Source: Spirochaetota bacterium
Lineage (GTDB): Bacteria; Spirochaetota; GWE2-31-10
Length of the DNA stretch: 64,000 bases
Direction: 5' to 3'
Assembly (NCBI GenBank): GCA_045133795.1
Contig: JBGUUT010000126.1
Location: 7,943-71,942, forward strand
The position numbers and the translations under genes were made by a program. Numbering within the stretch: position 1 is the first letter of the stretch; the number at the start of each line of letters is the position of its first letter. The notes under the pieces are model-generated. The model saw only the letters and a program-made list of their open reading frames with translations. It was not told where the DNA came from and searched no databases. This document shows, piece after piece, positions 1 to 64,000 of the stretch.

Positions 1-874
1 TTCCGCCACCGGGACCGATGTCTCCGATTTTCAAAGTCTTTTTTAATTCTTCCATAATAGGTGTATAAAGAGCATCAACTATATCTTTTGTATAAGTTGG
101 TAACAAATCAAAGATATCGTCTATAGAGCCAAACTGTTTTTTTGAGGACGAGAGTACAACCGCAGTCTTCAAGTCAATGACTGTAGAAGAAAGGTACATT
201 CTGCTTCCTAGCTTGATTATTTGTCCTCTTGCTACCATTGTTGCGTTTATGGCATTACCTAAAGCGACTGTCTTTTCTTTATTCGACCAGTCGGATGCTT
301 GAAATTTCATTTCTTTGATTGTCTTATCAAAGTTCGCTCTGTCTACTACATTTACTTTGCCGGTAGAAACAAGTTCTGCAATAAACAGTTCTGTTATTGC
401 ATCTGCTTCTTCACTGTTTACTGCCCCTGCTGTTATATCAAACGTCGAAACTGCGACATAGGGAAGTTGCATTTCTTGAGTTCCTTTAACTTGCGTAATA
501 CTTGTACTGACTGTTTTAGGATGTCTTAATACTCCGTCTTTAGTTCCGAATGAGTTAAATACAAATTCCGGCATTTCAGGATCTTCAAAATACAGACCAT
601 CATTAGGATTATAAAACTTATAATATTCTATTGGTTTTTCCATTACAAAACGATATTCCCATTCACCTTGTGCATTTCTTACCATCGGTTTGCCCGGTTC
701 TTCCCAGTCATTTGTCATTGTTCCGATACAGTTCACGGCTGACATCTTGTTATTTTTATATGTGATGATACACGTCCATTTGCTGTCTTTTTCCTCATAT
801 CTGACTTTTGCATTTACAGCCATTACGGAAAATAACAACATTGTAACTACTAATAATTTGATTAGTTTTCTCAT
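1..874 (-). CDS. Secreted protein, partial (the 3' end runs off the window start). The C-terminal half has a CsgG/LpoB/TolB-N-like periplasmic fold signature.
   Basis: ATG at 874..872 preceded by AAAGGAGA. My hand translation of the minus strand gives MRKLIKLLVVTMLLFSVMAVNAKVRYEEKDSKW..., a Sec signal peptide ending in an AVNA|K cleavage site, and the frame stays open to position 1. The segment VSTFDITAGAVNSEEADAITELFIAELVSTGKVNVVDRANFDKTIKEM..LGNAINATMVARGQIIKLGSRMYLSSTVIDLKT resembles CsgG/LpoB-type domains. It is absent from the ORF track because it is truncated. Confidence 0.45.
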   Translation of the reverse strand, partial: MRKLIKLLVVTMLLFSVMAVNAKVRYEEKDSKWTCIITYKNNKMSAVNCIGTMTNDWEEPGKPMVRNAQGEWEYRFVMEKPIEYYKFYNPNDGLYFEDPEMPEFVFNSFGTKDGVLRHPKTVSTSITQVKGTQEMQLPYVAVSTFDITAGAVNSEEADAITELFIAELVSTGKVNVVDRANFDKTIKEMKFQASDWSNKEKTVALGNAINATMVARGQIIKLGSRMYLSSTVIDLKTAVVLSSSKKQFGSIDDIFDLLPTYTKDIVDALYTPIMEELKKTLKIGDIGPGGG

Positions 875-901
875 TTATTTGTCTCCTTTATTTTTTGATT
901 A

Positions 902-1957
902 TTATATATGGTCTATAGTAAGAACTGTTTTCGATTTTGGACTTCCCCAAATTCTTTCAAATTGAGTTATAAATTGATTCGATATTTCAGGATTTAATTC
1001 AGAATTTATATAAAATACAAATGAATTCCTTGTTACTTCCGTGGCTGTATACAATGCGATATACAAAATGTTGTCACAGCGGATATAGGAAAAATACGGA
1101 ATATCATCATAGTATTTTAAACAGAGAGAAGCTTCTTGTCTGTTCATGGCGTTTTTAAATTCAAGATTATTTGAAAATGTATCTTTTAGTTCTTGATATT
1201 TCTTTTTTGTTTCTGTTGCTTTATCAAAGAAATCTTTTGTATCACCATTTCTGATATACGAAAATCTAGCTTTAACTAAATTTGATTCCGGTGATAACGC
1301 CATTATTCTGATTCTGGCACTTTGTGTATTAAGTAAGTTATTTTTAAAAATATCTAATGCTTCGGTAGATGTTTCACCTGTCATGCTTAAAATATCAATC
1401 TCTGTTGCTCTAGAAAATGCTGTTTTAATTATATCTTGGACTTTTGGGTCTATTCGTCTTCCGAGAAGATGAAGTCCCTTTTTATCTTCTCTGTTAAAAG
1501 CTATATTTTCACAATATTTATTATGTTCATATATTCTAAAAATATGCTCAACACTTTGCCGTATCTCATTTTTTGTTAATTCTATATCTTTTGAAATAGG
1601 ATTCATATTTGGATATGGATATGCAATAACATTCATTGCTCCTATATCAAAAGGAATCGAATCCTTAGAATTACCTGCTCTCAAAATAATACAAGGTTTA
1701 CCAGTCATGTGGCGGATTCCTAATTCATAAAAAACATTAGGATTTAAATCTGTAATGTCACATACAACTAAATCGGCTTCTTTAAGATTATGTACTATAT
1801 CAGTTGTAATGATATTTCGAGGAATATCAATTGGTAATAAAATATTGAAGTCATCTCCCAGAGCAGGAGTAAGTATATTATCTTGAACATATCTAGAACG
1901 TTTTCGTTCGGGCGAATCCGCTTCTTTCAATGTACAAATAAAAAACGCTGTTTTCAT
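902..1957 (-). CDS. Protein with an N-terminal nucleoside 2-deoxyribosyltransferase-like (SLOG/Rossmannoid) domain and an uncharacterised roughly 220-aa C-terminal domain
   Basis: 351-aa ORF with RBS AAAGGAG. The N-terminus MKTAFFICTL...EADLVVCDITDLNPNVFYELGIRHMTGKPCIIL matches the NDT/SLOG pattern (buried beta-strand start, D-x-x-D, NPNV-x-YELG with the Glu, GKP). The C-terminal region matches nothing I recognise. Confidence 0.55.
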   Translation of the reverse strand: MKTAFFICTLKEADSPERKRSRYVQDNILTPALGDDFNILLPIDIPRNIITTDIVHNLKEADLVVCDITDLNPNVFYELGIRHMTGKPCIILRAGNSKDSIPFDIGAMNVIAYPYPNMNPISKDIELTKNEIRQSVEHIFRIYEHNKYCENIAFNREDKKGLHLLGRRIDPKVQDIIKTAFSRATEIDILSMTGETSTEALDIFKNNLLNTQSARIRIMALSPESNLVKARFSYIRNGDTKDFFDKATETKKKYQELKDTFSNNLEFKNAMNRQEASLCLKYYDDIPYFSYIRCDNILYIALYTATEVTRNSFVFYINSELNPEISNQFITQFERIWGSPKSKTVLTIDHI

Positions 1958-2126
1958 TCTTATTTCTCCTTTATGTTTTGATTATTTTTACTTTCCATTC
2001 CGGAAAGTTTTTTTCTTTTGACCGGGAGTTCGACTTAGCTTTTTGCCGTTTTTTCCTGATGGGAAAAACTTCGTTCGTTCGCAATGCGAACTCACCTTAG
2101 CTCACGTTCGTCACTCCACGAGAACA

Positions 2127-2227
2127 CCTCTCATAACTGCATGAGAAATGCTCTCATAGCATTATGAGAATCTCTCTCATGCCGTTATGAGAACGTCTTC
2201 ACTCGTACTATGAGAGCCCCTCTCATG
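2127..2227. repeat. Tandem array of four imperfect 20-25 bp palindromic units (CTCTCATA-N5-7-TATGAGA). It may be operator-like and lies in the 5' region of the 902..1957 gene.
   Basis: Read directly: cctctcataactgcatgagaa, gctctcatagcattatgagaa, tctctcatgccgttatgagaa, then the inverted-orientation unit tatgagagcccctctcatgc. Additional dyads lie just upstream: GTTCGCA|TGCGAAC at about 2078-2092 and GTTTTTCC-tgat-GGAAAAAC at about 2049-2070. Confidence 0.6.
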
Positions 2228-2228
2228 C

Positions 2229-2963
2229 TTAATCATCGATTGCGTTACAAGCGTAGTTGTAAGTAATCTCACGTATCGAAGCGAGATTTGCTCCGCCGCT
2301 GTAGTTCGTTTTGATTTTCACGGTTACGGCTCCGGCAGGTACTGTCGACGGTACACGTGCGATTATTTGGCTCGGTTTGTTTACTGTCAGTCGGCGTGTT
2401 ACTCTGTGTTCTGCTCCCGTAGAGTCCACGATAAAGATTCCTTGATTTTGGTCGGCTTCATCGGTGATTTTGATTTTTTCGCCGTCGATTACGATGTCGT
2501 CGCCGATTGTGATTGTGCCGTCTTTGAGTCCTGTGGCACCGTCAGTAATCGCCGTGATTCGTGCAGAGGCTGATGTAGCTCCCATTACTTTCACAGATAT
2601 TCCGTCAAGTGTGCTTCGTAAATCTGCTGTCGGTACAAGGTCTACCGTGCGTTTGTGAGTAGCTGGGTCGAAGCTCGCTGCTTCATTTTCCCAAACTCCG
2701 CTTACTCTCGGCGTGATTTGCACTAAGCCGTCACGGAAACTTGAGCATTCTTGGATAAATGCTTTTACTGCATTGTCACGCAGGTTAAGAATATTGAGGA
2801 TTGTGTCCTTGCGGTATTCGCTTCGTTCGCTGACGATTCTTTCCGCTACGTCTTCGTTTGTCAATGTAGCACCGTTAAGGTGAACATCGGCGATACAGTC
2901 TTTGTCATTGTCTTTTGTGAGTGCGTTCGGTCGTAAGTAGACCTGCCATTGGTTGTTTGCCAT
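2229..2963 (-). CDS. Bacteroidetes-type HU-family DNA-binding protein (HU-HIG N-terminal domain plus DUF4469/Ig-like C-terminal domain)
   Basis: 244-aa ORF with RBS AAAGGAG. The N-terminus MANNQWQVYLRPNALTKDNDKDCIADVHLNGATLTNEDVAERIV follows the HU-HIG pattern (basic start, N-x-LT-x-D, Y/C-x-A-x-V) and FDPATHKRTVDLVPTADLR follows the DUF4469-like pattern. Local GC is clearly higher (about 48%) than the flanks (about 33%). Confidence 0.55.
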   Translation of the reverse strand: MANNQWQVYLRPNALTKDNDKDCIADVHLNGATLTNEDVAERIVSERSEYRKDTILNILNLRDNAVKAFIQECSSFRDGLVQITPRVSGVWENEAASFDPATHKRTVDLVPTADLRSTLDGISVKVMGATSASARITAITDGATGLKDGTITIGDDIVIDGEKIKITDEADQNQGIFIVDSTGAEHRVTRRLTVNKPSQIIARVPSTVPAGAVTVKIKTNYSGGANLASIREITYNYACNAIDD

Positions 2964-3031
2964 AGTAAATACTCCTTTGATTTCTTCTTTCCTTATGTGT
3001 AGTAAAGGCTGGAAGAAAGCAAAGAGAATGT

Positions 3032-3047
3032 AAAAAAAAAAAAAAAA
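3032..3047. repeat. A16 homopolymeric tract (T16 on the minus strand), 69-84 bp upstream of the 2229..2963 gene start
   Basis: 16 consecutive A residues counted in the sequence. Confidence 0.9.
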
Positions 3048-3226
3048 CTGTCAAATTTATTGATAATATATAGGAGTAAAAACATTTTTTTGGGCGTGCA
3101 GTTGGCTTCTTTTCTCCTCTTTGGCTGCCGGCACGCTCTTTTTAGGAAAACGGAAAGGTGAAAGAGGGAAGATGAGAAATGAGAATGAACTCACCGAGAG
3201 GAGCGTCCTTTTCTCTTGGGAGTTAT

Positions 3227-3268
3227 AGAGGGTATTCTCTTTTCATCGCAAAAAAGAGAATACCCTCT
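3227..3268. repeat. Perfect 17-bp-stem hairpin (AGAGGGTATTCTCTTTT / AAAAGAGAATACCCTCT), not followed by a T-run
   Basis: The inverted repeat is read directly and is not a canonical terminator on either strand. Confidence 0.7.
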
Positions 3269-3276
3269 AACTTCTA

Positions 3277-3470
3277 CCAACTTTGAACCAAAGTTGCATT
3301 TTAACGCCGGCTATGCCGGCAAAAAGAGCCTTAAACCTAAGTTGGTTTATAAAACTTTAAACCAAAGTTGCATTTTAACGCCGGCTATGCCGGCAAATAA
3401 AGCTCCAAACCTTGCAAAGTTTTAGAAAAGTTTTGTCCCCAAAACGACCATAACTCGCCGGCTATGCCGG
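3277..3470. repeat. Mosaic direct repeats (about 45-bp unit, present 2.5 times). Each unit carries an AT-rich hairpin (CAACTTTG..CAAAGTTG) and a GC hairpin (GCCGGC-TAT-GCCGGC).
   Basis: aaccaaagttgcattttaacgccggctatgccggcaaa occurs at about 3288 and again at about 3358. cgccggctatgccggcaaaag occurs a third time at about 3447, and the aactttaaacc modules are also repeated. Confidence 0.7.
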
Positions 3471-3518
3471 CAAAAGGAACTTTAAACCCACGTGGTTTGA
3501 AAAGCTTTGAAGAAAGCT

Positions 3519-3920
3519 TTAGTTTTGTTGTTCGCCGTTGTAGTCGTTGATTCCGCCGATTTCGATAATATTTGCATATTTTAAATCAATAAGTTTTTGT
3601 GCTGCAATTTTACTGCGGCGACCGCTTCTGCAATAAACAAAGATTTGTTGTTCTTTATTCGGTAAAATCGTTTCACATGTTCGCTCGCTAATATTATCGT
3701 GCGGAAATAAAACTGCACCCGGAATATGACCGGAAGCAAATTCATCTAAGCTGCGAACATCCAGCAAAATATAATCAGAAGATTCTGACATGATTTTTAA
3801 ACCTTCTTCCATCGAAACGGATTGATAAGTAAGATTTTTTTCAGCTTCTTTTTGATTAATACAGTTGAAAAGGAAAGGAACGCACATAAAAATAATCAAA
3901 TATTTAAAGTAATTTCTCAT
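3519..3920 (-). CDS. Rhodanese-like sulfurtransferase domain protein with a signal peptide
   Basis: Rhodanese active-site loop CRSGRRS, a GHIPGA motif and a hydrophobic N-terminus. Confidence 0.8.
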   Translation of the reverse strand: MRNYFKYLIIFMCVPFLFNCINQKEAEKNLTYQSVSMEEGLKIMSESSDYILLDVRSLDEFASGHIPGAVLFPHDNISERTCETILPNKEQQIFVYCRSGRRSKIAAQKLIDLKYANIIEIGGINDYNGEQQN

Positions 3921-4133
3921 GTTGCAAATGTATAGATGAGATTTTGTAATTTATCAATGATAATCACAACTTATTTTTTTCATGGTAAAAACTTTTTTCA
4001 AAAGTCGACAATTAAGAACTTTTTTTTCTTACCGATAAAAGGAAAAGGGAATTTACATTTTACGTAATTTAAATGTAGATGAGACACAGGAGAGCAATTT
4101 TCTTCTGATATTTTTTGCGGCAATGGGCGGGGT

Positions 4134-6932
4134 ATGTTTTTAAAGAATCTTACTATTAATGGCTTTAAATCGTTTTGTGAAGCATCGGAGATAAAATTTG
4201 ATAAAGGGATTTCGGCAATTGTCGGACCTAACGGTTGCGGTAAATCAAATATTGTAGATGCATTAAAGTGGGTTTTGGGAGAACAAAAAAATCGATCTTT
4301 GCGTGCAAACAATATGACGGATGTTATTTTTAAAGGTACTACCGAAAAAAAAGGTTTGGGACGTGCCGAAGTTCGTTTGACATTGGTAAATGAAAACGGG
4401 TTGTTGCCGTTGGATTTTAATGAAGTAGAAGTTGCTCGTATAATTTATGCAGACGGTGAAAATGAATATTACATCAATAAAGAAAAAGTTCGTTTGAAGG
4501 ATATTCATGAGCTTTTTTTTGATACCGGAGTTGGTAAGTCGGCGTATTCATTTATGGAACAGGGAAAAATCGATATGATTCTTTCCAATAAGCCGGAAGA
4601 CCGTCGTTATATTATCGAAGAAGCTGCCGGAATTACAAAATATAAATCACGAAAACATGAAGCAGAAAATAACCTTAATCGTGCGAATGAAAATATTGTT
4701 CGTGCTCAAGATATTTTTTCTGAGGTTTCCAAACAATACGAATCAATGAAAAAACAAGCTGATAAAGCTCAACGTTATATGGAACTTAAAGACGGCGTGC
4801 GAGATTTGGAAATCGAGCTTGGAATCAACAGACTTATGTTGCAAAAAAATATAAAAGACCGTTTTGCCGGCAAACAGTCAAAAGTCGACGATGAATTAGC
4901 GGCGATTCAGGAAGAAATAGACAGCTTGCAATCTGACGTTTCGGAAAAAATGATTGCGGTTAATAATTTGGAACAGGAAAAAATAGACAGACATCGTGAG
5001 ATAGAAAGAACTGACGGAGAAATCAAAGCTTTGAATGTAAAAAATGCTGCTTTACGTGATAAAGAGGCGACAATTTCCAGTTCATTACGTACCGATGAAG
5101 AAAAGCTCGGTCGATTGGATAAAACGATTGCCGATACTGATGAAGAACTGGCGGCTGTTGATGATGAACGTTTTGATACAGTTTCAAAAATCAGCAGTAT
5201 TGAAAAGGATATTTCTCGTCATAACGAAATGATTTCGCAAATTGACATAGATTTGAAAAAAAATGATGAGCAAATCAAATCATTACACGGTTTGATAAAA
5301 GATTTAGCTGCGGAACAGGCAAGTAAACGAGGTCATTTAAAGGAAATTACAGACGCTTTGATTGTAAAGATTGAAGAGTCGCTAAATGTTTTTGATATGA
5401 ATTCTCGTGAAATTATGACGCTAAAGGAAAGTGTCGGCCATGATATTCCGAGAGTACGTGAAGAATTCAGAACTCGTCGTCAATTTTTGGAAGATGTTTT
5501 GAAGATTAGAAATATTCCGTCAGACAGCAGTGCGTTTTTTCAGCAGTTGGAAGATTTCGGAAAACATTTGCAAGATTTGGAAGAAAAACTCGGACACGCC
5601 GGCGAAAATGTAAATAAGTATGTGAAAGCGACTGAAATCTTTATGAATGATATTTTCAGCCCGGAAGGTATTATCCAGAGAAAACGTAAGACAGAACAGG
5701 AAATCGCAGAGTACGATAAACGTATGCATAATTACAGAATTGAAATTGAGAATTTGGAACGAAATTCTGAAACTAAAGAAGAGCAAAAGGAAAATTACAG
5801 AAAGCTTGTGGAAGAAGCAAAAGTAATTTATTCGTCGTTATTGGAAAAACAAAAATCTTTTGACCGTGAAATACAGCGTATTACAAAGATTAAAAATGAA
5901 TATATTGCACAGAAATCGGAAATTGAACGAACAATAAAATCTCGTAACGAAGAGCTTGAAGAAGTTCAATATGAAATTGACGAACTTGACGGTTTGTTGA
6001 GAACCGAACGCAACAAGAAAAAGAAGATAGAAGAACGTATTGAAGAATTGGACAATTTGATTCAATCGGAAAGTGAAAAGATGTCTCAACAGCAGTTGAG
6101 AATGCGTAATATAAACGAGTCTTTCTTAAAAAAGAAAGCGGAAATCGAAGAATTGAAGCTCAAACTTGCGGAAGTAGATACGACAATTAGCGAGATTTAT
6201 CGAAATGCGTACGACAATCTTTCCATTAACTTAAAGGAATATGAGAATTCCGAAAAATATAACACCGGGCGAGAAGCTTCCGTTATCCGAGAAACTCTTT
6301 CCGGAATAAAAAATGACATGATGTCATTGGGGCAAGTAAATATGGCGGCAATGCAGGAATGCGAATCGTTGAAAGAACGTTATGATTTACTTATGTCACA
6401 ATTAGAAGATTTGCAAAAAGGTAAAGATGATTTGCTTACTATAATAAATGAGCTTAACGGAAAGTCTCAAGAGATGTTTGAAAAAACTTATGTGGAAATC
6501 AGAAAGAATTTTCAGATGATTTTCTCTAAGTTATTTAACGGCGGAAAGGCTGATATTTTACTTACGGAACCGGAAAATCTTCTTGAAACCGGTATTGATG
6601 TAGAAGTGCAGCCGCCGGGACAGACTCGAAAAAGTATTACGCTTCTTTCCGGAGGACAGCGAACAATGACGGCAATTGCGTTGATGTTTGCTACTTTTAT
6701 GGTAAAACCGTCGCCGTTTTGTTTGCTGGATGAAATTGACGCAGCGTTGGACGAAGCTAATGTTACTCGTTTTATAGAGTTGGTTCAGGATTTTAAAGAC
6801 CAAAGCCAGTTTGTAATGATTACGCATAATAAAAAAACTATGTCTGCCGCAAATGTAATGTACGGTGTAACTCAAGAAACTATGGGGGTATCGAAAATTG
6901 TTTCTGCAAAATTTATTGAAAAAATTCTCTGA
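4134..6932 (+). CDS. smc: Chromosome segregation protein SMC (short form, 932 aa)
   Basis: The N-terminus FKSF...GPNGCGKSNIVDALKWVLGEQ and the C-terminus LSGGQRTMTAIAL...LLDEIDAALD are SMC head motifs, joined by a long coiled-coil middle. Confidence 0.9.
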   Translation: MFLKNLTINGFKSFCEASEIKFDKGISAIVGPNGCGKSNIVDALKWVLGEQKNRSLRANNMTDVIFKGTTEKKGLGRAEVRLTLVNENGLLPLDFNEVEVARIIYADGENEYYINKEKVRLKDIHELFFDTGVGKSAYSFMEQGKIDMILSNKPEDRRYIIEEAAGITKYKSRKHEAENNLNRANENIVRAQDIFSEVSKQYESMKKQADKAQRYMELKDGVRDLEIELGINRLMLQKNIKDRFAGKQSKVDDELAAIQEEIDSLQSDVSEKMIAVNNLEQEKIDRHREIERTDGEIKALNVKNAALRDKEATISSSLRTDEEKLGRLDKTIADTDEELAAVDDERFDTVSKISSIEKDISRHNEMISQIDIDLKKNDEQIKSLHGLIKDLAAEQASKRGHLKEITDALIVKIEESLNVFDMNSREIMTLKESVGHDIPRVREEFRTRRQFLEDVLKIRNIPSDSSAFFQQLEDFGKHLQDLEEKLGHAGENVNKYVKATEIFMNDIFSPEGIIQRKRKTEQEIAEYDKRMHNYRIEIENLERNSETKEEQKENYRKLVEEAKVIYSSLLEKQKSFDREIQRITKIKNEYIAQKSEIERTIKSRNEELEEVQYEIDELDGLLRTERNKKKKIEERIEELDNLIQSESEKMSQQQLRMRNINESFLKKKAEIEELKLKLAEVDTTISEIYRNAYDNLSINLKEYENSEKYNTGREASVIRETLSGIKNDMMSLGQVNMAAMQECESLKERYDLLMSQLEDLQKGKDDLLTIINELNGKSQEMFEKTYVEIRKNFQMIFSKLFNGGKADILLTEPENLLETGIDVEVQPPGQTRKSITLLSGGQRTMTAIALMFATFMVKPSPFCLLDEIDAALDEANVTRFIELVQDFKDQSQFVMITHNKKTMSAANVMYGVTQETMGVSKIVSAKFIEKIL

Positions 6933-7446
6933 TTTGTGGCATCACGGTAAATCTAAAATATCGGTAGTAAAAAGTGATGTCTTTCCTAAGCATAAGGACG
7001 ATTATTTTATTTATCGAAATAAGCGTGAAATTATAATTATTTTTGCTTCATTGTTAATCGTGTTGTTTTGTGCAGCTTCGATAACTCATCATGCGGTAAA
7101 AAGCGGACAGCGAAAAAAGCAGTTTGCTCAGGCTGAAGAACAGGTAAAAAATGAAAATGTTGAGGTCGAAAAAAAAGCTGTAAGTAAAAAAAAGAAACAA
7201 AAAGTTTCTCCGGCAAGAGAAGTAAAAGCCGGAGTATTAAATGAAGAAGTTTTATTTTTACTCAACGGAGCTGTGGCTTATCCCGTATCCGATAAGGAGC
7301 AGTTTTTTGCAGATTATATCGAAATGTACCCTTTAAATAATTATAACCTTGCCGATACTAATCTTATCATGGATGAATACAACAAGATTATTGAGCAATC
7401 AATAAACGACAGTTGTAGTTTTAACTTTGAACGCAGGAGAAAATAG
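6898..7446 (+). CDS. Hypothetical small membrane protein (the true start may be an internal ATG)
   Basis: The ORF has one predicted TM helix (IIIIFASLLIVLFCAASI) and a Lys-rich region, and it overlaps the 3' end of smc. Confidence 0.4.
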   Translation: MFLQNLLKKFSDLWHHGKSKISVVKSDVFPKHKDDYFIYRNKREIIIIFASLLIVLFCAASITHHAVKSGQRKKQFAQAEEQVKNENVEVEKKAVSKKKKQKVSPAREVKAGVLNEEVLFLLNGAVAYPVSDKEQFFADYIEMYPLNNYNLADTNLIMDEYNKIIEQSINDSCSFNFERRRK

Positions 7447-9716
7447 TGAAAAGATTAGGCGGGATAATCACTGTTTTACTTGTCGTTTTTTGTACGGGAG
7501 CAGTGATTTCTTGTGCCGGTACAAAAAATGCAATAGTAAAAGACTCAAACAAAGAAAATAACACATCAAAAAAATCAGCGGAAAATCAGGCGGAATCTTT
7601 ATCAAATCCGCTTGAGGAATCTAACCAAGTCGATAATACGACCGACTCTGTGGAAAATGACGAATTAACACAAGGTTTAAATCAGACTGAAAATGTACAA
7701 CCGGAAGCTTTTTTGGAAACAGAAAGTCTTACAGCACAACTGTTTGATGTTCCGGGAGTTTTGTTTCAGGAAGAGATTGCTGAGGAAGAATCAGAAATCG
7801 AAGCTGCGATTAATCAAGAAGAAATTGCACATAGCGAAAATATTTCCGGTAACGGCGGAAGCGTACTTTTTACATTAAAAAGAGCTGAAGAAATTAAAAA
7901 CGGTGAATCTGTAGAAACAGAAATTACTGAAGCTGATATTTCTAACGTAGAGCGACCGACAATGACTGTTTTAGAAGAACGTTTGCTCGGTTATAACGGA
8001 AAGTCAGTTTTTAATAATGAAGTGGTAACAGCTGAACCTTCTGTGTCTACTTTTGAAAATTATGAAACTGAACTTGCGGTTTTACCGGCAATTTCTGTTG
8101 AGCCGATTAAATCGGAAGCAACTATTCAGGAAAATGCGTATTTAGCACAGATTATTTCATTACCTAAAATTGCGGAAGAGACTTTGGGCGAAATTGCAAA
8201 AGAAGAAAAATTGTCAGATGAAGAAATTGTTGCAGATATTGAAATTGCAGAAGTTTCAGATGATGAAAATATGTTGTTGTCTGAGCCTAAACCTTTAGAA
8301 ATTGCGTTGGGAAATTCTGTGACTCCTTTCGGATTGCCGGGAAGTTTTCTTTCTCCGCTTGCCAATCCGGATACTGTAGTAAAAGCAATGAATGACAAAA
8401 CGGAAAATGCAGAAACAGAACAAGCTGTTGAGGAAAAAGTAATTTCTGATGTTGTCGAAATGAAAGCTTCTAAGAAAGAAGAAAATCCTGTTGAAATAAA
8501 AAAAGATGTTAAAACTCAACAGTATGTTGAAATTCAACAAAAACCGATTTTATCGACAGAATCTGTTCCGGAAGTTGCATTTGCCGCAAAAAAAACGGAA
8601 GAACAGAATGTTGCTTTAAATGAGATACTTTCTGTGAATAAAATAGAAATGCCTGCTGCGGAAAATAAAGCAGTTTCTGCGAAAAAAGCTTTTCCGGAAA
8701 TGAAAGTTTCGGTAGTTTATCCGCAAGTCGGAGAGCCGGAAGAACTTGAAGAAGTTGAAGATTTTGAAATGAAACCGGATTTTGTTTATCCGCAAGAAAA
8801 AATTTCAGGATTGGAAAATCAGGAAACAATTATCAGAATGCAAGGTGACGGTTGGCGAATAGATTCAATGAATCATAATGCAATGAAGCTTTTGGAACGA
8901 AAAAATAATAGAGACGGTAATACGACTTTCAGAATAAAGAACGGTAATGCCGGGACTGAACAGATTAAATTTACTCGCTATAATGAAGATGAAAATCGTC
9001 ATGAAATTCGTGTTTATTCCGTTGATATAAAACCGGTTTTATTAACTGCAGAAAATAATAAAAAGAATGCTCCTAAAGCAAAAAAGGCAAGTAAATCAAA
9101 AGGAATCGATGATTACAGAAAAACTCTTGCAGACCATTTATTTGCGGATGAAAATTTTGCACAGGCTTCTGTATATTATAAGAAGTTGATAGACGAAAAT
9201 ATTGTAGACAGTGAACTTTTGTATAAGGCTGCTCATTCAATGAAAGAAGCCGGAAATACAAAAAATGCGATGGAATATTATCAAAAGAATTTGGCAGAAG
9301 AAGGGAATCCTTTTTATGATGATGCGATTATCGAATATATTCATCTGTTGAAAGAACAAAAAGAGTTTGATAAGGCGATAAATGTTGTTTATGAACGCGG
9401 TTTATCTAAAAGTGTAAGTGAAGATTGTACTCAAAAATTGTACAGAACATTGGGTGATTTATTTTTTAATGTCAAAAATTATACCGAAGCAATCAGAACT
9501 TACAAAACCGTATTAAGTTTGTATCCGGCAGGTAACGGTGAGGATAAAGCAATGTTCTATTTGGCGTATGCTTTGGAATTGCAGGAAAATCCGGAATTTA
9601 AGGAAGCACAACGTTTTTATCGAGAGCTTTTGGATGTTTATCCTGAATCGCAATATGTGAATTTAAGTCGTTCCAGAATAGGTTTTATAGACCGACATTA
9701 TATTAAAGTTAATTAA
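7446..9716 (+). CDS. Lipoprotein with an acidic low-complexity middle region and C-terminal TPR repeats
   Basis: GTG start, a lipobox (VISCAG), and TPR-like helices at the C-terminus (YYKKLIDEN...AMEYYQKNL...). Confidence 0.6.
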   Translation: MKRLGGIITVLLVVFCTGAVISCAGTKNAIVKDSNKENNTSKKSAENQAESLSNPLEESNQVDNTTDSVENDELTQGLNQTENVQPEAFLETESLTAQLFDVPGVLFQEEIAEEESEIEAAINQEEIAHSENISGNGGSVLFTLKRAEEIKNGESVETEITEADISNVERPTMTVLEERLLGYNGKSVFNNEVVTAEPSVSTFENYETELAVLPAISVEPIKSEATIQENAYLAQIISLPKIAEETLGEIAKEEKLSDEEIVADIEIAEVSDDENMLLSEPKPLEIALGNSVTPFGLPGSFLSPLANPDTVVKAMNDKTENAETEQAVEEKVISDVVEMKASKKEENPVEIKKDVKTQQYVEIQQKPILSTESVPEVAFAAKKTEEQNVALNEILSVNKIEMPAAENKAVSAKKAFPEMKVSVVYPQVGEPEELEEVEDFEMKPDFVYPQEKISGLENQETIIRMQGDGWRIDSMNHNAMKLLERKNNRDGNTTFRIKNGNAGTEQIKFTRYNEDENRHEIRVYSVDIKPVLLTAENNKKNAPKAKKASKSKGIDDYRKTLADHLFADENFAQASVYYKKLIDENIVDSELLYKAAHSMKEAGNTKNAMEYYQKNLAEEGNPFYDDAIIEYIHLLKEQKEFDKAINVVYERGLSKSVSEDCTQKLYRTLGDLFFNVKNYTEAIRTYKTVLSLYPAGNGEDKAMFYLAYALELQENPEFKEAQRFYRELLDVYPESQYVNLSRSRIGFIDRHYIKVN

Positions 9717-9728
9717 TTTTGACTGGCT

Positions 9729-9771
9729 GAGACTGCTCAGAGGTAAATTACCGAGCAGTCCGGCTTTTTTG
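9729..9771 (+). terminator. Rho-independent terminator
   Basis: Stem GACTGCTC/GAGCAGTC followed by a T6 run. Confidence 0.5.
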
Positions 9772-9948
9772 TATATATGCAAGTTTTACGTTTTTCCTTT
9801 GGGATTAATAAAGGTGTTCTATACTTGACAAAAGGTAATGTAAAATTTTAAAAGAGTGCCATTAATAAAGGTAAATAAGCTGAAGTGGAAAAATCGGATA
9901 TGATTTTAGCTTCTTCTTAAAAAATAAAAAAAAGAGTGAGGTTCTGTT

Positions 9949-10671
9949 TTGAAAGCGAAACTTTTCTTTTGTTTTCTGTTGAGTTGTGTTTTTTGCCAAT
10001 TAAATGCACAGGAACAATTGCTTGGAGCTAAAGATCTTTTGGCGTCCATATCGGAAACTTATAAAACAACAATAAAAGATTATGAAGCTAAGGTTACATG
10101 GACACAAGAAAAAGATGTTCAGACCGGGAATTTATGGTTCAAAAATCCTCAAAAATTGAGAATAGATTTTACCGAACCTAAAGGTCAAGTTTTATGTACT
10201 AACGGTTATGAATTTTGGGTTTATATTGACAATATGAATGTGACTTTACATCAAGATATTCTTGCAAAGGAAAAAGAAAAAGACGAAAACGGTAAAATCG
10301 TGGTGAAAGAGCAGAATGTTCTTTTGGAAGCTGTAGGTTTTGACAGATTTTTAAAAGATTATGCAATAGAATATCAAGATGCGAAAACATTGCAGGAATA
10401 CACGGACAAAAACGGTAATGTAAGCAGTGTTTATAAATTTAAATTAATTCGTTGGCGTTCAAGCCAAAATGGTTTTAACGTGATTTATTTAACGGTAGAG
10501 CCAAACGGATTAATTCGTAAAGTTGAAGGAATTACGGCTGCATATAAAAAGATAATCTTTGAATTGGATGATTACAAAGTTAATCCGGGGATTGCGGATT
10601 TAAAGTTTGAGTATGATCCTCCGGCACATGCAAATACAGTTAATAATTTTATATCAAATCAAGGGGACTAA
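9949..10671 (+). CDS. LolA-like outer-membrane lipoprotein-sorting fold protein (secreted)
   Basis: TTG start with an RBS and a signal peptide. The size and beta-rich pattern are typical of the LolA/LolB-like family, but this call is tentative. Confidence 0.4.
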   Translation: MKAKLFFCFLLSCVFCQLNAQEQLLGAKDLLASISETYKTTIKDYEAKVTWTQEKDVQTGNLWFKNPQKLRIDFTEPKGQVLCTNGYEFWVYIDNMNVTLHQDILAKEKEKDENGKIVVKEQNVLLEAVGFDRFLKDYAIEYQDAKTLQEYTDKNGNVSSVYKFKLIRWRSSQNGFNVIYLTVEPNGLIRKVEGITAAYKKIIFELDDYKVNPGIADLKFEYDPPAHANTVNNFISNQGD

Positions 10672-10674
10672 TTG

Positions 10675-11829
10675 ATGGAACCATTGGGCTTATATTTAAA
10701 ACAGGTCAGAGAAGGGAAAAAGCTGACTATCGATAAAGTAATTGAAGATACTTTCATTATGAAAAAATTTATTATTGCAATAGAAGACGATGATTTTTCT
10801 TCTTTTCCGGGAGAAGCTTATCTAAAAGGTTTCTTGCGAAATTACGGAGAATATTTAGGGCTTGATCCGTCTGATTTAATTTCACGTTATGAAAGAATAA
10901 AAATGTCAGAAATGCCGTCACCTACAGAGCTTTTGATTCCTAAACCAAAAGCATTTTTCTCAAAAATGTTGCTGATTGTTTTAATTGTAATGCTTTTGGT
11001 TGCTGTAGTTGTCGGTATTGGTGCTATTGCCGTGGCTATGCGTTCGACAGTTGCAAATACAGCCGTAAAGACAAAAGAAGAAGTTAAAACAGAAAAAGAA
11101 AAGGCTCGTTCTGAAAAGAAAAAGAATCTTTTGGTAAAGGAAAAAAAGAAAGCTCAGGTAGAAACAACTGAAGACAGTAAGTCTAAAGTTTTTACATTTG
11201 AAGCTGAAGCTGATAATTTTACAGTTAAAAAAGATGAGAAAATAAGCTTTAAATTGGATGATGAAAAAACATATTCTATTTGGGTGTCAGAATTAGAGCC
11301 GACTGTTATATTGAAAAGTTCGGCAGACAGACAGCAATTTCTTATAGCGAACGGTTTTACAAATAAGTTTGATGTAAACGGCGACGGAAAAGAAGATTTG
11401 GAAATTGTGTTAAGTTTCTGGACAGATAAAAATGCTACTATCGGTTTAAAAAGAATTGCTAATTCTCTTTGGAGTGACAGCAGTATTGACAGTGAATTCT
11501 TTTTACCGGATACAATCGAGGTTATCGGTGAAAAAGCAAGCAAGTCAGAAATTTCACTAATGATTTCATTTTCTGAAATGGCATATTTGAAATATCAAAT
11601 AGATAAAAATCCGGAAGTAGAAAAGACTTATAAGGTTGGTGCTGTTTTAGAATTAAAGGCAAATGAACGTGTTCTTTTGTGGATGTCGGATGCCGGAGCC
11701 GTAAATGCTGATTTTTCAGAGTATAACAAACGAGTTGTTCTCGGAGAAAAAGGTAAAGTTGACGTGAAGATTATCGGTTGGACTAAAAACAATGGTAATT
11801 ACTCATTACAAATGAGTTCATTGAATTAA
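10675..11829 (+). CDS. RodZ-like protein (N-terminal XRE-type HTH, one TM helix, C-terminal DUF4115-like domain)
   Basis: LYLKQVREGKKLTIDKVIEDTFIMKKFIIAIEDDDFSSFPGEAYLKGFLRNYGEYLGLD matches the RodZ N-terminus, followed by a TM helix and a Lys/Glu-rich linker. Confidence 0.55.
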   Translation: MEPLGLYLKQVREGKKLTIDKVIEDTFIMKKFIIAIEDDDFSSFPGEAYLKGFLRNYGEYLGLDPSDLISRYERIKMSEMPSPTELLIPKPKAFFSKMLLIVLIVMLLVAVVVGIGAIAVAMRSTVANTAVKTKEEVKTEKEKARSEKKKNLLVKEKKKAQVETTEDSKSKVFTFEAEADNFTVKKDEKISFKLDDEKTYSIWVSELEPTVILKSSADRQQFLIANGFTNKFDVNGDGKEDLEIVLSFWTDKNATIGLKRIANSLWSDSSIDSEFFLPDTIEVIGEKASKSEISLMISFSEMAYLKYQIDKNPEVEKTYKVGAVLELKANERVLLWMSDAGAVNADFSEYNKRVVLGEKGKVDVKIIGWTKNNGNYSLQMSSLN

Positions 11830-11833
11830 TGGT

Positions 11834-13180
11834 ATGAAAGAAAAAACAGTTTATATTGAATCTTTAGGTTGTGCAAAAAATCAAGTCGATTCCGAAAAAA
11901 TGGCTGCTCTTTTAGAGCAGCACGGTTGGAATTTAGTTGATAATTCCGAAGAAGCTGTTTGTATTATTATAAATACTTGCGGTTTTATAGAAAGTGCAAA
12001 GAAAGAAGCAATTGATGTTCTTTGTGATGCGATAAAACAAAAACAATGCGGTAAATGTCGTATCGTTGTGGCAGCAGGATGTTTTGCTCAACGATACCAT
12101 GACGCGTTAAAAGAAGAATTTGGTGATGATGAAATAGATGTAATTTTCGGAATCGGAGATATTTCGAAAATTGCAGATATTGTGGAAGACACTTTTTTAA
12201 ATAAACAACCGTCAAAGCGTGTTGAGATTCCGCAAATGGCGGATGATAATCTGTTGGATCGTAAAGTTTCCGGTTTTCCGGGGTCTGCGTACTTACGAAT
12301 CAGTGACGGTTGTTCTAATCATTGTACATATTGTGCTATTCCGTTAATCAGAGGGGAGCTTCATTCCAGAAAGATGGAAGTAATTCTAAAAGAGTTGGAA
12401 TTATTATTACCCGGAACATTAAAGGAATTGAATGTAATCAGTCAAGATACAACAAATTACGGAAAGGATATTTATGGTGAAAGTAAGCTTGCAGATTTAC
12501 TGGAAGCTATTGATGATAAACTTTCTGATGGTATCAGAATGCGTTTGTTGTATATGCATCCTGATCATATTACGGACGATTTGCTTGACAGAATGACCAA
12601 ACTTCGTCATTTCGTACCTTATTTTGATTTGCCGTTTCAATCCGCAAGCAAAAATATTTTACAGAAGATGGGGCGTAAAGGAGATTCACAAACTTATCTT
12701 AGTTTACTTGAACGTATTCGACAGCGTTTTCCGGATGCAGTAATTCGTTCTACATTTATAGTCGGATTTCCGGGAGAAACAGCAGAAGATGCCGAAGAAT
12801 CTTTGGAATTTATAAAACGTGCCGGAATGGAATGGGTTGGGGCGTTTGCTTATTCTCCGGAAGAAGATACGCCGGCTTATGATTTGCCGAACAGAGTAAA
12901 AAAGAATGTAGCTAAAAAACGACTTGATAAATTAATGGAAGTTTCGGAAGAAATTGCATTACCGAGACTTGAAAGATTTGTCGGAGAAAGAGTTGAGGTT
13001 TTGATTGAAGAACGCATTGATGAAGAACTTTGTATCGGGCGTTTTTGGGGACAAGCTCCGGATGTTGACGGATTGACAGTTGTTGAAAGTGCTAATGCAG
13101 TTCCCGGAGAAATGATAGATGTCGAAATCCTAAGATTGAACGGAAAAGATTTCTACGGGATACAATCTGTAAATAATTAG
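11834..13180 (+). CDS. rimO: Ribosomal protein S12 methylthiotransferase RimO (radical SAM, MiaB family)
   Basis: N-terminal LGCAKNQVDSE, the radical SAM motif CSNHCTYCAIP and a C-terminal TRAM domain. Confidence 0.8.
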   Translation: MKEKTVYIESLGCAKNQVDSEKMAALLEQHGWNLVDNSEEAVCIIINTCGFIESAKKEAIDVLCDAIKQKQCGKCRIVVAAGCFAQRYHDALKEEFGDDEIDVIFGIGDISKIADIVEDTFLNKQPSKRVEIPQMADDNLLDRKVSGFPGSAYLRISDGCSNHCTYCAIPLIRGELHSRKMEVILKELELLLPGTLKELNVISQDTTNYGKDIYGESKLADLLEAIDDKLSDGIRMRLLYMHPDHITDDLLDRMTKLRHFVPYFDLPFQSASKNILQKMGRKGDSQTYLSLLERIRQRFPDAVIRSTFIVGFPGETAEDAEESLEFIKRAGMEWVGAFAYSPEEDTPAYDLPNRVKKNVAKKRLDKLMEVSEEIALPRLERFVGERVEVLIEERIDEELCIGRFWGQAPDVDGLTVVESANAVPGEMIDVEILRLNGKDFYGIQSVNN

Positions 13181-13208
13181 TTTTATAAAAAGTATTACCG
13201 GAGGGAAA

Positions 13209-15293
13209 ATGAACGACTTTATGATGGGGCTCAATCCACGCCAAATGGATGCGGTTTTGAGTGAATCTAAACATCTTCTTATCTTAGCCGGTGCTGGTTC
13301 CGGGAAGACTAAAACGATTACGACACGAATCGCACATCTTTTGCAAAATGAAGAAGTACATCCCGGACAGATTTTAGCTTTAACATTTACAAATAAAGCT
13401 GCACGTGAAATGAAAGAGCGTGTTTTTTCATTTATCGGGGAACGTCCCGGTTTGCTGTTGAAAACTTTTCATTCTTTCGGTGCTACTTTTTTACGGCGTT
13501 ATGCAGAATGTGTGGGGCGTAAAGATAACTTTGTAATTTATGACGACCATGATTCGAATCACTTGCTTGATTTGACAGCGGCAAAATACGGTGTTCAAAA
13601 AAGTGATTTAAAAGTTTTGAAGAAATGGGTGAAACGTTATAAGCAAAATTTAGAAGCCGTAACGGAACAACCTGACAATCCTAATTTTCTTGAGATTTAT
13701 GAAGAATATAACAAAGCTTTAATTAATTATAATGCGTTTGATTTCGAAGATTTAATTTTTCAATGTGTAAGAATTCTGGAAAATAATCAAGCAGTCGCAG
13801 ATTATTATCATAATCGTTATTTGCACGTTCTTGTGGATGAATATCAAGATACAAATATGTCGCAGGAGCGTTTTTTGTCATTACTTTGCGGAGATAAAAC
13901 TTCGCTTGTAGTTGTCGGTGATGAAGACCAGTCTATTTATAGATTTCGCGGAGCTGACGTTGAATTGATTCTTAATTTCCCGGAGAAATATCAGGACACT
14001 GAAATTGTGAGACTGGAAGAAAATTATCGTTCTACGGAAAATATTTTGAATGCAGCGAATGCTGTTATTTCTAATAATACTTCACGATTGGGGAAAACTC
14101 TTTTTTCGGCTAAAGGAGCAGGTTCTAAAGTTCGTTTGGCAAAAAATGAGAACGAAAATGAAGAAGGCGATTACATTGCCAACGAGATAAAATCTTGTGG
14201 TTATGATTTGAAAGAAACGGCAGTTTTGGTGCGAATAAATGCTCAAACTCGTGCGATAGAAGAAAGTTTCAGACGAGGGAAAATTCCTTATGTTGTAATC
14301 GGAAGTTTGAGTTTTTACGAACGTGAAGAAATAAAAGACGTTCTTTTGCTGTTACGCTGGTTTTCTAATACTTTTGATGCGTTGGCGTTTTCACGTTTTG
14401 TTAATAAACCTGCACGAGGAATCGGCAAGAAATCTTTGGAAACTTTTTTGGAATTTGCAGATAGCCGATACGGCGGAAATATTTATAATGCGTTGAATAA
14501 TGTTGCAACTAGCGGATTAAAAGGTAAAACTCTTAAAGCGTTACAAGATTTGGCGGCGATTTTCTTTGATTTCGAAAAGCAGTTTTCTACGGGAAGTGTG
14601 CAAGAAGTTTTTGCGGAATATTTGGAAAAACTCGGAGTTATCGAATATTATTCCAATATCGATAAATGTGACGGAACGGACAGAGTTGATAATATAAAAG
14701 AATTTGTTAACGGCTTGGCTGATGTTGAGCCGGGGCTGGAAAATATTACTTCTTTCCTTGAAGAAAACGCTTTGATTAGTCAGAGTGATAAGATAGACGA
14801 TGAGGACACAGTAAAAATAATGACTGTTCATCATGCAAAAGGTTTGGAATTTGAAAATGTTTTTATTTCCGGCTTGGAACAAGATCTTTTTCCTCACGGT
14901 ACATCGTTGATGGAATATTGCGATGATGAAGAAGAACGGCGTTTGTTTTACGTTGCGATTACCAGAGCAAAAAAAGAGCTTTATTTGTGTTATACAAAGT
15001 CACGCTTTTTACACGGACATCGCTGCATGAATCCGCCGTCATCATTTTTGGCGGAGATTCCGAATGAATTGTTGGAGTTGATAAAAAGTAATAAAAGTGA
15101 TACTACATCTGAAAAATTTTCTGAATTTGTCGAAGGTCGTATGGTACGTCATCGTGATTACGGCAGCGGAAGAATTTTGAAAGTTAGAAACGCCGGAAAA
15201 TATTATTTGGCAAGTATAGATTTTTTTGATTATTCACAAGCAGAAGTAATTTTAAATTATGAAGCTAAGAAAATGGAGTTTATTGATGATTAA
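13209..15293 (+). CDS. ATP-dependent DNA helicase, UvrD/PcrA/Rep family
   Basis: LNPRQMDAVL, GAGSGKT, DEYQDT, VGDEDQSIYRFRGA, a TRAK-like region and a C-terminal Tudor-like tail. Confidence 0.85.
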   Translation: MNDFMMGLNPRQMDAVLSESKHLLILAGAGSGKTKTITTRIAHLLQNEEVHPGQILALTFTNKAAREMKERVFSFIGERPGLLLKTFHSFGATFLRRYAECVGRKDNFVIYDDHDSNHLLDLTAAKYGVQKSDLKVLKKWVKRYKQNLEAVTEQPDNPNFLEIYEEYNKALINYNAFDFEDLIFQCVRILENNQAVADYYHNRYLHVLVDEYQDTNMSQERFLSLLCGDKTSLVVVGDEDQSIYRFRGADVELILNFPEKYQDTEIVRLEENYRSTENILNAANAVISNNTSRLGKTLFSAKGAGSKVRLAKNENENEEGDYIANEIKSCGYDLKETAVLVRINAQTRAIEESFRRGKIPYVVIGSLSFYEREEIKDVLLLLRWFSNTFDALAFSRFVNKPARGIGKKSLETFLEFADSRYGGNIYNALNNVATSGLKGKTLKALQDLAAIFFDFEKQFSTGSVQEVFAEYLEKLGVIEYYSNIDKCDGTDRVDNIKEFVNGLADVEPGLENITSFLEENALISQSDKIDDEDTVKIMTVHHAKGLEFENVFISGLEQDLFPHGTSLMEYCDDEEERRLFYVAITRAKKELYLCYTKSRFLHGHRCMNPPSSFLAEIPNELLELIKSNKSDTTSEKFSEFVEGRMVRHRDYGSGRILKVRNAGKYYLASIDFFDYSQAEVILNYEAKKMEFIDD

Positions 15294-15576
15294 TAAAGAA
15301 ACAATTGATCGAATCTGCGATATGGCAAGACTTGAAATCAGTGAAAATGATAAGGATAAATTTGTCGGTCAGATGAATGATATTCTTGGTTATGTAGAAT
15401 CAGTTGCGAAACTTGATACAAGTTCTGTCGGTGACAGGGAAAGTGTTTTTGATGAGAAAAATGTAATTGATGAAGATGAAATTGAAAATGGATTGTCTGC
15501 CAGTCAGTTAAGAAAGTATACAAAAAATTATCTTGACGGTTATTATGCTGTTCCTAAGATTTTAAATAAAGGCTGA
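15286..15576 (+). CDS. gatC: Glu-tRNA(Gln)/Asp-tRNA(Asn) amidotransferase subunit C
   Basis: [37 protein letters not shown] is typical of GatC. The start is taken at the internal ATG. Confidence 0.75.
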
Positions 15577-15586
15577 GTTTTATATT

Positions 15587-16126
15587 ATGGAAAATTTAAT
15601 TACTCAAATAATAACGCAAATCGGCGAGAATCCGGAGCGTGAAGGACTTTTGAAAACTCCTGAGCGTGCGGCTAAAGCTTTGAAATTTCTCACAAAAGGT
15701 TATGAAGAAAAGCTTGAGGATATAATTAACGGAGCTGTTTTTCAGGCAGAAGACAATGAAATGGTAGTTATTCGTGATATAGAATTTTATTCATTATGCG
15801 AACATCATATGTTACCGTTTTATGGGAAATGTCATATCGGTTATATTCCGAACAAGTCGATTTTGGGACTTTCTAAGTTTGCACGAATTACAGATCATTT
15901 TGCTCGACGCTTGCAAGTTCAGGAACGACTTACAACTCAGATTGCCGATGCTGTACAAGAAATTTTGCAACCTTTGGGAGTCGGAGTAACGATAGAGGCT
16001 TCACATCTTTGCATGATGATGCGTGGCGTGCAGAAACAAAATAGTTTTACTATTACAAATTCATTGCGTGGCGTGTTTAAGTCTGATGTAAGAACACGAA
16101 ACGAATTTTTGCGTTTGATTCGTTAA
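15587..16126 (+). CDS. folE: GTP cyclohydrolase I
   Basis: [23 protein letters not shown] and the overall size. Confidence 0.9.
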
Positions 16127-16135
16127 TATTAGATT

Positions 16136-16181
16136 AAAAAATCATAAGGTACCTTGTAGATAAACGAGGTACCTTTTTTTA
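16136..16181. terminator. Bidirectional Rho-independent terminator between folE and the convergent transporter gene
   Basis: Stem AAGGTACC/GGTACCTT flanked by an A-run and a T-run. Confidence 0.6.
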
Positions 16182-17126
16182 TACCAGAAGCAATGCTAAA
16201 AGCGGAATAGTAAAGATAGAAAGCATTGTAGATAAAAAAACAGATTGTGCTGCTGTCTCGCAGTTTCCGCCGTAAGCTTGAGCCAGTATAGGAGTACTTG
16301 CAGCTGCCGGCATTCCGCAGATAAGTACGATTACTCCCAAAAACATTTTATTGTCGATAAAATTGCGCAATATTAACCATAAAATACAAGGCAGAACCAG
16401 AAGCCGCAGTCCGGACAGAATATAGAGTCGCCAATTTGTAAATGCTTTTGTCAGACTGTTTTGAGCTAAAATTGCACCGATTACGAACATTGACATCGGA
16501 ATTGTTACATCACCGAGAAGTTCCATCGGTTCTTTTATTACTTGCGGTAGGTGAATATTCATCGCAAATAAAGCAAAACCGATGATGACCGAAACGACGC
16601 CCGGATTTAATATTTGCGAGATTGAAATGTGGTAACTCTTGCCCGGTTCCGATGTACGGGAAAAAGTTTTGTCTTGCATTAAAAGAATTACACCGAGTGT
16701 GAATGTCAAAAAGTTGAACGGAAGGTTGTAAATCGCAGCGTAAAATAACGCACCTTCTCCGAATACAGATTTTACGACCGGGAACCCCATAAATGCGACG
16801 TTGGAAAAAATCGTGACAAATTGAAAAACTCCTCTTTCGCCGTTGTGCGGTTTGAGAATAAAAGGAATTATCAACGCGATAAAAAAAGAAGCTGCATATA
16901 CACTGATTGAAATAAATAATAATTGTGCACTTTCTATCAAAAGGGAAGCATTGTAATTCATTTGCATGGAAACTATGGTTAATGCGGGAAGCGTAACTTT
17001 TAAAATGATGTTATTAATTCCGCGAGTTGTTGTGTTGTCGAAGATTTTTAATCTTCGTGCAATAAAACCGGCTAATAATAACAAAAATAAAACAAGAACT
17101 TTTCCCAGTACGACTGACGGATTCAC
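16179..17126 (-). CDS. AEC (auxin efflux carrier/malate permease-like) family transporter
   Basis: Polytopic membrane protein with 10 TM segments and AEC-like topology. Confidence 0.7.
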   Translation of the reverse strand: MNPSVVLGKVLVLFLLLLAGFIARRLKIFDNTTTRGINNIILKVTLPALTIVSMQMNYNASLLIESAQLLFISISVYAASFFIALIIPFILKPHNGERGVFQFVTIFSNVAFMGFPVVKSVFGEGALFYAAIYNLPFNFLTFTLGVILLMQDKTFSRTSEPGKSYHISISQILNPGVVSVIIGFALFAMNIHLPQVIKEPMELLGDVTIPMSMFVIGAILAQNSLTKAFTNWRLYILSGLRLLVLPCILWLILRNFIDNKMFLGVIVLICGMPAAASTPILAQAYGGNCETAAQSVFLSTMLSIFTIPLLALLLV

Positions 17127-17386
17127 GATAATTTTCCTTTATTTTTTTATGAAATTAATAAAAGCACAATATGCTCTAAAACGCTTTCTTTGTAAATATG
17201 AAACCTTCTTTGTTTATTTGTGAATCAAAGAAATTGAATAAGATGTATAAAATTTGAATGTAAGTAATCGTTAAGATTTGCTTGGTGTGTATAAAGGATA
17301 AAATTTGATTTGTGATTATTTTTATACATAAATGTAAATGAAACTTGACAATGCTTCATGATTCTTCTACTATGGATGAAATATGA

Positions 17387-18934
17387 ATGGAGGGCAAGAT
17401 TATGGTTTATGTTATAGTCAGTCTTGTTTCCATCCTTATTGGCGGACTAACCGGATTTATTATTAGAATGATAATTGGTAAAGTTGACCTTAATTCAGCG
17501 GAAAACAAAGCCAAAATTATTTTAAGAGAATCAGAATTGGAAGCGGAATCTAAGAAAAAAGAACTTCTGCTGGAATCAAAGAATTCTATGATTCAAGAAC
17601 GAAATAGTTTTGAGCGAGAAACTAGAGAGCGAAGAGCTGAGTTACAAAAATATGAACGTAGAGTAACTCAGAAAGAGGAACAACTGGAGAAAAAAATTGA
17701 AGATCTTGAAAAAAAGGTCTTTGATGTCGGCGTGAAAGAAAAAGAATGTGAAGCCAAGTCAAATGAAGTTTCTAAATTGATAGAAACTTGGCATCAAAAT
17801 CTTGAAAAGTTGGCAGGTATGTCTTCTGAGCAGGCTAAAGAAATTCTTATAAAGGAATTGGAAGGTAAAGCAAAAGAAGATGCTCATCATCTTATTACTA
17901 AGATAGAAGAGGAAGCAAATAGAACTGCAACTAAAAAGGCAAGAGAAGTTCTTTTAACAACCATGCAACGTGTATCTTCTGAAGTAACTTCTGAAGTAAC
18001 GGTGGCGAGCGTTTCTCTCCCTAATGATGAGATGAAAGGTCGAATTATTGGTAGAGAAGGAAGAAACATTCGAGCATTAGAAACTCTTATTGGTGTTGAT
18101 GTTATTATTGATGATACTCCAGAAGCAGTAGTAATTTCTTGTTTTGACCCTGTAAGACGTGAAATTGCAAAAATCGCTCTTAGTCGACTTGTTGCTGACG
18201 GAAGAATTCATCCAACCAGAATTGAGGAAGTTGTCAATAAAGTTATCAATGAAGTTAATGAAACGATTTTTGATGAAGGTGAAAAGACAACAATGTCTCT
18301 TGGTATTCATGGTTTACCTTTGGAGGGAATGGTTGCATTAGGACGGCTTTATTATCGTTCTAGTTACGGACAAAATGTTCTTTATCATTCTATTGAAGTT
18401 GCTAAAATTGCCGGTGTTTTGGCAGCAGAATTGGGGTGTGATGTAGCTTTGGCTAAGAGAGCCGGGTTGCTTCATGATATTGGAAAAGGTGCCACAACGG
18501 ATGGAGAAAGTAGTCATACAGAAGCTGGTTATGAAATGGCTAAGAAATTCGGAGAATCCGAAAAAGTTCTTAATGCTATTTTAAGTCACCACGGAGATGT
18601 AGAGCCTACTTGTTTAGAGTCGGTTATTGTACAAATTGCAGATGCAATCAGTGCAAGCCGTCCTGGAGCGAGACGAGAAAGTATTGAAGGTTATATTAAG
18701 CGTCTGGAAAGCTTGGAAAAATTAGCAGAAAGTTTTGAAGGTGTTGAAAAAGCTTATGCAATTCAAGCAGGACGTGAAGTCAGAGTTGTTTTAAACAACG
18801 TAAAAACTGATGAAAGAACCGCAGCAGAAATTGCTAAGGAAATTGCAAAGAAAATTGAAGCTGAGCTTCGTTATCCTGGTAAAATAAAAGTTACTGCGAT
18901 AAGAGAAACCAGATTTATAGAATATGCAAGATAA
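17387..18934 (+). CDS. rny: Ribonuclease Y
   Basis: N-terminal TM helix, coiled coil, KH domain (GRIIGREGRNIRALE) and HD domain (HSIEVAKIAG...LLHDIGK). Confidence 0.9.
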   Translation: MEGKIMVYVIVSLVSILIGGLTGFIIRMIIGKVDLNSAENKAKIILRESELEAESKKKELLLESKNSMIQERNSFERETRERRAELQKYERRVTQKEEQLEKKIEDLEKKVFDVGVKEKECEAKSNEVSKLIETWHQNLEKLAGMSSEQAKEILIKELEGKAKEDAHHLITKIEEEANRTATKKAREVLLTTMQRVSSEVTSEVTVASVSLPNDEMKGRIIGREGRNIRALETLIGVDVIIDDTPEAVVISCFDPVRREIAKIALSRLVADGRIHPTRIEEVVNKVINEVNETIFDEGEKTTMSLGIHGLPLEGMVALGRLYYRSSYGQNVLYHSIEVAKIAGVLAAELGCDVALAKRAGLLHDIGKGATTDGESSHTEAGYEMAKKFGESEKVLNAILSHHGDVEPTCLESVIVQIADAISASRPGARRESIEGYIKRLESLEKLAESFEGVEKAYAIQAGREVRVVLNNVKTDERTAAEIAKEIAKKIEAELRYPGKIKVTAIRETRFIEYAR

Positions 18935-18965
18935 AAACTTTCACACACACTTGTTTGTGAGTTTC

Positions 18966-19006
18966 AAAAAGCCATATACAGAGAAAATGTATATGGCTTT
19001 TTTTAT
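18966..19006 (+). terminator. Rho-independent terminator after rny
   Basis: Stem AAAGCCATATAC/GTATATGGCTTT followed by a T-run. Confidence 0.7.
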
Positions 19007-19105
19007 TTGTGTTGCTTGATGAACTTTTTCTTTAATCTTATCAGAAAGTAAACATTATCAATTTGAATTATTTGTTTTGTTGTAATTTTTGAATATTAAA
19101 AGAGC

Positions 19106-19147
19106 ATAAAAAAAAGCGGCAGTTGTATAAAACTGTCGCTTTTTTGA
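19106..19147 (-). terminator. Rho-independent terminator after rpsI
   Basis: Stem GCGGCAGTT/AACTGTCGC flanked by an A-run and a T-run. Confidence 0.55.
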
Positions 19148-19164
19148 TATATAAAAGATACAAA

Positions 19165-19575
19165 TTATCTCTTTGAGAATTGGAATCTTTTTCTTGCTTT
19201 TTTCTGACCGAATTTCTTTCTTTCTACCATTCTTGGGTCACGAGTTAAAAGTTTCAAACTCTTTAAAGGTTTATGGTTGTTCGTATTGTCAATTAAATCC
19301 AAAGCTCTTGCAATTGCATGACGAATTGCACCAGCTTGTCCGCTTAATCCACCACCGTAAACATTTATAGAAATATCGTACTGTTCTAAGCTGTTTGTCA
19401 CAACTAAAGGTTGTTTTACAATCATGTCGTAAGTTCCGACAGGGAAGAAATCAGCAAGAGTTTTTCCGTTTACTTTAATTTCTCCCTTACCTTTTACTAC
19501 AACTACTCTGGCTACTGAAGTTTTTCTTCTACCTGTAGCAAAATATTTATTTCCAATTTTTTTTGCAATACCCAT
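19165..19575 (-). CDS. rpsI: 30S ribosomal protein S9
   Basis: GGGLSGQAGAIRHAIARAL and the C-terminal KKARKRFQFSKR. Confidence 0.9.
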   Translation of the reverse strand: MGIAKKIGNKYFATGRRKTSVARVVVVKGKGEIKVNGKTLADFFPVGTYDMIVKQPLVVTNSLEQYDISINVYGGGLSGQAGAIRHAIARALDLIDNTNNHKPLKSLKLLTRDPRMVERKKFGQKKARKRFQFSKR

Positions 19576-19589
19576 TCATGTCTCCTTAA

Positions 19590-20045
19590 TTATTTGATTT
19601 CCAGTTTTTCAGGGTTCTGAGAAACTTGTTTATAATCAGCACCAGCATAAACTCTTACATTTCTGAATAATTCACGTCCTAAAGGTCCATGTGGAAGCAT
19701 ACCTTTAATAGCTTGTTCCATAGGGTAAGTAGGTTTCTTTTCCATAACTTTGTCATAAGAATTTTCTGTAAGTCCGCCCGGATATCCTGAGTGTCTGTAA
19801 TACATTTTATCAGAACCTTTGTTTCCTGTCATTACAGCTTTTTCTGCATTAATAATAATAACGTTATCACCGGTATCAAGGTGTGGTGTATAAATAGCTT
19901 TGTGTTTTCCTCTTAAAATATAAGCTGCTCTTTCAGCAACACGTCCCATAGAAACGCCAGCAGCATCGATAAGATACCATTTTTTCTGAATATCTTTTTT
20001 TGTAACATTGTAAGTTTTAAAGTGATTCATTTTAACTCCTGTCAT
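19590..20045 (-). CDS. rplM: 50S ribosomal protein L13
   Basis: The L13 N-terminal pattern (KTY...KKWYLIDA) and the conserved rplM-rpsI order. Confidence 0.9.
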   Translation of the reverse strand: MTGVKMNHFKTYNVTKKDIQKKWYLIDAAGVSMGRVAERAAYILRGKHKAIYTPHLDTGDNVIIINAEKAVMTGNKGSDKMYYRHSGYPGGLTENSYDKVMEKKPTYPMEQAIKGMLPHGPLGRELFRNVRVYAGADYKQVSQNPEKLEIK

Positions 20046-20382
20046 TTTTGAAAATCCAATAAAATGTAACGGGATTACCGGAATTTCACACAGCTTTTAC
20101 GGCTGGTTGGCACCGAAAAAGACTGTTGGCAAACTAGCACAAATTTTAATTGTTAGCAAGTTTATTTTCGAACAAAGGGGGGAATGGTTTAATTTAAAAA
20201 TTATTTTTTTGGGGGAGAAAAATATTTTGTGTAATTTATTTCAGTTTAGGGTTATAAAAATTTCCTTTTTTCAATGAAATTGCCGATTCGCATATATGAT
20301 TTTTTAAAATATATAACCGTATGGTTTTATAGATAAGATATTGTATACTGACTTTTTAAATTAGGAAATTAAGGGGAAATTA

Positions 20383-21120
20383 ATGAAAAAGCTATGTTTG
20401 ATTATGTCTGTTTTGTTTATCTGCAGTTCAATTTTGTTTGGTGAGGAAAAAAAACAAGAGGAAAAAAAGAGTGCATTGACATGGGTACAAAACATGGGGG
20501 TTGTACGAAAAGCTTTAATCGACTCAAATAAAATTCAGGAGTTGGAACGAGTTGATAAAGAAATACTTAACCAAATAAAGGAAAAGAATATTTCGGATTG
20601 CGAAAAAGAAGCTGCACAATTGATTGGTTATATTATTGTTTCAAAAAATTATTATTCTACGGCTAACACAGCATTAGGTTTGGAAGTGCTCTTTTCTGAT
20701 TTTTCAGATAAGAATTATTTTTTAGATACAGTTTGTGAGATTGCCAGTTATGATTTTATGTCAAATTATTTGGTTCTTTCAACGGTACTTACCGGTTTTA
20801 GAAAAAGCTTGGGTGTAGATGAAGATAAACTTTTTAAAAGTTACAAAATAATATCAGCTAATTTTTCTTCTTATGTTTGTGACCAATCGAAAGTAGGTTC
20901 AATTCCGGTAATAACTTCTTTGATTTTATTTTTAAATGATTATTTTGTTTTAGTAGAAGACGGGAAGTTAGCAGGACATTATAATTCTGTCGCAGAAGAT
21001 ACTTTCGGGATTTTAAGTTCTTTATTACACGGAGATTTGAAAAAATATCAGGGCGGTGCAGATCTTCAGAAAAACTTCAATTTTTATGCGAATAATCGTC
21101 GAGAACGCGGTGCGTACTGA
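20383..21120 (+). CDS. Hypothetical secreted protein
   Basis: Signal peptide present and no recognisable domain. Confidence 0.5.
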   Translation: MKKLCLIMSVLFICSSILFGEEKKQEEKKSALTWVQNMGVVRKALIDSNKIQELERVDKEILNQIKEKNISDCEKEAAQLIGYIIVSKNYYSTANTALGLEVLFSDFSDKNYFLDTVCEIASYDFMSNYLVLSTVLTGFRKSLGVDEDKLFKSYKIISANFSSYVCDQSKVGSIPVITSLILFLNDYFVLVEDGKLAGHYNSVAEDTFGILSSLLHGDLKKYQGGADLQKNFNFYANNRRERGAY

Positions 21121-21146
21121 TTTATACTAAATTAATAAGGGAAAAT

Positions 21147-22598
21147 ATGAATACGGCAGAAAAGATTCTTGAGCAATATAAAACGATAACGATGATACAA
21201 TATTTGGAACAAGTATTAGATTGGGACTGTGAGGTGAATCTTCCCAACGGCGGTTATGCATATCGTGCGGAGCAAGCTGCGTGGCTTGCCGGTGCTGTAC
21301 ATCAAAAACTCACAGAACCAAAATTTGTTGAAGATGTATTAAGTTATGTTCCCGGTGATAATGCTTTGCAAAATGATGAGATTGCACACATCAGAAGAAT
21401 AGTGGAATTGGAGCAGAAAATTCCGGAAAAGCTTCGTAAGGAAAAGGCTCGTCTTTCTGCAAAAGCGGGAGGTTTGTGGGAGGCTGCAAAGAAATCAGGA
21501 GATGATTCGGAATTTCTTCCGATATTAACTCAGATAATTCATTTGGAGCATGAATATTGTAAATGCAAAGGTTTCGAAAAAGATATTTATGATGCGTTGC
21601 TTGATGATTATGACAGAAATCTATCGTATTCGTTTGTAGAAAAATTATTTAATAATTTAGTTCCGCAATTGAAAGAACTTATAAATAATGCCAAAGAAGA
21701 CAGCAGAAAATTACGTTTTTTTGCAGATAAGACAAAACAAGAAAAACTCAGTCGTATAGTAATTAATGAAATCGGTCTGGATTCTCAACGTTCTCGGCTT
21801 GATATATCGACTCATCCTTTTACGGCGACTTTAGGTATCGGGGATGTTCGAATTACAACTAATTATGATGAAAATAATTTTACGTCTTCTATGTTCAGTA
21901 CCTTGCACGAAGGTGGACATGCCCTTTATGAATTGGAGACTCAAAAGATTTTTGGGGATTCTCCCTGTGCGTCTATAGTTTCGTTGGCACAACACGAATC
22001 GCAATCTCGTTTTTTTGAAAATACAATAGGGCGAAGTAGAGCTTTTTGTGAATATATTTTTCCACAGTTAAAAGAACTTTTCTTGCCGGAGGATATTACA
22101 CCGGAAATTTTTCATGATAGCGTAAACAGTGTGTCATATACGCCTATTCGTGTAGATTCCGACGAACTTTATTATAATCTTCATATTGCGTTGCGAACAA
22201 AATTGGAACATAGTTTGATTAATGATGACTTGCAACCGAAAGATTTGAGTGACGCATGGGATTATGAATTTGAGCTTTTGTTTAACAAAAAACCGGAGTC
22301 AAAAAAAGACGGTTATTTGCAGGACGTGCATTGGTCTTGCGGATTGTTCGGATATTTTCCGACATATACAATAGGAAATCTTATTGCGGCACAGCTTGCG
22401 ACAAAGGTAAATAGTGACACCGGGATTTTTGATAAGGCATTTGATAAAAACAGTATTCCGACCATAAAAGAATGGTTATGTAAGAATTTTTATGTTTACG
22501 GAAACAGATATTGTACTGAAGATTTAGTGAAGAAAGTAACGGGACAGTCGCTAAGTACAGATTCTTTGATTGCAGATTTGAAAAAGCGTTATTGTTAG
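21147..22598 (+). CDS. M32 family carboxypeptidase (Taq-like)
   Basis: HEGGHALYE zinc motif, HPF motif (STHPFT) and the overall length. Confidence 0.8.
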   Translation: MNTAEKILEQYKTITMIQYLEQVLDWDCEVNLPNGGYAYRAEQAAWLAGAVHQKLTEPKFVEDVLSYVPGDNALQNDEIAHIRRIVELEQKIPEKLRKEKARLSAKAGGLWEAAKKSGDDSEFLPILTQIIHLEHEYCKCKGFEKDIYDALLDDYDRNLSYSFVEKLFNNLVPQLKELINNAKEDSRKLRFFADKTKQEKLSRIVINEIGLDSQRSRLDISTHPFTATLGIGDVRITTNYDENNFTSSMFSTLHEGGHALYELETQKIFGDSPCASIVSLAQHESQSRFFENTIGRSRAFCEYIFPQLKELFLPEDITPEIFHDSVNSVSYTPIRVDSDELYYNLHIALRTKLEHSLINDDLQPKDLSDAWDYEFELLFNKKPESKKDGYLQDVHWSCGLFGYFPTYTIGNLIAAQLATKVNSDTGIFDKAFDKNSIPTIKEWLCKNFYVYGNRYCTEDLVKKVTGQSLSTDSLIADLKKRYC

Positions 22599-22602
22599 AG
22601 GC

Positions 22603-23460
22603 ATGGTTATGAAAATAATTGCAGATTCTCATTTACATTCAACTTTTTCTTCCGACGGAAAAAATTCTATCAAAGAAATGGCTTTTTCAGCTATAGAAAA
22701 AGGAATAAAAACGATAACTTTTACAGACCATGTCGATATCGATTATCCGATATGTCCGAATCCTCAAACCGGCAAAGTTGAAATATTTAACAAATTAAAT
22801 ATAGATGAATACCGCAAAGCCTTAACTGCATTGCAAGTCGAATTCTGCAATAGATTACAAATATTAATCGGCGTAGAAACCGGCTTGCAACCGAATACTT
22901 CTATTCATTCCAGAACTAAAGATTTTACCGACAGGCTCAATCCTGACTTTATAATTGCCAGTACACATTGTGCCTGCGGGCAAGTTTTGGCTCCGTATAG
23001 TTTTTTTAAGGATAGAACAAGAGATGAGGCGTATCGTAAATATCTTGAAGAAGTTCTTGCAAACCTTAGTATGACGGACAATTATGATACTGCAGCTCAT
23101 CTTGATTTTGTAGAAAGATATTACCCGGCAGAAAATGTAGAAGAAAAATTATTGAAATACGAAGACTTTGCTGATGTAATAGATGAAATCTTGCTTACGC
23201 TTATTCGTAAAGATAAAGCCTTAGAAATTAATACTGCCGGTATTCGTTATGGGCTGGGAGTTCCTCACCCGTCACAAAGAATTCTTTTAAGATACAAAGA
23301 GCTGGGCGGAAAACTTATTACCATAGGAAGTGATGCTCATCGAGCGACAGATATTGCGGCAGATTTTGAGACTGTAGCTCAATATTTGTTAGATGCCGGT
23401 TTTAAAGAATATTGTGTTTTCGAAAACAGAAAACCGAGATTGTTGGCTTTTGGAAAATAA
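22603..23460 (+). CDS. PHP-domain histidinol-phosphatase family protein
   Basis: N-terminal ADSHLHSTFSSDG and a second metal site DHVD. Confidence 0.7.
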   Translation: MVMKIIADSHLHSTFSSDGKNSIKEMAFSAIEKGIKTITFTDHVDIDYPICPNPQTGKVEIFNKLNIDEYRKALTALQVEFCNRLQILIGVETGLQPNTSIHSRTKDFTDRLNPDFIIASTHCACGQVLAPYSFFKDRTRDEAYRKYLEEVLANLSMTDNYDTAAHLDFVERYYPAENVEEKLLKYEDFADVIDEILLTLIRKDKALEINTAGIRYGLGVPHPSQRILLRYKELGGKLITIGSDAHRATDIAADFETVAQYLLDAGFKEYCVFENRKPRLLAFGK

Positions 23461-23472
23461 AAAAGGAAACAA

Positions 23473-24243
23473 ATGAAAATTATCTTAACAGATTTAGATG
23501 AAACTTTGCTTCATTCAGATAAGACGATTTCTGACTATACAAAAGATGTTTTATCACAATGTAGAGCTTGCGGAATTTTAGTGGGATTTTGTACTTCACG
23601 AGGAATGGCCGGAATCCGTGATTATATAAAACAGATTCAACCTGACATTGTGATTTGTAACGGCGGAGCTTGTATTTATTATAATGACGAATTAGTTCAT
23701 TCTGCAACTTTTACGACAGAAGAAACACGTGAGATTTTAGCAAAGGCGTATGAGGTTTGCGGTGAGAGCTGTGAAATAACTTTGGATACTCTGGAGTATA
23801 TTTATTGGAACAGAGGAAAAGATGAAACCGTGAAATATGTAGATAATGCAATTTTTGATGATTTTTCAAATTTTGCACAGCCGGCAATGAAAATTTGTGT
23901 TCAGACCGATGACCCGGAAAAAGCAAAAATGATTGCACAATGCGTAACGTCTTGTGATTATCTGTCGTTTTCGGATATTCCGTGGTATAAATTTTCAAGC
24001 GGAATTGCGACTAAAGAATATGCGGTGAAAGTGCTTTCAGAGAAATTAAAAGTTTCTTTAGATGAAATAATTGCGTTCGGTGATGATTTTAACGATATCG
24101 GGATGTTAAAGCTTTGCGGTAAGGGAATCGCTATGGAAAATGCAATTTTGCAGGTAAAAGAAGTTGCCGATGATATTACGTTGTCAAATAATGAAGACGG
24201 AGTGGCAAAATATTTGCAATTACATGGTATAATTACAATGTAG
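23473..24243 (+). CDS. Cof-type HAD-IIB family hydrolase
   Basis: Motif I DLDETLL and a C-terminal GDDFND motif. Confidence 0.75.
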   Translation: MKIILTDLDETLLHSDKTISDYTKDVLSQCRACGILVGFCTSRGMAGIRDYIKQIQPDIVICNGGACIYYNDELVHSATFTTEETREILAKAYEVCGESCEITLDTLEYIYWNRGKDETVKYVDNAIFDDFSNFAQPAMKICVQTDDPEKAKMIAQCVTSCDYLSFSDIPWYKFSSGIATKEYAVKVLSEKLKVSLDEIIAFGDDFNDIGMLKLCGKGIAMENAILQVKEVADDITLSNNEDGVAKYLQLHGIITM

Positions 24244-24291
24244 CATAATTGTAGAAGAACTACCTGAATCAAAAAAATCTTGAGGTAACAA

Positions 24292-26487
24292 ATGGACCAA
24301 TTAAAACAAAACTTAGAACGAATTTTAAAAGTGCGTGATGTCGACCTTGGGCTTTTTATACTTGCAATGCATTCACTTATAGAACGTTGTCTTAGTGAAA
24401 AATACGGTACGGGGAATTATGATTCCGATAACACATTCGGAACTCTGCTAGGCCGTTATATAAATGATTATTATAATACTCACGGGAAGCCGGGATTCCC
24501 ATGTGCTGAAAAAAGAATTTTATCAAATGCCGAATGGAATTTGTTTCAAAGTCTGAAGAAGCTTTATAAAAATCACCATCTTTCTAATGATGTTCGTCAC
24601 AGATTTGACACAAAAAATATAGAAGAAGCTCAGGCGACCGTAAAATGTTTCCTTTCATTCGCAGAAGCGGAAAATTGGAAATTTCATGAATTGTTGAATA
24701 AACTCAAAAGAGAACTGGAAACTTGGGATTCTCACAGTTCATATCAAAGCGAAGAACTTACAAAAGCAATCGCACTGATTAAACAGTTAAAAGCGGAAAA
24801 TGAAAATCTGGCAGAAAAAGTAAATACTTTTGAAGATTTGCAAAATCAGTTGAATGTTTTAACTTCTAAAGAAAATCTATTAAAAACTCAACTTCAGGAA
24901 ACGGAAGCACGTCTTTCAAAAAAAGATGCAAAAGTTGATGAACTCAGAAAAAAGACGCATGACCAAATGATGTCTTTTCAAAACGAAAAGAAAGAAATTT
25001 TGGAACAATTAAAAGAATATGAATCGACAAAAGAATATATTTCTCATTTAGAAAAGGTCGCTTTTTATACAAAAACTCGCCATGATTACGAATCGTCCGT
25101 AACAAAGCTTACAACCGAACAAACAGAAGTTTTGGAACAAATCAAATTGAATAAAGATTATCTTGTAAAAGGTTCTGCCGGAACTGGGAAGTCTTTGGTT
25201 CTTTTAAAAACTTTAGAAAAATCTGTAGAGTCTTTGAAGTCGGACTTAAACTTTGAAACGATAAAAAATCATTTCAGGCTTTTAACATACACAAAAAGTT
25301 TGGTTAAATATAATCAGTATGTCACAAAAATACTGGGAACTGAAATCCCGGAGGAAACAATAACAACGGCGGATTCATTCCTTTTTTCTATGATGAAAAA
25401 ATTCTATCCGGCAAAAGATATTTCCTTTGGTTTTGAAGATTTTTTTGACGCTATTTTTGCTTGTGAAAAATTTTCAGCGAAAGAAGTTTTTACAGAGTGT
25501 CAGGAATTTATTTGGGCAAATTGCATTACAAAAGAAGCGTACATCGAAAAAGTTTGTGACCGTGTAGGTATGAAAAATCCGATGAAAAAGGAAGAGCGAA
25601 TTGTAATGTGGGCAGCTTTGGAAAATGCTGAAAAGCAACTTGAAACATATGATAAATGGCCTCGCAATTTTGCTGCAAAAAAGATAATTGAAGCAATGGA
25701 AGAGGCGATAAAAAATGATAATACTGATTTTCGTGCTGAATATTCGTTTGTGGATGAAGCACAAGATTTACCGCCGGTAATTCTTTCGCTTATAAAAAAA
25801 GCGACAAACAGAGGTGTGTTTCTTGCAGGAGACAGCGACCAGTCGATTTATAGAAAAGGTTTTAATTGGAATAGTTCCGGAATCGATATCAGAGGAAGAA
25901 CAAAAATTCTTAAAACGAATTTTAGAAACACAAATCAAATTCACGATTTTGCGGAAAATTACCGTAGAAAATTTAAGAATATGGATAAAACTTCTGAACC
26001 GACAGCTTTTAGACCTGGCCCGCCGGTGGAACATTCAATCGGCGAAAATACAAATGATTTAATGAATCAAATTGTTCAGCAAGTAAAACTTCTTTTGAAT
26101 GTTTTAAAATATGATGAAGAAAATATTTGTATTATCGCAAATCAAAATCAAAAACTGGAAAAAATCCGAAATCTTTTGGATAAAAAGCTTGGCATAAAAA
26201 GTTTTCAGATAGTGGAGAAAGATTTTGATTTTGCAGAATCAAAAGGAATCAGACTTTGTACAATGCAAAACTGTAAAGGCTTGGATTTCCCTGTTGTTTT
26301 ATTTTTGGCAGACCACAGAATCCAAGGGGCAGAACAACAATCGGTGTTTGATTCGGAAACTTATTATGAACAACAATACAATATGGTTTACGTTTGTCTG
26401 ACACGTGCAATGGAAATGCTTCATATTTTTACCGTAAAAACTTCAGAATTTGCTCCGTTTAAGGATTTGACTTTAGATTCAGAATAA
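24292..26487 (+). CDS. Standalone UvrD-like SF1 helicase protein with an unknown all-alpha N-terminal domain and a coiled-coil linker
   Basis: Helicase motifs read directly: GSAGTGKS (Walker A), FVDEAQDL (motif II), LAGDSDQSIY (III), KTNFRNTNQI (IV), CKGLDFPVV (V) and YVCLTRAME (VI). Residues 1-130 have no recognised motif and residues 130-270 are heptad-rich. Confidence 0.6.
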   Translation: MDQLKQNLERILKVRDVDLGLFILAMHSLIERCLSEKYGTGNYDSDNTFGTLLGRYINDYYNTHGKPGFPCAEKRILSNAEWNLFQSLKKLYKNHHLSNDVRHRFDTKNIEEAQATVKCFLSFAEAENWKFHELLNKLKRELETWDSHSSYQSEELTKAIALIKQLKAENENLAEKVNTFEDLQNQLNVLTSKENLLKTQLQETEARLSKKDAKVDELRKKTHDQMMSFQNEKKEILEQLKEYESTKEYISHLEKVAFYTKTRHDYESSVTKLTTEQTEVLEQIKLNKDYLVKGSAGTGKSLVLLKTLEKSVESLKSDLNFETIKNHFRLLTYTKSLVKYNQYVTKILGTEIPEETITTADSFLFSMMKKFYPAKDISFGFEDFFDAIFACEKFSAKEVFTECQEFIWANCITKEAYIEKVCDRVGMKNPMKKEERIVMWAALENAEKQLETYDKWPRNFAAKKIIEAMEEAIKNDNTDFRAEYSFVDEAQDLPPVILSLIKKATNRGVFLAGDSDQSIYRKGFNWNSSGIDIRGRTKILKTNFRNTNQIHDFAENYRRKFKNMDKTSEPTAFRPGPPVEHSIGENTNDLMNQIVQQVKLLLNVLKYDEENICIIANQNQKLEKIRNLLDKKLGIKSFQIVEKDFDFAESKGIRLCTMQNCKGLDFPVVLFLADHRIQGAEQQSVFDSETYYEQQYNMVYVCLTRAMEMLHIFTVKTSEFAPFKDLTLDSE

Positions 26488-26504
26488 AACTGTTTATGAA
26501 CCAA

Positions 26505-26558
26505 TAAAAAAATACCGTGTTTGTTTTTTGGGAGAAAACAAACACGGTATTTTTTTGT
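26505..26558. terminator. Bidirectional Rho-independent terminator
   Basis: 17-bp stem AATACCGTGTTTGTTTT/AAAACAAACACGGTATT flanked by an A-run and a T-run. Confidence 0.75.
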
Positions 26559-26582
26559 ATTGAAGTCTAATTTTAATATTTT

Positions 26583-28745
26583 TTAAACTTTAAATTGGTC
26601 GATTTGACTGCTGATTTCATCGATAGAGTCTATTAATTTAGGAGTAATGTCATTTAATTCATTACCGGAGTCTTTTATTTTTGAAGTTTGCTCTGTTATT
26701 AATGCCATGCATTTTTGCATTTCTCCCGTAATTTCGTGAAGATGTTTTATTTCCTCAAGAATGGATTGGTTGCCTATTGACATTCTTTTGCTGGCGTTAC
26801 GAACATCTGTGGTATTGTTATTCATTGTATATAATGAATCGAATATTTGCTTTGAACCTTCGTTTTGTTCGTCCATCGATTTTCTTATACTGAGAATCAT
26901 TTCATTTGTAGAGTTTATAAGTGCGGAAACTCTTGAAAATGCTTCCATTGATTCAATTGATGCTTGTACTACATCTTTAATAGAACCGGTGATTTTGTTT
27001 AATTGCTCATTAATTCTGTTTGATTCCAATGAAGAACTTTCAGAAAGTTTTTTTATTTCATCGGCTACAACACTGAATCCTTTTCCTGATTCTCCGGCGT
27101 GAGCTGCTTCGATTGCGGCATTTATAGCAAGAAGATTTGTTTGTTGTGCGATGGTAGAAATAATAGTGTTTGCATTTTGCAAAGTTTGAGATTGTATTTC
27201 AATGTCTTTAATTTTTTGACTTACCAATTCCTGCTTTTTTATTCCGACGTTTGTATTGTTGAATAACAAAGCAAAGGAGTCAGCCATTGTGTCTATTGAT
27301 TTATCGACAGATGAAATATTTCCTATCATTTGTTCTATGGCGGAGGAGGCACGAGTAACTCCGGTTGCTTGTTTTTCTATCATGTCTTCTAAAGATTGTA
27401 TGTTTTCGGAGATTTCAGTTACGGAACTTGTAGTTGAATTAATGCTGTTTCCCTGTGTTGTAATTTGAACTTGCATATCTTCAATATCTAAAAAAAGAGA
27501 TGATATGGAACTGGTTGTGGCGGATGTATTTTCTTTCATTATTTTGCCGACATTAGTAAGATTTTCCTTTGACTCTTTTATGTCGGTAATTATATTTTGC
27601 AGTTTTTCTTCAAAGAGATTGAAACTCTGTACAACAGCACCGATTTCGTCGTCTGATGAAATTATAATACGTTTTGTAAGGTCGGCATGACCGGTTGCGA
27701 TTTCGTTAATTGCAGATTTTACAATGTTAAGCGGTCCGATAGAACGAGAAATAATAAAACCAACAATAAAAACAGAAATTAAAGTAAGGAATGTAACGTA
27801 AATTATAATGATATTTCGTACTCGGTTTATCCCTTTTTGAAAGTCATTGTAAGGGACGGAAATTATGGCAGTCCATTGAGTTTCCGGTATTTTTTGAAAA
27901 GCTAAAATATAAGCTTGATTGTCTTGAGTAAATTTAATTACACCTTTTTCTTCTGTTTTAATTTTTGAAATTTTTTCTATGTATTCTTTATTTTCAGATG
28001 CTGATGCATTTGTGAATAAATTCTCAACGTAAAAGTTTTCATAATTTGTATTATTTTCTAGATATTTTTCAGAGGCAACAATTGTTCCCGGAGAGTGAAA
28101 TTCAGAAAATGCTTCATTTTTTCCGCCGATACCGTCTTGTAAAGTTATTAAAAATGCGGAACGATTGTCACCGGCTTTATGATTTATGGCAAGTTGGCTT
28201 AATTGCAGACCGTCGATTACACAAAAAAGCACGTTTACAACTTTATTATTTTCGTCAAAGACGGGAACTGAATAAAATATCGCAGGGGCATTTGTAACTT
28301 TGTTGATAAAAGGGTCGCTTACGAATCTTTTTCCGGTTGTATATGGATGTTGAAAATATTTTCTTTCGGTAAAAGGAATTTTCTTTACACCGTTGTTTAT
28401 CCATGCAAAACCTTTTGTATCAAGAATGCATACGTCAATGTAATCTTTATTGCTATACATTGCTTCATAAATAGTATGAGTTTTTTCCAACAAATCAATA
28501 TTAGAATTTCTTATTTCCGGTAAAGCGGCAAGAGTCTCTAACATTTTAAACTCTCGTTCATTTTTCGCTTTTATAGTATCAACTGTTGCATGAACGGATT
28601 CTATAAGAGCATTTGTCATTTCTTCTTCAAGGCTGTGTTTGGCACTTCTTATAGAAATTAATGCAATAGAAGCAAAAGACAATATCATGATAATTAAAAC
28701 TATAAGACCGATTTTTAATTTTAAGCTTTTCATTGATTTCTCCAT
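26583..28745 (-). CDS. Methyl-accepting chemotaxis protein (periplasmic Cache-like sensor, HAMP, MA domain)
   Basis: Two TM helices flank a roughly 280-aa periplasmic domain. A HAMP domain and the conserved methyl-accepting hairpin ([29 protein letters not shown]) follow. Confidence 0.85.
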
Positions 28746-28814
28746 TCTGATAAGAAAAAAATTAACAAATTATTATACTTTTATAAATGTATTAATGTAA
28801 ATAAAATATCGTTA

Positions 28815-28859
28815 ATAAAAAAAATAGCAGATTAATTAAGAAATTAATCTGCTATTTTT
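28815..28859 (-). terminator. Rho-independent terminator after lgt
   Basis: Perfect 17-bp stem AAAATAGCAGATTAATT/AATTAATCTGCTATTTT with a T-run on the minus strand. Confidence 0.7.
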
Positions 28860-28868
28860 ATTCAAAAT

Positions 28869-29942
28869 TTATTTAGTTTTTGTTTTTTCCTTATTAATAC
28901 AAGGTAAATCTTTGGGCTTGTAGAGATATTTAATAAATAGAGCCAATAAAATCCCGGATGCAAACATCAAAAATGAAAGTATTTGTCCCATAGAGAATAT
29001 TCCGGCAACAGTTCCGATATATTTACCTGATGAAAAATCGGCAAATTGGTAATCCGGTTGTCGGAAAAATTCAACGATAAAACGTGCGATGGCATAACCG
29101 CAAATATAAAATGTACCTTGATAACCTTGTAACGGTTTGTATTTTCTTGTGATAAACCACATAACAAGGAACAAAAGAATTCCTTCTAAAAATATTTCAT
29201 AAATTTGTGAAGGGTGACGCGGAAGATTAATAGCGGTTACAACGGAATTATTTAACATCATTTTTCCGACAAGACCGTTTATTGTATCTCCGGCAGCCGT
29301 TGTGATAATTCCTGTGGTTTCATTTACTTGCCATTGTAATTTTTCCAAAACTTTTTGTACGTCCGGTAAACTCAAAGGCAGTTTTTCGGCATCCGGAAAA
29401 ATCATTCCTATCGGATTTGCGGTTATTCTTCCGTAAAGTTCGGCATTAATAAAATTCCCCAAACGTCCGAATGCGTATCCTAACGCTGTTGACGGGAAAA
29501 TTACGTCGATGGCTTCACGCCAGTCTATCTTTTTGATAGTAGCGTATGTTGCCAATGAAACAAATATTCCGATTACGGCTCCGTGATATGCCATTCCGGC
29601 AAAACCGGTGAATTGTCCGCGTGAATTTATCGGAATCAAAATTTCTGTCAAATGTCTTGAGAAATACGGCCAATCGTAAACTAAGCAGTAGAATATTCTC
29701 CCGCCTAATATTAATCCGATTACTCCTATAAAAAACATGTTATCCAGTCTTTCATCATTGAGAGTTTTCAGTTTGTCTTTGTAGTAACGAATTTGATAAT
29801 GTGCCAGAACTAAGAAAATAAGAAGTCCGACGATATACATAACTCCGTACCAGCGAATAACACCTAAAAATGATAATGCCGGCGGAAAGTTTACTCCGGC
29901 AAAAACTTCGGGTTTGAGCCAGGATGGAAAATAATTTGGCAT
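28869..29942 (-). CDS. lgt: Prolipoprotein diacylglyceryl transferase
   Basis: Lgt signature region HPSQIYE, the G-rich motif and a polytopic membrane topology. It is longer than typical Lgt. Confidence 0.8.
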   Translation of the reverse strand: MPNYFPSWLKPEVFAGVNFPPALSFLGVIRWYGVMYIVGLLIFLVLAHYQIRYYKDKLKTLNDERLDNMFFIGVIGLILGGRIFYCLVYDWPYFSRHLTEILIPINSRGQFTGFAGMAYHGAVIGIFVSLATYATIKKIDWREAIDVIFPSTALGYAFGRLGNFINAELYGRITANPIGMIFPDAEKLPLSLPDVQKVLEKLQWQVNETTGIITTAAGDTINGLVGKMMLNNSVVTAINLPRHPSQIYEIFLEGILLFLVMWFITRKYKPLQGYQGTFYICGYAIARFIVEFFRQPDYQFADFSSGKYIGTVAGIFSMGQILSFLMFASGILLALFIKYLYKPKDLPCINKEKTKTK

Positions 29943-30102
29943 GTTGTCCTCTTTTAAAAATTAAAAATTTTGTTTGAAGTATCATTACTAATGAAAAAAA
30001 TCAATATAAATACAAAATTAGACAAGCTAAAATACTTGCTTAAAAGCTATTTTAATTCTAATATGCACAAATTTTTTCTAGTTTACATTATAGAAAGATT
30101 TT

Positions 30103-31359
30103 ATGGAGGAAAGCGTGAAAATTTGGATAAAAATGCTTATTGCAATGATTTTTGGAGTTGTTCTGGCAATATTTTTACCGGCAGATAATGCTTCATTTAA
30201 AACAATATTACCGTTGTTGTCGAAAATCTCGTTAAATATATTGTTATATTTTGCAGTGTTGCATACTTTTGTAAAATTTTATGTCGGTATTGTTAATTTG
30301 AAGCAAAAGAAGTTAACTGTCAGAAAATCATTAATTGTTTTCTTTTTATGTGTATTGGCATCTTTAGGATTTACGGCTGCAATATCGGTTTTTGCGATGA
30401 ATATTTTTTCATCACCTCAAGAATCGTTTTTTAATTTTAATCAACATTCTTCTTATAAAATGCAGTTGTTTACGTTTTCAGATTTGCTTTTGAATATTTT
30501 TCCGGATAATGCAGCAACCATTCTTACAAAAAGTACTTCTTTTTTATTTCCGTTGTTAGTTTTAGCATTAATATTGGCTTTAGGTTCATTAAAGAACGGA
30601 AAAAAAGCAGAACCGTTTTATGATATTATGAATTCTTTAGGCGGCATTCTTGATACGATTGAATTTTATGTATTAGAATTTGCTCCGATATTTTCATTTT
30701 TTATTATTGCAGCTTTTATTCGTTACGGATTTTCGGACGTTTCGAATATTGCGATAATTCTTCGTCCTATCGGAATAATTGTTGTGGTATGTATGGTAAC
30801 TCTTGCGGTTATTTCCGTTTTCTTTCATGTATTTTTTAAAATTAATCCGACATATTATTATCGAAATATTTTAGGTGCAGCTCTTGTCGGTGCTGCTACC
30901 GGAAATGTTATTTCGACAATCGTTCCGTTAAATTTGCATTTGAAACGTAATGTAAAATTGAATCATGATATTGTTGATATTTTGGTTCCTATGGGAAGTA
31001 TTTTGAATCAAACCGGAACGGTAATTGTATCTACGGTAGTTTTAATGTCCATAATTGTAGGTTATTCTTTAAATATTCTCACATTGGAATTGCAGTTTTC
31101 TATTTTTATGTTGGTGATTTTATTTTCTTTCAGACTGGACGGAAGTACAGAATTTACTTTCCTTGTCTTGATAGCAATGATATTTAAAGTTCCGAGTTTA
31201 CATTTGGAAGAATCAAGTTATTTGTTGTTTATAGGGTTAGCTCCTTTGTTTTCACGTATTGCCGTATTTATAAATGTTTTTACCAGCGGAATTTATACAT
31301 TGATGGCTGCACGTTATGTGTCCGGTATACAGCCGATGGAAAATCAAGATTTAATTTAA
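30103..31359 (+). CDS. Polytopic membrane protein, possibly a divergent cation symporter (SDF/DAACS-like)
   Basis: About 10 TM segments. The N-terminal region is loosely reminiscent of sodium:dicarboxylate symporters. Confidence 0.35.
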   Translation: MEESVKIWIKMLIAMIFGVVLAIFLPADNASFKTILPLLSKISLNILLYFAVLHTFVKFYVGIVNLKQKKLTVRKSLIVFFLCVLASLGFTAAISVFAMNIFSSPQESFFNFNQHSSYKMQLFTFSDLLLNIFPDNAATILTKSTSFLFPLLVLALILALGSLKNGKKAEPFYDIMNSLGGILDTIEFYVLEFAPIFSFFIIAAFIRYGFSDVSNIAIILRPIGIIVVVCMVTLAVISVFFHVFFKINPTYYYRNILGAALVGAATGNVISTIVPLNLHLKRNVKLNHDIVDILVPMGSILNQTGTVIVSTVVLMSIIVGYSLNILTLELQFSIFMLVILFSFRLDGSTEFTFLVLIAMIFKVPSLHLEESSYLLFIGLAPLFSRIAVFINVFTSGIYTLMAARYVSGIQPMENQDLI

Positions 31360-31376
31360 AATCAAGGATTTGATAA

Positions 31377-32138
31377 ATGATTGAAAAAAGTTATCAGACA
31401 GTAGACGGCCGTGTAATTTCTTATTGTGATAATGAAGCATTTGATAAAAAAACTGTTGTATTTCTTCATGGTTGGGGGTGCGATAAGGAAAATCTTCGTG
31501 GGATTTATTTGTTATTATGTGAAGATTTTCGTGTTATTTCAATAGATTTACCGGGATTCGGGAAGAGTAACCGGCCGGCGGAAACTTGGGGCAGTAGTGA
31601 TTATGCAAAAGACATTGCTGGCTTTTTGAAAAGTTGCGGAATAGAAAAATATAGTTTGTTCGGACATTCTTTTGGTGGCAAGATCGCTTTTCTTATTGCT
31701 TATTTATATCCACAAAATGTGGAAAGATTGGTTTTAATGGCTGCAAATGTTTTGCGTAATCGTCACGGTTTGGCGTGGTATTGGAAAGTTTGGACTTACA
31801 AGCTGATGAAAAAAGTTATGAGTATTTTTTATTCTCGTGAGAAAATTGAAGAGTGGAAAAAAAGATTTGGTTCTGAAGATTATAAAATGTCAGAAGGTAT
31901 GCGTGATATTTTAGTCAAAGAAGTCAATGAAGATTTTTCATCTTTGTTGTCGAAAGTGAATATTCCGGTTTTTTTATATTGGGGAAAAAAAGATACAGCA
32001 ACTCCGCTTTGGATGGCAAAGAAAATAAATCGCAATTTATCAGATTGCGGAATGTTTGTAGTTGATAACGGAACTCATTATCCTTTTTTGCAGGATATGA
32101 GGATTGTTTCGATAATAAAAACTTTTATTTTGAATTGA
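31377..32138 (+). CDS. Alpha/beta hydrolase
   Basis: VVFLHGWG, the nucleophile elbow GHSFGG and a C-terminal His. Confidence 0.7.
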   Translation: MIEKSYQTVDGRVISYCDNEAFDKKTVVFLHGWGCDKENLRGIYLLLCEDFRVISIDLPGFGKSNRPAETWGSSDYAKDIAGFLKSCGIEKYSLFGHSFGGKIAFLIAYLYPQNVERLVLMAANVLRNRHGLAWYWKVWTYKLMKKVMSIFYSREKIEEWKKRFGSEDYKMSEGMRDILVKEVNEDFSSLLSKVNIPVFLYWGKKDTATPLWMAKKINRNLSDCGMFVVDNGTHYPFLQDMRIVSIIKTFILN

Positions 32139-32145
32139 GGGATTT

Positions 32146-33828
32146 ATGTTTACGCTGATGTTTGTTTTTTTCTTGGCGGGTTTGTGTTTTGTCAAGATTA
32201 TTATTCAAGGTATTTATTTGATTCATAAATTACAACAAGTAGGGTATAGCAATGCCAAAATGTTGACGTGGTTGGAAGGTGCGGTTTATAGAAAAGTTTT
32301 GGTTTGGAACTTGTTCGAATTGTTTATTCCGTTATTGGTAATTTTGATATTTTATTTTGTAACTAAAGGTCAATTATCTCTATATAAATGGATTACTTCT
32401 ATTGTAATGGTAAGTGTTTTTATGTGGAAAATTATTCACCCTTTTATTGCCGGGTGGATGGGGCCGAGAGCTAATTACAAGAAGCCTTTGGTTTATACGG
32501 CTCGTGTAAAACGTCTAATGTTTACATTGTGTCTTTTGGTGTTTATAATATTATTGCTTACTTTTTCATCGGTAATTTACCCTATAGAGAGTTTTTCTCT
32601 CAGTTCTTGGAACTTTTTACGTTACAATGCGTTTATTTTGCTTTACAGTGTTTTAACTCCTATTTTTATATTAATTGCTAATTTATTAAATGCTCCGGCA
32701 GAAATGCTTGTTCGTCATATCTATTTTGTAAAAGCTAAAAATAAACTTAAAAAATCGCAAATTGATTCTATCGGTATAACCGGAAGTTTTGGGAAAACGT
32801 CGACAAAATTTTTTTTGGCAAGCATACTGAATTCTAAATACAAAACGCTAACAACGCCCTCATCTTTTAATACACCTATGGGAATTTCTAAAGTGTTAAA
32901 CGGGGAGGATTTAAATGATTATAAATATTTTACGGCAGAAATGGGAGCGGATCATGTCGGTGATATAAAAGAACTTTGTAATTTAGTTCAGCCTAAAGCC
33001 GGAATTATTACGGCCGTAGGAATTCAACACCTTGAGACATTTGGAACTCCTGAAAATATTTTAAAGACAAAATTAGAGCTTTTTGACGCAATTCCGGATG
33101 AAGGCTTCGGTATTTATAATTATGATTGTACTATGTTGCGTAACGAAATTGCGGAGCGTTCTTATAATTTCCCTTTATATACGTACAGTGTTGAACCGCA
33201 AAATTTTTCGAGTGTTGATTTGTATGCCAAAGATATTATTCAAAGCCGTGAAGGTTTGTCTTTTTTGGCAATTTTTAAGGACGGCAGAGAATTAAAAATA
33301 AAAACCGGTTTATTAGGACGTCATAATGTACAAAATCTTTTAGCAGTGATTTTGGCAGCGTGGAAAAGCGGATTAAGTGATAAAGAAATAGAGTTTGGAA
33401 TGAGAAATATTGAAGCTGTGGAACATCGTCTAAAACGTATAGATTCCGGTAGCGGTGTTTTAGTTTTAGATGATGCTTTTAATTCGAATTATAACGGTGC
33501 GATTGAAGCTGTAAATGTATTAAATGAAATCGGAGAACATAAAAAGATAATTGTTACACCCGGATTCGTAGAATTGGGCGAAATGGAAGAAGAACAAAAT
33601 CGAAAGTTCGGTAATTATATGGCATCAAAAATTGATTATGCAATTCTTGTCGGAGGGGGAAAAAGTATGTCTATCCGTGACGGACTTTTGGATAACGGTT
33701 TTATTTATGACCATATTTTTTATGTAAACAGCTTATCTGAGGCTCAGGAAGTTTTGGCTAAGATATTGAGTTTTGGTGATGTTGTTTTATTTGAAAATGA
33801 TTTGCCGGATGTCTATTCTGGTAAATAG
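32146..33828 (+). CDS. Mur ligase family protein (MurF-like central and C-terminal domains) fused to an N-terminal roughly 200-aa polytopic membrane domain
   Basis: ITGSFGKTSTK P-loop, DDAFNSN, and 5-6 predicted TM helices in residues 1-190. Confidence 0.6.
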   Translation: MFTLMFVFFLAGLCFVKIIIQGIYLIHKLQQVGYSNAKMLTWLEGAVYRKVLVWNLFELFIPLLVILIFYFVTKGQLSLYKWITSIVMVSVFMWKIIHPFIAGWMGPRANYKKPLVYTARVKRLMFTLCLLVFIILLLTFSSVIYPIESFSLSSWNFLRYNAFILLYSVLTPIFILIANLLNAPAEMLVRHIYFVKAKNKLKKSQIDSIGITGSFGKTSTKFFLASILNSKYKTLTTPSSFNTPMGISKVLNGEDLNDYKYFTAEMGADHVGDIKELCNLVQPKAGIITAVGIQHLETFGTPENILKTKLELFDAIPDEGFGIYNYDCTMLRNEIAERSYNFPLYTYSVEPQNFSSVDLYAKDIIQSREGLSFLAIFKDGRELKIKTGLLGRHNVQNLLAVILAAWKSGLSDKEIEFGMRNIEAVEHRLKRIDSGSGVLVLDDAFNSNYNGAIEAVNVLNEIGEHKKIIVTPGFVELGEMEEEQNRKFGNYMASKIDYAILVGGGKSMSIRDGLLDNGFIYDHIFYVNSLSEAQEVLAKILSFGDVVLFENDLPDVYSGK

Positions 33829-33918
33829 AATTTTTTCAGTGAAGAAAATAGGGTATTTTATGAGTAAAAAATATTTTTTATTCATAAAATAAAAAAAAAC
33901 TATTTTTTAGAAAAATAA

Positions 33919-33946
33919 TTGACACGGGATTTTTATAGAGTATTAT
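33919..33946 (+). promoter_or_regulatory. Sigma70-type promoter (TTGACA-N16-TATTAT) upstream of the ABC transporter operon
   Basis: The hexamers are read directly, about 40 bp upstream of the RBS AAGGAG. Confidence 0.4.
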
Positions 33947-33985
33947 AGATATGTTTTTAATACTTTATTAATTAAGGAGAAAAGA

Positions 33986-35206
33986 ATGCGAAGATTAGGA
34001 ATCTTGTTTGTTACAGCCCTAATGACTCTATTGACTATAGTTCCTTCTTTTGGTGCTAGAAAGAAAATAGAAGTTTGGTGTACAGACAAAGAAGTTGCAG
34101 GGCTTGAACCTGTAGCGAGAGAATTCAAAAAGAAGAACAAGGTTGAAGTTGAAATCGTTGTTCAAGCAGAAGTTCGTTCTAAGTACAAACAAGCTGCTAT
34201 TGCAAAAACAGGACCAGACATTGTTGTTGGTGCTCACGACTGGGTTGGTGAGTTGGCAAAAAATGGTGTTATTGGTGAAATTAACCTTTCTAAAAATGAT
34301 AAGGAAAAATATTTCCCTGTAGCAGTAGAAGGTTTTACTTACAACGGAAAAATGTACGGTGTTCCTTATTGTGTAGAAGCAGAAATTTTATTCTATAACA
34401 AGAAATTAATTTCTACTCCTCCTGCAACATGGGAAGAATTGTTGGAAACAGCAAAAAAAATGACTGACGGAAATGGAAAATATGGATTCCTTTACGGAAT
34501 TGATAACAATTTCTATAATAACTTCCCATTTATCGGTTCTCAAGGTGGATATATCTTCAAATGGGAACAAGATAAAGGTCGTTTTGATATCTTAGATGTT
34601 GGTTTGGATACTCCGGGCTCTATCGATGCTTGTAACTTCATTTACAAACTTGTTCAAGAAGGTGTTGTTCCACCATCAACAAACAACGGTGTTGTAATTT
34701 CTAGCTTCAAAGACGGTAAAGCTGCTATGGTTATGGATGGTCCTTGGAATACTAAAGACTATGTAGATAACATGGGTGCTGATGTTGTAGGTGTTTCTAA
34801 ACTTCCTACATTGAACGGAAAGAAAACTGTTCCTTTTGTTGGAGCAAGAGGTTTTATGTTGAACAGTGCTTCTAAAGTTCAGGCTGATGCTCTTAGCTTT
34901 ATGATTAGTTTTGCTGGAGATGAAAAAGGACAAGTTGCTATGTTTAAAGCAGGCGGAAGACCACCTGCACACGTAAAAGCATGTGAAGAAGCTAAAAAAT
35001 TAGACCCTAGCGTTGGTGTTGTTATTGAGTCTGTAATGGACGGTGTTCCAATGCCAAACGTTAAAGCTATGGCAGTTATTTTCAATTATGCTGCTGGTAT
35101 GATTGACAAATTCAAAACTGGTGAACAATCAGTAGAAAATGCAGTTAAAACTGCTGTAAGTACTATCAGAGGAGAACTTTCTGATAAACAAGCTAGATAT
35201 GAATAA
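33986..35206 (+). CDS. ABC transporter substrate-binding protein, MalE-like (maltose/maltodextrin family)
   Basis: Signal peptide, and KIEVWCTDKE...GAHDWVGELAKNGV matches the MalE N-terminus. Confidence 0.8.
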   Translation: MRRLGILFVTALMTLLTIVPSFGARKKIEVWCTDKEVAGLEPVAREFKKKNKVEVEIVVQAEVRSKYKQAAIAKTGPDIVVGAHDWVGELAKNGVIGEINLSKNDKEKYFPVAVEGFTYNGKMYGVPYCVEAEILFYNKKLISTPPATWEELLETAKKMTDGNGKYGFLYGIDNNFYNNFPFIGSQGGYIFKWEQDKGRFDILDVGLDTPGSIDACNFIYKLVQEGVVPPSTNNGVVISSFKDGKAAMVMDGPWNTKDYVDNMGADVVGVSKLPTLNGKKTVPFVGARGFMLNSASKVQADALSFMISFAGDEKGQVAMFKAGGRPPAHVKACEEAKKLDPSVGVVIESVMDGVPMPNVKAMAVIFNYAAGMIDKFKTGEQSVENAVKTAVSTIRGELSDKQARYE

Positions 35207-35220
35207 TATCTGATGTTAAT

Positions 35221-35257
35221 GGTGTAAGTTTCTTTTAGAGGCTTACACCTCTTTTTT
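35221..35257 (+). terminator. Rho-independent terminator
   Basis: Stem GGTGTAAG/CTTACACC followed by a T-run. The downstream permease genes are therefore probably transcribed separately or by read-through. Confidence 0.5.
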
Positions 35258-35348
35258 GTATATAAATACTTTTTTATATACTTGAACGTTTTTTATTGGT
35301 TTAAAATTAGAAAATAATTATTAACTAAATATAAATGAGGAATATATA

Positions 35349-37862
35349 ATGAATGGTGAAAAAGATAAGTTTGCACCAGAGAATAAGCCTAAGGATAGTC
35401 CTTTAGGGAAAATCATTGCGACATTGATTGTTGGCGGGATTACACTTTTTCTCTGTATATCTCTTTTCGGTAAGTTCGGAAAGCTATTAATTCCTACACT
35501 TGTTCTTGTAGCAGGTGGGTTCCTTCTTCTTACAGTTTGGCTGAAAAGTTTGTATATTTATAGATACTTATATTCAGCAATGATTATTATCAGTATATTT
35601 ACGCTTTATCCAATATTTTATACAATATTTATTGCGTTTACTAATTACGGTACCGGTCATTTATTAGTAAAAGAAAGTGCTAAGGAAGAATTGTTAAACA
35701 GTAAATGGCATGTATATGAAGATGAAGAACCTTTGTATGCCGAATTCTTTATATCTGAACAATATGTAACAGATGTTAATGAAAAATGGAAAGCTGAGTA
35801 TGACAAGTATCAAAAAGCACTTGAAAATGCAGGCAGTGAATCTAAAGAAGAAAAGATTGAAGATGATTGGAGTAGAAAAGAAATCGAAGTAGTTAACAGC
35901 TGTTTCGAAAGCTTGAAATTATCTGATGTTGTTGCATTCTTTTTTGAAACAGAAGAAATTGAAGTTGGAGCAGATGCTCTTCCTTTGGAAGCTAGCGTAA
36001 GTTCTGATGCAAGCAATGATACGGTTGCATTTCCTAAAGTTTATCAAGCGAAGTATTTCAAAGAAGGACATGACGAGGGATTCCGTTTAGAACCTGTAGC
36101 TTTTGATAAGTTAAGTGAACTGACAAAAGGTATGTATTTGGTTAATGAACAAGTAAGAGTTAATCCTGAAGCAGATGATGATTATGATTATGATGATGAA
36201 TCTTATGCAGTTGCATTAAATGATATCGCTGTATTAAAATTAGCATTAGAAAAACTTCCTTTTATGTTATACGATGAAACAAGTGATGTAGAAAAGAAAT
36301 TCTTAAACAGTAGAACTAATGAGTTCATGAGAAAAGAAAAACTTTTCACAGAAAAAGAAGATGGTAATGTTTATCGATTAACAGAACTTGGAAACGGTAA
36401 ATTTGGTTATGAAACTCGTGTTTGGGAAGAAAATAAAAACGGTGTTTTTGTTGTTACTGAAGACGGAAATAAACCAACTTTCTGGAAAGAATATGAATTA
36501 CCGGCATTGGAATATGTTTATTCAATGTTCAAGTTGTCTAGCAATAAGGAAGTAGAAAAATTCTTAGAAAGTAATTTTTCTAAATTTGCTTTAGACCAAG
36601 ATTATGTGCCTTCTTTTGAAAAAATCAAAGGGGTGAAAAAAACTGAAGTTTCTGAGGCTGATTTAGTTCCTGTTTTTGATGAAATTAAAGCGGTTAATAA
36701 AAAAATCAAAGAATTTAATCGTGAAATCCCATTGATGAAAAAGGCTTTTATTGAACAAAAAAGTCAGGAAATTGCCAGACTTAATAAAGAAGCCGAAGGT
36801 GAAATGGCTAAAAAAAGAGATGAAATTGCTTCTTTAAAAAATAAGATTAAAGATTTGAAAAAGCAATCTTTGAGTAAAGCAGATCATCCGTATTTAGTAG
36901 TTGAACAAATTACTGAAAATAATAAAAAGATTAAAATCTTAAGTAATGAAATTCGTCGTTTAAAAATAGACCACGAAGGTCGTTTAGTTCAGTTGAAATC
37001 AGTGGATTTCCCAAAATTAAAGAATGTAAAACTTAAATTTGAAGAAAATTCAAATATTGAGTCTGTTCTTGAACCGGGATATATGGTTACTGTTGCGTTG
37101 AAAAACTTTACTAAGATTTTTACGACAAGAAATATTACTTCTCCGTTCTTACGTGTATTTATTTGGACAGTTTTGTGGTCATTGTTCTCTGTATTATCTT
37201 CATTTGCAGCCGGTTTGGCATTGGCATTGGTATTAAATGCCGGAGATTTGAAAGGACGATATTTCTACAGAACATTGTTTATTTTACCGTATGCAATCCC
37301 TTCATTTATAACAATCTTAATGTGGGGAGGATTCTTAAATGAAGATTTTGGTATCATAAACCTTGCAACTGGCGTTACAATTCCATGGTTAAGTGACCCT
37401 AACGGAATTTTGCCTAAAGTAAGCTGTGTTGTTGTAAACTTATGGTTAAGTTTCCCTTATCAGATGATTATAAGCTTGGGTGCATTACAGTCAATTGATG
37501 CTAGTATGTATGAAGCTGCAGATGTTGATGGTGCAACAAAAGCACAACAATTCTGGAAAATTACATTGCCGTTATTGTTAGTTACTTTAGGACCAATGTT
37601 GGTTGGATCATTTGCGTTTGCATTTAACAACTTTGGTGGTATCTTCCTTTTAACAGGTGGTGGTCCGGTTATGGATCCGGGTGTTCTTCCGGGACAAACA
37701 GATATTTTGATTTCTTATACATATAAACTGGCATTTGGTGCTAATGAAACAGATTATGGTTTAGCTTCTGCTATTGGTATTATCGTATTCTTCATCATTG
37801 GTACTATTACATTCTTACAGTTCAAGTATACAGGAGCTTTCAAGGAGGTAGACAATGCTTAA
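35349..37862 (+). CDS. ABC sugar permease, MalF-like, with a roughly 490-aa periplasmic insertion
   Basis: Three N-terminal TM helices, a large coiled-coil-rich soluble domain, then the core permease with the EAA-like region (YEAADVDGATKAQQFWKITLP). Confidence 0.75.
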   Translation: MNGEKDKFAPENKPKDSPLGKIIATLIVGGITLFLCISLFGKFGKLLIPTLVLVAGGFLLLTVWLKSLYIYRYLYSAMIIISIFTLYPIFYTIFIAFTNYGTGHLLVKESAKEELLNSKWHVYEDEEPLYAEFFISEQYVTDVNEKWKAEYDKYQKALENAGSESKEEKIEDDWSRKEIEVVNSCFESLKLSDVVAFFFETEEIEVGADALPLEASVSSDASNDTVAFPKVYQAKYFKEGHDEGFRLEPVAFDKLSELTKGMYLVNEQVRVNPEADDDYDYDDESYAVALNDIAVLKLALEKLPFMLYDETSDVEKKFLNSRTNEFMRKEKLFTEKEDGNVYRLTELGNGKFGYETRVWEENKNGVFVVTEDGNKPTFWKEYELPALEYVYSMFKLSSNKEVEKFLESNFSKFALDQDYVPSFEKIKGVKKTEVSEADLVPVFDEIKAVNKKIKEFNREIPLMKKAFIEQKSQEIARLNKEAEGEMAKKRDEIASLKNKIKDLKKQSLSKADHPYLVVEQITENNKKIKILSNEIRRLKIDHEGRLVQLKSVDFPKLKNVKLKFEENSNIESVLEPGYMVTVALKNFTKIFTTRNITSPFLRVFIWTVLWSLFSVLSSFAAGLALALVLNAGDLKGRYFYRTLFILPYAIPSFITILMWGGFLNEDFGIINLATGVTIPWLSDPNGILPKVSCVVVNLWLSFPYQMIISLGALQSIDASMYEAADVDGATKAQQFWKITLPLLLVTLGPMLVGSFAFAFNNFGGIFLLTGGGPVMDPGVLPGQTDILISYTYKLAFGANETDYGLASAIGIIVFFIIGTITFLQFKYTGAFKEVDNA

Positions 37863-39129
37863 TAAAAAGAAAACTATTGGTTCTATAATAGGAGAAATTT
37901 GTCAGCATATAGTTCTAATCTTTATTGCTTTTGTTGTATTAGTTCCTATTATAGAAGTTGTATTTGCAGGTTTTCGTAAGAATCAGGCAATTTATGGACC
38001 TCATTTTGGGTTGATTCCTATTATTGATACAAATACTTGGATTGATACAAATGAGTCAGACAGACGTGCCAATATGGTAAAAAAGAACGTTTTGATTGCT
38101 CGTTTTACAAATGCAGTAGATGGAATGTCTGAATTAGAGATAATGGATAATGAAGTTGTCGGAAAATTAAAAGTTGCTTCGGCAAAGAAAACTGATAGTG
38201 TAGCAGCACAGGATGTTAAAAATACTTTTATCAAAATGGTAAAAGGTAATGGAAAAAGCACTTTAGTTGACCTTTTCAAAACTTCATTTGATAATTGGAA
38301 AGCTGATTCTGCAACGGATTCGAAAGCTGTAAAAACAGTCGAAGATATGTTCTTCTCTAGTAACGGTGCAATGAGATATGTTTATGATGTTCGATTTACA
38401 TTCGATAACTATAAAATATTTTTTACCGGTATAGGTGTTCCTGATAATCCGAGAGCAAAATTCCCTATGTTGAAATGGTTTTTGAATTCAATAATTGTTT
38501 CATTGTCTGTTGCTATAGTACAGTTGGCAATTGTTGCGTTAGCTGGATATGCATTCAGCCGTTTTAACTTTGGTGGTAAAAAAATTGGATTGATGACAAT
38601 CTTAACTATTCAGGTATTCCCTGGTACCATGGCTATGGTTGCATTGTATTTGTTGCTTACATATTTAGGAAAGATTCATCCGATATTTGGTTTGAATAGT
38701 TTGGTCGGATTGATATTGATTTATCTAGGTGGTGGTATTCCGTTCAATATTTGGATGGTAAAAGGATACTTTGATTCAGTTCCTAAAGCACTTGAAGAAT
38801 CTGCTATGATTGACGGTGCTACACCATGGCAGGCATTTACAACAATTATTTTGCCTTTAGTTCGTCCTATTTTGGCTGTAGTAACAATTCTTCAGTTTGT
38901 AGGTCAATATAACGAATACGTTTTGGCTTCTGTAATGTTGACTTCTCCTGAAAACTTTACTTTAGCGGTAGGTTTACAATCATTTATTGCTGGTCAAGGT
39001 GCAATGAATACCAGATTCGGTATTTTTAGTGCGGCAGCGTTTATCGGTTCATTACCTATTGTAGTATTGTGGTTGTCACTACAAAATCAGATTATTTCCG
39101 GTTTAACAGGTGGATCTGTAAAAGGTTAA
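37855..39129 (+). CDS. ABC sugar permease, MalG-like, with a roughly 150-aa periplasmic insertion
   Basis: TM1, an insertion, then the core with EESAMIDGATPWQAFTTIILP. Confidence 0.75.
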   Translation: MLNKKKTIGSIIGEICQHIVLIFIAFVVLVPIIEVVFAGFRKNQAIYGPHFGLIPIIDTNTWIDTNESDRRANMVKKNVLIARFTNAVDGMSELEIMDNEVVGKLKVASAKKTDSVAAQDVKNTFIKMVKGNGKSTLVDLFKTSFDNWKADSATDSKAVKTVEDMFFSSNGAMRYVYDVRFTFDNYKIFFTGIGVPDNPRAKFPMLKWFLNSIIVSLSVAIVQLAIVALAGYAFSRFNFGGKKIGLMTILTIQVFPGTMAMVALYLLLTYLGKIHPIFGLNSLVGLILIYLGGGIPFNIWMVKGYFDSVPKALEESAMIDGATPWQAFTTIILPLVRPILAVVTILQFVGQYNEYVLASVMLTSPENFTLAVGLQSFIAGQGAMNTRFGIFSAAAFIGSLPIVVLWLSLQNQIISGLTGGSVKG

Positions 39130-39161
39130 TTCACAGGTTGAATTTGGTGATTTAATTTATG

Positions 39162-39205
39162 AAGTGTATTTCTTGGATGTTTTTTCAAGAAATACACTTT
39201 TTTTA
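39162..39205 (+). terminator. Rho-independent terminator after the ABC operon
   Basis: Stem AAGTGTATTTCTTG/CAAGAAATACACTT followed by a T-run. Confidence 0.7.
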
Positions 39206-39221
39206 TTTGTACAGGTGGGGA

Positions 39222-39268
39222 GAATAAAAAAATCTTCCTTATCCTTGAAATGGTTGGATAAGGAAGAT
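39222..39268 (-). terminator. Rho-independent terminator after the flagellar rod gene
   Basis: Stem ATCTTCCTTATCC/GGATAAGGAAGAT with a T-run on the minus strand. Confidence 0.65.
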
Positions 39269-39295
39269 TTTTATTTTTTAAATTAAATTACGGAT

Positions 39296-40150
39296 TTAAC
39301 CTCTTGCAATTCCGGCTTGGTTAATTGCTTTTCCCAATAGATTATCATGGCTTTGAATTGCTTTTTGATTTGCTTCATATAGTCGCTGAACTTCAATCAT
39401 TTGTACCATTTCGGAAACAACATTAACATTAGAACCTTCTCTGAATCCTTGCAAAACTTCAGGGCGATTGTTTCCTGTTGCAATTTGAGCTGAACCCGAA
39501 AATTCTGTTGAATAATATAGTGAGCTACCTTCTTTGCGAAGTTCTCTTTCCCTAGGGAATCTTACGATTTTTAGAGTTCCTATTAATTCTCTTTCTTTCC
39601 ATTCATTTTCATCTTTTTTTACCAAGCGATTAGGATCACTGTCGTATTCTTTATTAACGTAGATATTTCCTTCTTTATCGATTGCGAAGTTATTTTCTTT
39701 GATTTGGATGTATCCGGTTTCAGAAAGAACTTTGTAACCTTCTTTTGTTACAAGATAACCATCTTTATCAAGAGTAAAAGCTCCGTTACGAGTATATCGT
39801 TCGCCTCGTTCGGTTTCGATAGTCATAAAGCCTTTACCGTTGAGTGCAAAGTCAAAATCGTTATTAGTTTCTTTTAAATTTCCCTGCTCCCAAACAGTGA
39901 AGTTTTCATTTAATTCTACTCCGGTTCCTAGTTTCCCTACGACAGGCATAGTATCGTAACTTCCCAAAGGAAAAGACATTAAACCGTCATCGTTTCCACG
40001 TCGAATTTGTATATCAGGAAAAGCTTTCATAACAGCAACATCTTTTTTATATGCTGACAAATCCACATTTGCCATGTTATTAGAAATTATATCCATTTTC
40101 CCTTGCATTACAGACATACCTGCAGCACTAGTATGAATCCCTCTTATCAT
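39296..40150 (-). CDS. flgG: Flagellar basal-body rod protein, FlgG/FlgF family
   Basis: N-terminal MIRGIHTSAAGMSVMQGKMDIISNNMANV and C-terminal SNVNVVSEMVQMIEVQRLYEANQKAIQ, both rod-family signatures. Confidence 0.75.
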   Translation of the reverse strand: MIRGIHTSAAGMSVMQGKMDIISNNMANVDLSAYKKDVAVMKAFPDIQIRRGNDDGLMSFPLGSYDTMPVVGKLGTGVELNENFTVWEQGNLKETNNDFDFALNGKGFMTIETERGERYTRNGAFTLDKDGYLVTKEGYKVLSETGYIQIKENNFAIDKEGNIYVNKEYDSDPNRLVKKDENEWKERELIGTLKIVRFPRERELRKEGSSLYYSTEFSGSAQIATGNNRPEVLQGFREGSNVNVVSEMVQMIEVQRLYEANQKAIQSHDNLLGKAINQAGIARG

Positions 40151-40327
40151 ATTTCCTCCCGTTAATTTAAAAGACAATCATAAAAACTATCGTATTTTTT
40201 TTAGAAACCTTAATGGATGAGGAATATATAAGATTTAAATTGTAGTAAAATTGTCTTATTTATTCCATGAAGTAATTTTTTATGATAAAGTCGATTTTAA
40301 TATTTATTATAGGTTAAGGATGAAAAT

Positions 40328-41908
40328 ATGACAGCAGTAACAGTTAGCGGAGAAAATTTAACAATCGAAGATGTGTGTGATGTTGCGTATAAAAATGAAA
40401 AAGTTCAACTTCCGGAAGATAAACAATTTTGGGAAACGATAGAAAAATCTCGAAAATTTTTAGAAGATTATATTGCAACTGGAGTTCCGACTTACGGTGT
40501 AACAACAGACTTTGGAGATTCTTGTCATAATCAAATTAGTGTGGATAAAGCTGGAGAATTACAGCGTGTAATTTGTACTTACCACGGAATCGGTCTGGGA
40601 CCAAAATTTGATCACGAAACTGCACGTGCTGTAGTTCTTTGCCGTTTAAACGGAAATGTAAAAGGTGGTCATTCGGCAATTAGACCGCAACTTGCGAAAA
40701 TGATGCTTACTTTGCTGAATAAAGATATTATTCCTGTAATTCCGCAACTTGGTTCGGTAGGAGCTTCCGGAGATTTGACTCCGTTAAGTTATGTCGGAGC
40801 TGTAATTATGGGACAGCGTGAAGTTTATTATAAAGGAAAAATTGTTCCGACAATGGAAGCATTTAAGGCTGAAGGAATTGAACCGCTTCCGATAGAAGCA
40901 AAAGAAGGGCTTGCAATTATGAATGGAACATCTGTTATGACTGCAGTTGCTTCTTTAGCTTGGAAAAAAGCAGAACGCCTTGCAAAAATTTCAGACTTTT
41001 TAACAGCAGTTACATCAGAAATTACTCGCGGAAAAGATACGCCTTTTGTTGCTAAAGTCAGTGAAATTAAAAATCATAGCGGACAATGTGAAAGTGCAGC
41101 TTACGTTTATAATATTATTAAAGATTCAAAGCGAGTTTTTCGTTATGAAGACTTTTTGAATAATCAGATAGAAAAAATGGACGGAAAAGGTTTTGTCGCT
41201 CAGCAAAATAAAATTCAAGACAGATATTCTATTCGTTGTGCACCGCAGATTACAGGCGTTTATCGTGATACTTTGCAAATTGCACGCAATTGGATTACGG
41301 AAGAATTAAACTCTGCAAATGACAATCCTTTAGTTGATATTGAAGCCGGTCGTCTTTATAACACAGGAAATTTCTATGGCGGTCATATTTGTGCTGCTTG
41401 TGATTATATGCGTACGGCATTGGCAAATATTTCAGATCTTTCAGATAAACAAGCCGAAGTTATTATTGATGGAAAATTCAATGGTTTAACTGAAAATTTG
41501 ATTCCGTTTACACCGGAAGACCACCCTCGTGCAGGACTTCGTCTCGGATTTAAAGCTGCACAGATTACAATCAGTGCAATTCGTGGTGAAGTAATGAGTT
41601 ATTGTTTTCCTGTAAGTTTAACAAGTCAGCCGACAGAAGCTTTAAATCAAGATAAAGTTTCTATGGGTACAATCAGTGCTCGTAAATGGGCCGAACAAAT
41701 TGAGCTTGTATATTTGCAATTTGCGACACACCTTTTGGCAGCAATGCAAGCTGTTGATTTGGCAGGAAAAGAAGATTTTGCACCGTTTACTAAAAAAGTT
41801 CACGATGAAGTTCGAAAAATCAGTGCCTTTGTTGAAGATGACAGAGAATTGGACAAGGAAGCTACGGAAGTTGCAGAATGGTTGAAAACTACTGATTTAT
41901 TTGCTTGA
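40328..41908 (+). CDS. hutH: Histidine ammonia-lyase family (aromatic amino acid ammonia-lyase, MIO-dependent)
   Basis: GASGDL MIO-forming triad and the overall length. No other hut genes are adjacent. Confidence 0.7.
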   Translation: MTAVTVSGENLTIEDVCDVAYKNEKVQLPEDKQFWETIEKSRKFLEDYIATGVPTYGVTTDFGDSCHNQISVDKAGELQRVICTYHGIGLGPKFDHETARAVVLCRLNGNVKGGHSAIRPQLAKMMLTLLNKDIIPVIPQLGSVGASGDLTPLSYVGAVIMGQREVYYKGKIVPTMEAFKAEGIEPLPIEAKEGLAIMNGTSVMTAVASLAWKKAERLAKISDFLTAVTSEITRGKDTPFVAKVSEIKNHSGQCESAAYVYNIIKDSKRVFRYEDFLNNQIEKMDGKGFVAQQNKIQDRYSIRCAPQITGVYRDTLQIARNWITEELNSANDNPLVDIEAGRLYNTGNFYGGHICAACDYMRTALANISDLSDKQAEVIIDGKFNGLTENLIPFTPEDHPRAGLRLGFKAAQITISAIRGEVMSYCFPVSLTSQPTEALNQDKVSMGTISARKWAEQIELVYLQFATHLLAAMQAVDLAGKEDFAPFTKKVHDEVRKISAFVEDDRELDKEATEVAEWLKTTDLFA

Positions 41909-42055
41909 TAATTACCCTATATATAAAACAAGTTGACAGAAAATAAAAAAAAGATTATATGTTTCAGGCAACTTATCCAATGGAATAATGATAGGAAAAG
42001 AAGCGTAAATAATATGCCGGTTTATCGGTTTACATAAAGTGGAGGACAAGTAACA

Positions 42056-42283
42056 ATGGGAAGATGTTGTGAAGTATGTGGAAAAGGAACTAGTGTTGGA
42101 TATAATGTACCAAGAAAAGGTTTGTGCAAAAAGAAAGGTGGTACAGGTTCTAAAATTGGTGTAAGAACAAAAAGAACATTTAAAGCAAATTTAGTTGATA
42201 AATCTCTTAATGTAGATGGTGAAATGAGAAAAGTAAAAATCTGCATGAGATGTTTGAGAACTTTGAACAAAGTAGAAAGATAA
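42056..42283 (+). CDS. rpmB: 50S ribosomal protein L28 (C4 zinc-ribbon form), divergent
   Basis: MGRCCEVCGKG...NLVD...KVKICMRCL has the L28 pattern (R-x-C-x-V-C-GK N-terminus, a second CxxC, about 75 aa), plus an RBS and a downstream terminator. Confidence 0.55.
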   Translation: MGRCCEVCGKGTSVGYNVPRKGLCKKKGGTGSKIGVRTKRTFKANLVDKSLNVDGEMRKVKICMRCLRTLNKVER

Positions 42284-42300
42284 TATCTTTTGTTTGTGAG

Positions 42301-42333
42301 AAAAGGCAGTCCTGTTTTGGACTGCTTTTTTTA
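42301..42333 (+). terminator. Rho-independent terminator after rpmB
   Basis: Stem GCAGTCC/GGACTGC followed by a T7 run. Confidence 0.65.
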
Positions 42334-42474
42334 TTTGTTGGGGCTAAAATGAATACTGGTTATTTTGATTGTTTGTTTAACTTGAAAAGATATTAAATTG
42401 CTTTGTGGGGGAAGAAAATAAAAAAGCTGCTCTAATCAATAGAACAGCTTTTTTATTTTTACTCACATAAAAAA

Positions 42475-42564
42475 TTATTTTTTCTTATGTCTATTCTTTC
42501 TTAATTTTTTCTTTCTTTTGTGTTTTGCAATCTTTGCTCTTTTTTTCTTTTTTACTGATGGCAT
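42475..42564 (-). CDS. 29-aa extremely basic peptide, bS22-like small ribosomal protein candidate
   Basis: Not in the ORF track. Translation is MPSVKKKKRAKIAKHKRKKKLRKNRHKKK. An RBS AAGGA lies 6-10 nt upstream, and an upstream TTGGCA-N17-TATAGT promoter-like element sits at about 42590-42625 on the minus strand. Confidence 0.45.
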   Translation of the reverse strand: MPSVKKKKRAKIAKHKRKKKLRKNRHKKK

Positions 42565-42663
42565 ATCTATTCCTTTTTCTAAGAATTTTGTTTCCAAATA
42601 ATTTTGTACACTATATACTATTTTCAATAAGTTGCCAAACAATTTTTTGCTTTTAGAGTACTT

Positions 42664-43578
42664 TTAAGCTAAAAAGTTATTCACAAGTGATAGAATTTCA
42701 TCTTCTTGATTTGGTGAAAACCAATAGACGTCATCCATTTTTCTAAACCATGTTAATTGTCGCTTGGCATAGTGTCGAGAGTTTTGTTTAATTTTTTCTA
42801 CAGCTTCTTGAAAAGAACATTTTTTTTCAAAATAATCGAGAAACTCAACATAACCGATACCTTTCATTCCCCAGTCATTTCGTGTATATCCCATTTCTAA
42901 AAGCTTTCTAACTTCATTTTCAAGTCCGGCTTGAATCATAATATCAACGCGTTGATTAATTTTTTCGTATAAATCTTCTCGTGAAATATTTAAGCCGATT
43001 TTCAAATAAGAAACATTGTTTAAATTATTACGTTCTTCCTTATAGAAATCAGAAAGTTTACGACCTGTTCCGAAAAATACTTCTAAGCCACGTAATATTC
43101 GTTGAGAATCGTTTTTACTTAATCTGGTAGATAGTTCATAATCTACAAGTTCAAGCATACGAAATATCCATTCTTTATCGCGTTTTAGCAATAATTCTCG
43201 TAAGCGATTTCGTAAAACTTCATCAATTTTAGGAATGTCGACAATTCCGTTTATTAATGTTGAAAAATAAAATCCCGTTCCTCCGACAAGGAACGGAATT
43301 TTATTATGTTTTGCAATAGAAATAATTTTATCTTCACTGAAGCGTTTAAAATCTCCGGCAGTAAAAGGTTCATCTGGATTTACAACATCAATTAAATGAT
43401 GAATAACTCCGTCTTGTTCTTGCGGAAGAATTTTTGCAGTCCCTATGTCCATGTGACGATAAACTTGCATTGAATCTACAGAAATTATTTCCGCATTATT
43501 CTTTTTTGCAAGTTTTAATGATAAGGCTGTTTTCCCAACGCCGGTAGGTCCAAATAAAGCTACAGCTCGATAATTCAC
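42664..43578 (-). CDS. miaA: tRNA dimethylallyltransferase
   Basis: GPTGVGKT P-loop and the length. Confidence 0.9.
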   Translation of the reverse strand: MNYRAVALFGPTGVGKTALSLKLAKKNNAEIISVDSMQVYRHMDIGTAKILPQEQDGVIHHLIDVVNPDEPFTAGDFKRFSEDKIISIAKHNKIPFLVGGTGFYFSTLINGIVDIPKIDEVLRNRLRELLLKRDKEWIFRMLELVDYELSTRLSKNDSQRILRGLEVFFGTGRKLSDFYKEERNNLNNVSYLKIGLNISREDLYEKINQRVDIMIQAGLENEVRKLLEMGYTRNDWGMKGIGYVEFLDYFEKKCSFQEAVEKIKQNSRHYAKRQLTWFRKMDDVYWFSPNQEDEILSLVNNFLA

Positions 43579-43580
43579 TA

Positions 43581-43778
43581 TTATTCTTCTTCTACTCTAT
43601 ATTTTACTTTTCCTAAAAGAACTTGGCGTAAAGCTGCCGGTACGATTTTACCTTTGTGTGTTTTCTTTACTTCTTCGTCTTTTGTTAAATTAATTTGTAT
43701 TGCTCTTTTTATGGCAGCACAAGTTAATTCATATCTGTTTCCTTTGTAATCGATAAGTTCATCTACTGGTACAATCAT
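43581..43778 (-). CDS. rpoZ: DNA-directed RNA polymerase subunit omega
   Basis: MIVPVDELIDYKGNRYELTCAAIKRAIQI and the position downstream of gmk. The start is trimmed to the internal ATG. Confidence 0.7.
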   Translation of the reverse strand: MIVPVDELIDYKGNRYELTCAAIKRAIQINLTKDEEVKKTHKGKIVPAALRQVLLGKVKYRVEEE

Positions 43779-43806
43779 GTAAACTCCTTTATTATAATTT
43801 ATCAAA

Positions 43807-44373
43807 TTATTCAAAAATGTACTTTTGTAATTCACGATATGCATCATCTAAATCTTTATTTATGATTACATAATCGTATTTGTCTTTTTGTGCAATTTCT
43901 CCGATTGCATTTTTTAATCTTCGTTCAATTGCGTCTTGTGATTCAGTGCCTCTTTTTTCTAAGCGGCTTTTTAACACTTCAATATTTTCCGGTGCAATAA
44001 ATAAAAATATTGCAGGGATTTTTGTATTTCTTACGCTGTCGGCACCTTGAACATCAATATCCAATATACAGTTTTTACCGGCTAAAAGAATCTCTTCGAC
44101 TTCAGTTTTTCCGGTTCCGTAATAATTATCATGTACGCACGCCCATTCAAGAAAATCGTTACTTTCAATTTTTTTCTTAAAAGTTTCAGTGTCTGTAAAA
44201 TAATAATCTTTCCCGTGAGTTTCACCGTTTCTAGGATTTCGAGATGTATACGAAACCGAAAAACTTACTTTATCTGGATATTCCTGAAACAGTCGGTGTA
44301 ATAATGTACTTTTACCGACACCGGAAGGACCGGATATGACTACTAATTTACCTTTATTTTTCGTATTACTCAT
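43807..44373 (-). CDS. gmk: Guanylate kinase
   Basis: GPSGVGKST and the GMP-binding region. Confidence 0.9.
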   Translation of the reverse strand: MSNTKNKGKLVVISGPSGVGKSTLLHRLFQEYPDKVSFSVSYTSRNPRNGETHGKDYYFTDTETFKKKIESNDFLEWACVHDNYYGTGKTEVEEILLAGKNCILDIDVQGADSVRNTKIPAIFLFIAPENIEVLKSRLEKRGTESQDAIERRLKNAIGEIAQKDKYDYVIINKDLDDAYRELQKYIFE

Positions 44374-45240
44374 TTATTCAATATTCCTGATTTGTTCACG
44401 TATTTTTTCAATAGCATTTTTTATTATAATAACACTGTCTGTAATTTTAGATAATGAAACTTTACTGCCGAGAGTGTTAATTTCTCGGTGCATTTCCTGA
44501 CACAGAAAATCTAATCTTTTACCGATGTCGGAAGATTCTTCGCAAATGTTACAAAAATGCTCAATATGATGTTTTAAACGTTCTAATTCTTCGTTTACGC
44601 AAGAATGTGAGACCATTATTCCGACTTCATTTAACAATCTGTCTTGATCTACATGCTCTCCGATAAGTTCATTCATTTTTTTATGAAGCTCATCGAAAAT
44701 ATTTTTTTCCATTTCAGGAATATAAGTTTCGATAACATCGCGACTTTGGCGAATTTCGTCTAAAATACTGAGAATGTTTTTCTTTGTAGATTCGCCTTCT
44801 TTTGCTTTCATTACAAAAACATCTTTTATGTTCTCGGACAAACTTTCTTTTATAACATCAAGATAAGATGAAAAATCACGTTTATTTTCAACATTGAGTA
44901 CATCGTCATAATGCAAAAGATGACTGAGTTTTACTTCGTCATTTAAACCGCAACCTTCAATGAGAGAACGTAAACTGTCTGCATATTGTTTGGCAATTGT
45001 TACATTTGGTTCTATTTTAGAAGTAAGCTCTTTTACTCGAATGAAAACGCTTACATCAACTTTCCCACGAACAAAATGTTTATTTATAAAGTTACGTATT
45101 TCAAGCTCCAAAGAACTCAAAAGTCCCGGAAGTCGAACATTTACTTCAAGAAAACGATGATTTACCGTTTTAATTTCAGTAGAAATATAAGTATCTCCTA
45201 CATAAAAATCTCTAAAAGCATATCCTGTCATTCCAGTCAT
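44374..45240 (-). CDS. yicC: YicC/YloC family stress-induced protein
   Basis: MTGYA N-terminus, the length, and the conserved yicC-gmk synteny. Confidence 0.8.
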   Translation of the reverse strand: MTGMTGYAFRDFYVGDTYISTEIKTVNHRFLEVNVRLPGLLSSLELEIRNFINKHFVRGKVDVSVFIRVKELTSKIEPNVTIAKQYADSLRSLIEGCGLNDEVKLSHLLHYDDVLNVENKRDFSSYLDVIKESLSENIKDVFVMKAKEGESTKKNILSILDEIRQSRDVIETYIPEMEKNIFDELHKKMNELIGEHVDQDRLLNEVGIMVSHSCVNEELERLKHHIEHFCNICEESSDIGKRLDFLCQEMHREINTLGSKVSLSKITDSVIIIKNAIEKIREQIRNIE

Positions 45241-45439
45241 AACTAAAACCTCTTTTGTAAAGGATTATCTATATCATATTCAAAGGTTTTTGGCAATTGA
45301 AAAAGAGTGCGGCGGACTAAGATATAGTATATATACGTTTATGAATAAAGTAAAATTGGGATGTTGAAACAGCGGATTTTTTGGTCAGATTTTTTTTGTG
45401 ATAAAGAAAATTTTCATTTTTTTTGTTTTTAAAAAGCAT

Positions 45440-45468
45440 TTGACATTATTTATTTCTCAAAATATAAT
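45440..45468 (+). promoter_or_regulatory. Consensus sigma70 promoter TTGACA-N17-TATAAT, giving an approximately 230-nt 5' leader for the RRM protein gene
   Basis: Both hexamers are perfect and the spacer is 17 nt. Confidence 0.45.
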
Positions 45469-45702
45469 GTTTTTGCTCTTTGTTATATCCATCGTTGAGA
45501 AAATATTTTGTATTCAATGGTACATGTAGAATACACATTTGTAATTGCTAATATGACTGGGACTTTTGTCCAATTATAAAATACAACTCAAATAAATCTA
45601 ACCTTGAGCTGCTTATCGTTGATAGGCATCTTATTAATAAAAGGAAAAGTCATAAGCTTTTTCTTTGTTCTAATTTTATTTTTTTAAGAGAAGGGAAAAC
45701 CC

Positions 45703-45972
45703 ATGGGAAAGAAAATCTATGTAGGTAACATGAACTACAACACAACACAAGAAACATTGGAAGCAACTTTCGGTGAATTTGGAGCAGTTACATCTGTTAA
45801 AATTATTACAGACCACATGACAGGTCGTCCAAAAGGATTTGCTTTTATTGAGATGGAAACAGAAGATGCAGCTCAAAATGCAATTAATGCACTTAACGGA
45901 AAAGAATTGGATGGAAGAGCTTTGAGAGTAAATGAAGCTCACGATAAACCATTTAACAAAAGACCGGAATAA
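45703..45972 (+). CDS. RRM-domain RNA-binding protein
   Basis: RNP2 IYVGNM and RNP1 KGFAFIEM. Confidence 0.8.
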   Translation: MGKKIYVGNMNYNTTQETLEATFGEFGAVTSVKIITDHMTGRPKGFAFIEMETEDAAQNAINALNGKELDGRALRVNEAHDKPFNKRPE

Positions 45973-46004
45973 GTATTTATCAATGATTTATTATTGAGTT
46001 TTTA

Positions 46005-46031
46005 AAGTGGTCAATAAGACCACTTTTTTTA
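46005..46031 (+). terminator. Rho-independent terminator
   Basis: Stem AAAGTGGTC/GACCACTTT followed by a T-run. Confidence 0.7.
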
Positions 46032-46117
46032 TTGATGTGATTTTGTGTAAATATATTTCAGATTATTAAATCTTGAATACGATAATAAATATTATTTTTT
46101 AATTCGAAGGTTCTGTA

Positions 46118-46711
46118 ATGGCTGTTAGAAAAAAGTTTTTACTTACTATTTTTTTTGTAATCGATATTTTACTAATTCTTATTTCATCAGAAATAATTGC
46201 ATTGAAATTCTCATCGTTATCAAAAGATTATGAAAAGCAATTGTTTGATAATGTTGTTGATAATAAATTATGGCAAGACAGTGAAAGTCTGAAAACAATT
46301 CCGAACGGGGTTATCAGAGTTTTATGGCGTAAATGTTCAGATGAAAAAATATTTTCTCCGATTATTTATGATACTCGTTATTACAAAAATAGCGATTTTA
46401 CATCACGTCTTTCACCTAATTCTTTTAATATATATAAAATGCAGAAGGATAAAGAAGAGTATATTGCATGGATAAAACCGTTTTCGGTTCCGGTTTGTAT
46501 GAGATATATTTTTATTCCGATATTAGTGACGATTTTTATTATTTTATTTTTTAACATAATTTTTATTTTACTGTTTGTTCCTAAGATTGCGGATGAGATT
46601 GTACAAGAAGAAGATTCTGAAGAGGATAATCTTGAAACTAAAACTTATGAGTTGACACCGGAAGAACTTGAAGGTTTGTTAGGTAAAGATGAAGAAGTTG
46701 ACGAGATTTAG
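46118..46711 (+). CDS. Hypothetical membrane protein with an acidic C-terminus
   Basis: Two TM helices and a C-terminal EEDSEEDNLE... tail. Confidence 0.45.
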   Translation: MAVRKKFLLTIFFVIDILLILISSEIIALKFSSLSKDYEKQLFDNVVDNKLWQDSESLKTIPNGVIRVLWRKCSDEKIFSPIIYDTRYYKNSDFTSRLSPNSFNIYKMQKDKEEYIAWIKPFSVPVCMRYIFIPILVTIFIILFFNIIFILLFVPKIADEIVQEEDSEEDNLETKTYELTPEELEGLLGKDEEVDEI

Positions 46712-47418
46712 AAATAGTCGGTCCATTTCCCTTTATTAGTTTCGTGTGTAGTTAAATCTTTACGTAATTTATTTATGAAATCATCGCGTTTGATATTTTC
46801 GGCTCCGTAGCGTGCCATGTTTTCTGTATAGGCTTGACAGTCGACGATATCCAGACCTAATGCCGGCATTTTTTCCGTAAGCGTTATAAACGCCGTTTTG
46901 GAAGCGTTGTCGGCACGAGAAAACATTGATTCTCCGAAGAAGTAATTTCCCAGTGACACACCGTACAAGCCTCCGACTAATTTTTCTTCCAGCCAGCACT
47001 CTACCGAGTGAGCATATCCCATTTCAAAGAGTTTACAATATCCGTCTATAACAGCCGGTGTAATCCATGTGCCGTATTGTCCTTCTCGTTTTATTATTCT
47101 GCAGCTTTTTATCACTCCTTTAAAACATGTATCAGCCGTAATTCTATACGGACTGCGTTTCATCCATTTTCGCATACTTTTCCCGATGTGCAACTTTTCC
47201 AACGGTAAAACAAATCTTTCTACCGGTGATTGCCACAAAATCGGCATTGATTCGTCATACCAAGGGAAAATTCCGTTTTGGTAAGCAACCAGAAGTCGTT
47301 CCGGCGTAATTTTTCCTCCGATAGCAACAATATCATCAAGTGCTTCTAAAGGTTCCGGAAAGTTGTAATTTCCATTTTCGGTAATAAAATATCGTCCGTT
47401 AAACAAAAAATATGACAT
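46708..47418 (-). CDS. aat: Leucyl/phenylalanyl-tRNA--protein transferase
   Basis: PERLLVAYQNGIFPWY, a C-terminal acyltransferase fold, and the position immediately after clpA. The start is trimmed to an internal ATG abutting the clpA stop. Confidence 0.7.
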   Translation of the reverse strand: MSYFLFNGRYFITENGNYNFPEPLEALDDIVAIGGKITPERLLVAYQNGIFPWYDESMPILWQSPVERFVLPLEKLHIGKSMRKWMKRSPYRITADTCFKGVIKSCRIIKREGQYGTWITPAVIDGYCKLFEMGYAHSVECWLEEKLVGGLYGVSLGNYFFGESMFSRADNASKTAFITLTEKMPALGLDIVDCQAYTENMARYGAENIKRDDFINKLRKDLTTHETNKGKWTDYF

Positions 47419-47419
47419 A

Positions 47420-49705
47420 TTACTCCTGTTGTGTTGACAAAGTCTTGACTTGAATTTCAGAATTATCCGTAACATCGCAAAATATATTTGTGACATTTTG
47501 TTCTTTTCTGAAAAGTACGATATCAATTAATTTATCTTTTATTTCTTGTTCAATAATTCTGGCAATTTCTCTGGCACCGAATTCTTCAGAGAAACCTTTT
47601 TGAGCAATAACATCACGGCAGGCGGAAGTTATTTCCAATTCAATTCCTTTTTTATTTAGGAACTTTTTAAGTTCATCAATTTGTTGTTCTATAATTTTAT
47701 AGATTTGTTCTTTTCCTAAATGATTGAAAGGGACTACGGCATCAAGTCTATTTCTGAATTCCGGCGTAAAAGTATTTTTTACGGCAGTCATCATTGAGGC
47801 TGTTCTGGAATGAGTTTTTGTGCTTCCCAATCCGATAACGGAATTTGCGTCGTGAGCTCCGGCGTTTGAAGTCATAATAAAAATAACATTTCTGAAATCT
47901 GCTTTTCGTCCTTGATTGTCAGTTAAAGTGGCGTAATCCATTATTTGTAATAATGTACTGAAAATGTCAGCATGTGCTTTTTCTATTTCATCAAGTAAAA
48001 CGACGGATTCCGGATGTCTGCGAACGGCTTCAGTCAATAATCCTCCGTTTTCATAACCGACATATCCGGCGGAAGCTCCCAGTAATTTTGAAACAGTATA
48101 TTTTTCTTGATATTCACTCATATCAAATCGAAGCAACGGAATTTCCAAATATTTTGCAAGTTGTTTTGTCAATTCAGTTTTTCCGACACCGGTCGGTCCT
48201 ACAAACAAAAGCGAAGCGATAGGTTTTTCTTCATTGTGAAAACCGGCTTTTGCACGTTTTACGGCTGTGGCCAATATATCAGCGGCTTCATCTTGTCCGA
48301 AAATAGAACTTTTCAAATGAGATGCAAGGTGTATTAATTTGTCATTTTGACTCAGTACGACATTATCAAGTGAAATCCCTGTAATTTTAGAAACGATTTT
48401 TTCTATAGCTTCAGTATCTATTTTATTGTTTTTAGATTGTTTGCTATTTTTTATATTTCCTTTTTTATAAAAAGAACCGCATTTCAATTGACATAGAGCT
48501 CCGGCTTCATCAATTATATCGATAGCTTTGTCCGGCAATCTTCGTTCGTTCATATATTTTACAGATAAATCAACGGCTTTTTTTAGTGCAGAATCGGTAT
48601 AACGGACGTTGTGATATTTTTCAAAGTTGGCTTTTACTTGTTTTAAAATATTAAGACATTCTGCCGGAGTCGGCTCGGAAATATCAACTTTTTGGAAGCG
48701 ACGAAGAAAACCTTTATCTCGTTCTATATAATTTTTGAAATCTTCGTAGGTTGTTGTTCCGATACAACGAATTTGTCCATTTGTAAGTACCGGTTTTAAC
48801 ATTTCAGAAGCACTTAACGCACCGTCTCGTCCGCCGCCTAATTCCATTATTGAGTGAATTTCGTCGATAAACAAAATACATTTGCCTTTTTTATCAAGAA
48901 AATCGATAACAAGTTTTATGCGTTCTTCAAATTCTCCGCGAAATTTTGTGCCGGCTATTAAGCCACCTATGTTCAAGGAGTATAAACGGAAATCTTTTAA
49001 ACAATCCGGAACTTCTCCGGAAAACAGGCGTGCGGCAACTGCATTTCCCAGAGCTGTTTTTCCGACACCGGCATCACCGATAAGTAGCAGGTTGTTTTTT
49101 ATTCTGCGACATAAAATATGAAATATTCGTTCTAATTCTTTTTCTCGTCCGATTACGGGGTCTTCCGACGGTTTTAATTCTTGACAGAGTTCTTCAAGCA
49201 TAATGGTTTCATCGGGAAACATTCCGTCATCGTCAAAACGCATATCAGCATCTAAATCTTCATCGGATTTAACGTACATCTGATTATGAGCAACTTGTTG
49301 AATAAAAGAAAATTCATCAAGTCCGGATTTTTTAAGAAAATACAATGCAAAAGATGAATTGTCTTGTAGATAAAAAAATGAAACCAGAAGATGGTCTAAT
49401 TGAATTTCTTCTTTATCCGCACATTGACAGCTTGTTTCTGCAAGTGTCAAAAGATTTAACGAAAGCATACTGAAAGGCGGATTATCTATTTCCCTTATTT
49501 TCTCCATCTTTGTACAGAAAAAGTTTTCTAAATCTTTTCTTAATGAAGTTAAATCCGCACCGGCAGCCGAAAGCCATCTTTGAGCTTTCGGGTCTGATAA
49601 GATTGCTGAAAGAATGTGTTCCGGAGTTATGTATTCATGCTTATTTTGTATAGTTATATCTTTGGCATAATCTAAAATATTTTGGACTTTTTCACTGAAT
49701 ATCAT
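47420..49705 (-). CDS. clpA: ATP-dependent Clp protease ATP-binding subunit ClpA
   Basis: Two AAA+ modules (GDAGVGKT and GPTGVGKT), the N-domain, and the conserved clpS-clpA order. Confidence 0.9.
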   Translation of the reverse strand: MIFSEKVQNILDYAKDITIQNKHEYITPEHILSAILSDPKAQRWLSAAGADLTSLRKDLENFFCTKMEKIREIDNPPFSMLSLNLLTLAETSCQCADKEEIQLDHLLVSFFYLQDNSSFALYFLKKSGLDEFSFIQQVAHNQMYVKSDEDLDADMRFDDDGMFPDETIMLEELCQELKPSEDPVIGREKELERIFHILCRRIKNNLLLIGDAGVGKTALGNAVAARLFSGEVPDCLKDFRLYSLNIGGLIAGTKFRGEFEERIKLVIDFLDKKGKCILFIDEIHSIMELGGGRDGALSASEMLKPVLTNGQIRCIGTTTYEDFKNYIERDKGFLRRFQKVDISEPTPAECLNILKQVKANFEKYHNVRYTDSALKKAVDLSVKYMNERRLPDKAIDIIDEAGALCQLKCGSFYKKGNIKNSKQSKNNKIDTEAIEKIVSKITGISLDNVVLSQNDKLIHLASHLKSSIFGQDEAADILATAVKRAKAGFHNEEKPIASLLFVGPTGVGKTELTKQLAKYLEIPLLRFDMSEYQEKYTVSKLLGASAGYVGYENGGLLTEAVRRHPESVVLLDEIEKAHADIFSTLLQIMDYATLTDNQGRKADFRNVIFIMTSNAGAHDANSVIGLGSTKTHSRTASMMTAVKNTFTPEFRNRLDAVVPFNHLGKEQIYKIIEQQIDELKKFLNKKGIELEITSACRDVIAQKGFSEEFGAREIARIIEQEIKDKLIDIVLFRKEQNVTNIFCDVTDNSEIQVKTLSTQQE

Positions 49706-49717
49706 ATTTTATTCTGC

Positions 49718-50023
49718 TTACTCCTCTTCAATTGTACATAATAACGGGAAATGTTGTTCTCGTGCCGCAGTTGTGACTAGTGCTACTTTAGTTTCTGCAA
49801 TGTCAAGCGTGTAAGTTCCAACATTTGCTTGTCCTTTATTGTGAACTGCAGCCATTAAAAAGACTGCTTCATCATGAGATTTATGGAATATCTCAACCAA
49901 CACGGAAACAACAAAGTCCATCGTAGTGTAATCATCATTATGCATGATTACATGGTACATAGACGGTTCTTTAAATTTTGTTTGTTCAATGGTAATATTA
50001 GAACTTTCTCTTTTATATGCCAT
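49718..50023 (-). CDS. clpS: ATP-dependent Clp protease adaptor ClpS
   Basis: MYHVIMHNDDYTTMDFVVSVL and the length. Confidence 0.85.
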   Translation of the reverse strand: MAYKRESSNITIEQTKFKEPSMYHVIMHNDDYTTMDFVVSVLVEIFHKSHDEAVFLMAAVHNKGQANVGTYTLDIAETKVALVTTAAREQHFPLLCTIEEE

Positions 50024-50576
50024 ATACGACTGCCTTTCTCAAAGTTTCAGCGTTATCTTTTCCGCAAAAAACAGAAACCATTGATAACCCTAAATCTAAA
50101 GCTGTTCCTACGCCGCGACTTGTGATAATCTTACCGTCGATAACAACAGAATCTTCTGAGTATATACCGGTTTTAATTTTAGAGGCGGTAGACGGGTAGC
50201 AAGTGAATTTTTTATTTTCTAAAACACCGGCATCGGCTAAAACTAACGGAGCGGCACAAATAGCACAGACATATTTATCGTTTTTAGCAAAATCTTGTAC
50301 TGCATTAACAACATTTTTATTTGCTTGTAAATTTGTGACGCCCGGCATTCCGCCCGGAAGAAAAATACAATCTGCATTTTTTAAATCTGTGTCATTCCAC
50401 AATTTATCTGCAATAATTTTAAAATCATGTGCTCCGGTAACAGTCAGTTGCTCTGTCGATGAAACAATGCAAACATCAAGTTTTGCACGTCGAAGTAAAT
50501 CCGTAACGGCAATAAATTCTGTTTCTTCAAATCCTTCCGCTAATATTGCAATTATTTTCATATTATAAAACCTCAC
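50013..50576 (-). CDS. DJ-1/PfpI family protein
   Basis: EGFEETE motif and a nucleophile-elbow Cys (CAICAAP). Confidence 0.75.
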   Translation of the reverse strand: MRFYNMKIIAILAEGFEETEFIAVTDLLRRAKLDVCIVSSTEQLTVTGAHDFKIIADKLWNDTDLKNADCIFLPGGMPGVTNLQANKNVVNAVQDFAKNDKYVCAICAAPLVLADAGVLENKKFTCYPSTASKIKTGIYSEDSVVIDGKIITSRGVGTALDLGLSMVSVFCGKDNAETLRKAVVYGI

Positions 50577-50605
50577 TTTGACTTTGTAATTTTCTTATCA
50601 GCATA

Positions 50606-51631
50606 TCAAAAAATAACGACATCAAAATAACTTTTGTATTCTTCCAGTGTTTTCTTTTCAACTTCTTTTTTTGCATTTTTAATATTTTTCTTTTTTACTT
50701 CATCCATTGCGATAGCATAAGCATCTTCGCCGGTAATTTCTTTTTCAGGAATTCTTTCGATTAAATAGAAAATAAAAACGCCGTCTTGTGTAGCAAAAAG
50801 TTTTGGTACAAGCCCGTAATCGGCTTGAGAAAGAGTAGTCAAAATGTCTTGAGAAAAACGTTTTTTTGTATATTCATCTTCACGTTCTACTTTTCCGTAG
50901 TATCCTATAGGCGATTGTCTCAAGGAATACAGGTCTTCGGAATAATTTTTTGCCATCGCACTGAAATCTGCACCGCCTTTTAAACGGCCTAAACATTCCT
51001 CTGCGGTTTTGCATTTTTCGGCAATTTCATTTTTGGTAAGTTGTCTTCCTTCCTTAGAAAAAAAGGAGAAATAAATTAACATCAAATCGTATGTTTCTGA
51101 TTTTTTGAATAATCTGGGATTGTCTTTTATAAAGTTGTCAATTTCCTCTTGGCTGATTGTGTTGTTTTTCAGTTCGACTTCGGAATATAATGCGTTCATA
51201 TAATTTTCAACCATAATTCTTTTTATTGTGTAATCACGGTATTCTCTCATCGAACGATTTTGAAATCCTATGGAATTAAGAAATTCTTGGTCGGAAATTG
51301 ATTCGGTATCACGACGAAAATGAAGTGCGTAATATTGTTTTTCTTCCTTTATTGCATCCAGTATGACTTTTTCGTCCGGAACCGGCAGTCTGATTTTTGC
51401 GGCTTGATATAAGATTTCAAAATTAATGAGATTTTCTAAGGCTTGTTCGTATGAAACTTTAGATTGTCGCATAGCTTCTTCGACTTCGCTTTTTAGGAAA
51501 ACTTTATTTCCGACTTTAGCTGCACGATTTTTTTTGAAATCAAGCTTTGCGGCAAATACAAGGCTGCTTTCGGCAAATAAAAGAACAGTGATAAAAAATA
51601 TAAAAAAATTATTACGGTTAATTATTTTCAT
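50606..51631 (-). CDS. SurA/PrsA-like peptidyl-prolyl isomerase (parvulin) with a signal peptide
   Basis: A SurA-like N-terminal chaperone region and a parvulin-like GGADFSAMAKNYSED...GYYG segment. Confidence 0.55.
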   Translation of the reverse strand: MKIINRNNFFIFFITVLLFAESSLVFAAKLDFKKNRAAKVGNKVFLKSEVEEAMRQSKVSYEQALENLINFEILYQAAKIRLPVPDEKVILDAIKEEKQYYALHFRRDTESISDQEFLNSIGFQNRSMREYRDYTIKRIMVENYMNALYSEVELKNNTISQEEIDNFIKDNPRLFKKSETYDLMLIYFSFFSKEGRQLTKNEIAEKCKTAEECLGRLKGGADFSAMAKNYSEDLYSLRQSPIGYYGKVEREDEYTKKRFSQDILTTLSQADYGLVPKLFATQDGVFIFYLIERIPEKEITGEDAYAIAMDEVKKKNIKNAKKEVEKKTLEEYKSYFDVVIF

Positions 51632-51730
51632 AACTCAATATCCTTATGTGATTTAAAGAGTTTTGTAACACAAGAGATGACAAATCTCAATTAGTTTCAT
51701 TATAGAAAAGTAAGAAAATAAAAGTCGTAA

Positions 51731-51759
51731 TTGACAAGGATATTATCTATCGATATAAT
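51731..51759 (+). promoter_or_regulatory. Consensus sigma70 promoter TTGACA-N17-TATAAT
   Basis: Perfect hexamers about 65 bp upstream of the PPIase start. Confidence 0.4.
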
Positions 51760-51822
51760 CGCACGAAAATTTCAGACAAAGAAATATGATTATTTGTTAT
51801 CATCAAAAACGATGGAGGGAAT

Positions 51823-52884
51823 ATGAAAAAAAATGCCAAAATAATCTTGTTTTTTTTGGCAATACTTAGTATTGCATCATGTAAAAAAGCACCAAACATA
51901 AAGGAGAATGGAATGTTTGCAGTATTTAATACAAATATGGGAAGTTTTACTTGCCAATTATTTTATGACAAAGTTCCTGTAACCGTAGGAAATTTTGTAA
52001 GCCTTGTAGAAGGTAAAATGGAATTTACCGATCCTAAAACCGGCGATAAAGTAAAGAAAAGATATTATGACGGTTTAATTTTTCATAGAATTATTGACGG
52101 TTTCATGATTCAGGGCGGTGATATTTTGGGAACAGGTTACGGTGGCCCGGGATATTCTTTTATCGATGAGTTTGATTCTTCATTGAAACATTCAAGCGAA
52201 GGTATTCTTTCTATGGCTAATGCCGGTCCGGATACAAACGGAAGCCAATTTTTTATAACTTTGGTTCCTACGCCACATTTAGACGGTCGTCATGCTGTAT
52301 TCGGAAAAGTTGTTGACGGAATGGAAGTTGTTCGTGAAATCGGAAAAGTTAAAGTTGACCAAAACGACCGTCCGTTTAAAGAAGTTTTTATCAAAAACAT
52401 TGAAATAGTAAGAAACAGTGATGAAGCTAAAGCTTTTGACGAACTTGCAGCGTTCGGTAAACAAAATGAAATCTTGAAAAAAAGAGAAATCGAAAACGAA
52501 GCTAAAAAAGTTGAATTGTTGAAAACTTTGGGTTGTGACGGTCTTGAAATGAAGAAAACTTCATCAGGAATGGAGTATTGTGTTCTTAAAGACGGTTCTG
52601 GAAAACAACCTACAAAAGGTAAAATCATTACAGCTCATTATGCCGGATATTTCTTAGACGGAAGTAAATTTGACAGTTCTTATGACAGAGGTGAACCGTT
52701 TAACGTTAATATCGGAGTAGGAAGAGTTATTCCGGGATGGGATGAAGCACTTCTTGATATGAAAGAAGGTGAAAAAAGAGTAATTATTCTTCCTTATTAT
52801 TTAGCTTACGGAGAGCGTGGTTACGGTCCGATTCCGCCGAAAGCTACATTAGTATTTGAAGTAGAGCTTTTAAAAGCAGAATAA
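51823..52884 (+). CDS. Bifunctional peptidyl-prolyl isomerase lipoprotein (N-terminal cyclophilin plus C-terminal FKBP)
   Basis: Lipobox LSIASC, the cyclophilin segment FHRIIDGFMIQGGD...GPDTNGSQFFIT, and the FKBP segment GKIITAHYAGYFLDGSKFDSS...IPGWDEAL. Confidence 0.8.
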   Translation: MKKNAKIILFFLAILSIASCKKAPNIKENGMFAVFNTNMGSFTCQLFYDKVPVTVGNFVSLVEGKMEFTDPKTGDKVKKRYYDGLIFHRIIDGFMIQGGDILGTGYGGPGYSFIDEFDSSLKHSSEGILSMANAGPDTNGSQFFITLVPTPHLDGRHAVFGKVVDGMEVVREIGKVKVDQNDRPFKEVFIKNIEIVRNSDEAKAFDELAAFGKQNEILKKREIENEAKKVELLKTLGCDGLEMKKTSSGMEYCVLKDGSGKQPTKGKIITAHYAGYFLDGSKFDSSYDRGEPFNVNIGVGRVIPGWDEALLDMKEGEKRVIILPYYLAYGERGYGPIPPKATLVFEVELLKAE

Positions 52885-52895
52885 TTTTGTTAAAG

Positions 52896-52939
52896 TAAAA
52901 AAAATGTTGTTCTTAATGTTTTAAGAGCAACATTTTTTT
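52896..52939 (+). terminator. Rho-independent terminator
   Basis: 15-bp stem AAATGTTGTTCTTAA/TTAAGAGCAACATTT followed by a T-run. Confidence 0.7.
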
Positions 52940-52966
52940 ATAATGCTGGGTATATAAAACAGAGTA

Positions 52967-53725
52967 ATGAGGGGTTCAGAAATGCTTTTTGTTAATTTTT
53001 TCTTAAATATTATAACTTATTTGGCTTTGGTTATCATGACAGTATGTTCTGTTCCGCTTTTTTTCTGGTTGTTGTTTATTAAAAAAACATCACGATTTCC
53101 TATTGCATCAAAATTAATTTTTGGACCGTGGTCGTTTATTATAAACAGAGTCTTGTGTCATATTAATCTCAAAATCAGGGGACAGGAGTTTGTTGATAAG
53201 AAACGTAAAACAATTTATATCTGTAATCATCAATCATGGCTCGACATTACAACGTTTATAAACAGTACCGGAGCTGTTCCGATTTCAAAAGAGGAAGTAA
53301 AAAAGATTCCGTTTTTAGGAATGATGATTGTTTATAACGGACCGATTTATTTACAGCGAAATAATACCAAAGACAGACTCGGAATAATAAAAGAAGTTCG
53401 AGAACTTTTCAGTGATGAAAAAAGAGCACAATCGCTTTGTTTTTTTCCGGAAGGAACACGAAGTATCAACGGAGAATTACAAGCTCCTAATTTGGCATTG
53501 ATAAAACTTGCTTATAAAATGAATGTTCCTGTAGTTCCGGCTGCAATTAACGGAACAATAAACGTACTTCCTAAAGGTAAGATTTTTATCAGAGGATTCA
53601 AAAAAGTTACTTTAGAATATACGCAACCGATTTTACCTGGCGATTATCCGGACAGCAATTCGTTCAGTGAAGCTTGTTGGGAAAGAGTAAAGACTACTTA
53701 TGATAAACTTGTTTCGGAAAATTAA
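52967..53725 (+). CDS. plsC: 1-acyl-sn-glycerol-3-phosphate acyltransferase
   Basis: NHQSWLD (the HX4D motif) and FPEGTRS, with an N-terminal TM helix. Confidence 0.75.
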   Translation: MRGSEMLFVNFFLNIITYLALVIMTVCSVPLFFWLLFIKKTSRFPIASKLIFGPWSFIINRVLCHINLKIRGQEFVDKKRKTIYICNHQSWLDITTFINSTGAVPISKEEVKKIPFLGMMIVYNGPIYLQRNNTKDRLGIIKEVRELFSDEKRAQSLCFFPEGTRSINGELQAPNLALIKLAYKMNVPVVPAAINGTINVLPKGKIFIRGFKKVTLEYTQPILPGDYPDSNSFSEACWERVKTTYDKLVSEN

Positions 53726-53890
53726 TTAGTTTTTCTCGTCTGAAGTTTGTAATACGTAATATTTAAAAACATTTAGTAAATTTTCTTGTAAGACCCCTTG
53801 TTCTGTTTATTTTGGCTTGAATGAAATAGAGGAACATTATATAGTTAAAAATATTTGATAAATTTTCTTGCTACTTGGGAGGTGGAGAGA

Positions 53891-56800
53891 ATGAGAAGGG
53901 CTTTTGTTCGAACCGGAAATATTTTTGGGTATGTAAGTTTATTTCTGATGTTTATATTTTTCGGTTGTACACAGGAATGTATGAATGGTGATAAGCCTGA
54001 AAAAAAAGTCGAAAAAAATAAACATTCTACGACTTTACAGGATGTGGTAAATAATGCAGCTGCCGGTGAAGAAATTGATTTAGCGGAATATGAAAGCATT
54101 ACAGACTACAATGCCGTAATAAGTAAGCAACTTGTTATTAAAAACGGAAGCTTGAGTAATGCAAAATTAGTTATAGATTCCGAAAATGTCAAACTTGATA
54201 AAGTAAAAGGTGTTTCCGTAACAACATTGTCAGCTTCTTCTTTAACTATAACTGACAGTAGTATTAATGAGTTACTGTTTATCGGGAAAAACTATTCAGA
54301 CAACAGCACTTCAAGAAGTTCTAAATCATATTCTTTTATGAAAGAAAGCAGCGTGACGATGAACGGAATATCAACCGTTAATTGCGTTACTATGAATTTC
54401 AGTAAAGCGAAATTAAAAATATCGGACGGTTCTTCTGCCGAAACTGTAGCAATTTTAGATGATGCGGCAATTTCCGGAAAAATTGAAGAATTAGTAATTA
54501 AAGAATTAAATACTGCGGTGACTTTAGAAAAAGCAAATATTACAAATGTTGTAATGGACGGTTTTAATTCTCAACTTGCGGTATTGGATACAGAGACTGT
54601 ATTAGAAAATGTATCTATAAATACGGAATGTAAAATCTTGTGTAATGCGGTTATGTCGGATGAAATGGAAAAGGCGTTTACTTCAGACGGTGTATTGACT
54701 GTTGTGGATATGACGGAAAAACCGCAATTGGAACGTTTGTTAATATTAAGTATGCCTACAAATATTTTCAGCGACAACGGTGAAATAGATTTTACCGGAT
54801 TGAAAGTTTGCGGTGTATATGAAAATGTTACGTCAAAAGTTTATACGGGTGTCGGCGAAGAAGAAAACAAAGAAGCTTTTATGAAATTGGAAACCGATTA
54901 TAAAATAGAAGTGATTTCGGAAGAAGACGGTATTATAAAAGTTCGTATAAGCAAAGACGGAAAAGAATGTATTTTTGAAATGCTTGATTCCGAGAAAATT
55001 GCAAAGTATACGGTAAAACATTGTCAGGAAAATGCAGAAAATGAGAATTACGAAATTATTGTAACTGCAGATACAGAAACAAAAACCGGAAAAGTTGGCG
55101 AACTTACAAATGCAGAGGCAAAAACTTATGAAGGTTATACTGTTGAGCCTATAGAGCAAGTTGAAATAACGGCAGACGGAAATGCTACAGTATATATTAA
55201 ATACAAGAGAAACAGAGTTACATTGACGTTGAAATTTGACGACGGAACAACAACTACAGATAAAAAAATAAATGGAAAATATGGAGTAACGGTACCGACA
55301 GTAGAGACTCCGACTAGAAATGGATATAATTTTGCCGGTTGGAATCCGCAGTTACCGGAGACTTTCCCTGCCGAAAGTACGACATATACGGCTAAGTGGG
55401 CAAAAGAGGGAGATTATATTATCACGTACGAGCTTAACGAAGGAACAAATGCCGACAGTAATCCGCCAAGTTATAATGAAGAAACATTGCCTATAACATT
55501 AGCCGATGCAACCAGAGAAGACTATATATTCGGCGGCTGGTACAAAGATAAAGATTGTACAGAAGAAAACAAAGTGACCAAGATCCCTAATGGTTCAACC
55601 GGAAATATTACGCTTTACGCAAAATGGATTGCACGAACTTTAGAGCAGACGTTTGAGGCTGGCTATTCAAATCAAAACAATGCTAATGCAAACGGTGTTT
55701 CATATAATACGGACAAAGGTTATGGTGTTGTAACGGTAAAAGCTCCGGATTCTACCGAATCAGTTTGGGATTATTATGTAAGGTCAAAGGATGTGACTTT
55801 TACGTATAAAAAAAATTATACGGTTTCGGTAGATTTAAAAGCAGACAAAGCGAGCGTTGTTGCGATTGCAGCGGCAAGAGCGGATATGTTTTTTACAGTC
55901 GGAACAGAATGGACAACTTGTACTTTTGAAACCGGCTATTTGGAAACAGACCTTTCGAATAAAGAACAAAATTGTATAACAATCGGTTCCGGATTGGTTG
56001 GAACGCTTTCTATATCAAATCTGGTTATTACAAAAACAGAGGAAAATGACAACTTGCCGACATTAAGTTTCTTTATTGAAAAAGCCGGTATTAATACTTA
56101 TTTGAATTCAGATTTTGCAACGAAAAATATTATCGAAGTTGAGAAAGCAAAAGATGCTGAGACTGAAACTAAAATACTCGGATATAAGCTTACACTTAAT
56201 TCTACCGGTGTGTCTTTACAATTGAGAGATTATGCTCCTGTTTCAGGAAATAAATTAAACAGGGCGATTTTTAATCTTAAAACAGACAATGAGATCTTGA
56301 ATTCTGCCGTGGTGGCTTCGGTGGCTTCTTCAAGCGGTTATGTAAATTGTTGGAATAAGGCGTCCGTTATAGGAACTTCCGGAAAAGATTGCGAGGTATG
56401 TTTCCCTTCATATTCAGAAGAGACTTCCGGCGTGGAAGAGTGTGCGGTAGAGGGGATTATTAGCAAAGATGCGAACAATGGAATCACAGAACAGGTCGGA
56501 AATACGATAACTATTACGAACTTTTCAATTACTAATGTCACTGATTTGGCAAATTCTGGCAAAACTTTTGCAATAAAGAAAACAGAAAACAACTCAGATA
56601 TTTGGAGTAAATCGAGCTCAGTGCCTTTTTACGTAGACGTAACTATTCCTGCTAATAATCACACTGTTTTTGATGTACTTTTAGGAAATAAAGTTGAAGA
56701 GGGTAAATCTTTCAACTGGGATGATGTTACTCGATTCTTGTACCAAAAGACTTCCGGGGAACTTATCGATAATTCGAATGTAGTTAAATATGTGATTGAC

Positions 56801-57385
56801 AAAGGTAGTAGTGGTAATCCGACATATAAATTGGTTAATACATCGACAGAGAGCGATGTTACTTGTATAATTACACTTACAAAAGACCTAAAGGTTGAAA
56901 TCTCAGAAGGATTAGTTATTAATCTTGATGATGAAACTAATAACCTTAAACAGACTATTAGAGAGTACATAAATGAAGTTGCTGGTGATGTAAACGAAAA
57001 GACAATAAGAATAACTGGTGTAGATGGCAATAACTATATAAATGATATATCTGAAGGTTTGGGGAAAGGTTCTTCTGATGCTCGTATAAATCTAGATTTA
57101 AGCGGAGTGACGGGATTGAGTGAGATTCCGGAATATGCTTTTGAAGATTGCGATAACTTGGTAAGCATTACAATTCCTGCCGGTGTAAATATAATCGGAG
57201 CAAATGCTTTTAGTGATTGTACTTCGTTAGAAGAAGTTTACTTTATGGAGACTGGTGTTATGTGGGATTTGATGGATACTGAAATTACAGTTGTGGGAAC
57301 TATCACAGTTAGTACTGATGCCAAGGAAAATGCAAGAAACCTACTAGCAAACTCTTCTTATGATTGGGGTAAATCAGATTATTAA
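53891..57385 (+). CDS. Large surface lipoprotein with Listeria-Bacteroides (Flg_new) repeats and C-terminal BspA-type leucine-rich repeats
   Basis: RBS GGAGG and a lipobox (FFGC). The Flg_new-type repeats include NGYNFAGWNP...YTAKWA and EDYIFGGWYKDKDC...LYAKWIA. The BspA-like LRR is IPEYAFEDCDNLVSITIPAGVNIIGANAFSDCTSLEEVYF. Confidence 0.7.
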   Translation: MRRAFVRTGNIFGYVSLFLMFIFFGCTQECMNGDKPEKKVEKNKHSTTLQDVVNNAAAGEEIDLAEYESITDYNAVISKQLVIKNGSLSNAKLVIDSENVKLDKVKGVSVTTLSASSLTITDSSINELLFIGKNYSDNSTSRSSKSYSFMKESSVTMNGISTVNCVTMNFSKAKLKISDGSSAETVAILDDAAISGKIEELVIKELNTAVTLEKANITNVVMDGFNSQLAVLDTETVLENVSINTECKILCNAVMSDEMEKAFTSDGVLTVVDMTEKPQLERLLILSMPTNIFSDNGEIDFTGLKVCGVYENVTSKVYTGVGEEENKEAFMKLETDYKIEVISEEDGIIKVRISKDGKECIFEMLDSEKIAKYTVKHCQENAENENYEIIVTADTETKTGKVGELTNAEAKTYEGYTVEPIEQVEITADGNATVYIKYKRNRVTLTLKFDDGTTTTDKKINGKYGVTVPTVETPTRNGYNFAGWNPQLPETFPAESTTYTAKWAKEGDYIITYELNEGTNADSNPPSYNEETLPITLADATREDYIFGGWYKDKDCTEENKVTKIPNGSTGNITLYAKWIARTLEQTFEAGYSNQNNANANGVSYNTDKGYGVVTVKAPDSTESVWDYYVRSKDVTFTYKKNYTVSVDLKADKASVVAIAAARADMFFTVGTEWTTCTFETGYLETDLSNKEQNCITIGSGLVGTLSISNLVITKTEENDNLPTLSFFIEKAGINTYLNSDFATKNIIEVEKAKDAETETKILGYKLTLNSTGVSLQLRDYAPVSGNKLNRAIFNLKTDNEILNSAVVASVASSSGYVNCWNKASVIGTSGKDCEVCFPSYSEETSGVEECAVEGIISKDANNGITEQVGNTITITNFSITNVTDLANSGKTFAIKKTENNSDIWSKSSSVPFYVDVTIPANNHTVFDVLLGNKVEEGKSFNWDDVTRFLYQKTSGELIDNSNVVKYVIDKGSSGNPTYKLVNTSTESDVTCIITLTKDLKVEISEGLVINLDDETNNLKQTIREYINEVAGDVNEKTIRITGVDGNNYINDISEGLGKGSSDARINLDLSGVTGLSEIPEYAFEDCDNLVSITIPAGVNIIGANAFSDCTSLEEVYFMETGVMWDLMDTEITVVGTITVSTDAKENARNLLANSSYDWGKSDY

Positions 57386-57407
57386 ATCTGTGATTTATTT
57401 TTAGATA

Positions 57408-57456
57408 TAAAAAAGCATACCGTAAAGTTTTTCGCTTTTAGGTATGCTTTTTTTGT
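57408..57456. terminator. Rho-independent terminator. It is copy 1 of a duplicated terminator and is bidirectional in form.
   Basis: Stem AAAAGCATACC/GGTATGCTTTT followed by a T-run. A near-identical copy lies at 57716-57759. Confidence 0.65.
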
Positions 57457-57465
57457 TGCAGTTAA

Positions 57466-57573
57466 TTATTTATTTAGCTCGGCGTAAAGTTCAGCTTTAG
57501 CTTTTATTACAGTGTCGATTAATGTGTCCGGTGCAACGATTGTTTTCTCATTGTTGGGAAAAACTTCGCTCAT
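57466..57573 (-). pseudogene. Duplicated fragment of the proS 3' end (last roughly 30 codons), with a fortuitous ATG
   Basis: The stretch at about 57471-57560 is roughly 85% identical to 57771-57863. Its translation MSEVFPNNEKTIVAPDTLIDTVIKAKAELYAELNK compares with the ProS C-terminus ...NNEKTIVALDALIDTVVKAKAELYAELNK. Confidence 0.55.
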
Positions 57574-57595
57574 GTATTACGTACATTCGCCACAG

Positions 57596-57712
57596 CCGGA
57601 ACGATGTTATTCCATTAAGCTCGAACGATGTGTTTTAGCTAGCCGGAACGATGTGTTTCATTAAGCTGGAACGATGTGTTTCATTAAGCTGGAACGATGT
57701 GTTCACGTTGCG
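57596..57712. repeat. Tandem repeat of about 23 bp x 5 (consensus GGAACGATGTGTTTCATTAAGCT), contiguous with no spacers
   Basis: Copies read at 57596, 57622, 57644, 57668 and 57691. The last copy is degenerate. Confidence 0.75.
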
Positions 57713-57715
57713 AAT

Positions 57716-57759
57716 AAAAAAGCATACCGTAAGTTTCTCGCTTTTAGGTATGCTTTTTT
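57716..57759 (-). terminator. Rho-independent terminator of proS (copy 2)
   Basis: Same stem as at 57411-57451, with a T-run on the minus strand. Confidence 0.7.
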
Positions 57760-57770
57760 GTGTAGTTTAA

Positions 57771-59498
57771 TTATTTGTTTAACTCAGCGTAAAGTTCGGC
57801 TTTGGCTTTTACTACAGTGTCGATTAAAGCGTCCAAGGCAACGATTGTTTTCTCATTGTTGCCAATAGTCACTTCTGCACCGCCGTTTTGCAATGATTTT
57901 TCGCCTAATGCAATTTTTATAGGAGAACCGATAAGGTCTGCGTCTTTAAATTTAAATCCCGGAGATGCGTTTCTGTCATCATAAAGAACTTCTATTCCGG
58001 CAGCTTTCAATTTTGCATAAATGTCTTCACAGATTTCTTTTACGTTGTTTTGGTTGTCTTTGTGCAATCCTATCAACTCTACTTCAAACGGAGCGATAGA
58101 AATAGGCCATAAGATTTTGTCTTCATCGGCACGAACTTCCAAAACACTTGCAAGAAGACGACCGACACCGATTCCGTAACATCCCATAATCATCGGAACT
58201 TCTTTTCCTTCTTTATTTAGGTACATACATTTCATAGATTGTGTGTATTTTGTACCGAGTTTAAAAATATTTCCGATTTCGATACCACGTTTTACTGTCA
58301 AAGGTTTACCGCAACATGGACAAGCTTCACCTTCGTTTACACTGGAAATATCCAAAACTTCGTCAGTATTCCAGTCTCTTCCAAAATTTGTGTTTTTTGT
58401 GTGTACATCAATTTTGTTTCCGCCGGCAATCAGATTGCTAGAGTTGGCTGCAGACTCATCTGCTATGATTCGAACTTTTTTACCGTTGAAAGTCTGTCCT
58501 ACAGGTGAGGCAAAACCTTTTACTATACCGGCAGCTTCAAGTTCTTCGTCAGTTGCAAGGAAAATTGTTTTTGCTTTCAAGTAATTGCGTAGTTTTGTTT
58601 CGTTTATTTCCAAATCTCCGCGAATTGCACAGAATGCCAATTCTTCTCCGGTAGAATAAACAACGGCTTTTAAAGTGTGGTCGGCTGTAGTTCCCAAGAA
58701 TGTTGCAACTTCATCGATAGTTTTTTGGTTCGGTGTAGCGACATCTTCCATCGACAACATTTCTTCTTTCAAATAATCACGTTTTGCTTTTGCAACTTCT
58801 TTGTTTGCACGGTAGTCGCATGATGAACAAATTACGAGTGTATCTTCACCGGCTTCTGTTACAGCCATAAATTCATCAGCTCCGGAACCTCCCATCATTC
58901 CGGTATCGGAAGAAACTGCAAGGGCGTTGATTCCGCAACGTTTGAAAATTTTATGATATGCATCGTACATTTCTTGATAATATTTTTCTAAATCTTCGTA
59001 AGATTCATGGTAAGAGTAAGCGTCTTTCATTACGAATTCACGTACTCGGATTAAACCGCCTCGAACTCTCGGTTCATCACGGAATTTAGTTTGTAATTGG
59101 TAAACTTTCATCGGTAATTGCTTGTAAGATGTCACGGCATAACGAATTAAATCGGTAACGATTTCTTCGTGTGTCATGCTCAAAACCATTTTTCTGCCGC
59201 TTCTGTCATCAAAGCGAAGTAATTCTTCTCCGACCCTTTCGTAGCGACCGGACTCTGCCCAAAGTGAAGCCGGTACTGCTACAGGCATATTGATTTCTTG
59301 ACAGCCGGTAGCGTCCATTTCTTCACGAATTATATTTTCTATTTTCTTTAAAGCTCGCCAAGCGATAGGTAAGTAAGTAAATATACCGGCTCCGACTTGT
59401 TTTACATAGCCGCCGCGTAATAATAATTTGTGACTTTTTAAATCTGCGTCTTTTGGTGTTTCTTTTGTTGTTTTTAATAAATATCCGGAAAGTTTCAT
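57771..59498 (-). CDS. proS: Proline--tRNA ligase (bacterial type with an editing INS domain)
   Basis: Class II motifs, the length (575 aa), and an N-terminus typical of ProS (MKLS.YLLKTTKE). Confidence 0.9.
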   Translation of the reverse strand: MKLSGYLLKTTKETPKDADLKSHKLLLRGGYVKQVGAGIFTYLPIAWRALKKIENIIREEMDATGCQEINMPVAVPASLWAESGRYERVGEELLRFDDRSGRKMVLSMTHEEIVTDLIRYAVTSYKQLPMKVYQLQTKFRDEPRVRGGLIRVREFVMKDAYSYHESYEDLEKYYQEMYDAYHKIFKRCGINALAVSSDTGMMGGSGADEFMAVTEAGEDTLVICSSCDYRANKEVAKAKRDYLKEEMLSMEDVATPNQKTIDEVATFLGTTADHTLKAVVYSTGEELAFCAIRGDLEINETKLRNYLKAKTIFLATDEELEAAGIVKGFASPVGQTFNGKKVRIIADESAANSSNLIAGGNKIDVHTKNTNFGRDWNTDEVLDISSVNEGEACPCCGKPLTVKRGIEIGNIFKLGTKYTQSMKCMYLNKEGKEVPMIMGCYGIGVGRLLASVLEVRADEDKILWPISIAPFEVELIGLHKDNQNNVKEICEDIYAKLKAAGIEVLYDDRNASPGFKFKDADLIGSPIKIALGEKSLQNGGAEVTIGNNEKTIVALDALIDTVVKAKAELYAELNK

Positions 59499-59629
59499 TT
59501 TATCTCCTTTTAAATTACGGAAAATATTTTATTACGAATGTTTTTTTGTATGTATTTGAAAAACAGGGCATTTTACAAAAAATTACAGGAAATGCAATGT
59601 ATCTACGCTAATTTACAACTGCAAAAATG

Positions 59630-60028
59630 TTATTTTTGACAAATAAGACTGGCAAGAGTTCGTTGTGCGAAATAGTCTTCGATATTGTTAGATAATCCTT
59701 TCCACAATGAATTCATAATACACTCGTCACCGTTTGGGCAAAGATTGTCGTTGCAATCATTCAAACATACAGTTCCGTCAAGTGCATGGTAAATATTTAA
59801 TAAAGTAATATCTTGCGGTGCATGGAGTAATAAATAACCGCCTTTTGCACCGCGAGAAACTTTAACCAGACCGGCTTTTTTTAAAGAAGTCGCAATTTGT
59901 TCTAGATATTTCGGCGAAATCTGTTCCTTGTCGGCGACTTCTTTTATTTGTACGAGTTGATCCGGATAATTTAATGCAAGATTTATCATGAAACGAAAAC
60001 CGTAACGAACTTTTGCAGAGATTTTCAC
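59630..60028 (-). CDS. Rrf2 family transcriptional regulator (IscR-like, with a 3-Cys cluster-ligand motif)
   Basis: The wHTH segment ISPKYLEQIATSLKKAGLVKVSRGAKGGYLL and the cysteine motif C-x5-C-x5-C. Confidence 0.8.
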   Translation of the reverse strand: MKISAKVRYGFRFMINLALNYPDQLVQIKEVADKEQISPKYLEQIATSLKKAGLVKVSRGAKGGYLLLHAPQDITLLNIYHALDGTVCLNDCNDNLCPNGDECIMNSLWKGLSNNIEDYFAQRTLASLICQK

Positions 60029-60039
60029 TTTAGATAATC

Positions 60040-61059
60040 CTATTTGCTTACGATTTCAATCATTTTTTTCAAAGATTGAGCTGCAAATTCTTTATATTGC
60101 GATTCAACATTTACAAGGTTTTCCAAAGCAACTCCATTTTCGATATGTTGCTTTACGTTTTGTAATGATTTAAGCAAAAGTTCCGGTGTTGTTTTTGCCA
60201 TGTTTGTACATACGGAGTCTTTTAGCATATAAATATTTTTTGTCGGGAATTCGACAGCCAAACGTTTTACAAATGTACTTTCAGTTCCCACAATCCAGCT
60301 GCTTCCGTCCGGTGATGCGGCTATTTTTTTCAAAATGTATTCTGTAGAACCGCTGTCGTCAGAGTTATCAACTACATCTTTTGTACTTTCCGGATGGACA
60401 ATAACTTTTGCTTCCGGATATTTTTTTCGCATTTCTGTAACGTCTGAAACAGTAAAATTTAGGTGAATCGGACAGAAGCCGTCCCAAAGAATTACTTTTT
60501 CGTTGTTATATTCAGATATATTTTTGCAATTTATAGTATCTTTTTCTGTCAGTCCCAGCTTCATCGCTGTATTGATTCCCAAATTTCTGTCCGGAAAGAA
60601 CAGAACTTTTTTGCCTTGATTTAAATAGTATTTCATAATTTTTTCGGCATTTGATGAAGTACACACACTTCCGCCGTGTTTTCCGCAGAAACTTTTTAAA
60701 TCTGCGTATGAATTCATATAGACAATCGGAGCGATATTATCTTTGTCCGGTAAAGACGCAAATATTTTTTCTACAGTGTCCAAATCTGCCATGTTTGCCA
60801 TAGGACAGTCTGCTGTCGGAGCAGGAATGACTACTTTTTGTCCGGAAGTGCTTAAAATGTCAGCACATTGTGCCATAAATAAAACACCGCAGAAAACAAT
60901 GAATTCAGCATTTGTTTTACAACAATCTACTGCTAACATATAAGAATCTCCGACAAAATCAGCGACATCTACGACATCTTTTGCTTGATAGTGATGTACC
61001 GGAATTACAACTTTATTGCCCAATTCTTTTTTTAATGCTTTAATTTCATTCATAACCAT
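60040..61059 (-). CDS. nadA: Quinolinate synthase A
   Basis: HHYQ, IVFCGVLFMAQCADIL, the three conserved Cys, and the length. Confidence 0.85.
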   Translation of the reverse strand: MVMNEIKALKKELGNKVVIPVHHYQAKDVVDVADFVGDSYMLAVDCCKTNAEFIVFCGVLFMAQCADILSTSGQKVVIPAPTADCPMANMADLDTVEKIFASLPDKDNIAPIVYMNSYADLKSFCGKHGGSVCTSSNAEKIMKYYLNQGKKVLFFPDRNLGINTAMKLGLTEKDTINCKNISEYNNEKVILWDGFCPIHLNFTVSDVTEMRKKYPEAKVIVHPESTKDVVDNSDDSGSTEYILKKIAASPDGSSWIVGTESTFVKRLAVEFPTKNIYMLKDSVCTNMAKTTPELLLKSLQNVKQHIENGVALENLVNVESQYKEFAAQSLKKMIEIVSK

Positions 61060-61226
61060 ATCTAACTCCTAGTTTTGTAAATTATCATATCTGATTTTGA
61101 AATGGAAGTTTTTACAAAAAAACTCAGTTTTAGTAGTACTTAAAAGGTATACATTAATATAATTTTTATGTATAAAAACATATTCAACTTATATAATTTC
61201 AGATTGGAAAATTTAAGGAAGGTGGA

Positions 61227-63944
61227 ATGAGATATTTTTTGATTGTAATGACGTGTTTTATGTATTTGTCTTTTCTTGCTTGTTCGGCTCCGACGGAAGA
61301 TTTGAAAAATACAGAAAATGAGAGCAGTAATAAGGTAATCATAGATATTCAAAAAAATCAGTTTTCTCTTACTTACGGCGGCGAAGAAATAAAAGATAAT
61401 AAAGCTTTTGCAAAAAGCGGTGCCGCATTAAAAGTTTTGACAGATATTTCTGATAAGACCGGAGATTTGTCTTTCCGATGGTACAAAGATGATAAAGAAA
61501 TTTCGGGTGCTACAAAGGATTCTTATGTCGTTACTGAATATGCAACCTATTACTGTGTTGTGTCAAATCTTATAGCCGGGGAAGATTATAAGGAAGATGT
61601 TACAACAGATAAGGTTGAAATAGTTCAAAATGAGATTTCATTTCAGGATGTTGTAAACAATGCAGAAAGCCGTTCGGCAAAAAAGTTGACTATTACCGAT
61701 ACTGCGGTTTCTTATGATTCGGAAGAAATTGAGCTGGGAGATGGTTTCAGTCAATATTCTTTTACCGGAGGAGATGCGGTAATAAAAAAGAGTTTGGTGA
61801 TTTCATCATCAGCTGGTTCTTCACTTTTAAATAAATCTAAATTATCAATAGATGTAGATAAAGTAACTTTGAATAAAGTGACGCTTTCTACGGTCGAAGC
61901 AACGTCTTTGCTCGGAAAAGGTTCACTTACAATAACAGATTCAAAATTAAGTAATTTGTTGATAAACGGCGGTGGTTATAACTCTATTCATTTAGAGGGG
62001 GCCAATGATATCGAAAATGCCAGTTTCGGGAAGTTGGATGACGGCAGAACTGAATATACTCGTGTAGAAATTGCTGCAAACGGAAAAACTACGATTGGTA
62101 CTTTAGATGTTTCTGAAGGTAGCGGAATATTGGATTCTAAAGGAAACGGCGTGGTAAAAAATATGATATTCAACGGTAATTCACGCAGTGGTAACGATGA
62201 AAAGTTTTCTGTGGAAAGCTTGGCTCTTGATTTATCTTCGAATGTTACAATTCCGGAAGGCGTTATTACGATTTATTTTGGTAAAGATAACGATGGAAAA
62301 TATGAACCGAAATTTAAAATATTTTTATCTCCTACTGTAATGCTTAATGAAACTTTTTTAAATCAGGCGGGATTAAAACTTTGGGGGGATGATTTCTATG
62401 GTTATTCATGGCGTGATGTGGATAGCGAAAAAAAATATGAGATAACAATCTTAACAAGAAGTGTTATCAGCGATTTATTGAAAGATGATACAAAGATTCT
62501 TAAGTTGTCTTGTGCGGCAAAGGAAAAAGCAATTTTTTTACCGCATATTATGCCGACAGAATGCTTAATGTTTAAAAATAATAATTGGATTACTGCCGTA
62601 AAACAATTTCATTTGACGCATTATTCTAAATTGTATGAATCTTTAAGTAATCACGAAGATACAATCGATATTGATGATCAGGAAGAAGTAGAATTGGAAA
62701 CTCTTTTACTTAATCCGGATACTGACGATTACGTATATCCGGATTTAAAAGGGTATGAAAATGCTTTTTCCGTAGTTCATGATAATAACCGTAATGTTTA
62801 TGCTACGATAGCTTGCGGAAATGTTACGAGTACCACAGACTTAACACGTTATGGGCACTTTTATATAAAAATGTTGCGTGAAGAAGATATTACCGACAGT
62901 TTGAACGGAAAAGAAAGTAATATTAGTATGGAAAAAATATTTGAATTACCGGATTATCTTACAGACTTAAGTTATTTAGGGGGGGTATCTTCTGACTATT
63001 CTGCTGTAAATACAAAAGTTGCTTATTTTATGAATGTAGGCGATTTTTGTTTTAACAATAATTTTGTAGCTTCTTTTGCCAGATTGGCTGTAAACGGTGA
63101 CGGAACTAAGTTGTATTTATTGACCGGTGCGGACGGTAAGGATATGACCGGAGAAACTTACAAGCTTTGTGTTTATGATTTAACAAGTAAAAGTGATAGA
63201 ATTTCACCGACAGAAATCAGTGTGACTTGGAAATCTGGAGTTCCGCAAGCAATGGCATTGAGTGAAGACGGAACTAAGTTGTATGTCGCAGAAATTGCTT
63301 ATAGTGTAGATGGTTATGAAGGGATTTCTGTAGAAGATTATAATAGTTATATAAATACTTATACATTAAACGAAAATTCAGCTGTTTATTCTGGAGAATT
63401 ACTTTCTTATTGTGATTTGCCGGATACAAGCGATTTTGGATACGCCAATTTAAACAGTAAACTTTTCTTTGGTAAAACTCGTGTCGGAGTCAGCGACATG
63501 AAAACCGGTAATGGATGTTTGTACATAACAACGGAGAATGTAAATAGGCACGTTTCTGTTTCGCCGAAAGTTACTCGTTATAGCCGTGGTGCTTTAACTA
63601 TTGTAGATTTAAGTACCGGAGAGATTAAAGCAGGAAAAGAAGCAATCGGTTGGTCGGAAAGTAATATTCCTACAGAGGCGAAAGAGTATTCTTGTTTTTA
63701 CGGTCCGACAAGAATTTTAGCTGTAGAACCGAAAAAGATTATAATCCTTGATGACGGAAACATTGATGATGAGGAAGTTCTTGATTTCTCTTTGAATATG
63801 TCAGGTTCTGCAATATGGAGCGAAAAATTCTTAAAGCAGAAAAATAGAGTGGCAGTATACGATTTGGAAAAAGAAACGTTAAACTTTGCCAATATGGGGT
63901 CTGCTTTCGGTTTGTATTCAACTCGAGTTAACGGTTCATTCTAA
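61227..63944 (+). CDS. Large surface lipoprotein, paralogous at its N-terminus to the 53891..57385 protein
   Basis: Lipobox (LACS). ISFQDVVNNAESR...LTITDTAV parallels TTLQDVVNNAAAG...LTITDSSI in the other protein. It is Asp/Gly-rich with beta-propeller-like repeats. Confidence 0.65.
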   Translation: MRYFLIVMTCFMYLSFLACSAPTEDLKNTENESSNKVIIDIQKNQFSLTYGGEEIKDNKAFAKSGAALKVLTDISDKTGDLSFRWYKDDKEISGATKDSYVVTEYATYYCVVSNLIAGEDYKEDVTTDKVEIVQNEISFQDVVNNAESRSAKKLTITDTAVSYDSEEIELGDGFSQYSFTGGDAVIKKSLVISSSAGSSLLNKSKLSIDVDKVTLNKVTLSTVEATSLLGKGSLTITDSKLSNLLINGGGYNSIHLEGANDIENASFGKLDDGRTEYTRVEIAANGKTTIGTLDVSEGSGILDSKGNGVVKNMIFNGNSRSGNDEKFSVESLALDLSSNVTIPEGVITIYFGKDNDGKYEPKFKIFLSPTVMLNETFLNQAGLKLWGDDFYGYSWRDVDSEKKYEITILTRSVISDLLKDDTKILKLSCAAKEKAIFLPHIMPTECLMFKNNNWITAVKQFHLTHYSKLYESLSNHEDTIDIDDQEEVELETLLLNPDTDDYVYPDLKGYENAFSVVHDNNRNVYATIACGNVTSTTDLTRYGHFYIKMLREEDITDSLNGKESNISMEKIFELPDYLTDLSYLGGVSSDYSAVNTKVAYFMNVGDFCFNNNFVASFARLAVNGDGTKLYLLTGADGKDMTGETYKLCVYDLTSKSDRISPTEISVTWKSGVPQAMALSEDGTKLYVAEIAYSVDGYEGISVEDYNSYINTYTLNENSAVYSGELLSYCDLPDTSDFGYANLNSKLFFGKTRVGVSDMKTGNGCLYITTENVNRHVSVSPKVTRYSRGALTIVDLSTGEIKAGKEAIGWSESNIPTEAKEYSCFYGPTRILAVEPKKIIILDDGNIDDEEVLDFSLNMSGSAIWSEKFLKQKNRVAVYDLEKETLNFANMGSAFGLYSTRVNGSF

Positions 63945-63967
63945 AAAAACTAAGTCAATAATTTTAA

Positions 63968-64000
63968 AAGACACATTTCGTTTGTGAAGTGTGTCTTTTT
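63968..64000 (+). terminator. Rho-independent terminator
   Basis: Stem AGACACATTTC/GAAGTGTGTCT followed by a T-run at the window end. Confidence 0.5.

Follow-up and report, generated by a model that had tools for sequence, protein, structure and literature searches.

A GC-rich HU-HIG/DUF4469 gene in low-GC spirochaete DNA: base composition that follows the gene family, and a candidate switchable promoter

Does a gene that stands out by its base composition from the spirochaete DNA around it have to be a newcomer? An earlier note, made from the letters of the 64-kb stretch analysed here (the window, at its full length), described a 735-bp gene that was conspicuously rich in GC, with abrupt edges and a Bacteroidetes-type product, and took this to indicate horizontal acquisition. 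The gene is a minus-strand open reading frame (ORF) at 2229..2963 that starts with ATG and encodes 244 amino acids, and its translation agrees with the strings quoted in that note. Its GC content is 47.6%, whereas the window as a whole has 34.4%; scored against every 735-nt window, this gives z = 4.4. Such a GC content is reached by 0.3% of these windows, all of which overlap the locus, and positions 1841-3235 form the sole stretch of the 64 kb with a 735-nt GC of at least 0.44. Among 39 long ORFs it is also the strongest outlier in codon usage, with a GC3 of 0.46 as compared with 0.26 ± 0.04 (z = 5.2). The GC and codon calculations proposed in the note therefore bear out its description of the gene as compositionally deviant. 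Its edges were described correctly at the 5′ end, where the promoter and 5′ UTR (2964-3058) have 27% GC, but not at the 3′ end, where the GC-rich block extends about 230 nt beyond the stop codon into structured non-coding DNA (41.7% GC at 1958-2228, 45.5% in a hairpin array at 2117-2228). The upstream intergenic DNA at 3059-3518 is raised as well (41.3% GC), because it contains GC-rich hairpin repeats.

The domains proposed in the note were both recovered. Residues 6-128 (nt 2580-2948, minus strand) match the HU-like domain PF14848 (HU-DNA_bdg) with 91.2 bits, and residues 136-232 (nt 2268-2558, minus strand) match the Ig-like DUF4469 domain PF14734 with 84.9 bits, each above its gathering score (30 and 22.6, respectively). 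The protein belongs to the HU-HIG clade, as its full length matches PDB entry 4FMR, BVU_2165 of B. vulgatus, both in sequence (phmmer, E = 3.5e-11; profile, E = 2.4e-17, positions 5-230 against 3-227) and in fold (Foldseek with an AF2 model, E = 7.6e-19, probability 1.00, about 245 columns). The model reached a pLDDT of 85.6 (pTM 0.48) once the Bacteroidales sister subclade had been added to the alignment, as compared with 52 for Treponema sequences only. Strands 5-12 and 23-27 precede helices 36-45 and 52-71; arms 81-88 and 104-111 come next, and strand 123-129 comes after helix 113-120, an order of elements that agrees with the description of the HU-HIG clade. The N-terminal domain was matched by IHF, Hbb and HU chains (TM 0.64-0.69 relative to target) and the C-terminal half by Ig-like sandwiches.

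The closest homologues are not those of Bacteroidetes that the note expected. All of them, 59-97% identical, are spirochaete proteins, every named one is from Treponema or Spirochaetales, and the nearest share 88-97% identity with the window protein, as compared with 45% for the best Bacteroidales protein. Their genes also have a similar composition, 45-48% GC in hosts of 33-36% GC, and copies in GC-richer Treponema reach 52-54%. Spirochaete homologues of matching GC are what the note itself had named as refuting its reading. The family is multi-copy (four or more copies in Treponema sp. HNW, six or more in OMZ 840), and family copies are found collapsed onto contigs of about 1 kb. Conservation within the spirochaete clade is tight, at a mean column identity of 81%, and the clade is under purifying selection (dN/dS 0.07-0.09). 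In a midpoint-rooted neighbour-joining tree, which is without support values and whose sample is skewed by the search patterns used, the sequences from spirochaetes group into a single clade with a P. distasonis L077-type protein as sister (44-45% identity), and the copies from low-GC hosts form a subclade of their own. The family is found in both phyla, in hosts that range over 33-57% GC, and the gene is richer in GC than its flanks in 31 of 31 spirochaete and 22 of 23 Bacteroidales loci (paralogues and orthologues, hence data points that are not independent). Since the GC excess is kept in every host, the unusual composition is no evidence of recent gene transfer. A transfer from Bacteroidales to spirochaetes was already stated by Burroughs et al. 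(2017; PMC5499826), and an old event of this kind is plausible from the sequences; to this extent the horizontal acquisition proposed in the note may stand, but composition does not serve as evidence of it for this gene. As to a vehicle, no relatives were found in IMG/VR, and an association with phages was rejected, the only match being an unverified entry labelled ‘Bacteriophage sp.’ (35% identity). Plasmid matches are large non-mobilizable Parabacteroides replicons, which are uninformative on mobility.

The locus itself is shared. In a diverged relative (L005, the one such locus available), the cassette lies between the same flanks, at an orthologous position, where a recently acquired island would be absent; the note had suggested a presence/absence comparison of this kind. 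The sole interval that differs between the window and L005 is 895-2140, so that it is the TIR-like neighbour, low in GC, that forms the variable insert here, and not the GC-rich gene. The cassette, about 940 bp long (3058..2120), is conserved at 89-90% DNA identity in different neighbourhoods of related genomes. The gene downstream is a putative defence gene of TIR-like type in the window, codes for a membrane protein in L005 and for surface lipoproteins in many other copies. This amounts to a loose enrichment for lipoprotein and surface genes; a single conserved operon partner was rejected, as the downstream genes are heterogeneous in both phyla. A rhodanese gene is another neighbour. The window holds a single copy of the gene, without an adjoining tRNA gene or recognised integrase, and neither a transposase nor terminal repeats bound the cassette within the window. 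L004 and L006 are syntenic, but identity between them falls from 94-97% in the flanks to 90% in the gene region, a greater divergence that suggests recombination.

The gene exceeds the window by 13 GC points, of which about five are explained by its amino acids, among which G, A, D, T, V and R are abundant. The remaining eight or so reflect avoidance of U at third codon positions, in the form of NNC for NNU, ATC for Ile and A-ending over U-ending four-fold codons. The C-ending fraction of NNY codons is 0.72 against a background of 0.26 and the T-ending fraction of four-fold codons 0.14 against 0.38, while Lys, Glu and Gln codons are host-like and A-ending (G-ending 0.10 against 0.18). Throughout the low-GC clade, G-ending Lys/Glu/Gln codons are similarly scarce (0.09-0.13 against 0.15-0.19) and the four-fold shift is mainly from T to A. 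The NNC preference is family-wide (23 of 23 spirochaete and 11 of 12 Bacteroidales loci, again paralogues together with orthologues and not independent), and GC3 stays at 0.44-0.47 at dS values of 0.26-0.60 under the same low dN/dS. A shift to NNC is also seen in the genes for GroEL and L13/S9 (0.41-0.47), which however favour U-ending four-fold codons (0.46-0.50), and the codon-usage shift of our gene shows no significant correlation with theirs (r = 0.08-0.20); we therefore dropped the ‘optimal codon’ explanation in its simple form. The signature only partly fits that of genes expected to be highly expressed in this lineage, and we retain the weaker statement that the U-avoidance is apparently maintained by selection.

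We consider it probable that the gene is a resident member of a GC-rich family, kept by selection, which lies in a cassette of about 940 bp with a switchable T-tract promoter and encodes a product that does not wrap DNA. It would be a vertically maintained member of a spirochaete-specific, multi-copy HU-HIG/DUF4469 expansion, in a family of Bacteroidales origin that has presumably been in spirochaetes since long ago; its GC-richness would be intrinsic to the family and kept by selection, with no imprint of a donor genome. The explanation closest to the note, a recent acquisition from a Bacteroidetes donor whose GC content has not yet ameliorated, can draw on a family centred on Bacteroidales, with a domain architecture typical of them, and on the rank of the gene as the strongest compositional outlier of the window. 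It is nevertheless already contradicted, and we regard it as extremely improbable. The distance to the best Bacteroidales relative, the orthologous position in L005 and the lack of an adjoining tRNA gene or recognised integrase all speak against it, as does a dS of up to 0.6 within the low-GC-host clade with GC3 unchanged. A Bacteroidales donor would not give host-like, A-ending Lys, Glu and Gln codons either, and inside Bacteroidales the genes have an equal GC excess over their flanks.

Movement within the phylum is harder to dismiss, although still unlikely. The cassette could have come recently from a GC-richer Treponema (45-50% GC) and have inherited its composition; it does occur in different neighbourhoods of close genomes, the copies in low-GC hosts are intermediate in GC between these hosts and the copies of GC-richer Treponema, and the divergence pattern of L004/L006 hints at recombination. 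However, the low-GC-host copies group on their own, with deep synonymous divergence and stable GC3 in this subclade, the cassette has no bounding transposase or terminal repeats in the window, and the bias is an avoidance of U and not a general shift to GC, with G-ending Lys/Glu/Gln codons below the host background. This last pattern also led us to reject GC-biased gene conversion among dispersed paralogues as the force that lifts silent-site GC. Such conversion would suit a multi-copy family whose paralogues are about 90% identical and the hint of non-vertical exchange at L004/L006, but it should raise both G- and C-ending codons, whereas in the low-GC clade G-ending Lys/Glu/Gln codons are at or below background and four-fold sites move mainly from T to A; moreover, the window holds a single copy. 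We consider conversion very unlikely.

In the resident cassette that we favour, a sigma-70-type promoter close to consensus and a strong ribosome-binding site precede the ORF, which is followed by a 3′ array of very stable stem-loops; this arrangement would yield an abundant and stable mRNA. Consensus scanning placed the −35 hexamer TTGACA at 3049..3054 (minus strand, like the elements that follow), identical in 15 related copies, and the −10 hexamer TACATT at 3027..3032. The first T of the latter is the last T of a T16 homopolymer (A16 on the plus strand) at 3032..3047, which makes up nearly the whole spacer. The resulting promoter, TTGACA-G-T16-ACATT, has a 16-nt spacer and matches the consensus at 10 of 12 positions. 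T16 is the sole homopolymer of at least 10 nt in the window, where about 0.0016 runs of 16 or more would be expected by chance. A strict promoter pattern found no match in JGI metagenomes, and a relaxed one found three loci only.

The tract varies in length. In 15 copies from relatives with identical flanks it counts 12, 13, 15, 16 (nine copies), 17 (two copies) or 19 T, in assemblies of short-read metagenomes where long homopolymers are error-prone; one further copy has at least 17 T and ends at a contig edge. At the same locus, the length differs between samples in two of four pairs (13 and 12 T in L001/L002, 17 and 19 T in L067/L068). The nine of 15 copies at T16 show that a fixed tract length is favoured, and in L067 the G has been lost but T17 compensates, so that the 16-nt spacer is kept. 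The ORFs of L001 and L002, with their T13 and T12 tracts, are intact and 97% identical. As the spacer is made almost wholly of T16, slipped-strand changes between 12 and 19 T should take it across the limits of the functional range (16-18 nt), and the tract is thus a candidate switch that would render expression stochastically switchable or tunable, that is, phase-variable.

Both untranslated regions carry further elements on the minus strand. In the 5′ UTR (2964..3020), a Shine-Dalgarno sequence AAAGGAG (2972-2978) lies 8 nt before the ATG. An imperfect hairpin, inverted repeat I6 with arms at 3005-3024 and 2975-2994, folds weakly there (−11.2 kcal/mol, z = −1.6), which is not significantly stable and does not establish it as an element. 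The 3′ UTR (2117..2228) is an array of five hairpins of the type ATGAGAG-N4-CTCTCAT with a 23-nt period (repeat family D3; inverted repeats I1, I3, I10 and I14), which may alternatively fold into one long nested stem. Its minimum free energy is −54.6 kcal/mol (z = −6.5), and none of 200 shuffles folded equally well; it is conserved in L001, L002, L003 and L005, and its hairpin motif occurs nowhere else in the window. Strong 3′ structure is a family trait: the median z is −4.8 in the family and −1.4 in a control set of 143 gene ends (p = 1.6e-8, on copies that are not independent). Between the array and the next ORF, the remaining intergenic DNA (1958..2116) has 39% GC and is moderately structured (z = −2.4), and no canonical hairpin-plus-U-tract terminator follows the gene on the minus strand. 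An Rfam search gave no family at threshold, only sub-threshold matches to miRNA-like hairpins, and none of the described RNA families includes the UTR elements; a CRISPR-DR match in the neighbouring ORF was dismissed as chance. The array could act as a stabiliser, an attenuator or a protein-binding site.

What might the protein do? The database name ‘DNA-binding domain-containing protein’ implies a conventional nucleoid protein that bends DNA as HU and IHF do, and the HU/IHF fold of the N-terminal domain and the strong expression signals would fit. We nevertheless hold this to be improbable. The protein is acidic (pI 5.18 for the whole, 5.11 for the HU domain alone, as compared with 9.57 for E. 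coli HU-alpha) and its arm region has a net charge of −1, which makes HU-like DNA wrapping unlikely. The arm-tip proline P101 (FDPATH) is present in the window protein but not conserved, most family members having YDEKVH, and Burroughs et al. (2017; PMC5499826) argue that the DNA cleft of 4FMR is taken up by the Ig domain. The product would rather be an acidic HU-fold protein that ends in an Ig-like domain and, judged by its homology to 4FMR, forms dimers; its ligand is most likely a protein or RNA, and it would not wrap duplex DNA. For its cellular role, the published guess of conflicts with invasive elements is probably the best available. A bolder and rather doubtful idea is that this is a new contingency locus of gut spirochaetes, in which the T-tract stochastically switches on very high expression of an HU-fold/Ig protein that does not bind DNA, acting together with the variable downstream gene. 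In that case the protein might be a sensor or adaptor in invasive-element conflicts, or a cis-linked factor that expresses downstream cargo.

As a case of gene transfer the locus is ordinary; as a case of regulation it is modestly interesting. It illustrates how GC can deviate strongly over a short stretch without signalling recent transfer, as the anomaly tracks the gene family, and island-finding methods based on composition would wrongly flag every copy of it. For HU-HIG/DUF4469 proteins, a conserved spirochaete clade, signals that suggest high expression, a hypermutable promoter spacer, 3′ structures of unusual stability and an acidic surface provide handles in cultivable Treponema.

Among characterised relatives, BVU_2165 (4FMR), the prototype of the Ig-fused HU-HIG subclade, has the same two-domain architecture over its full length, and in both proteins a β-hairpin precedes the HU helices. 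The two are only about 21-25% identical, and the modelled domain orientation differs (rmsd about 10 Å), which may be explained by the monomer prediction, in which domain placement is uncertain. Bacteroidetes HU-HIG expansions were described as rapidly diverging (PMC5499826), whereas the spirochaete clade is tightly conserved. The nearest non-spirochaete relatives are in a Parabacteroides-type subclade (for example WP_048927267.1; P. distasonis NZ_OY725834.1; 37-45% identity over the full length), the sister of the spirochaete clade in the tree. Conservation is good in this subclade too (56-94%), and its genes likewise exceed their flanks in GC; unlike the window gene, they lie co-directionally within SusC/SusD loci, between such loci or in front of fimbrillin genes. 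The DUF4469 paralogues of Treponema sp. HNW, OMZ 840 and T. denticola (59-68% identity) are multi-copy, GC-richer than their flanks and, like the window gene, followed by strongly structured 3′ UTRs, but they have other upstream elements in place of TTGACA-T16-TACATT and reside in hosts of 44-49% GC. Classical HU/IHF proteins have the core fold of the N-terminal domain in common with the window protein, but they are basic where it is acidic; it is also about 2.7 times their length, extended by an N-terminal hairpin and a C-terminal Ig domain, and from a family without the conserved arm-tip proline. Homopolymers are familiar as promoter switches, with poly-A in the promoter spacer of Mycoplasma vlp genes and poly-G/C in Neisseria porA, opc and fetA. 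A precedent among spirochaetes is provided by the poly-G tracts in the promoters of tprE/G/J, tp0126 and tprL of T. pallidum (PMC7864442), where, as here, a homopolymer lies between or near the −35 and −10 elements and varies in length among close relatives. In contrast to these, the tract described here is poly-T and takes up nearly the whole spacer, and the protein under its control lacks a signal peptide and is no surface antigen; the cassette of about 940 bp that combines such a T16-spacer promoter, a candidate phase-variable switch, with a very stable 3′ array is new.

The compositional contrast that drew attention to this region is real. The 735-bp gene (2229..2963, minus strand) encodes 244 residues, its translation contains the strings quoted in the earlier note, and a sliding-window calculation gives 47.6% GC for the ORF vs 34.4% for the window (z = 4.4 against all 735-nt windows of the 64 kb). 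The stretch 1841-3235 is the only one in the 64 kb where 735-nt GC reaches 0.44 or more, and the ORF is the most extreme of 39 long ORFs in GC3 (0.46 vs 0.26 ± 0.04; z = 5.2). The change had been described as abrupt at both ends. This holds on the 5′ side, where the promoter and 5′ UTR (2964-3058) are AT-rich (27% GC), but not on the 3′ side, where GC-rich DNA continues for about 230 nt beyond the stop codon in a structured non-coding region (1958-2228, 41.7% GC; its hairpin array, 2117-2228, 45.5%).

The domains proposed in the earlier note were both detected by Pfam well over their gathering scores, PF14848 (HU-DNA_bdg) at residues 6-128 (91 bits) and PF14734 (DUF4469) at residues 136-232 (85 bits). 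The only solved relative, BVU_2165 of Bacteroides vulgatus (PDB 4FMR), aligns with the protein from end to end, in a sequence search (E = 3.5e-11) as well as in a profile search (E = 2.4e-17). A confident AlphaFold model of the protein (pLDDT 85.6) aligns with 4FMR in Foldseek over about 245 columns (E about 1e-18); IHF, HU and Hbb chains match its N-terminal domain and Ig-like sandwiches its C-terminal domain. The gene is a further member of the already known HU-HIG/DUF4469 family, in which 4FMR is the prototype of the Ig-fused subclade of the clade named HU-HIG (Burroughs et al., 2017; PMC5499826).

The GC contrast had been read as a sign of horizontal acquisition, with top matches expected in Bacteroidetes. 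Our analysis does not support a recent transfer, since the best homologues are from spirochaetes, the GC excess is family-wide and the cassette (a unit of about 940 bp running from promoter to 3′ hairpin array) is kept at an orthologous locus. The best 120 database matches have the domain architecture of the window protein and are 59-97% identical to it, every named one being from Treponema or Spirochaetales. With each species represented by a single genome, spirochaete loci have identities of 47-93% to the window protein and are multi-copy (at least four copies in Treponema sp. HNW, at least six in OMZ 840), some copies standing alone on contigs of about 1 kb, as expected for collapsed repeats; Bacteroidales loci are 26-35% identical. 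The closest Bacteroidales protein found anywhere, from P. distasonis, is 45% identical and belongs to a large conserved subclade (37-45%). An exhaustive representative search returned 982 clusters at E <= 1e-3, of which 35 pass E <= 1e-30; identity declines gradually, from about 60%, past 45%, down to about 30%. The segment 875-3520, whose presence or absence in relatives had been proposed as a check, could be compared with L005, the orthologous locus of a Spirochaetota MAG. L005 retains the cassette at 86% DNA identity and the left flank (window 1-894) at 89%. Only the interval 895-2140, which in the window contains a TIR-like ORF of 29.9% GC, is swapped, for an unrelated membrane-protein ORF of 24% GC. 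What varies at this locus is thus the low-GC insert next to the GC-rich gene, rather than that gene itself.

The earlier note had identified the family correctly, and its deep connection with Bacteroidetes is already published, the HU-HIG clade being described as 'occasionally transferred to the spirochaetes' (PMC5499826). In a neighbour-joining tree, whose placements are indicative only given biased sampling and no support values, the spirochaete sequences form one clade, sister to a Parabacteroides-type protein within a far more diverse Bacteroidales radiation, and the window copy falls in a subclade of copies from low-GC hosts. An ancient Bacteroidales ancestry of the family is plausible. 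A copy of Bacteroidales type, with 33% identity to the window protein, groups with Parabacteroides copies in the tree; it lies, between flanks of 63% GC, on a 3.6-kb contig labelled uncultured Oscillibacter (CAAGJQ010000156.1), whose MAG is placed in a Firmicutes genus. Its presence there is due either to faulty binning or to another transfer. Between two syntenic loci, L004 and L006, flanking genes are 94-97% identical and the HU-HIG gene region 90%, which suggests either paralogue exchange or a cassette evolving faster than its surroundings.

GC-richness is a property of the family: the gene has a higher GC content than its flanks in all 31 spirochaete loci, by 8 points on average, and in 22 of 23 Bacteroidales loci, where the mean excess is 7. 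Recoded with the codon usage of the window, the protein would give 39.7% GC; the actual figure is 47.8%, and the average gene has 34.7%. About 5 points thus come from amino-acid composition and about 8 from synonymous choice. The third-position pattern is an avoidance of U rather than a general rise in GC. NNY codons end in C in 72% of cases (background 26%), isoleucine is encoded by ATC in 74% (background 17%), four-fold sites carry 14% T (background 38%) and 50% A, and lysine, glutamate and glutamine codons are 86-92% A-ending, above background. A foreign-donor codon signature or GC-biased gene conversion should also have raised G-ending codons, and no such rise is seen. NNC codons are preferred more strongly by the gene than by its flanks in all 23 spirochaete loci compared and in 11 of 12 Bacteroidales loci. 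Within the low-GC-host subclade, GC3 stays at 0.44-0.47 despite dS of up to 0.26-0.60 (dN/dS 0.07-0.09), indicating that selection keeps the composition in place. GroEL (from the related locus L001) and L13/S9 (from the window) show a milder NNC shift (0.41-0.47) with preferentially U-ending four-fold codons, and their overall correlation with the shift of the HU-HIG gene is not significant; expression-linked selection is therefore the leading explanation, albeit not an established one. This family-wide, selection-maintained U-avoidance is possibly new.

Directly 3′ of the cassette lies a 351-aa ORF (902-1957, minus strand, 29.9% GC), whose N-terminal ~165 residues match phrog_3634 (E = 1.6e-27), with weak matches to a TIR effector model from PADLOC (E = 8e-7) and to nucleoside 2-deoxyribosyltransferase. 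From the comparison of loci, this slot looks like strain-variable cargo, possibly a defence gene. Its fixed left border is an ORF encoding a secreted protein (MRKLIKLLVVTMLLFSVMAVNA...), which runs on the minus strand from about 875 to 1 and past the window start (89% DNA identity in L005). Partner genes are heterogeneous across HU-HIG loci, in agreement with the published description of the clade as lacking conserved operons; in Bacteroidales, the HU-HIG genes of the sister subclade lie within SusC/SusD loci or upstream of fimbrillin genes. Lipoprotein-like N-termini are nonetheless enriched in downstream same-strand genes (9/25 vs 12/195 other ORFs; p = 9e-5, with a crude lipobox pattern and non-independent loci). 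The gene that follows on the same strand frequently codes for a lipoprotein or a secreted product (L001, L004, L006, L008, L012, L013, L018, L026, L029, L067 and L069), and the common N-terminus KGAAALITAALLALLFTAC of several of these proteins suggests a duplicated two-gene unit. We also noticed proteins of the AAA-ATPase_like + PDDEXK_9 type within about 4-6 kb of HU-HIG/DUF4469 genes in Treponema and Bacteroidales (L069, 1415-2998; L079-L088, about 11400-13000; the P. distasonis locus L077, 1273-2952; the downstream ORF of L078), which may reflect co-expansion or chance, given the abundance of these genes.

DUF4469 is not mentioned in the literature searched, and no function is described for it. 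The window protein is acidic (pI 5.2 overall, 5.1 for the HU domain, net charge -1 in the arm region) whereas E. coli HU-alpha has a pI of 9.6; the arm-tip proline is not conserved in the family, and the Ig domain of 4FMR has been argued to fill the DNA cleft (PMC5499826). Taken together, these features make HU-like wrapping of duplex DNA unlikely. We propose instead that the product is a cytoplasmic, abundant protein of the HU fold, a dimer by homology with 4FMR, and that it most likely binds a protein or RNA ligand. A role in conflicts with invasive elements was proposed for the clade by Burroughs et al. (PMC5499826). Such a role would fit the multi-copy expansion and the candidate switchable promoter, as well as the variable slot of low GC with its TIR-like ORF and the presence of toxin-antitoxin and PD-(D/E)XK genes close to other copies; these are weak and circumstantial indications.

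Where near-identical proteins are encoded in other neighbourhoods, homology with the window DNA covers 3058 to 2120 (89-90% identity) and goes no further. On the minus strand, a consensus scan places a -35 TTGACA at 3054-3049 and a -10 TACATT at 3032-3027 (10/12 consensus positions for the whole promoter), and an AAAGGAG Shine-Dalgarno sequence lies 8 nt upstream of the ATG. The gene is followed by five hairpins of the ATGAGAG-N4-CTCTCAT type with a 23-nt period (2117-2228, minus strand; -54.6 kcal/mol, z = -6.5); within the window, motif and gene occur at this place only. Rfam yielded no family for the UTR elements of the cassette. Strong 3′ structure is maintained across the family even between differing sequences (median z -4.8 in 27 spirochaete copies vs -1.4 for 143 other gene ends of the same loci; p = 1.6e-8). 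No hairpin-plus-U-tract terminator was found downstream on the same strand, so read-through into the TIR-like ORF would be possible. Upstream, 3279-3489 contains a 60-75-nt repeat in three copies, all of which include a GCCGGCTATGCCGGC hairpin, next to a perfect 18-bp hairpin (3226-3269). Both are confined to 3226-3489 within the window, and related copies are dispersed in intergenic regions of L001, L002, L004, L062, L065 and L066; they represent a REP- or MITE-like element specific to the lineage, with a tendency to sit near HU-HIG copies.

The anatomy of the cassette, with its 3′ hairpin array and T-tract promoter spacer, is possibly new. The 16-nt spacer between the hexamers consists of a G and a T16 run (3047-3032) whose last T is also the first base of the -10 hexamer; this run is the only homopolymer of at least 10 nt in the window (chance expectation for 16 or more, about 0.0016 runs). 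In 15 related promoters, where the hexamers on either side are identical, the run measures 16 (nine copies), 17 (two), 15, 13, 12 and 19 (one each), and at least 17 in an additional copy cut at a contig end; these lengths come from short-read assemblies, where homopolymers are error-prone. Where one locus was available from two samples, the length differs in two of four pairs (13 vs 12 in L001/L002, 17 vs 19 in L067/L068). The L001/L002 copies have intact, 97% identical ORFs, and L067 has lost the G but carries T17, again giving a 16-nt spacer. More distant Treponema copies have no T tract. In another related locus, L063, a TTGACA-G-T16-ACATTC module with similar upstream sequence (about 3486-3517, minus strand) drives a lipoprotein with BspA-type leucine-rich repeats in place of an HU-HIG gene, so that the candidate switchable promoter could be portable. 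Placing a homopolymer this long in a promoter spacer is the classical arrangement for slipped-strand phase variation, and the T tract probably acts as such a switch, which would set the level of the HU-HIG protein stochastically. In T. pallidum, the arrangement has been demonstrated with poly-G tracts in promoters (PMC7864442), whereas in the cassette the homopolymer is a T tract and we infer switching from its anatomy and from polymorphism between assemblies.

Follow-up and report, generated by a model that had tools for sequence, protein, structure and literature searches.

A repeat array behind a rhodanese gene

Two minus-strand genes flank a non-coding gap of 555 bp (2964-3518) in the 64-kb stretch of DNA analysed here, referred to as the window. 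The upstream gene encodes a rhodanese-domain protein and has its stop codon at 3519-3521; the downstream gene encodes HU-DNA_bdg and DUF4469 domains. Exact-sequence look-ups of both flanking proteins returned no record. Proteins encoded in the window include a flagellar rod protein, a chemoreceptor, RNase Y, LolA, Lgt and Flg_new/LRR_5 surface proteins. This gene content suggests that the host, an uncultured gut bacterium, is spirochaete-like. Strong Shine-Dalgarno sites were seen at the window genes. A Bacteroidota host, first considered on account of the HU-DNA_bdg/DUF4469 gene and a TAnnTTTG-like box, was rejected in view of these Shine-Dalgarno sites, a promoter of sigma-70 type and the flagellar rod, chemoreceptor, RNase Y and LolA proteins.

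The gap holds three head-to-tail modules, a long hairpin and a tail, so that the array and its end piece occupy the 3' flank of the rhodanese gene. The initial annotation had reported direct repeats with hairpins here, and both the three copies and the limits of the gap were confirmed, with small corrections to the anatomy. The features are as follows, in the order in which the minus strand reads them.

3519-3920, minus strand: rhodanese-domain gene (Pfam PF00581, E = 1.9e-15), 133 aa, lipoprotein-like N-terminus
3501-3520, minus strand: small hairpin AAAGCTTT-CTTC-AAAGCTTT, then TTT(C), read from the sequence and present in the minimum-free-energy fold
3425-3501, minus strand: module 1, closest to the rhodanese gene (covariance model R2, 66 bits, E = 2e-10; repeat family D1)
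3352-3424, minus strand: module 2 (covariance model R2, 80.5 bits; repeat family D1)
3274-3350, minus strand: module 3 (covariance model R2, 99 bits, E = 1.5e-16; repeat family D1)
3226-3269, minus strand: long terminal hairpin with 18-bp perfect arms TAGAGGGTATTCTCTTTT / AAAAGAGAATACCCTCTA (inverted repeat I1)
3183-3225, minus strand: conserved tail TATAACTCCCAAGAGAAAAGGACGCTCCTCTCGGTGAGTTCATTC, shared with other copies
3027-3054, minus strand: sigma-70-like promoter TTGACA-16-TACATT, assigned to the HU-like gene (promoter scan, 10/12 matches)
2229-2963, minus strand: gene with HU-DNA_bdg and DUF4469 domains (Pfam), the downstream neighbour, outside the repeat element

The order on the minus strand is thus the stop-codon hairpin, modules 1, 2 and 3, the linker GTAGAAGT, the 18-bp hairpin and the tail. 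The three modules (3274-3501) are 74-77 bp each, with start-to-start spacings of 74 and 77 bp in place of the 70-bp period first proposed, and the repeated unit of about 75 bp contains three hairpins, where a module of about 45 bp with two had been described. Each module follows one plan: H1 (AAACC..GGTTT), a T-rich linker, the GC-rich H2, then H3 (CAACTTTG-GTT-CAAAGTTG). H2 reads GCCGGC-ATA-GCCGGC in 3/3 window modules. Its 15-mer GCCGGCTATGCCGGC has exactly three copies (3306-3320, 3380-3394 and 3457-3471) and none elsewhere in the 64 kb, against 0.01 copies expected by chance. The direct-repeat family D1 has its copies at 3279-3338, 3353-3412 and 3430-3489 (identity 100/90/65%), and covariance model R2, run across the whole window, matched the three modules at 3274-3501 only.

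Module 3 has H1 TAAACC-AACT-TAGGTTTA, H2 at 3306-3320 and H3 CAACTTTG-GTT-CAAAGTTG (3278-3296), and ends in the linker GTAGAAGT. In module 2, H1 is imperfect (AAAAC-TTTGCAA-GGTTT), H2 lies at 3380-3394 and H3 is AACTTTG-GTT-TAAAGTT. Module 1 runs from H1 (AAACC..GGGTT) through the T-rich linker and H2 (3457-3471) to GTTTTG-GGGA-CAAAAC (3430-3445), a compensated variant that replaces the usual AT-rich hairpin. This copy had been taken as partial; it is complete.

After the last module comes a fixed end piece, composed of the long perfect hairpin and a tail of about 45 bp ending GGTRGTTCATTC; no complete copy of the element lacks the long hairpin after its last module. Its arms (3226-3243 and 3252-3269) enclose an 8-nt loop, TTGCGATG. 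The hairpin had been correctly called perfect, with arms of 18 bp where 17 bp (3227-3268) had been given. Likeness of the tail to the other copies stops at GTTCATTC (3190-3183). By eye, the tail's GGTTCAT may be an inverted copy of the element's left end, (AT)GAACC, making a 7-bp inverted repeat. The element goes beyond the 3227-3500 originally delimited: its tail reaches 3183 and a further hairpin extends to 3520. That hairpin (3501-3520) includes the final two bases of the rhodanese stop codon and is conserved in all rhodanese-locus contigs; it may be the rhodanese gene's own weak terminator, or else the first piece of the element. The promoter-like site nearest to the element is that of the HU-like gene, about 130 bp past the element's end, which places the repeat upstream of, not within, the next transcription unit.

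Comparison with known RNAs and signals

Rfam 15 at gathering thresholds gave no match in the whole window, and an E-value threshold applied to the gap yielded just generic hairpin matches far below the cut-offs. A tRNA/tmRNA scan found none, and a tRNA-like reading was rejected on anatomy. On both strands of 3183-3520 the promoter scan detected no promoter-like site and the terminator scan no terminator-like site. The T-run of each module stands 5' of H2 on the sense strand, not after it, and the module hairpins are therefore not terminators in either direction, in agreement with the initial remark that no T-run follows the hairpins and that they are not ordinary terminators.

We also considered a CRISPR array, which was rejected since the full 74-77-bp unit is repeated without unique spacers. 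The domain scan of the window covered 42 ORFs of at least 150 aa and a few shorter ones, and among these there were no cas families. Transposase, RAYT and integrase genes were likewise absent from the scanned window ORFs and from the surroundings of the copies described below.

Strains differ in module number at the rhodanese locus

Rhodanese orthologues 91-98% identical to that of the window were found in ENA metagenome assemblies, with the same arrays downstream. The contigs L104-L110, L127 and L138 share one gene order (SMC gene, rhodanese gene), which is followed by module arrays. The number of canonical modules was about 1 in L107 and L138, 3 in the window and L106, and 4-5 in L104, L108 and L109. 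Nearly all of these contigs stop within the array or a short way beyond it, which is how an assembler is expected to behave at a repeat.

Some strains additionally carry a 70-bp module of a second type (type B), which in six contigs lies within the last rhodanese codons. In the alignment it is a clean 70-bp indel between CGAC and AAAAC with AAA(G/A) at each end, and it brings a new stop codon to the rhodanese gene. A clean indel of this kind is the mark left by insertion or excision, not by slippage. The AAA was the sole duplication-like flank observed, and no empty site was found for the full element.

Past the long hairpin the DNA varies by strain, with L104, L106, L107, L108 and L138 all differing from the window. 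In L130, a locus with other flanking genes, and in L108, sequence divergence begins inside the loop of the long hairpin.

The element is dispersed among other loci

A metagenome scan with the H3 motif recovered L122 and L130, with other flanking genes, together with the rhodanese locus L127. Because gene callers often call ORFs through repeats, we also used a stop-free translation of the array as query against the protein database. Nine short ORFs came back, none with a Pfam domain, and 14 matches came from 1.84 billion cluster representatives searched without filters. So few matches (9 and 14) point to a narrow, lineage-restricted repeat family. The scan of a genome collection for GCCGGCTATGCCGGCAAA gave 103 matches, all unrelated (coding, or other genomes' own repeats), and a viral-contig scan with the H3 motif gave unrelated coding matches only. 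When the whole window was compared by blastn with all related loci, no more shared repeats appeared outside 3170-9800.

The same searches bear on the 69-aa ORF (3216-3425), which is present and crosses the repeats. It has no Pfam family, and its relatives are only ORFs called through other repeat copies, presumably spurious (the same 9 and 14 matches, from two protein searches of billion scale). The ORF and its database relatives thus appear to be spurious, consistent with the initial judgement, and annotators should treat the region as a repeat to be masked.

Modules, long hairpin and tail were found in at least 8 gene contexts in related contigs, the rhodanese locus included, a figure that refers to metagenome contigs from maybe several related species and is not a per-genome count. 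Two copies in L137 adjoin LRR_5 genes in the arrangement element-gene-element; the L139 copy sits between a Flg_new gene and relB; the L140 copy follows an FGE-sulfatase/Flg_new gene; and L141/L142 hold two arrays, of about 5 and about 4 modules. Domains in the genes neighbouring these other copies were LRR_5, Flg_new, FGE-sulfatase, Big_3 and RelB. The gene beside the L141 array was considered as an Rpn/PD-(D/E)XK nuclease, but the Pfam scan gave no family, which leaves that idea unsupported.

The end piece is shared closely. An L137 copy matches window positions 3196-3282 exactly, covering the linker GGTAGAAG, the long hairpin and the tail up to GGACGCT, and related tails occur in L138, L139, L141 and L122. 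The long hairpin itself is identical in L109, L137 (twice) and L138.

The left end of the element is always joined to a T-run, after either a stop codon or a terminator T-tract. The junctions are ...CTCCTTTTTTAT joined to GAACC, ...TTTTTTT joined to GAACC and ...TTTTAT joined to AAACC. In L137, L139 and L140 a canonical terminator precedes the element, which begins directly behind the terminator's T-tract (for example GGAGCGGA...TCCGCTCC-TTTTTTAT joined to GAACC), and in L122, L141 and the rhodanese locus it begins after TTTTAT or TTTTC beside the stop codon. The element is co-oriented with the upstream gene in most contexts; L122 also holds an inverted copy, tail-to-tail with the first.

Hairpins vary in sequence and keep their pairing

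Both strands of the element fold far better than shuffled sequences (z = -7.3 and -9.2); the minimum free energy is -122 kcal/mol across 326 nt. For structure scoring we aligned 24 distinct modules to the three-hairpin structure: 84% of cells were paired, compared with 51% when the partners were slid by one column. Changes on both sides of a pair were found at 4 pairs of H2 and 4-5 pairs of H3, and the observed covariation score was reached by 0/500 shuffles. A model-based alignment of 35 matches gave the same covariation picture. All three module hairpins are maintained by compensatory changes. A long-range fold of the whole module closing over H2 was sought by eye, and no consistent pairing was seen.

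At least seven different, perfectly paired H2 stems occur (GCCGGC, GTCGGC/GCCGAC, GCGGAC/GTCCGC, GCAAGC/GCTTGC, GCAGGC/GCCTGC, GCCGAC/GTCGGC and GCGAC/GTCGC), and the variants at the rhodanese locus include GCCGGC/GCCGGC, TGTCGGC/GCCGACA, TGCAAGC/GCTTGCA, GCGGAC/GTCCGC and GCCGG-gcaatg-CCGGC. The long hairpin has at least seven stem versions at one position (the window stem and six others); its loop TTGCGAT(G/A) is conserved in three of the stem versions, and the flanks TAG...CTA-TAAC in most. The gene-sense strand contains 38 G-U pairs against 9 A-C mismatches, which weakly favours folding of that strand; a few inherited variants account for much of the excess.

Comparison with integron attC sites

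Treponema species possess chromosomal integrons, whose attC sites are 63-68 bp long in T. denticola (PMC3607928). In view of these integrons and of the spirochaete-like gene content, we built a covariance model (R1) from 5 published T. denticola attC sites (PMC3607928) and applied it to the window and the related loci. Default filters gave no match; with filters off there were generic hairpin matches only, at no more than 13.7 bits, the best of them at an unrelated hairpin. No integrase families were present among the window ORFs scanned. The type-B module and the T. denticola attC site denti2 nevertheless have TTAAGGTGCAAC..GGCTGA in common, a motif of about 20 nt; the local alignment scores 32 against a shuffle maximum of 24, and 0/300 shuffles reached 32. 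We take this likeness as a hint of common ancestry or a common host lineage, and not of attC membership.

Treponema attC sites and the repeat modules are both imperfect palindromes of similar size, conserved in structure and variable in sequence, and both lie 3' of genes in variable regions. However, the R''/R' arrangement AAC...GTT and the bulged-G L box of attC are absent from the repeat element, whose units follow one another in tandem without ORFs between them and without intI nearby.

Interpretation

We interpret window positions 3183-3520, on the minus strand, as one copy of a lineage-specific, non-autonomous, modular interspersed repeat, and assign this reading a probability of about 0.7. 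We have demonstrated its dispersal, its modular architecture, the strain-variable number of modules, a whole-module indel, T-run junctions and compensatory change in the hairpins. Of the three initial suggestions, that of a REP-like or genome-specific intergenic repeat is the one supported, by the spread over at least 8 gene contexts, by module number varying between strains and by contigs breaking in the arrays. The element is probably of an ordinary kind, a selfish intergenic repeat, and its family probably undescribed.

The account that competes most seriously, though it is unlikely, is that the modules are functional structured RNA, either tandem sRNAs released by processing of the rhodanese 3' UTR or an element that acts in cis within that UTR and is under selection for RNA stability or regulation. 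The hairpins covary, G-U pairs outnumber A-C mismatches on the gene-sense strand, most copies lie just 3' of a gene in the same orientation, and there is no terminator between the rhodanese stop codon and the array. Yet the array is without promoter-like sites and matches no Rfam family, the module number is free to vary from about 1 to 5 at a single locus, the two strands fold equally well, and the G-U excess comes largely from a few inherited variants. The elements of L137, L139 and L140 stand behind a canonical GC hairpin and T-tract terminator, so that they would be mostly untranscribed, and L122 has copies in both orientations. The duplicated sRNA proposed at the outset is not supported, on these grounds: no promoter in or before the modules, no Rfam family, copies behind efficient-looking terminators, and both orientations in L122. 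That the hairpins serve as stacked transcription terminators, or as insulators separating the rhodanese gene from the next one, is a still weaker proposition, and a highly unlikely one. Such a stack would fit a location 3' of genes and the stable folding (-122 kcal/mol over 326 nt), and terminator-like repeats have a precedent in the pneumococcal SPRITE (PMC3049150); but on neither strand does a T-run follow any hairpin, the terminator scan of 3183-3520 was empty, and several copies would be redundant behind a genuine terminator. Scarcely credible is a local minisatellite, made by tandem duplication of the hairpin-bearing 3' flank of the rhodanese gene and absent elsewhere. Within the 64-kb window the modules are indeed confined to the array, and their copy number varies between strains like that of a variable-number tandem repeat, but modules, hairpin and tail beside unrelated genes in L122, L130, L137 (twice), L139, L140 and L141 contradict it. 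The module is accordingly not unique to this locus, copies being present in other gene contexts of related contigs.

Recombination sites analogous to integron attC, with the modules and the long hairpin edging a gene-cassette region, are improbable too, less so than the terminator stack. Such sites would explain the strain differences downstream of the rhodanese-locus array. The divergence inside the long-hairpin loop in L130 and L108 and the element-gene-element arrangement in L137 also speak for them; the motif common to the type-B module and denti2 points the same way, and the long hairpin opens with GTTAGAG and closes with TATAAC. Against this, GTT and AAC stand at the outer stem ends, the reverse of the R''/R' arrangement, the T. 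denticola attC model finds no site (best 13.7 bits), the window ORFs scanned include no integrase gene, the tandem modules have no ORFs between them, and the divergence within the loop could be a deletion or an assembly artefact. The earlier idea of a remnant attachment site is not supported in the form in which it was put, the attC model having found nothing; the strain-variable DNA downstream of the array and the denti2 motif in type B remain as observations. A bolder version, to which we give similarly little credence, has the elements as sites of an undescribed cassette-exchange system in gut/rumen spirochaetes, descended with Treponema attC. Breakage and joining would then fall in or beside the long hairpin, and such a system, if real, would explain why the downstream genes are strain-specific and why the elements are associated with genes for surface proteins (LRR_5, Flg_new, Big_3) and RelB.

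New copies of the element probably arise at the DNA level, made by a putative enzyme that would recognise hairpins in single-stranded DNA or T-rich targets, and arrays would then lengthen and shorten through unequal recombination or slippage between modules. Wherever the element is not preceded by a terminator, the rhodanese gene being one such case, its position in a 3' flank would lead to its passive transcription within the 3' UTR. The transcribed hairpins would block 3' exonucleases or could stall ribosomes near the stop codon. Such effects at the RNA level would be side effects and not the reason for the element's existence.

Relation to described repeat families

The closest architecture is that of BOX from Streptococcus pneumoniae (boxA, variable tandem boxB, boxC), and that of REP/BIME is looser. 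The features of BOX compared here are the variable tandem internal module and the fixed ends (PMC3049150). Both BOX and the present element are composite and intergenic, with an internal tandem module whose number varies between strains and with fixed end pieces adjoining it; both are predicted to fold into stem-loops, lie mainly downstream of genes and are able to alter gene ends, and in both the variation between strains is large enough to break assemblies or to be used for typing. We saw no relation between the two in sequence. The present element combines variable modules (about 1 to 5) with a fixed 3' piece, and a distinct 5' piece like boxA was not found. Its module, at 74-77 bp with three hairpins, is larger than boxB (about 45 bp), its terminal inverted repeats and target duplications are tentative only (the 7-bp repeat; the AAA flanks), and its probably spirochaete-like host belongs to a different phylum from the host of BOX. 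With a single locus matching the module model in the 64-kb window, against about 125 BOX elements in 2 Mb, its density appears far below that of the classical REP and BOX families.

REP/BIME elements are often present in more than 100 copies per genome and are extragenic, and their hairpins in 3' flanks can protect mRNA. The copies observed of the present element are extragenic as well, and both occupy 3' flanks. Both also form mosaic clusters with conserved linkers and strain-variable length, and are species-specific; both consist of extragenic GC-rich palindromes kept by compensatory changes (PMC2817692). In a REP, a GC-rich imperfect palindrome comes after a GT(A/G)G head (PMC2817692). That head is absent here, H2 being preceded by TTT(T) and not GTAG, and the only GTAG lies in the linker ahead of the AT-rich long hairpin. 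REPs alternate in orientation within BIMEs, whereas the modules here are all head-to-tail on one strand in every array (R2 matches). There is no sequence relation, and the window ORFs scanned gave no match to a cognate RAYT (IS200/IS605-like, PF01797).

The long hairpin (3226-3269) resembles the pneumococcal SPRITE in its 18-bp duplex and in a strong enrichment immediately at the 3' ends of coding sequences (PMC3049150). The SPRITE stem leads into a long U-rich tract; the long hairpin has none, and it is only the end piece of a larger modular element. We found no description of interspersed repeats of such a kind in spirochaetes or Treponema in the searchable literature. The element opens no new category of system; it shows cleanly, in a lineage other than the well-studied Proteobacteria and Firmicutes, what a modular hairpin repeat looks like, and the search for an enzyme that mobilises such repeats in this lineage could start from it. 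It lands directly behind stop codons and terminators and can rewrite a gene's last codons, and metagenome contigs of the organism break at its arrays. Since the number of modules varies between strains, the array is a possible marker for strain typing.

Promoter and hairpin repeats of the HU-like gene

The HU-DNA_bdg/DUF4469 (HU-like) gene lies downstream of the modular hairpin repeat element, at 2229-2963 on the minus strand. The following features adjoin it:

Minus strand, 2127-2215 and 2030-2100: a row of four hairpins recurring every 23 nt, their arms TCTCAT/ATGAGA, together with the next unit
After these four hairpins, minus strand: that unit, with two hairpins, GTTCGCATTGCGAAC ... GTTTTTCC-CATCA-GGAAAAAAC
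3032-3047, within 3027-3054: 16 consecutive A (T16 when read along the minus strand) in a minus-strand promoter, from sequence and promoter scan

The sigma-70-like promoter upstream of the gene reads TTGACA-16-TACATT, and its spacer consists entirely of the 16-A run. Slippage in this run would change its length and so alter the -35/-10 spacing, which makes this a candidate phase-variable promoter. The four TCTCAT/ATGAGA hairpins follow the gene directly on the minus strand, and TTCTCAT occurs twice more at about 3168-3185, adjoining the element's tail; the gene is thus flanked on both sides by hairpin repeats. GC content is 41% in the 2-kb window holding the gene, versus 31-38% in other 2-kb windows. 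By eye, the two-hairpin unit resembles units in two related metagenome contigs, L137 and L141 (in the latter, within the long hairpin). Further downstream of the element, within the strain-variable region, a 351-aa ORF (902-1957, minus strand) matched no family in the Pfam scan, nor did a 905-aa ORF at 61227-63944 on the plus strand.

Junctions and decay in the long hairpin

In two related contigs, L130 (about 2145-2170, locus reverse strand) and the rhodanese locus L108 (about 4440-4470), the element's long hairpin runs through its left arm into the first part of the loop (..CTCTTTTTTGCG and ..GGCTCTTTGC, respectively) and there passes into unrelated DNA in place of the right arm. The loop may be a breakpoint in both contigs, or the junctions may be assembly artefacts. 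The copy in a third contig, L139 (about 1470-1510, reverse strand), also lacks the right arm when compared with L122 (910-990). Here AAAAGAAAAG is present as a direct repeat in both the hairpin arm and the tail, and the stretch between the two copies has been deleted, an instance of the element decaying by slippage.

Other repeats

In the genome-collection scan, three unrelated metagenome-assembled genomes (MAGs) had longer hairpin repeats, present in multiple copies, with the same GCCGGCTATGCCGGC at their tip (one reads ATAAGGGTTTT-GCCGGCTATGCCGGC-AAAACCCTTAT), which may reflect convergence or coincidence.

Matches with GCCGGCTATGCCGGC-tipped repeats
Omnitrophota MAG: L001, L053
Cyanobacteriota MAG: L027, L032, L040, L069, L092, L103
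Acidobacteria MAG: L015, L035, L047, L056, L064

Within the window, a Flg_new + LRR_5 surface-protein gene (1176 aa, 53855-57385) has downstream of it a tandem repeat of the 23-nt unit AGCTGGAACGATGTGTTTCATTA (57594-57703; 4.7 copies, 81% matches).

Follow-up and report, generated by a model that had tools for sequence, protein, structure and literature searches.

A predicted stand-alone immunity protein that joins a variant HEPN-fold domain to a compact UvrD-like helicase core in a Spirochaetota bacterium

Hhe is a HEPN-helicase-Vsr system made up of a single gene, and in PrrC and RloC an NTPase monitoring DNA or restriction status is coupled to a HEPN-family RNase that disables translation, in RloC by way of a Rad50-like coiled coil. 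Fusions of HEPN domains to SF1/UvrD helicases in R-M contexts have been predicted to act as RNases in defence (Anantharaman et al. 2013, PMC3710099); they include DUF4145-UvrD helicases and giant HEPN-SF1 helicase-Vsr proteins, and the nuclease domains of PrrC and RloC are classed as HEPN in the same work. Here we describe a 731-aa protein, encoded in a 64-kb stretch of DNA from a Spirochaetota bacterium (hereafter the window), whose family adds a variant to the HEPN-helicase fusions predicted in 2013. On balance we favor the prediction that it is a stand-alone, single-polypeptide nucleic-acid-surveillance protein of the immune or abortive-infection type, belonging to an uncharacterised family and built from a helicase sensor and a HEPN effector. 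The features of the locus are as follows.

24282..24285, + strand: Shine-Dalgarno-like GAGG, 6 nt 5' of the ATG (read from the sequence)
24292..26487, + strand: complete CDS, 731 aa, ATG start (ORF list, full-length homologues, AlphaFold model)
24292..24681, + strand: N-terminal HEPN-fold domain, aa 1-130
24370..24396, + strand: helix-2 segment H27-S28-x2-E31-x3-S35 (column counts)
24586..24600, + strand: variant HEPN signature N99-D-V-R102-H103 at the C-terminal end of helix 3 (alignment; location from the model)
24688..25014, + strand: helical stalk or coiled-coil-like region, aa 133-241 (DSSP of the model, heptad and charge profile)
25021..25140, + strand: conserved pre-helicase helices with YTKTRHDYE (aa 259-267) and the Q-motif LTTEQ (aa 273-277) (alignment, motif positions)
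25141..25791, + strand: RecA-like domain 1A, aa 284-500, with Walker A, motif Ia and motif II (Pfam PF00580 and PF13245, invariant columns, secondary structure)
25171-25194, + strand: Walker A GSAGTGKS, aa 294-301
25405-25731, + strand: conserved helical insertion in the 1B position, aa 372-480 (model secondary structure, conservation)
25750-25770, + strand: motif II VDEAQDL, aa 487-493
25792..26484, + strand: RecA-like domain 2A, aa 501-731, with motifs III, IV, V and VI and without a 2B insertion
26508..26554, no strand assigned: bidirectional intrinsic terminator with a 20-bp stem and T-runs on both strands, common with the convergent MCP gene (terminator scan, sequence)

The reading frame is real far beyond chance, with 272 homologues, of which 61 are near full length, and its AlphaFold model has a pLDDT of 83.4 and a pTM of 0.72. 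Genes for an M32 carboxypeptidase, a PHP protein and a Cof-type HAD protein lie upstream on the same strand, MCP and lgt genes lie downstream on the opposite strand, and the GC content and composition of the gene are native for the window. A sequence-only reading of this DNA had proposed the 731-aa frame, its unrelated flanking genes, the strong bidirectional terminator and a canonical housekeeping UvrD/PcrA at 13209-15293 in the same window, and the ORF list, the homologues, the flanking ORFs and the terminator scan agree with it on each point; its overall architecture, a single gene for an effector or sensor domain, a helical stalk and a minimal UvrD-like motor, also stands.

The predicted fold of the N-terminal domain is HEPN, the classic RNase module of immune proteins and toxins. 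Helices at residues 2-15, 19-38, 79-104 and 110-126 form the four-helix up-down bundle, and the insert between helices 2 and 3 that characterizes this fold holds a further helix (49-64) and a hairpin. The second acidic residue expected in helix 2, typically within an Ex3[K/R] segment that is a HEPN hallmark (PMC3710099), is present as E31, which is invariant in 60/60 sequences; the position four residues on (35) is K or R in 39/60 sequences and in 19/22 relatives, and S in the window protein. The canonical HEPN motif is found at the end of helix 3 or the start of the helix 3-4 loop, with a polar N, D or H four residues before the His (PMC3710099), and in the model N99-x-x-R102-H103 closes the 79-104 helix with N99 in that polar position. 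These three residues are invariant in the alignment of 22 relatives, and among 82 unselected full-length cluster representatives N-x-[VIL]-R-H is found in 73 and R-H in 80. The canonical R-x4-6-H spacing is absent from the 60 N-domain sequences: position 98, five before the His and the canonical site of the Arg, is T, A, S or V in 60/60, and the invariant Arg stands at H-1. Variant HEPN motifs are known, with loss of the R in Parep1/8 (PMC3710099) and RxH in CoCoNuT CnuE. The conserved residues of the N-domain sit at HEPN active-site positions.

Profile searches with the N-domain in Pfam (as the whole protein, as 21 N-domains and as 60 N-domains), NCBIfam and PDB returned nothing significant, including for the described HEPN families (PF05168, DUF4145, HEPN_*), and residues 1-270 have no match in Pfam. 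Sub-threshold HEPN matches came from one member each, to DUF4145 (E 0.21) and HEPN_RiboL-PSP (E 0.014), and a recurring match to OapB (E 0.09-0.47) was rejected as the identity of the domain, being a chance match to the VRHxF string. The sequence-only reading had found no clean R-x4-6-H motif in the first 130 residues, which is correct, and had considered them to hold no assignable motif, which is not, as a HEPN fold can be assigned; a signature of the form N-x-x-R-H is missed by R-x4-6-H motif screens, and so it was there. Because the motif is non-canonical, an RNase activity can only be inferred for this domain from its sequence, and with the canonical spacing absent the domain could be non-catalytic. 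If the prediction holds, it would represent a HEPN family not described before, its catalytic signature shifted to N-x-x-R-H.

Between the HEPN-fold domain and the helicase lies the helical stalk, whose coiled-coil-like part consists mainly of helices 154-169, 173-207 and 213-241; judging from the model, the two long ones (173-207 and 213-241) are probably packed as an antiparallel hairpin. The stalk has weak matches to the SMC coiled coil, Fez1 and BORCS7. A coiled coil of 140 aa had been proposed here, of which the helical stalk at 133-241 is retained; residues 244-283 are, on the alignment, not linker and instead a conserved helicase N-extension followed by the Q-motif. In this segment (YTxTRxDYE) Y259, T260, T262 and R263 are invariant, at least 90% of sequences keep D265 and E267, and in the Q-motif L273 and Q277 are invariant.

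The helicase itself matches Pfam UvrD-helicase (PF00580) at residues 273-521 with an E value of 8e-12, above the gathering score, and conserves the Q-motif and motifs I, Ia, II (DExQD) and III to VI of the SF1A UvrD/Rep/PcrA-like superfamily. Besides Walker A and motif II, the motifs are TYTKSL (332-337, motif Ia), GDSDQSIY (513-520), NFRNTNQI (543-550), KGLDFPVVLF (662-671) and YVCLTRAME (700-708); every motif quoted in the sequence-only reading is present. The key residues of Walker A, the Q-motif and motifs Ia-VI do not vary among 22 relatives with 36-74% identity, and such invariance argues that the ATPase is under selection. With only about 115 aa between motifs IV and V there is no 2B subdomain, as had been noted; the same reading had the core lacking 1B as well, and there a helical insertion of ~105 aa (about 372-480) occupies the position that 1B has in UvrD. 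The core had further been called a divergent paralogue of UvrD, and here close paralogy fails, BLASTP giving only motif-level matches (E 0.006). Compared with UvrD, PcrA and Rep, the window protein lacks 2B, carries an extra N-terminal region of 270 aa and is encoded by a non-syntenic gene; we rejected the protein as a housekeeping UvrD/PcrA orthologue for lack of 2B, of a UvrD_C (PF13361) match and of synteny, and for the presence of the true PcrA/UvrD at 13209-15293.

PADLOC makes no system call on the protein or on the 41 ORFs of the window, and its matches to the protein are partial and confined to the helicase core (C3a187, 1.7e-18, residues 466-721 against profile positions 303-550; GajB, 4.9e-13), in keeping with the earlier statement that no named family fits. 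The strong PADLOC matches to GajB and RTasHel among the 41 ORFs are single-ORF matches that we attribute to the housekeeping PcrA, and since the window match so attributed is far better (1e-96), the GajB matches of the 731-aa protein are generic. Gabija GajB and the PADLOC candidate NERD+UvrD (C3a187), both from anti-phage systems, share with the window protein a compact UvrD-like core. Unlike in Gabija, the window gene has no adjacent GajA (OLD-type ATPase-TOPRIM), its neighbors being HAD and MCP genes, and the GajB match is partial and weak; membership in Gabija was rejected for want of a GajA neighbor and a full-length GajB match, and membership in C3a187 because the match covers residues 466-721 only and the N-domain is of HEPN fold, not NERD. 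CoCoNuT CnuH/CnuE and HEC-08 were rejected as different. In the literature on HEPN domains with UvrD/SF1 helicases, coiled coils, RecBCD or BREX-embedded genes we found no characterised system of this architecture.

The closest resemblance in organization is to the HEPN-helicase fusions of PMC3710099, with which the window protein shares an N-terminal HEPN fold followed by an SF1/UvrD helicase, relatives linked to R-M or BREX, and the proposed logic in which a DNA-sensing ATPase controls an RNase. It differs from them in having the motif N-x-V-R-H in place of Rx4-6H, no significant match to DUF4145 or a Pfam HEPN family, a coiled-coil stalk, and no Vsr, transglutaminase or wHTH domain, and in being a much smaller, single-gene product. 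Membership in Hhe was rejected, as PADLOC gives no HheA match at E<=1 and no Vsr domain follows the helicase, whose core ends at residue 731 with no domain after it. In PrrC and RloC, unlike in the window protein, the ATPase is of ABC/Rad50 type and the HEPN domain lies at the C-terminus; for neither was any similarity in sequence to the window protein detected, and the analogy is functional only. Eukaryotic Schlafen 11 combines a tRNase domain with an SF1 helicase, yet its nuclease is not HEPN and homology is limited to the generic SF1 core, so that it too is an analogue and not a relative by membership. The nearest helicase cores, at about 24% identity, include the PADLOC candidate NERD+UvrD and also WP_104992430.1, a ParE-toxin-UvrD fusion on a plasmid of Deinococcus sp. 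NW-56 (24% identity over residues 291-726), the gene for which lies between brxC and pglX. Like the window protein, the ParE fusion places a small N-terminal toxin-type domain on a compact UvrD core (about 450 aa); unlike the window protein, its N-domain is of ParE/RelE fold and there is no long stalk, and it is likewise uncharacterised. N-terminal toxin domains are thus exchanged on related helicase cores, and if the prediction holds, the minimal UvrD-like motor would be a common platform on which one N-terminal toxin domain can take the place of another, HEPN in this family and ParE or NERD in related proteins.

Members are frequent in Treponema of the rumen and gut, with 61 near full-length clusters (E = 0 to 1e-266, query coverage of 98% or more, 56-98% identity). 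The distribution of the family is patchy, and host GC ranges from 28 to 66%. A profile search with the N-domain found 271 clusters at 50% identity among 1.84 billion representatives; among the best 150 of these 271, nearly all are proteins of about 700-760 aa or fragments, the domain is always N-terminal, and no other architecture contains it, so that the combination of domains is exclusive. A scan of IMG/VR for phage carriage gave only generic SF1 motif matches, and tblastn against PLSDB gave no plasmid record with 80% or more of the query covered, so that neither phage nor plasmid records yielded a full-length member. The gene is not a syntenic core gene, since the window flanks are not conserved among Treponema genomes (no synteny in 10 genome loci), and this removes the circumstance that the sequence-only reading had named as one that would speak against its proposal. 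The junction with the HAD gene recurs with one 98% identical copy only and exact-sequence look-ups of the protein and its HAD neighbor gave no match, and for these reasons no empty site in a sister strain was found. If the prediction holds, the gene would be a compact immune module of 2.2 kb that is frequent among spirochaetes of the gut and rumen and occurs here and there in a range of phyla.

Genomic contexts were compared at about 19 distinct loci, a small and non-random sample with no background rate for comparison. Whether homologues sit in defence islands had been posed as a check, and some do: among distant members, one (L012) has BREX type 1 and AbiEi/Eii downstream and RtcR upstream, one (L029) is followed directly by genes for BrxC, a methylase and a helicase (BREX), and one (L032) overlaps by 4 nt with the Res gene of a type III R-M system; a decayed 44-aa remnant (L010) adjoins Wadjet JetC/JetD, and TA modules or Abi fragments lie near three more (L011, L187, L024). 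Others do not: the window, L001, L009, L018, L020 and L028 are without defence neighbors. In the window and several Treponema loci the neighbors are housekeeping genes, and neither in the window nor in most Treponema relatives does the gene lie in a defence island. Members of the Treponema clade occur in an operon with recCBD (once), with addAB (twice), or alone as in the window, the gene lying immediately 3' of recC-recB-recD at a distance of 10 nt (L015-17 and L003), immediately 3' of addB-addA at a distance of 4 nt (L021-23 and L027), or upstream of addB-addA on the same strand (L004). These three arrangements were found among roughly a dozen Treponema-clade contexts, where a rough estimate of chance is about 0.3% per locus. 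Operon linkage in three lineages fits a sensor of DNA ends, and the frequent adjacency of relatives to anti-phage systems or DNA-end-processing enzymes makes the protein a credible candidate for a stand-alone immunity protein.

The same linkage would also be expected of a DNA-repair or recombination accessory helicase that works with RecBCD or AddAB, which resect double-strand breaks, for example in clearing proteins or RNA-DNA hybrids at breaks, with the HEPN fold as a non-catalytic module that binds nucleic acid or a partner and no immune role. We regard this as unlikely, though it draws on the placement of the gene beside recCBD and addAB at a rate to be set against the chance estimate, on the missing canonical HEPN arginine, on the native GC of the gene in the window and on its wide occurrence in Treponema; the spread among gut and rumen Treponema could also be that of a housekeeping accessory typical of the lineage. 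The linkage cannot tell repair from immunity, since RecBCD and AddAB have a central part of their own in the DNA degradation that counters phages, and neither recBCD nor addAB was found within the 64-kb window. The gene has no fixed genomic position, a decayed copy exists, members in other phyla lie in BREX, R-M and Abi islands and not with repair genes, and N, R, H and E are strictly conserved where HEPN domains have their catalytic residues, which favors chemistry over mere binding.

That conservation bears equally on the idea, which we consider quite improbable, of a defence helicase in which the motor is the effector, stripping or stalling replication or transcription complexes or assisting BREX or R-M, and the HEPN fold is a sensor, regulator or dimerisation module without RNase activity. 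The missing R-x4-6-H spacing and the tight juxtaposition to multi-gene systems (L012, L029, L032) are consistent with it; R102-H103, N99 and E31 are nevertheless as conserved as the ATPase motifs, and HEPN families that lose catalysis usually lose these very positions (PMC3710099). Moreover, the gene is frequently solitary, and must therefore be able to act alone, and related cores bear bona fide toxin domains such as ParE. Least probable by far is a remodelling ATPase associated with RNA polymerase as in HelD, the N-terminal helical arm inserting into the polymerase. The topology is similar (an N-terminal helical arm, a helical insertion in 1A, no 2B), but HelD does not outscore Rep, Upf1 or SLFN11, its whole-chain Foldseek TM-score is 0.36, no HelD-specific NCBIfam or Pfam match is found, and the BREX, R-M and RecBCD contexts would be left unexplained. 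HelD is not known to have a HEPN-fold domain, which also argues against it.

We return to the single-protein immunity that we favor. Defence had been suggested by the sequence-only reading, and the suggestion has gained from the HEPN fold, from BREX, R-M, AbiE and TA neighbors, from toxin-fused cores in BREX and from the lack of synteny; it is weakened by the absence of a named system, by loci often outside defence islands, by a RecBCD/AddAB linkage that fits repair equally and by the non-canonical HEPN motif. Also counting against it are the unmatched Pfam HEPN families, the lack of canonical spacing, the restriction of PADLOC matches to the helicase core, and the housekeeping neighbors and native composition in the window. 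In the mechanism we envisage, a compact UvrD-like SF1 ATPase or translocase with intact catalytic motifs and no 2B would be sensor and motor, loading on DNA that is foreign or abnormal, with free ends or ssDNA as the most likely targets. The stalk would link this motor with the HEPN-fold domain at the N-terminus and would probably also dimerise the protein, and the HEPN-fold domain, as effector, would most likely be a metal-independent RNase acting through H103, R102, N99 and E31 to shut off translation or degrade invader transcripts, conferring an immune phenotype. If the prediction holds, the RecBCD/AddAB linkage offers a testable hypothesis on how DNA-end surveillance may be wired to translation shut-off.

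A more specific version, which we put forward as speculative and rather doubtful, is that the protein guards RecBCD/AddAB: when a phage blocks or swamps end resection, the helicase would load on the unprocessed ends, and the stalk-dimerised HEPN RNase would abort the infection through an adjacent Arg-His dyad. An adjacent Arg-His catalytic dyad would be previously unseen. Such a guard would explain why the gene is found in recCBD and addAB operons of Treponema and beside BREX or R-M elsewhere, and, if true, it would be a bacterial counterpart of the logic of SLFN11, in which a helicase that senses DNA lesions triggers an RNase.

The gene for the 731-aa protein and the other features of the window considered here are as follows.

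24292-26487, + strand: ORF of 731 aa with an ATG start, from the ORF list
6 nt 5' of the ATG, + strand: ribosome-binding site GAGG, from the sequence
26508-26554, both strands: bidirectional terminator with a 20-bp stem, common to the gene and the convergent chemoreceptor gene
13209-15293: canonical PcrA/UvrD with full UvrD_C
4134-6932: SMC

Upstream on the + strand lie genes for an M32 carboxypeptidase, a PHP phosphoesterase and a Cof-type HAD hydrolase, the last 48 bp from the helicase gene, and MCP and lgt genes follow downstream on the opposite strand; the unrelated flanking genes and strong bidirectional terminator described in a sequence-only reading are thus confirmed, as is the housekeeping full-length UvrD/PcrA. 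The GC content of 24292-26487 (0.33-0.34) and its skews match the surrounding DNA, and no tRNA genes were found within 10 kb. The same reading took the protein for an extra, divergent paralogue of UvrD; its similarity to the window PcrA/UvrD is at the motif level only (BLASTP E 0.006), which makes it a separate SF1 family rather than a recent paralogue. Elsewhere in the window, a 351-aa ORF at the left end (902-1957, - strand) weakly matches a TIR effector in PADLOC, a defence-system profile database (E 8e-7), and further ORFs match PADLOC mad3 (1.7e-65), DolB (3.6e-32) and PDC-M37B (3.2e-36). Housekeeping homologues probably account for these hits, SMC being among the window genes.

All of the helicase motifs quoted from sequence were recovered, at residues 294-301, 487-493, 513-520, 543-550, 662-671 and 700-708, together with a Q-motif, LTTEQ (273-277), and motif Ia; PF00580 (UvrD-helicase) covers residues 273-521, and residues 1-270 have no Pfam match. 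The AlphaFold model of the full-length protein, built from an alignment of 22 relatives (A1; 36-74% identity), is confident (pLDDT 83.4, pTM 0.72). In it, residues 1-126 fold into five helices and 133-271 are again helical, with long helices at 173-207 and 213-241; the RecA-like 1A domain has a helical insertion of ~105 residues (~372-480) between motifs Ia/Ic and II. In 2A of the model only ~115 residues separate motifs IV and V, so a 2B domain of the UvrD/PcrA type is missing; of the earlier view that the core lacks both 1B and 2B, the second part stands, but the 1B site is filled by the ~372-480 insertion, in which E402, Y417, R424, G426, M427, R436 and W440 are invariant, with 90% or higher conservation of F406 and I407 (A1). 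Residues 244-283, previously taken for linker, contain YTxTRxDYE, with Y259, T260, T262 and R263 invariant and D265 and E267 conserved at 90% or more (A1), and the Q-motif comes next; this conservation assigns them to the motor instead. Foldseek with the whole chain returns generic SF1 cores, i.e. PcrA, UvrD and Rep at E ~1e-14.

In its predicted structure the N-domain is a HEPN fold, the fold of RNase/toxin-type domains, with a shifted signature. It matches Roquin HEPN (7.9), Csm6 (7.7), SO_3166 (7.7), YutE (7.6) and AbiA (7.6), and further HI0074, sacsin HEPN, Csx1, MtlR, KNTase/GlnE-type domains, AbiV and Las1. Its modeled layout agrees exactly with the HEPN description of Anantharaman et al. 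(2013, PMC3710099), in which inserts are typical between helices 2 and 3: helix 19-38 carries an invariant E31 (with K/R at +4 in 39/60 and 19/22 relatives), residues 49-78 form an inserted helix and hairpin, helix 79-104 terminates in N99-x-V101-R102-H103, and the final helix is 110-126. N-x-[VIL]-R-H occurs in 73, and R-H in 80, of 82 unselected full-length cluster representatives; in a second alignment (A4), picked by the HEPN-like motif, the other invariant columns are R10, D18 and E31, and because of that choice only these three count as independent evidence. The sequence-only reading had found no clean Rx4-6H, the HEPN hallmark, and was correct: the place of the canonical Arg (H-5) is taken by T, A, S or V throughout, and the invariant Arg is at H-1, one helical turn (i+4) past it, which by helix geometry would put it on the same helix face. 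The HEPN definition has a polar residue (N/D/H) right after the Arg, and motif variants have precedents in Parep1/8, where R is lost and H kept (both PMC3710099), and in the shortened RxH of CoCoNuT CnuE. Against Pfam and PDB profiles the N-domain has no significant match, single members touching DUF4145 (E 0.21) and HEPN_RiboL-PSP (E 0.014), and at the sequence level it is an orphan.

The protein search returned 272 relatives, of which a single one has a species name, Treponema bryantii; 61 have at least 98% query coverage and identities of 56-98% (E = 0 to 1e-266), and dozens of others reach that coverage at 35-50% identity. Genome loci of relatives lie in MAGs of rumen and gut Treponema/Treponemataceae, which identifies where the window comes from, and locus GC of 28-66% indicates a wide, patchy spread. 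An exhaustive HMM search of 1.84 billion representatives with the N-domain profile gave 271 clusters, 184 of them at E<=1e-10; among the best 150 of the 271, nearly all are short fragments or measure ~700-760 aa, and none has the domain elsewhere than at its N-terminus, so that within this set it is known only in this fusion. No full-length members were found in IMG/VR viral contigs or PLSDB plasmids. Among individual members, P0215 (935 aa) is extended by an N-terminal zinc ribbon and by ~180 aa at its C-terminus, and in P0160 (842 aa) low-complexity Ala/Gly/Pro-rich stretches are inserted into the motor and into the insert region of the HEPN domain.

Roughly 19 distinct loci were examined for context. 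The window's neighbours were absent near the gene in ten other genomes, and the HAD junction is kept only in a 98% identical copy. At L012 (36% identity to the window protein), BrxA-BrxB-BrxC-PglX and AbiEi/AbiEii lie directly downstream and RtcR upstream; at L029 (38%), a 157-aa gene directly downstream is followed by BrxC/DUF6079, a methylase and an AAA_30 helicase; at L032 (32%), the start codon overlaps a type III R-M Res gene by 4 nt, with an AddA-like UvrD-PD-(D/E)xK gene upstream and AAA and subtilase genes downstream. In a Treponemataceae MAG, a 44-aa C-terminal remnant with 82% identity (L010:8215-8346) lies downstream of the Wadjet genes JetC/JetD (E 6e-157 and 1e-119 in PADLOC) and of a gene for AAA_14/DUF4143 (PDC-S01), with genes listed at L010:31-4521 and 4956-6257, which shows the gene decaying in a variable, defence-rich region. 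Across L011, L187 and L024 the gene is near YoeB/RelB, PIN/HTH, MutH-type R-M, an AbiEii fragment and dynamin-like GTPases. In the window and at L001, L009, L018, L020 and L028 the gene is surrounded by housekeeping genes.

The gene also shares an operon with the DNA-end resection machines RecBCD or AddAB, in three different arrangements: it follows recC-recB-recD after 10 nt (L015-17, equal to L003) and addB-addA after 4 nt (L021-23 and L027), and at L004 it precedes, on one strand, a 203-aa gene and addB-addA. AddAB proteins of the two addAB loci share only 37-40% identity. By our own rough estimate ~0.3% of random genes would lie within two genes of a recBCD/addAB-type operon; if so, chance would very rarely give three such cases among roughly a dozen contexts from the Treponema clade.

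Several other neighbours were noted. A ~777-aa double-AAA ATPase recurs near the gene at several Treponema loci (L008:5330-7669, L020:6420-8753, L187:13798-16128, L011:1-1680); a small sigma-70-like gene is also found repeatedly (L011, L187), and so is one for an ADP-ribosylglycohydrolase (L001, L187). These loci may share one variable island, or the genes may belong to an unknown system. In one Treponema lineage a 582-aa protein (L020:12232-13980, L008:10235-11983, L002:1995-3743; 82-99% identity), whose C-terminus weakly resembles PcfJ (E 8e-5), is conserved directly downstream, and a distant relative of it (21%), adjoining a PcfJ gene, is upstream in T. bryantii (L011:4259-5812). In the recCBD arrangement, a 971-aa protein with no Pfam match (L015:12226-15141) follows after 20 nt and has no equivalent at other loci. 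At L031 (66% GC, 30% identity), an ion-transport domain plus adenylate/guanylate cyclase gene (L031:40-1533) overlaps the helicase start, and on the downstream side a gene for an RNase_H_2-type exonuclease has the opposite orientation. Among L001, L004, L005, L006, L009, L010, L028 and L031, one locus has a Card1-type CARF-PD-(D/E)xK neighbour (PADLOC E 2.7e-56; Pfam CARF_Card1 E 3e-41), and there are two PLD/DrmC-like neighbour ORFs.

The best explanation, and one we consider probable if only narrowly so, is a single-protein immune mechanism combining a sensor-motor with a HEPN effector. The SF1 ATPase is intact and strongly conserved, the predicted HEPN domain has conserved residues at HEPN catalytic positions, and the helical-stalk fusion is obligate; the gene occurs alone, is patchy and non-syntenic in distribution, decays, and is repeatedly adjacent to BREX, R-M, Abi and RecBCD/AddAB loci. 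The motor would sense foreign or unprocessed DNA, with ends or ssDNA as its most likely targets, substrates shared with RecBCD/AddAB and with restriction products; the stalk would dimerise the protein (HEPN RNases generally work as dimers), and RNA cleavage by the HEPN domain would follow, with an abortive or bacteriostatic outcome. A parallel logic is seen in PrrC/RloC and, among eukaryotes, in SLFN11. Anantharaman et al. proposed the same logic for HEPN-helicase fusions in R-M systems (PMC3710099).

One rival is a helicase that assists RecBCD/AddAB in repair and whose HEPN-like module is non-catalytic. It would fit the operon linkage in its three forms, the lack of the canonical Arg and the native base composition, but we think it unlikely: in other phyla the gene lies in BREX, R-M and Abi contexts, it is non-syntenic and decays, and N/R/H/E are strictly conserved. 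That conservation of catalytic positions, and the often solitary gene, likewise make it rather improbable that this is a defence helicase whose HEPN domain merely senses or regulates, even though the canonical spacing is absent and non-catalytic HEPN domains exist. A HelD-like RNAP remodeller is reminiscent in topology, but with no model match and a structural score no better than other SF1 cores we give it very little credence.

HEPN fusions to SF1/UvrD helicases in defence contexts were predicted in 2013 by comparative genomics (PMC3710099); the present family differs in matching no described HEPN family in sequence, in its adjacent Arg-His signature, in its stalk and compact motor without 2B, and in its link to RecBCD/AddAB. 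PADLOC-DB 2.0.0 has no system that represents it, and no paper in the library searched describes it. On context, a small sample of ~19 loci and predicted structures, we regard the window protein as a candidate immune protein that is well defined and testable, with an apparently unusual variant of the active site and an intriguing connection to RecBCD/AddAB.

The best PADLOC match of the protein is the candidate "NERD+UvrD" (1.7e-18), to the helicase C-half only, and GajB models match it weakly and partially; a 1e-96 GajB-model match among window ORFs, which the output does not name, was attributed to the window PcrA and, so attributed, marks these matches as generic. The closest plasmid-borne cores (~24% identity over ~290-720; ~670-705 aa) carry other N-terminal domains. 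In Deinococcus sp. NW-56 plasmid NZ_CP026518.1, WP_104992430.1 (L191:3338-5356; 673 aa) joins an N-terminal ParE toxin to a compact UvrD core, a sister-looking architecture with a different toxin head (ParE, not HEPN), and its gene lies between brxC and pglX (BREX methylase), followed by HNH and DarT genes. With ParE and other N-domains on related cores, the compact UvrD-like core appears to be a chassis for interchangeable toxin-type N-domains in immune loci.

Follow-up and report, generated by a model that had tools for sequence, protein, structure and literature searches.

A membrane-anchored MurF-type ligase encoded next to an EstV-like alpha/beta hydrolase in a Spirochaetota genome

The window, meaning the whole 64-kb stretch of Spirochaetota DNA analysed here, contains three genes on the positive strand in the order SDF-family transporter, alpha/beta hydrolase and Mur-type ligase. 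The open reading frame of the ligase is complete from ATG to stop and encodes a protein of 560 aa. The features of this region are as follows:

30103..31359 (+), gene of the sodium:dicarboxylate/amino-acid symporter family, ending 17 nt before the hydrolase gene (Pfam SDF, E 4e-28)
31377..32138 (+), EstV-like alpha/beta hydrolase, 253 aa, with the triad Ser98/Asp206/His234 (Abhydrolase_1, E 8e-25)
32137..32142 (+), GAGGGA resembling a Shine-Dalgarno sequence, sharing bases with the hydrolase stop codon and 3 nt ahead of the ligase ATG (sequence reading)
32146..33828 (+), membrane-anchored MurF-type ligase, complete ORF (ORF listing, Pfam and NCBIfam, AlphaFold2 pLDDT 89.7)
32146..32754 (+), membrane domain at the N-terminus, residues 1-203, with five predicted transmembrane helices
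32224..32247 (+), H27-x-L-Q30-x-x-G-Y34, conserved motif in the predicted first cytoplasmic loop
32479..32517 (+), K112-K-P-L-V-x-T118-x-R120-x-x-R123-L124, basic motif conserved in the second of the predicted cytoplasmic loops
32776..33360 (+), Mur ligase central (ATP-binding) domain, residues 211-405, including E265, H295 and K309 (PF08245)
32779-32808 (+), P-loop T212-K221 within the central domain
33424..33792 (+), C-terminal Mur ligase domain, residues 427-549, containing DDAFNSN at 442-448 (PF02875)
33787..33810 (+), L548-F-E-N-D-L-P-D555, family-specific C-terminal motif, invariant in alignments A1 and A2
33800..33836 (+), hairpin resembling a terminator, with a T-run after it, where the ligase ORF ends (consensus scan only)

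In this lineage, the SDF-family symporter gene probably opens the operon, and the same transporter-hydrolase-ligase order occurs in the spirochaete loci L001 and L002. The original prediction placed a hydrolase gene 8 bp upstream of the ligase; the hydrolase is indeed present, and the gap measures 7 nt (stop codon at 32136-32138, ATG at 32146). The position of GAGGGA over the hydrolase stop suggests that translation of the two genes may be coupled. When the window was searched by tblastn with the ligase domain and with Ddl, MurE, MurD, MurC and MraY from Poribacteria, no ddl, murE, mraY, other Mur ligase or dcw genes were found within its 64 kb besides this ligase.

Pfam assigns residues 211-405 of the ligase to Mur_ligase_M (PF08245, E 2e-41) and residues 427-549 to Mur_ligase_C (PF02875, E 2e-9). 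The N-terminal Mur ligase domain is absent from the 560-aa protein in the same search, and residues 1-205 match no Pfam family even at E <= 10. The top NCBIfam model is murF (TIGR01143) with 210 bits, a score that falls below the model cutoff of 288.6 bits because only profile positions 65-403 of 418 are matched, the shortfall representing the missing domain 1. The MurE, MurD and MurC models score 64-74 bits and FolC scores 20 bits, which gives murF a lead of over 130 bits on the next single Mur ligase model, a margin that leaves out the bifunctional MurE/MurF model, which matches via its MurF half. PF08245, PF02875, TIGR01143 and the PDB matches described below therefore agree with the prediction of Mur central and C-terminal domains nearest to MurF; the predicted P-loop, ITGSFGKTSTK, lies at residues 211-221, and the loss of the MurF N-terminal domain is corroborated both by Pfam and by the late start of the TIGR01143 match. 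The architecture is that of MurF-like central and C-terminal domains with a polytopic membrane domain in the place of the N-terminal domain. Thousands of database proteins and at least 588 species genomes show the same uninterrupted arrangement, so that chance or a wrong start call for the ligase is excluded.

The membrane domain had led to the proposal of a membrane-associated or capsule-like substrate, as for PgsB/CapB-type ligases. Under such a reading, the protein would be a MurF-derived paralogue acting on a lipid-linked or capsule-like acceptor alongside a separate canonical MurF, consistent with the replacement of domain 1 by a polytopic membrane domain, with the score under the MurF cutoff and with the invariant motifs that the family has of its own. 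PgsB/CapB proteins are likewise amide ligases of the Mur ligase superfamily that are attached to the membrane; PgsB has a single N-terminal anchor. However, similarity to PgsB/CapB or to cyanophycin-type ligases does not rise above background: in the comparison of the three candidate families proposed as a check, MurF reaches its 210 bits, the cyanophycin synthetase model (cutoff 850) gives 27.5 bits, and PgsB/CapB models are missing from the NCBIfam matches of the ligase at E <= 0.01. The ATP-grasp domain expected of a cyanophycin synthetase is also absent by Pfam.

Sequence and structure searches both return MurF. The top seven matches in a PDB sequence search with the ligase are all MurF (E 3e-31 to 3e-22), with alignments beginning at approximately residue 92-105 of the canonical enzyme, and the ten best Foldseek matches of the ligase model against the PDB are also MurF (E 7e-24 to 1e-19, approximately 368 aligned columns). 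The canonical enzymes of E. coli (1GG4), P. aeruginosa (4CVK), A. baumannii (4QF5) and T. maritima (3ZL8) share 22-25% identity with the ligase and the same fold in the central and C-terminal domains, and have in common with it the P-loop, the Glu and His residues, the lysine aligned with K202 and the DDxxNxN motif. In the alignment with E. coli MurF, K217/T218 correspond to K111/T112, E265 to E158, H295 to H188 and K309 to K202, and DDAFNSN aligns with the MurF motif DDSYNAN. K217, T218, E265, H295 and K309 are invariant across the ligase family in alignments A1 and A2. The Mur ligase lysine equivalent to K309 is carbamylated. With the P-loop, E265, H295 and K309 all aligned and invariant, the catalytic machinery of an ATP-dependent Mur ligase is intact, the Glu and His being the Mg-binding residues and the lysine the equivalent of K202. 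The helix that links domains 1 and 2 of canonical MurF is also kept, with ligase residues 177-210 aligning to MurF 94-105. In contrast, canonical domain 1 (approximately residues 1-90), the region of MurF that holds the UDP moiety, gives way here to the membrane domain. Two further departures distinguish the family: canonical GDMxELG is changed to TPG(F/M)VELG, and the canonical C-terminal KGSR region is replaced by the invariant LFENDLPD, which canonical MurF lacks. These substitutions could reflect an altered specificity.

The N-terminal region was proposed to form 5-6 transmembrane helices, and a topology prediction was suggested as a check. Kyte-Doolittle hydropathy identifies five hydrophobic segments within residues 1-183, and the AlphaFold2 model of the ligase (pLDDT 89.7, pTM 0.80), built with 68 homologues as input, contains long helices at residues 2-31, 46-72, 77-101, 119-144 and 155-203, followed by the ligase fold, as well as a short helix at residues 36-43. 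The region is therefore hydrophobic as proposed, and the number of membrane helices is most likely five. The last of these is predicted to run on into the cytoplasmic linker helix. The N-terminus would lie outside, and both the ligase domain and the basic conserved loops in the cytoplasm, because the loops at residues 27-50 and 102-123 are rich in K/R and because an ATP-dependent domain must be cytoplasmic. In the HxLQxxGY motif of the first loop, the 68-sequence alignment A2 shows no variation at Q30 or Y34 and conservation of at least 90% at H27 and G33; of 60 family members taken from genome loci, 55 contain an H..Q...Y pattern. The conserved residues of the KKPLVxTxRxxRL motif in the second loop reach at least 90% in both A1 and A2, and the motif is found in 46 of the same 60 proteins. 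A third conserved N-terminal motif of the family, P184-x-E186, lies together with the other two on the predicted cytoplasmic face. The KKPLVxTxRxxRL loop is a candidate substitute for the missing UDP-binding domain 1, or alternatively a candidate docking site.

The hydrolase encoded upstream has as its top NCBIfam model the EstV family lipase (NF058580), with 150 bits over profile positions 15-227 of 230. EstV (HP0739) of H. pylori is thus the closest named family and its Ser/Asp/His triad is intact in the window hydrolase, although the latter scores under the EstV equivalog cutoff of 300 bits. Ser98 (in GHSxGG), Asp206 and His234 are conserved in all 68 family members, GSxDY is a motif specific to the family, and no signal peptide was identified in the hydrolase. 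A PDB sequence search with this protein returned generic alpha/beta hydrolases only. In H. pylori, estV presumably adjoins murF. EstV is reported to cleave short-chain esters in vitro (cited in PMC3741291).

Relatives of the ligase number in the thousands in the protein database, measure 520-565 aa, share the same two Pfam domains and are usually annotated as MurF by pipelines. The nearest are from Spirochaetota MAGs, with up to 99% identity, and those with approximately 40% identity are found in Caloranaerobacter, Caloramator and other Clostridia. The figure of at least 588 species comes from a scan of one genome per species with the pattern D[VI][VI]LFEND, derived from the specific C-terminal motif. 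Gene neighbourhoods were compared at the best 80 loci of these species, in which ORFs were called and clustered. An alpha/beta hydrolase gene lies directly upstream of the ligase at 65 of these 80 loci, mostly with gaps of -8 to +40 nt, and a ddl gene lies directly downstream at 58, of which 53 have the hydrolase too. The hydrolase and Ddl are the only recurrent neighbours of the ligase in this sample, and the exceptions with adequate flanking sequence are few (L047, L063, L069 and L075).

In five Poribacteria species among the best 80 loci, the hydrolase-ligase-Ddl trio lies between murE and mraY in the dcw cluster, with the gene order rsmH-ftsL-PBP-murE-hydrolase-ligase-ddl-mraY-murD-ftsW-murG-murC. 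The slot between murE and mraY is the canonical position of murF. At one of these loci, L005, the NCBIfam models for MurE (540 bits), Ddl (348 bits), MraY (346 bits), MurD (384 bits) and MurC (497 bits) are all matched above their cutoffs, and an NCBIfam scan of the cluster genes identified no other MurF in the cluster. The ligase orthologue from Poribacteria scores 249 bits against TIGR01143. These associations with ddl and with the murF slot of the dcw cluster are found in the relatives and not within the window itself.

The conserved linkage to ddl and the occupation of the dcw murF slot where no other MurF is present argue against a paralogue with a membrane-associated acceptor, as does the lack of recurrent capsule genes (PgsC/PgsA-like) among the neighbours at the best 80 loci of the at least 588 species. 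In contrast to PgsB/CapB, the window ligase family sits among peptidoglycan precursor genes. A further argument is that the MurF of H. pylori, which has N-terminal transmembrane domains, is described as an essential enzyme of peptidoglycan precursor synthesis (PMC9448923, PMC9507126). Overall, a paralogue working alongside a separate canonical MurF is improbable, and the proposed capsule-like substrate is not upheld: flanking ddl genes, the slot in Poribacteria, the closest matches and the H. pylori enzyme all point to MurF.

The same neighbourhoods invite comparison with vancomycin-type resistance modules. A D-Ala-D-X ligase, a MurF and a hydrolase together resemble the content of van clusters, some of which carry an extra murF, and the trio is also present in the Bacillaceae genome L071, a family whose members normally have a canonical ddl-murF pair. 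The trio might then be a Van-like accessory module that gives the precursor a different ending (e.g., D-Ala-D-Lac or D-Ala-D-Ser), the normal dipeptide being cleaved off by the hydrolase. However, with NF002528 (D-Ala-D-Ala ligase, cutoff 262) the neighbouring Ddl proteins reach 348 and 340 bits, and they fall far under every Van model cutoff; in Poribacteria the trio lies within the core dcw cluster, and no VanH, VanX, VanR or VanS-like neighbours recur at the best 80 loci of the at least 588 species. The hydrolase is moreover an alpha/beta serine hydrolase and not a VanX/VanY metallopeptidase. A Van-like role is accordingly very improbable.

Counterparts of the ligase and its neighbours have been described in Campylobacterota. 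H. pylori MurF is reported to be an inner-membrane protein with four N-terminal transmembrane domains (PMC9448923), and it has been called essential and a member of the Csd5/CcmA cell-shape complex (PMC9507126). Its gene is HP0740, of 1485 bp (PMC6501431). Compared by this published description, H. pylori MurF resembles the window ligase in having transmembrane helices directly before the MurF central domain (PMC9448923), and differs in its length of approximately 494 aa and its four reported helices, against 560 aa and five predicted helices here. In C. jejuni, murF (Cj0795c) is a neighbour of genes encoding an alpha/beta-fold hydrolase (Cj0796c) and Ddl (Cj0798c) (PMC5530802), the same trio as at the ligase family loci. 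Deletion of Cj0796c was unsuccessful, and a role in peptidoglycan synthesis was suggested by the authors (PMC5530802); this hydrolase is possibly essential. The window operon differs from the H. pylori and C. jejuni arrangements in that ddl is not part of it, an SDF-family transporter gene being found there instead. No literature on membrane-anchored MurF and the hydrolase as a general family was found, within an incomplete literature coverage.

On the basis of its MurF-like sequence and fold, the linkage to ddl and the dcw cluster in relatives, and the precedent of H. pylori MurF, the ligase is probably the MurF (UDP-MurNAc-tripeptide:D-Ala-D-Ala ligase) of this lineage, in a widespread membrane-anchored variant, its activity being predicted. 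This outcome is close to the case that the original prediction had itself named as refuting it, 'simply the lineage-specific MurF'. The reaction would be the last cytoplasmic step of peptidoglycan precursor synthesis, and in the membrane-anchored enzyme UDP-MurNAc-pentapeptide may be made at the membrane surface, next to its consumer MraY. The HxLQxxGY and KKPLVxTxRxxRL loops may take over from domain 1 the holding of the UDP substrate or serve for docking. The hydrolase would be an active enzyme working together with the ligase, and it may share in the lost role of domain 1.

An integral membrane enzyme without a UDP-binding domain might instead use a lipid-linked acceptor for the MurF reaction, so that D-Ala-D-Ala would be joined to a lipid I/II-type tripeptide and not to soluble UDP-MurNAc-tripeptide. 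The conserved basic loops at the membrane surface would suit such a substrate, and the linkage to ddl fits this reading as well as it fits a MurF acting on the nucleotide. However, this reaction has no known precedent, the canonical helix between domains 1 and 2 is kept, and the MraY of the dcw cluster is an ordinary one that scores above its cutoff, whereas MraY normally needs the pentapeptide nucleotide. A lipid-linked substrate is thus quite improbable.

A more far-reaching possibility, offered tentatively, is that the membrane-anchored MurF works as an obligate pair with the EstV-type hydrolase and that this two-protein unit replaces the three-domain MurF in several phyla, with the hydrolase being essential. 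Such a unit might conceivably extend over Campylobacterota, many Clostridia, some Spirochaetota, Poribacteria and Synergistota. The hydrolase could, more speculatively than the MurF assignment itself, hold the substrate in place of the lost domain 1, or it could edit or process the pool of D-Ala-D-Ala or UDP-MurNAc-peptide at the membrane. If this were the case, the 'lipase' EstV would have a cell-wall function, and peptidoglycan precursor synthesis would include a step or subunit not yet described.

MurF is an essential antibiotic target, and to our knowledge all structural and inhibitor work on it has used the soluble three-domain enzyme. The membrane-anchored form is widespread, already noted in H. 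pylori and little studied, and is not a new kind of ligase; within the window, the protein is an expected cell-wall enzyme and not a new pathway. A membrane-integral MurF that lacks the UDP-binding domain and is genetically tied to a conserved serine hydrolase appears to be the version used by many bacteria, among them gut Clostridia and, according to the literature, H. pylori; this suggests a different mode of substrate binding and a possible extra essential partner. Inhibitors that contact domain 1 would then not transfer to the membrane-anchored enzyme. The main interest of the family lies in the co-conserved, possibly essential serine hydrolase and in substrate binding without domain 1.

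Some irregular loci were also encountered in the neighbourhood comparison. An apparent hydrolase-ligase fusion of 761 aa at L069 was rejected as an over-extended ORF in a GC-rich genome, in which only residues 309-761 match. Loci labelled Alistipes, Bacteroides and Muribaculaceae were not accepted as showing presence in Bacteroidota, the MAG labels being considered unreliable because the nearest relatives of the 'Alistipes' protein are named Ruminococcus. At L005, an IS element is located between the hydrolase and ligase genes.

The hydrolase directly upstream of the membrane-anchored MurF-type ligase carries a short motif in its lid region that, in an alignment of 68 partner hydrolases, is invariant in addition to the Ser/Asp/His triad.

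Window 31869-31883: G-S-x-D-Y motif, hydrolase residues 165-169

G-S-x-D-Y may mark the MurF-associated subfamily of these hydrolases. The hydrolase-ligase pair is itself preceded, at a distance of 17 nt, by a transporter gene.

Window 30103-31359, (+): sodium:dicarboxylate/amino-acid symporter family gene

Spirochaete loci L001 and L002 share this symporter-hydrolase-ligase order, and their operons lack ddl; speculatively, the symporter-family protein may supply an amino-acid substrate.

The following features belong to three loci that carry the trio of hydrolase, membrane-anchored MurF and Ddl.

L005, 8490-9809, (+): ISKra4-family transposase
L022, 6-1421, (+): cyanophycin synthetase fragment, truncated at the end of the contig; it scores 653 bits against TIGR02068
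L071, 9160-12742: hydrolase-membrane MurF-Ddl trio

In the Poribacteria MAG locus L005, the transposase separates the hydrolase from the membrane-anchored MurF within the division/cell-wall (dcw) cluster. The fragment in the Clostridiaceae MAG locus L022 lies approximately 8 kb upstream of the trio and explains the second Mur-ligase match in this locus; it is unrelated to the membrane-anchored MurF finding. L071 belongs to a Bacillaceae isolate, Pseudalkalibacillus sp. R45, and a canonical ddl-murF pair is normal for this family; the trio may represent an additional set gained by horizontal transfer, or else contamination.

For ten loci (L074, L048, L050, L052, L054, L058, L061, L073, L076 and L078) the source MAG bears a label such as Alistipes, Bacteroides or Muribaculaceae. 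The nearest database relatives of the L074 protein are named Ruminococcus (72-91% identity), and therefore its MAG label or bin looks unreliable, as, by extension, do those of the other nine.

Two further genes in the window are of note for insertions.

Window 28869-29942, (-): prolipoprotein diacylglyceryl transferase (Lgt), 357 aa
Window 35349-37862, (+): ABC sugar-transporter permease, 837 aa

The 240-position Pfam profile for Lgt is stretched across residues 28-334, implying an internal insertion of approximately 70 residues. In the unusually long permease, a large charged, coiled-coil-like insertion precedes the membrane domain, and an 885-aa counterpart occupies the equivalent position in L001.
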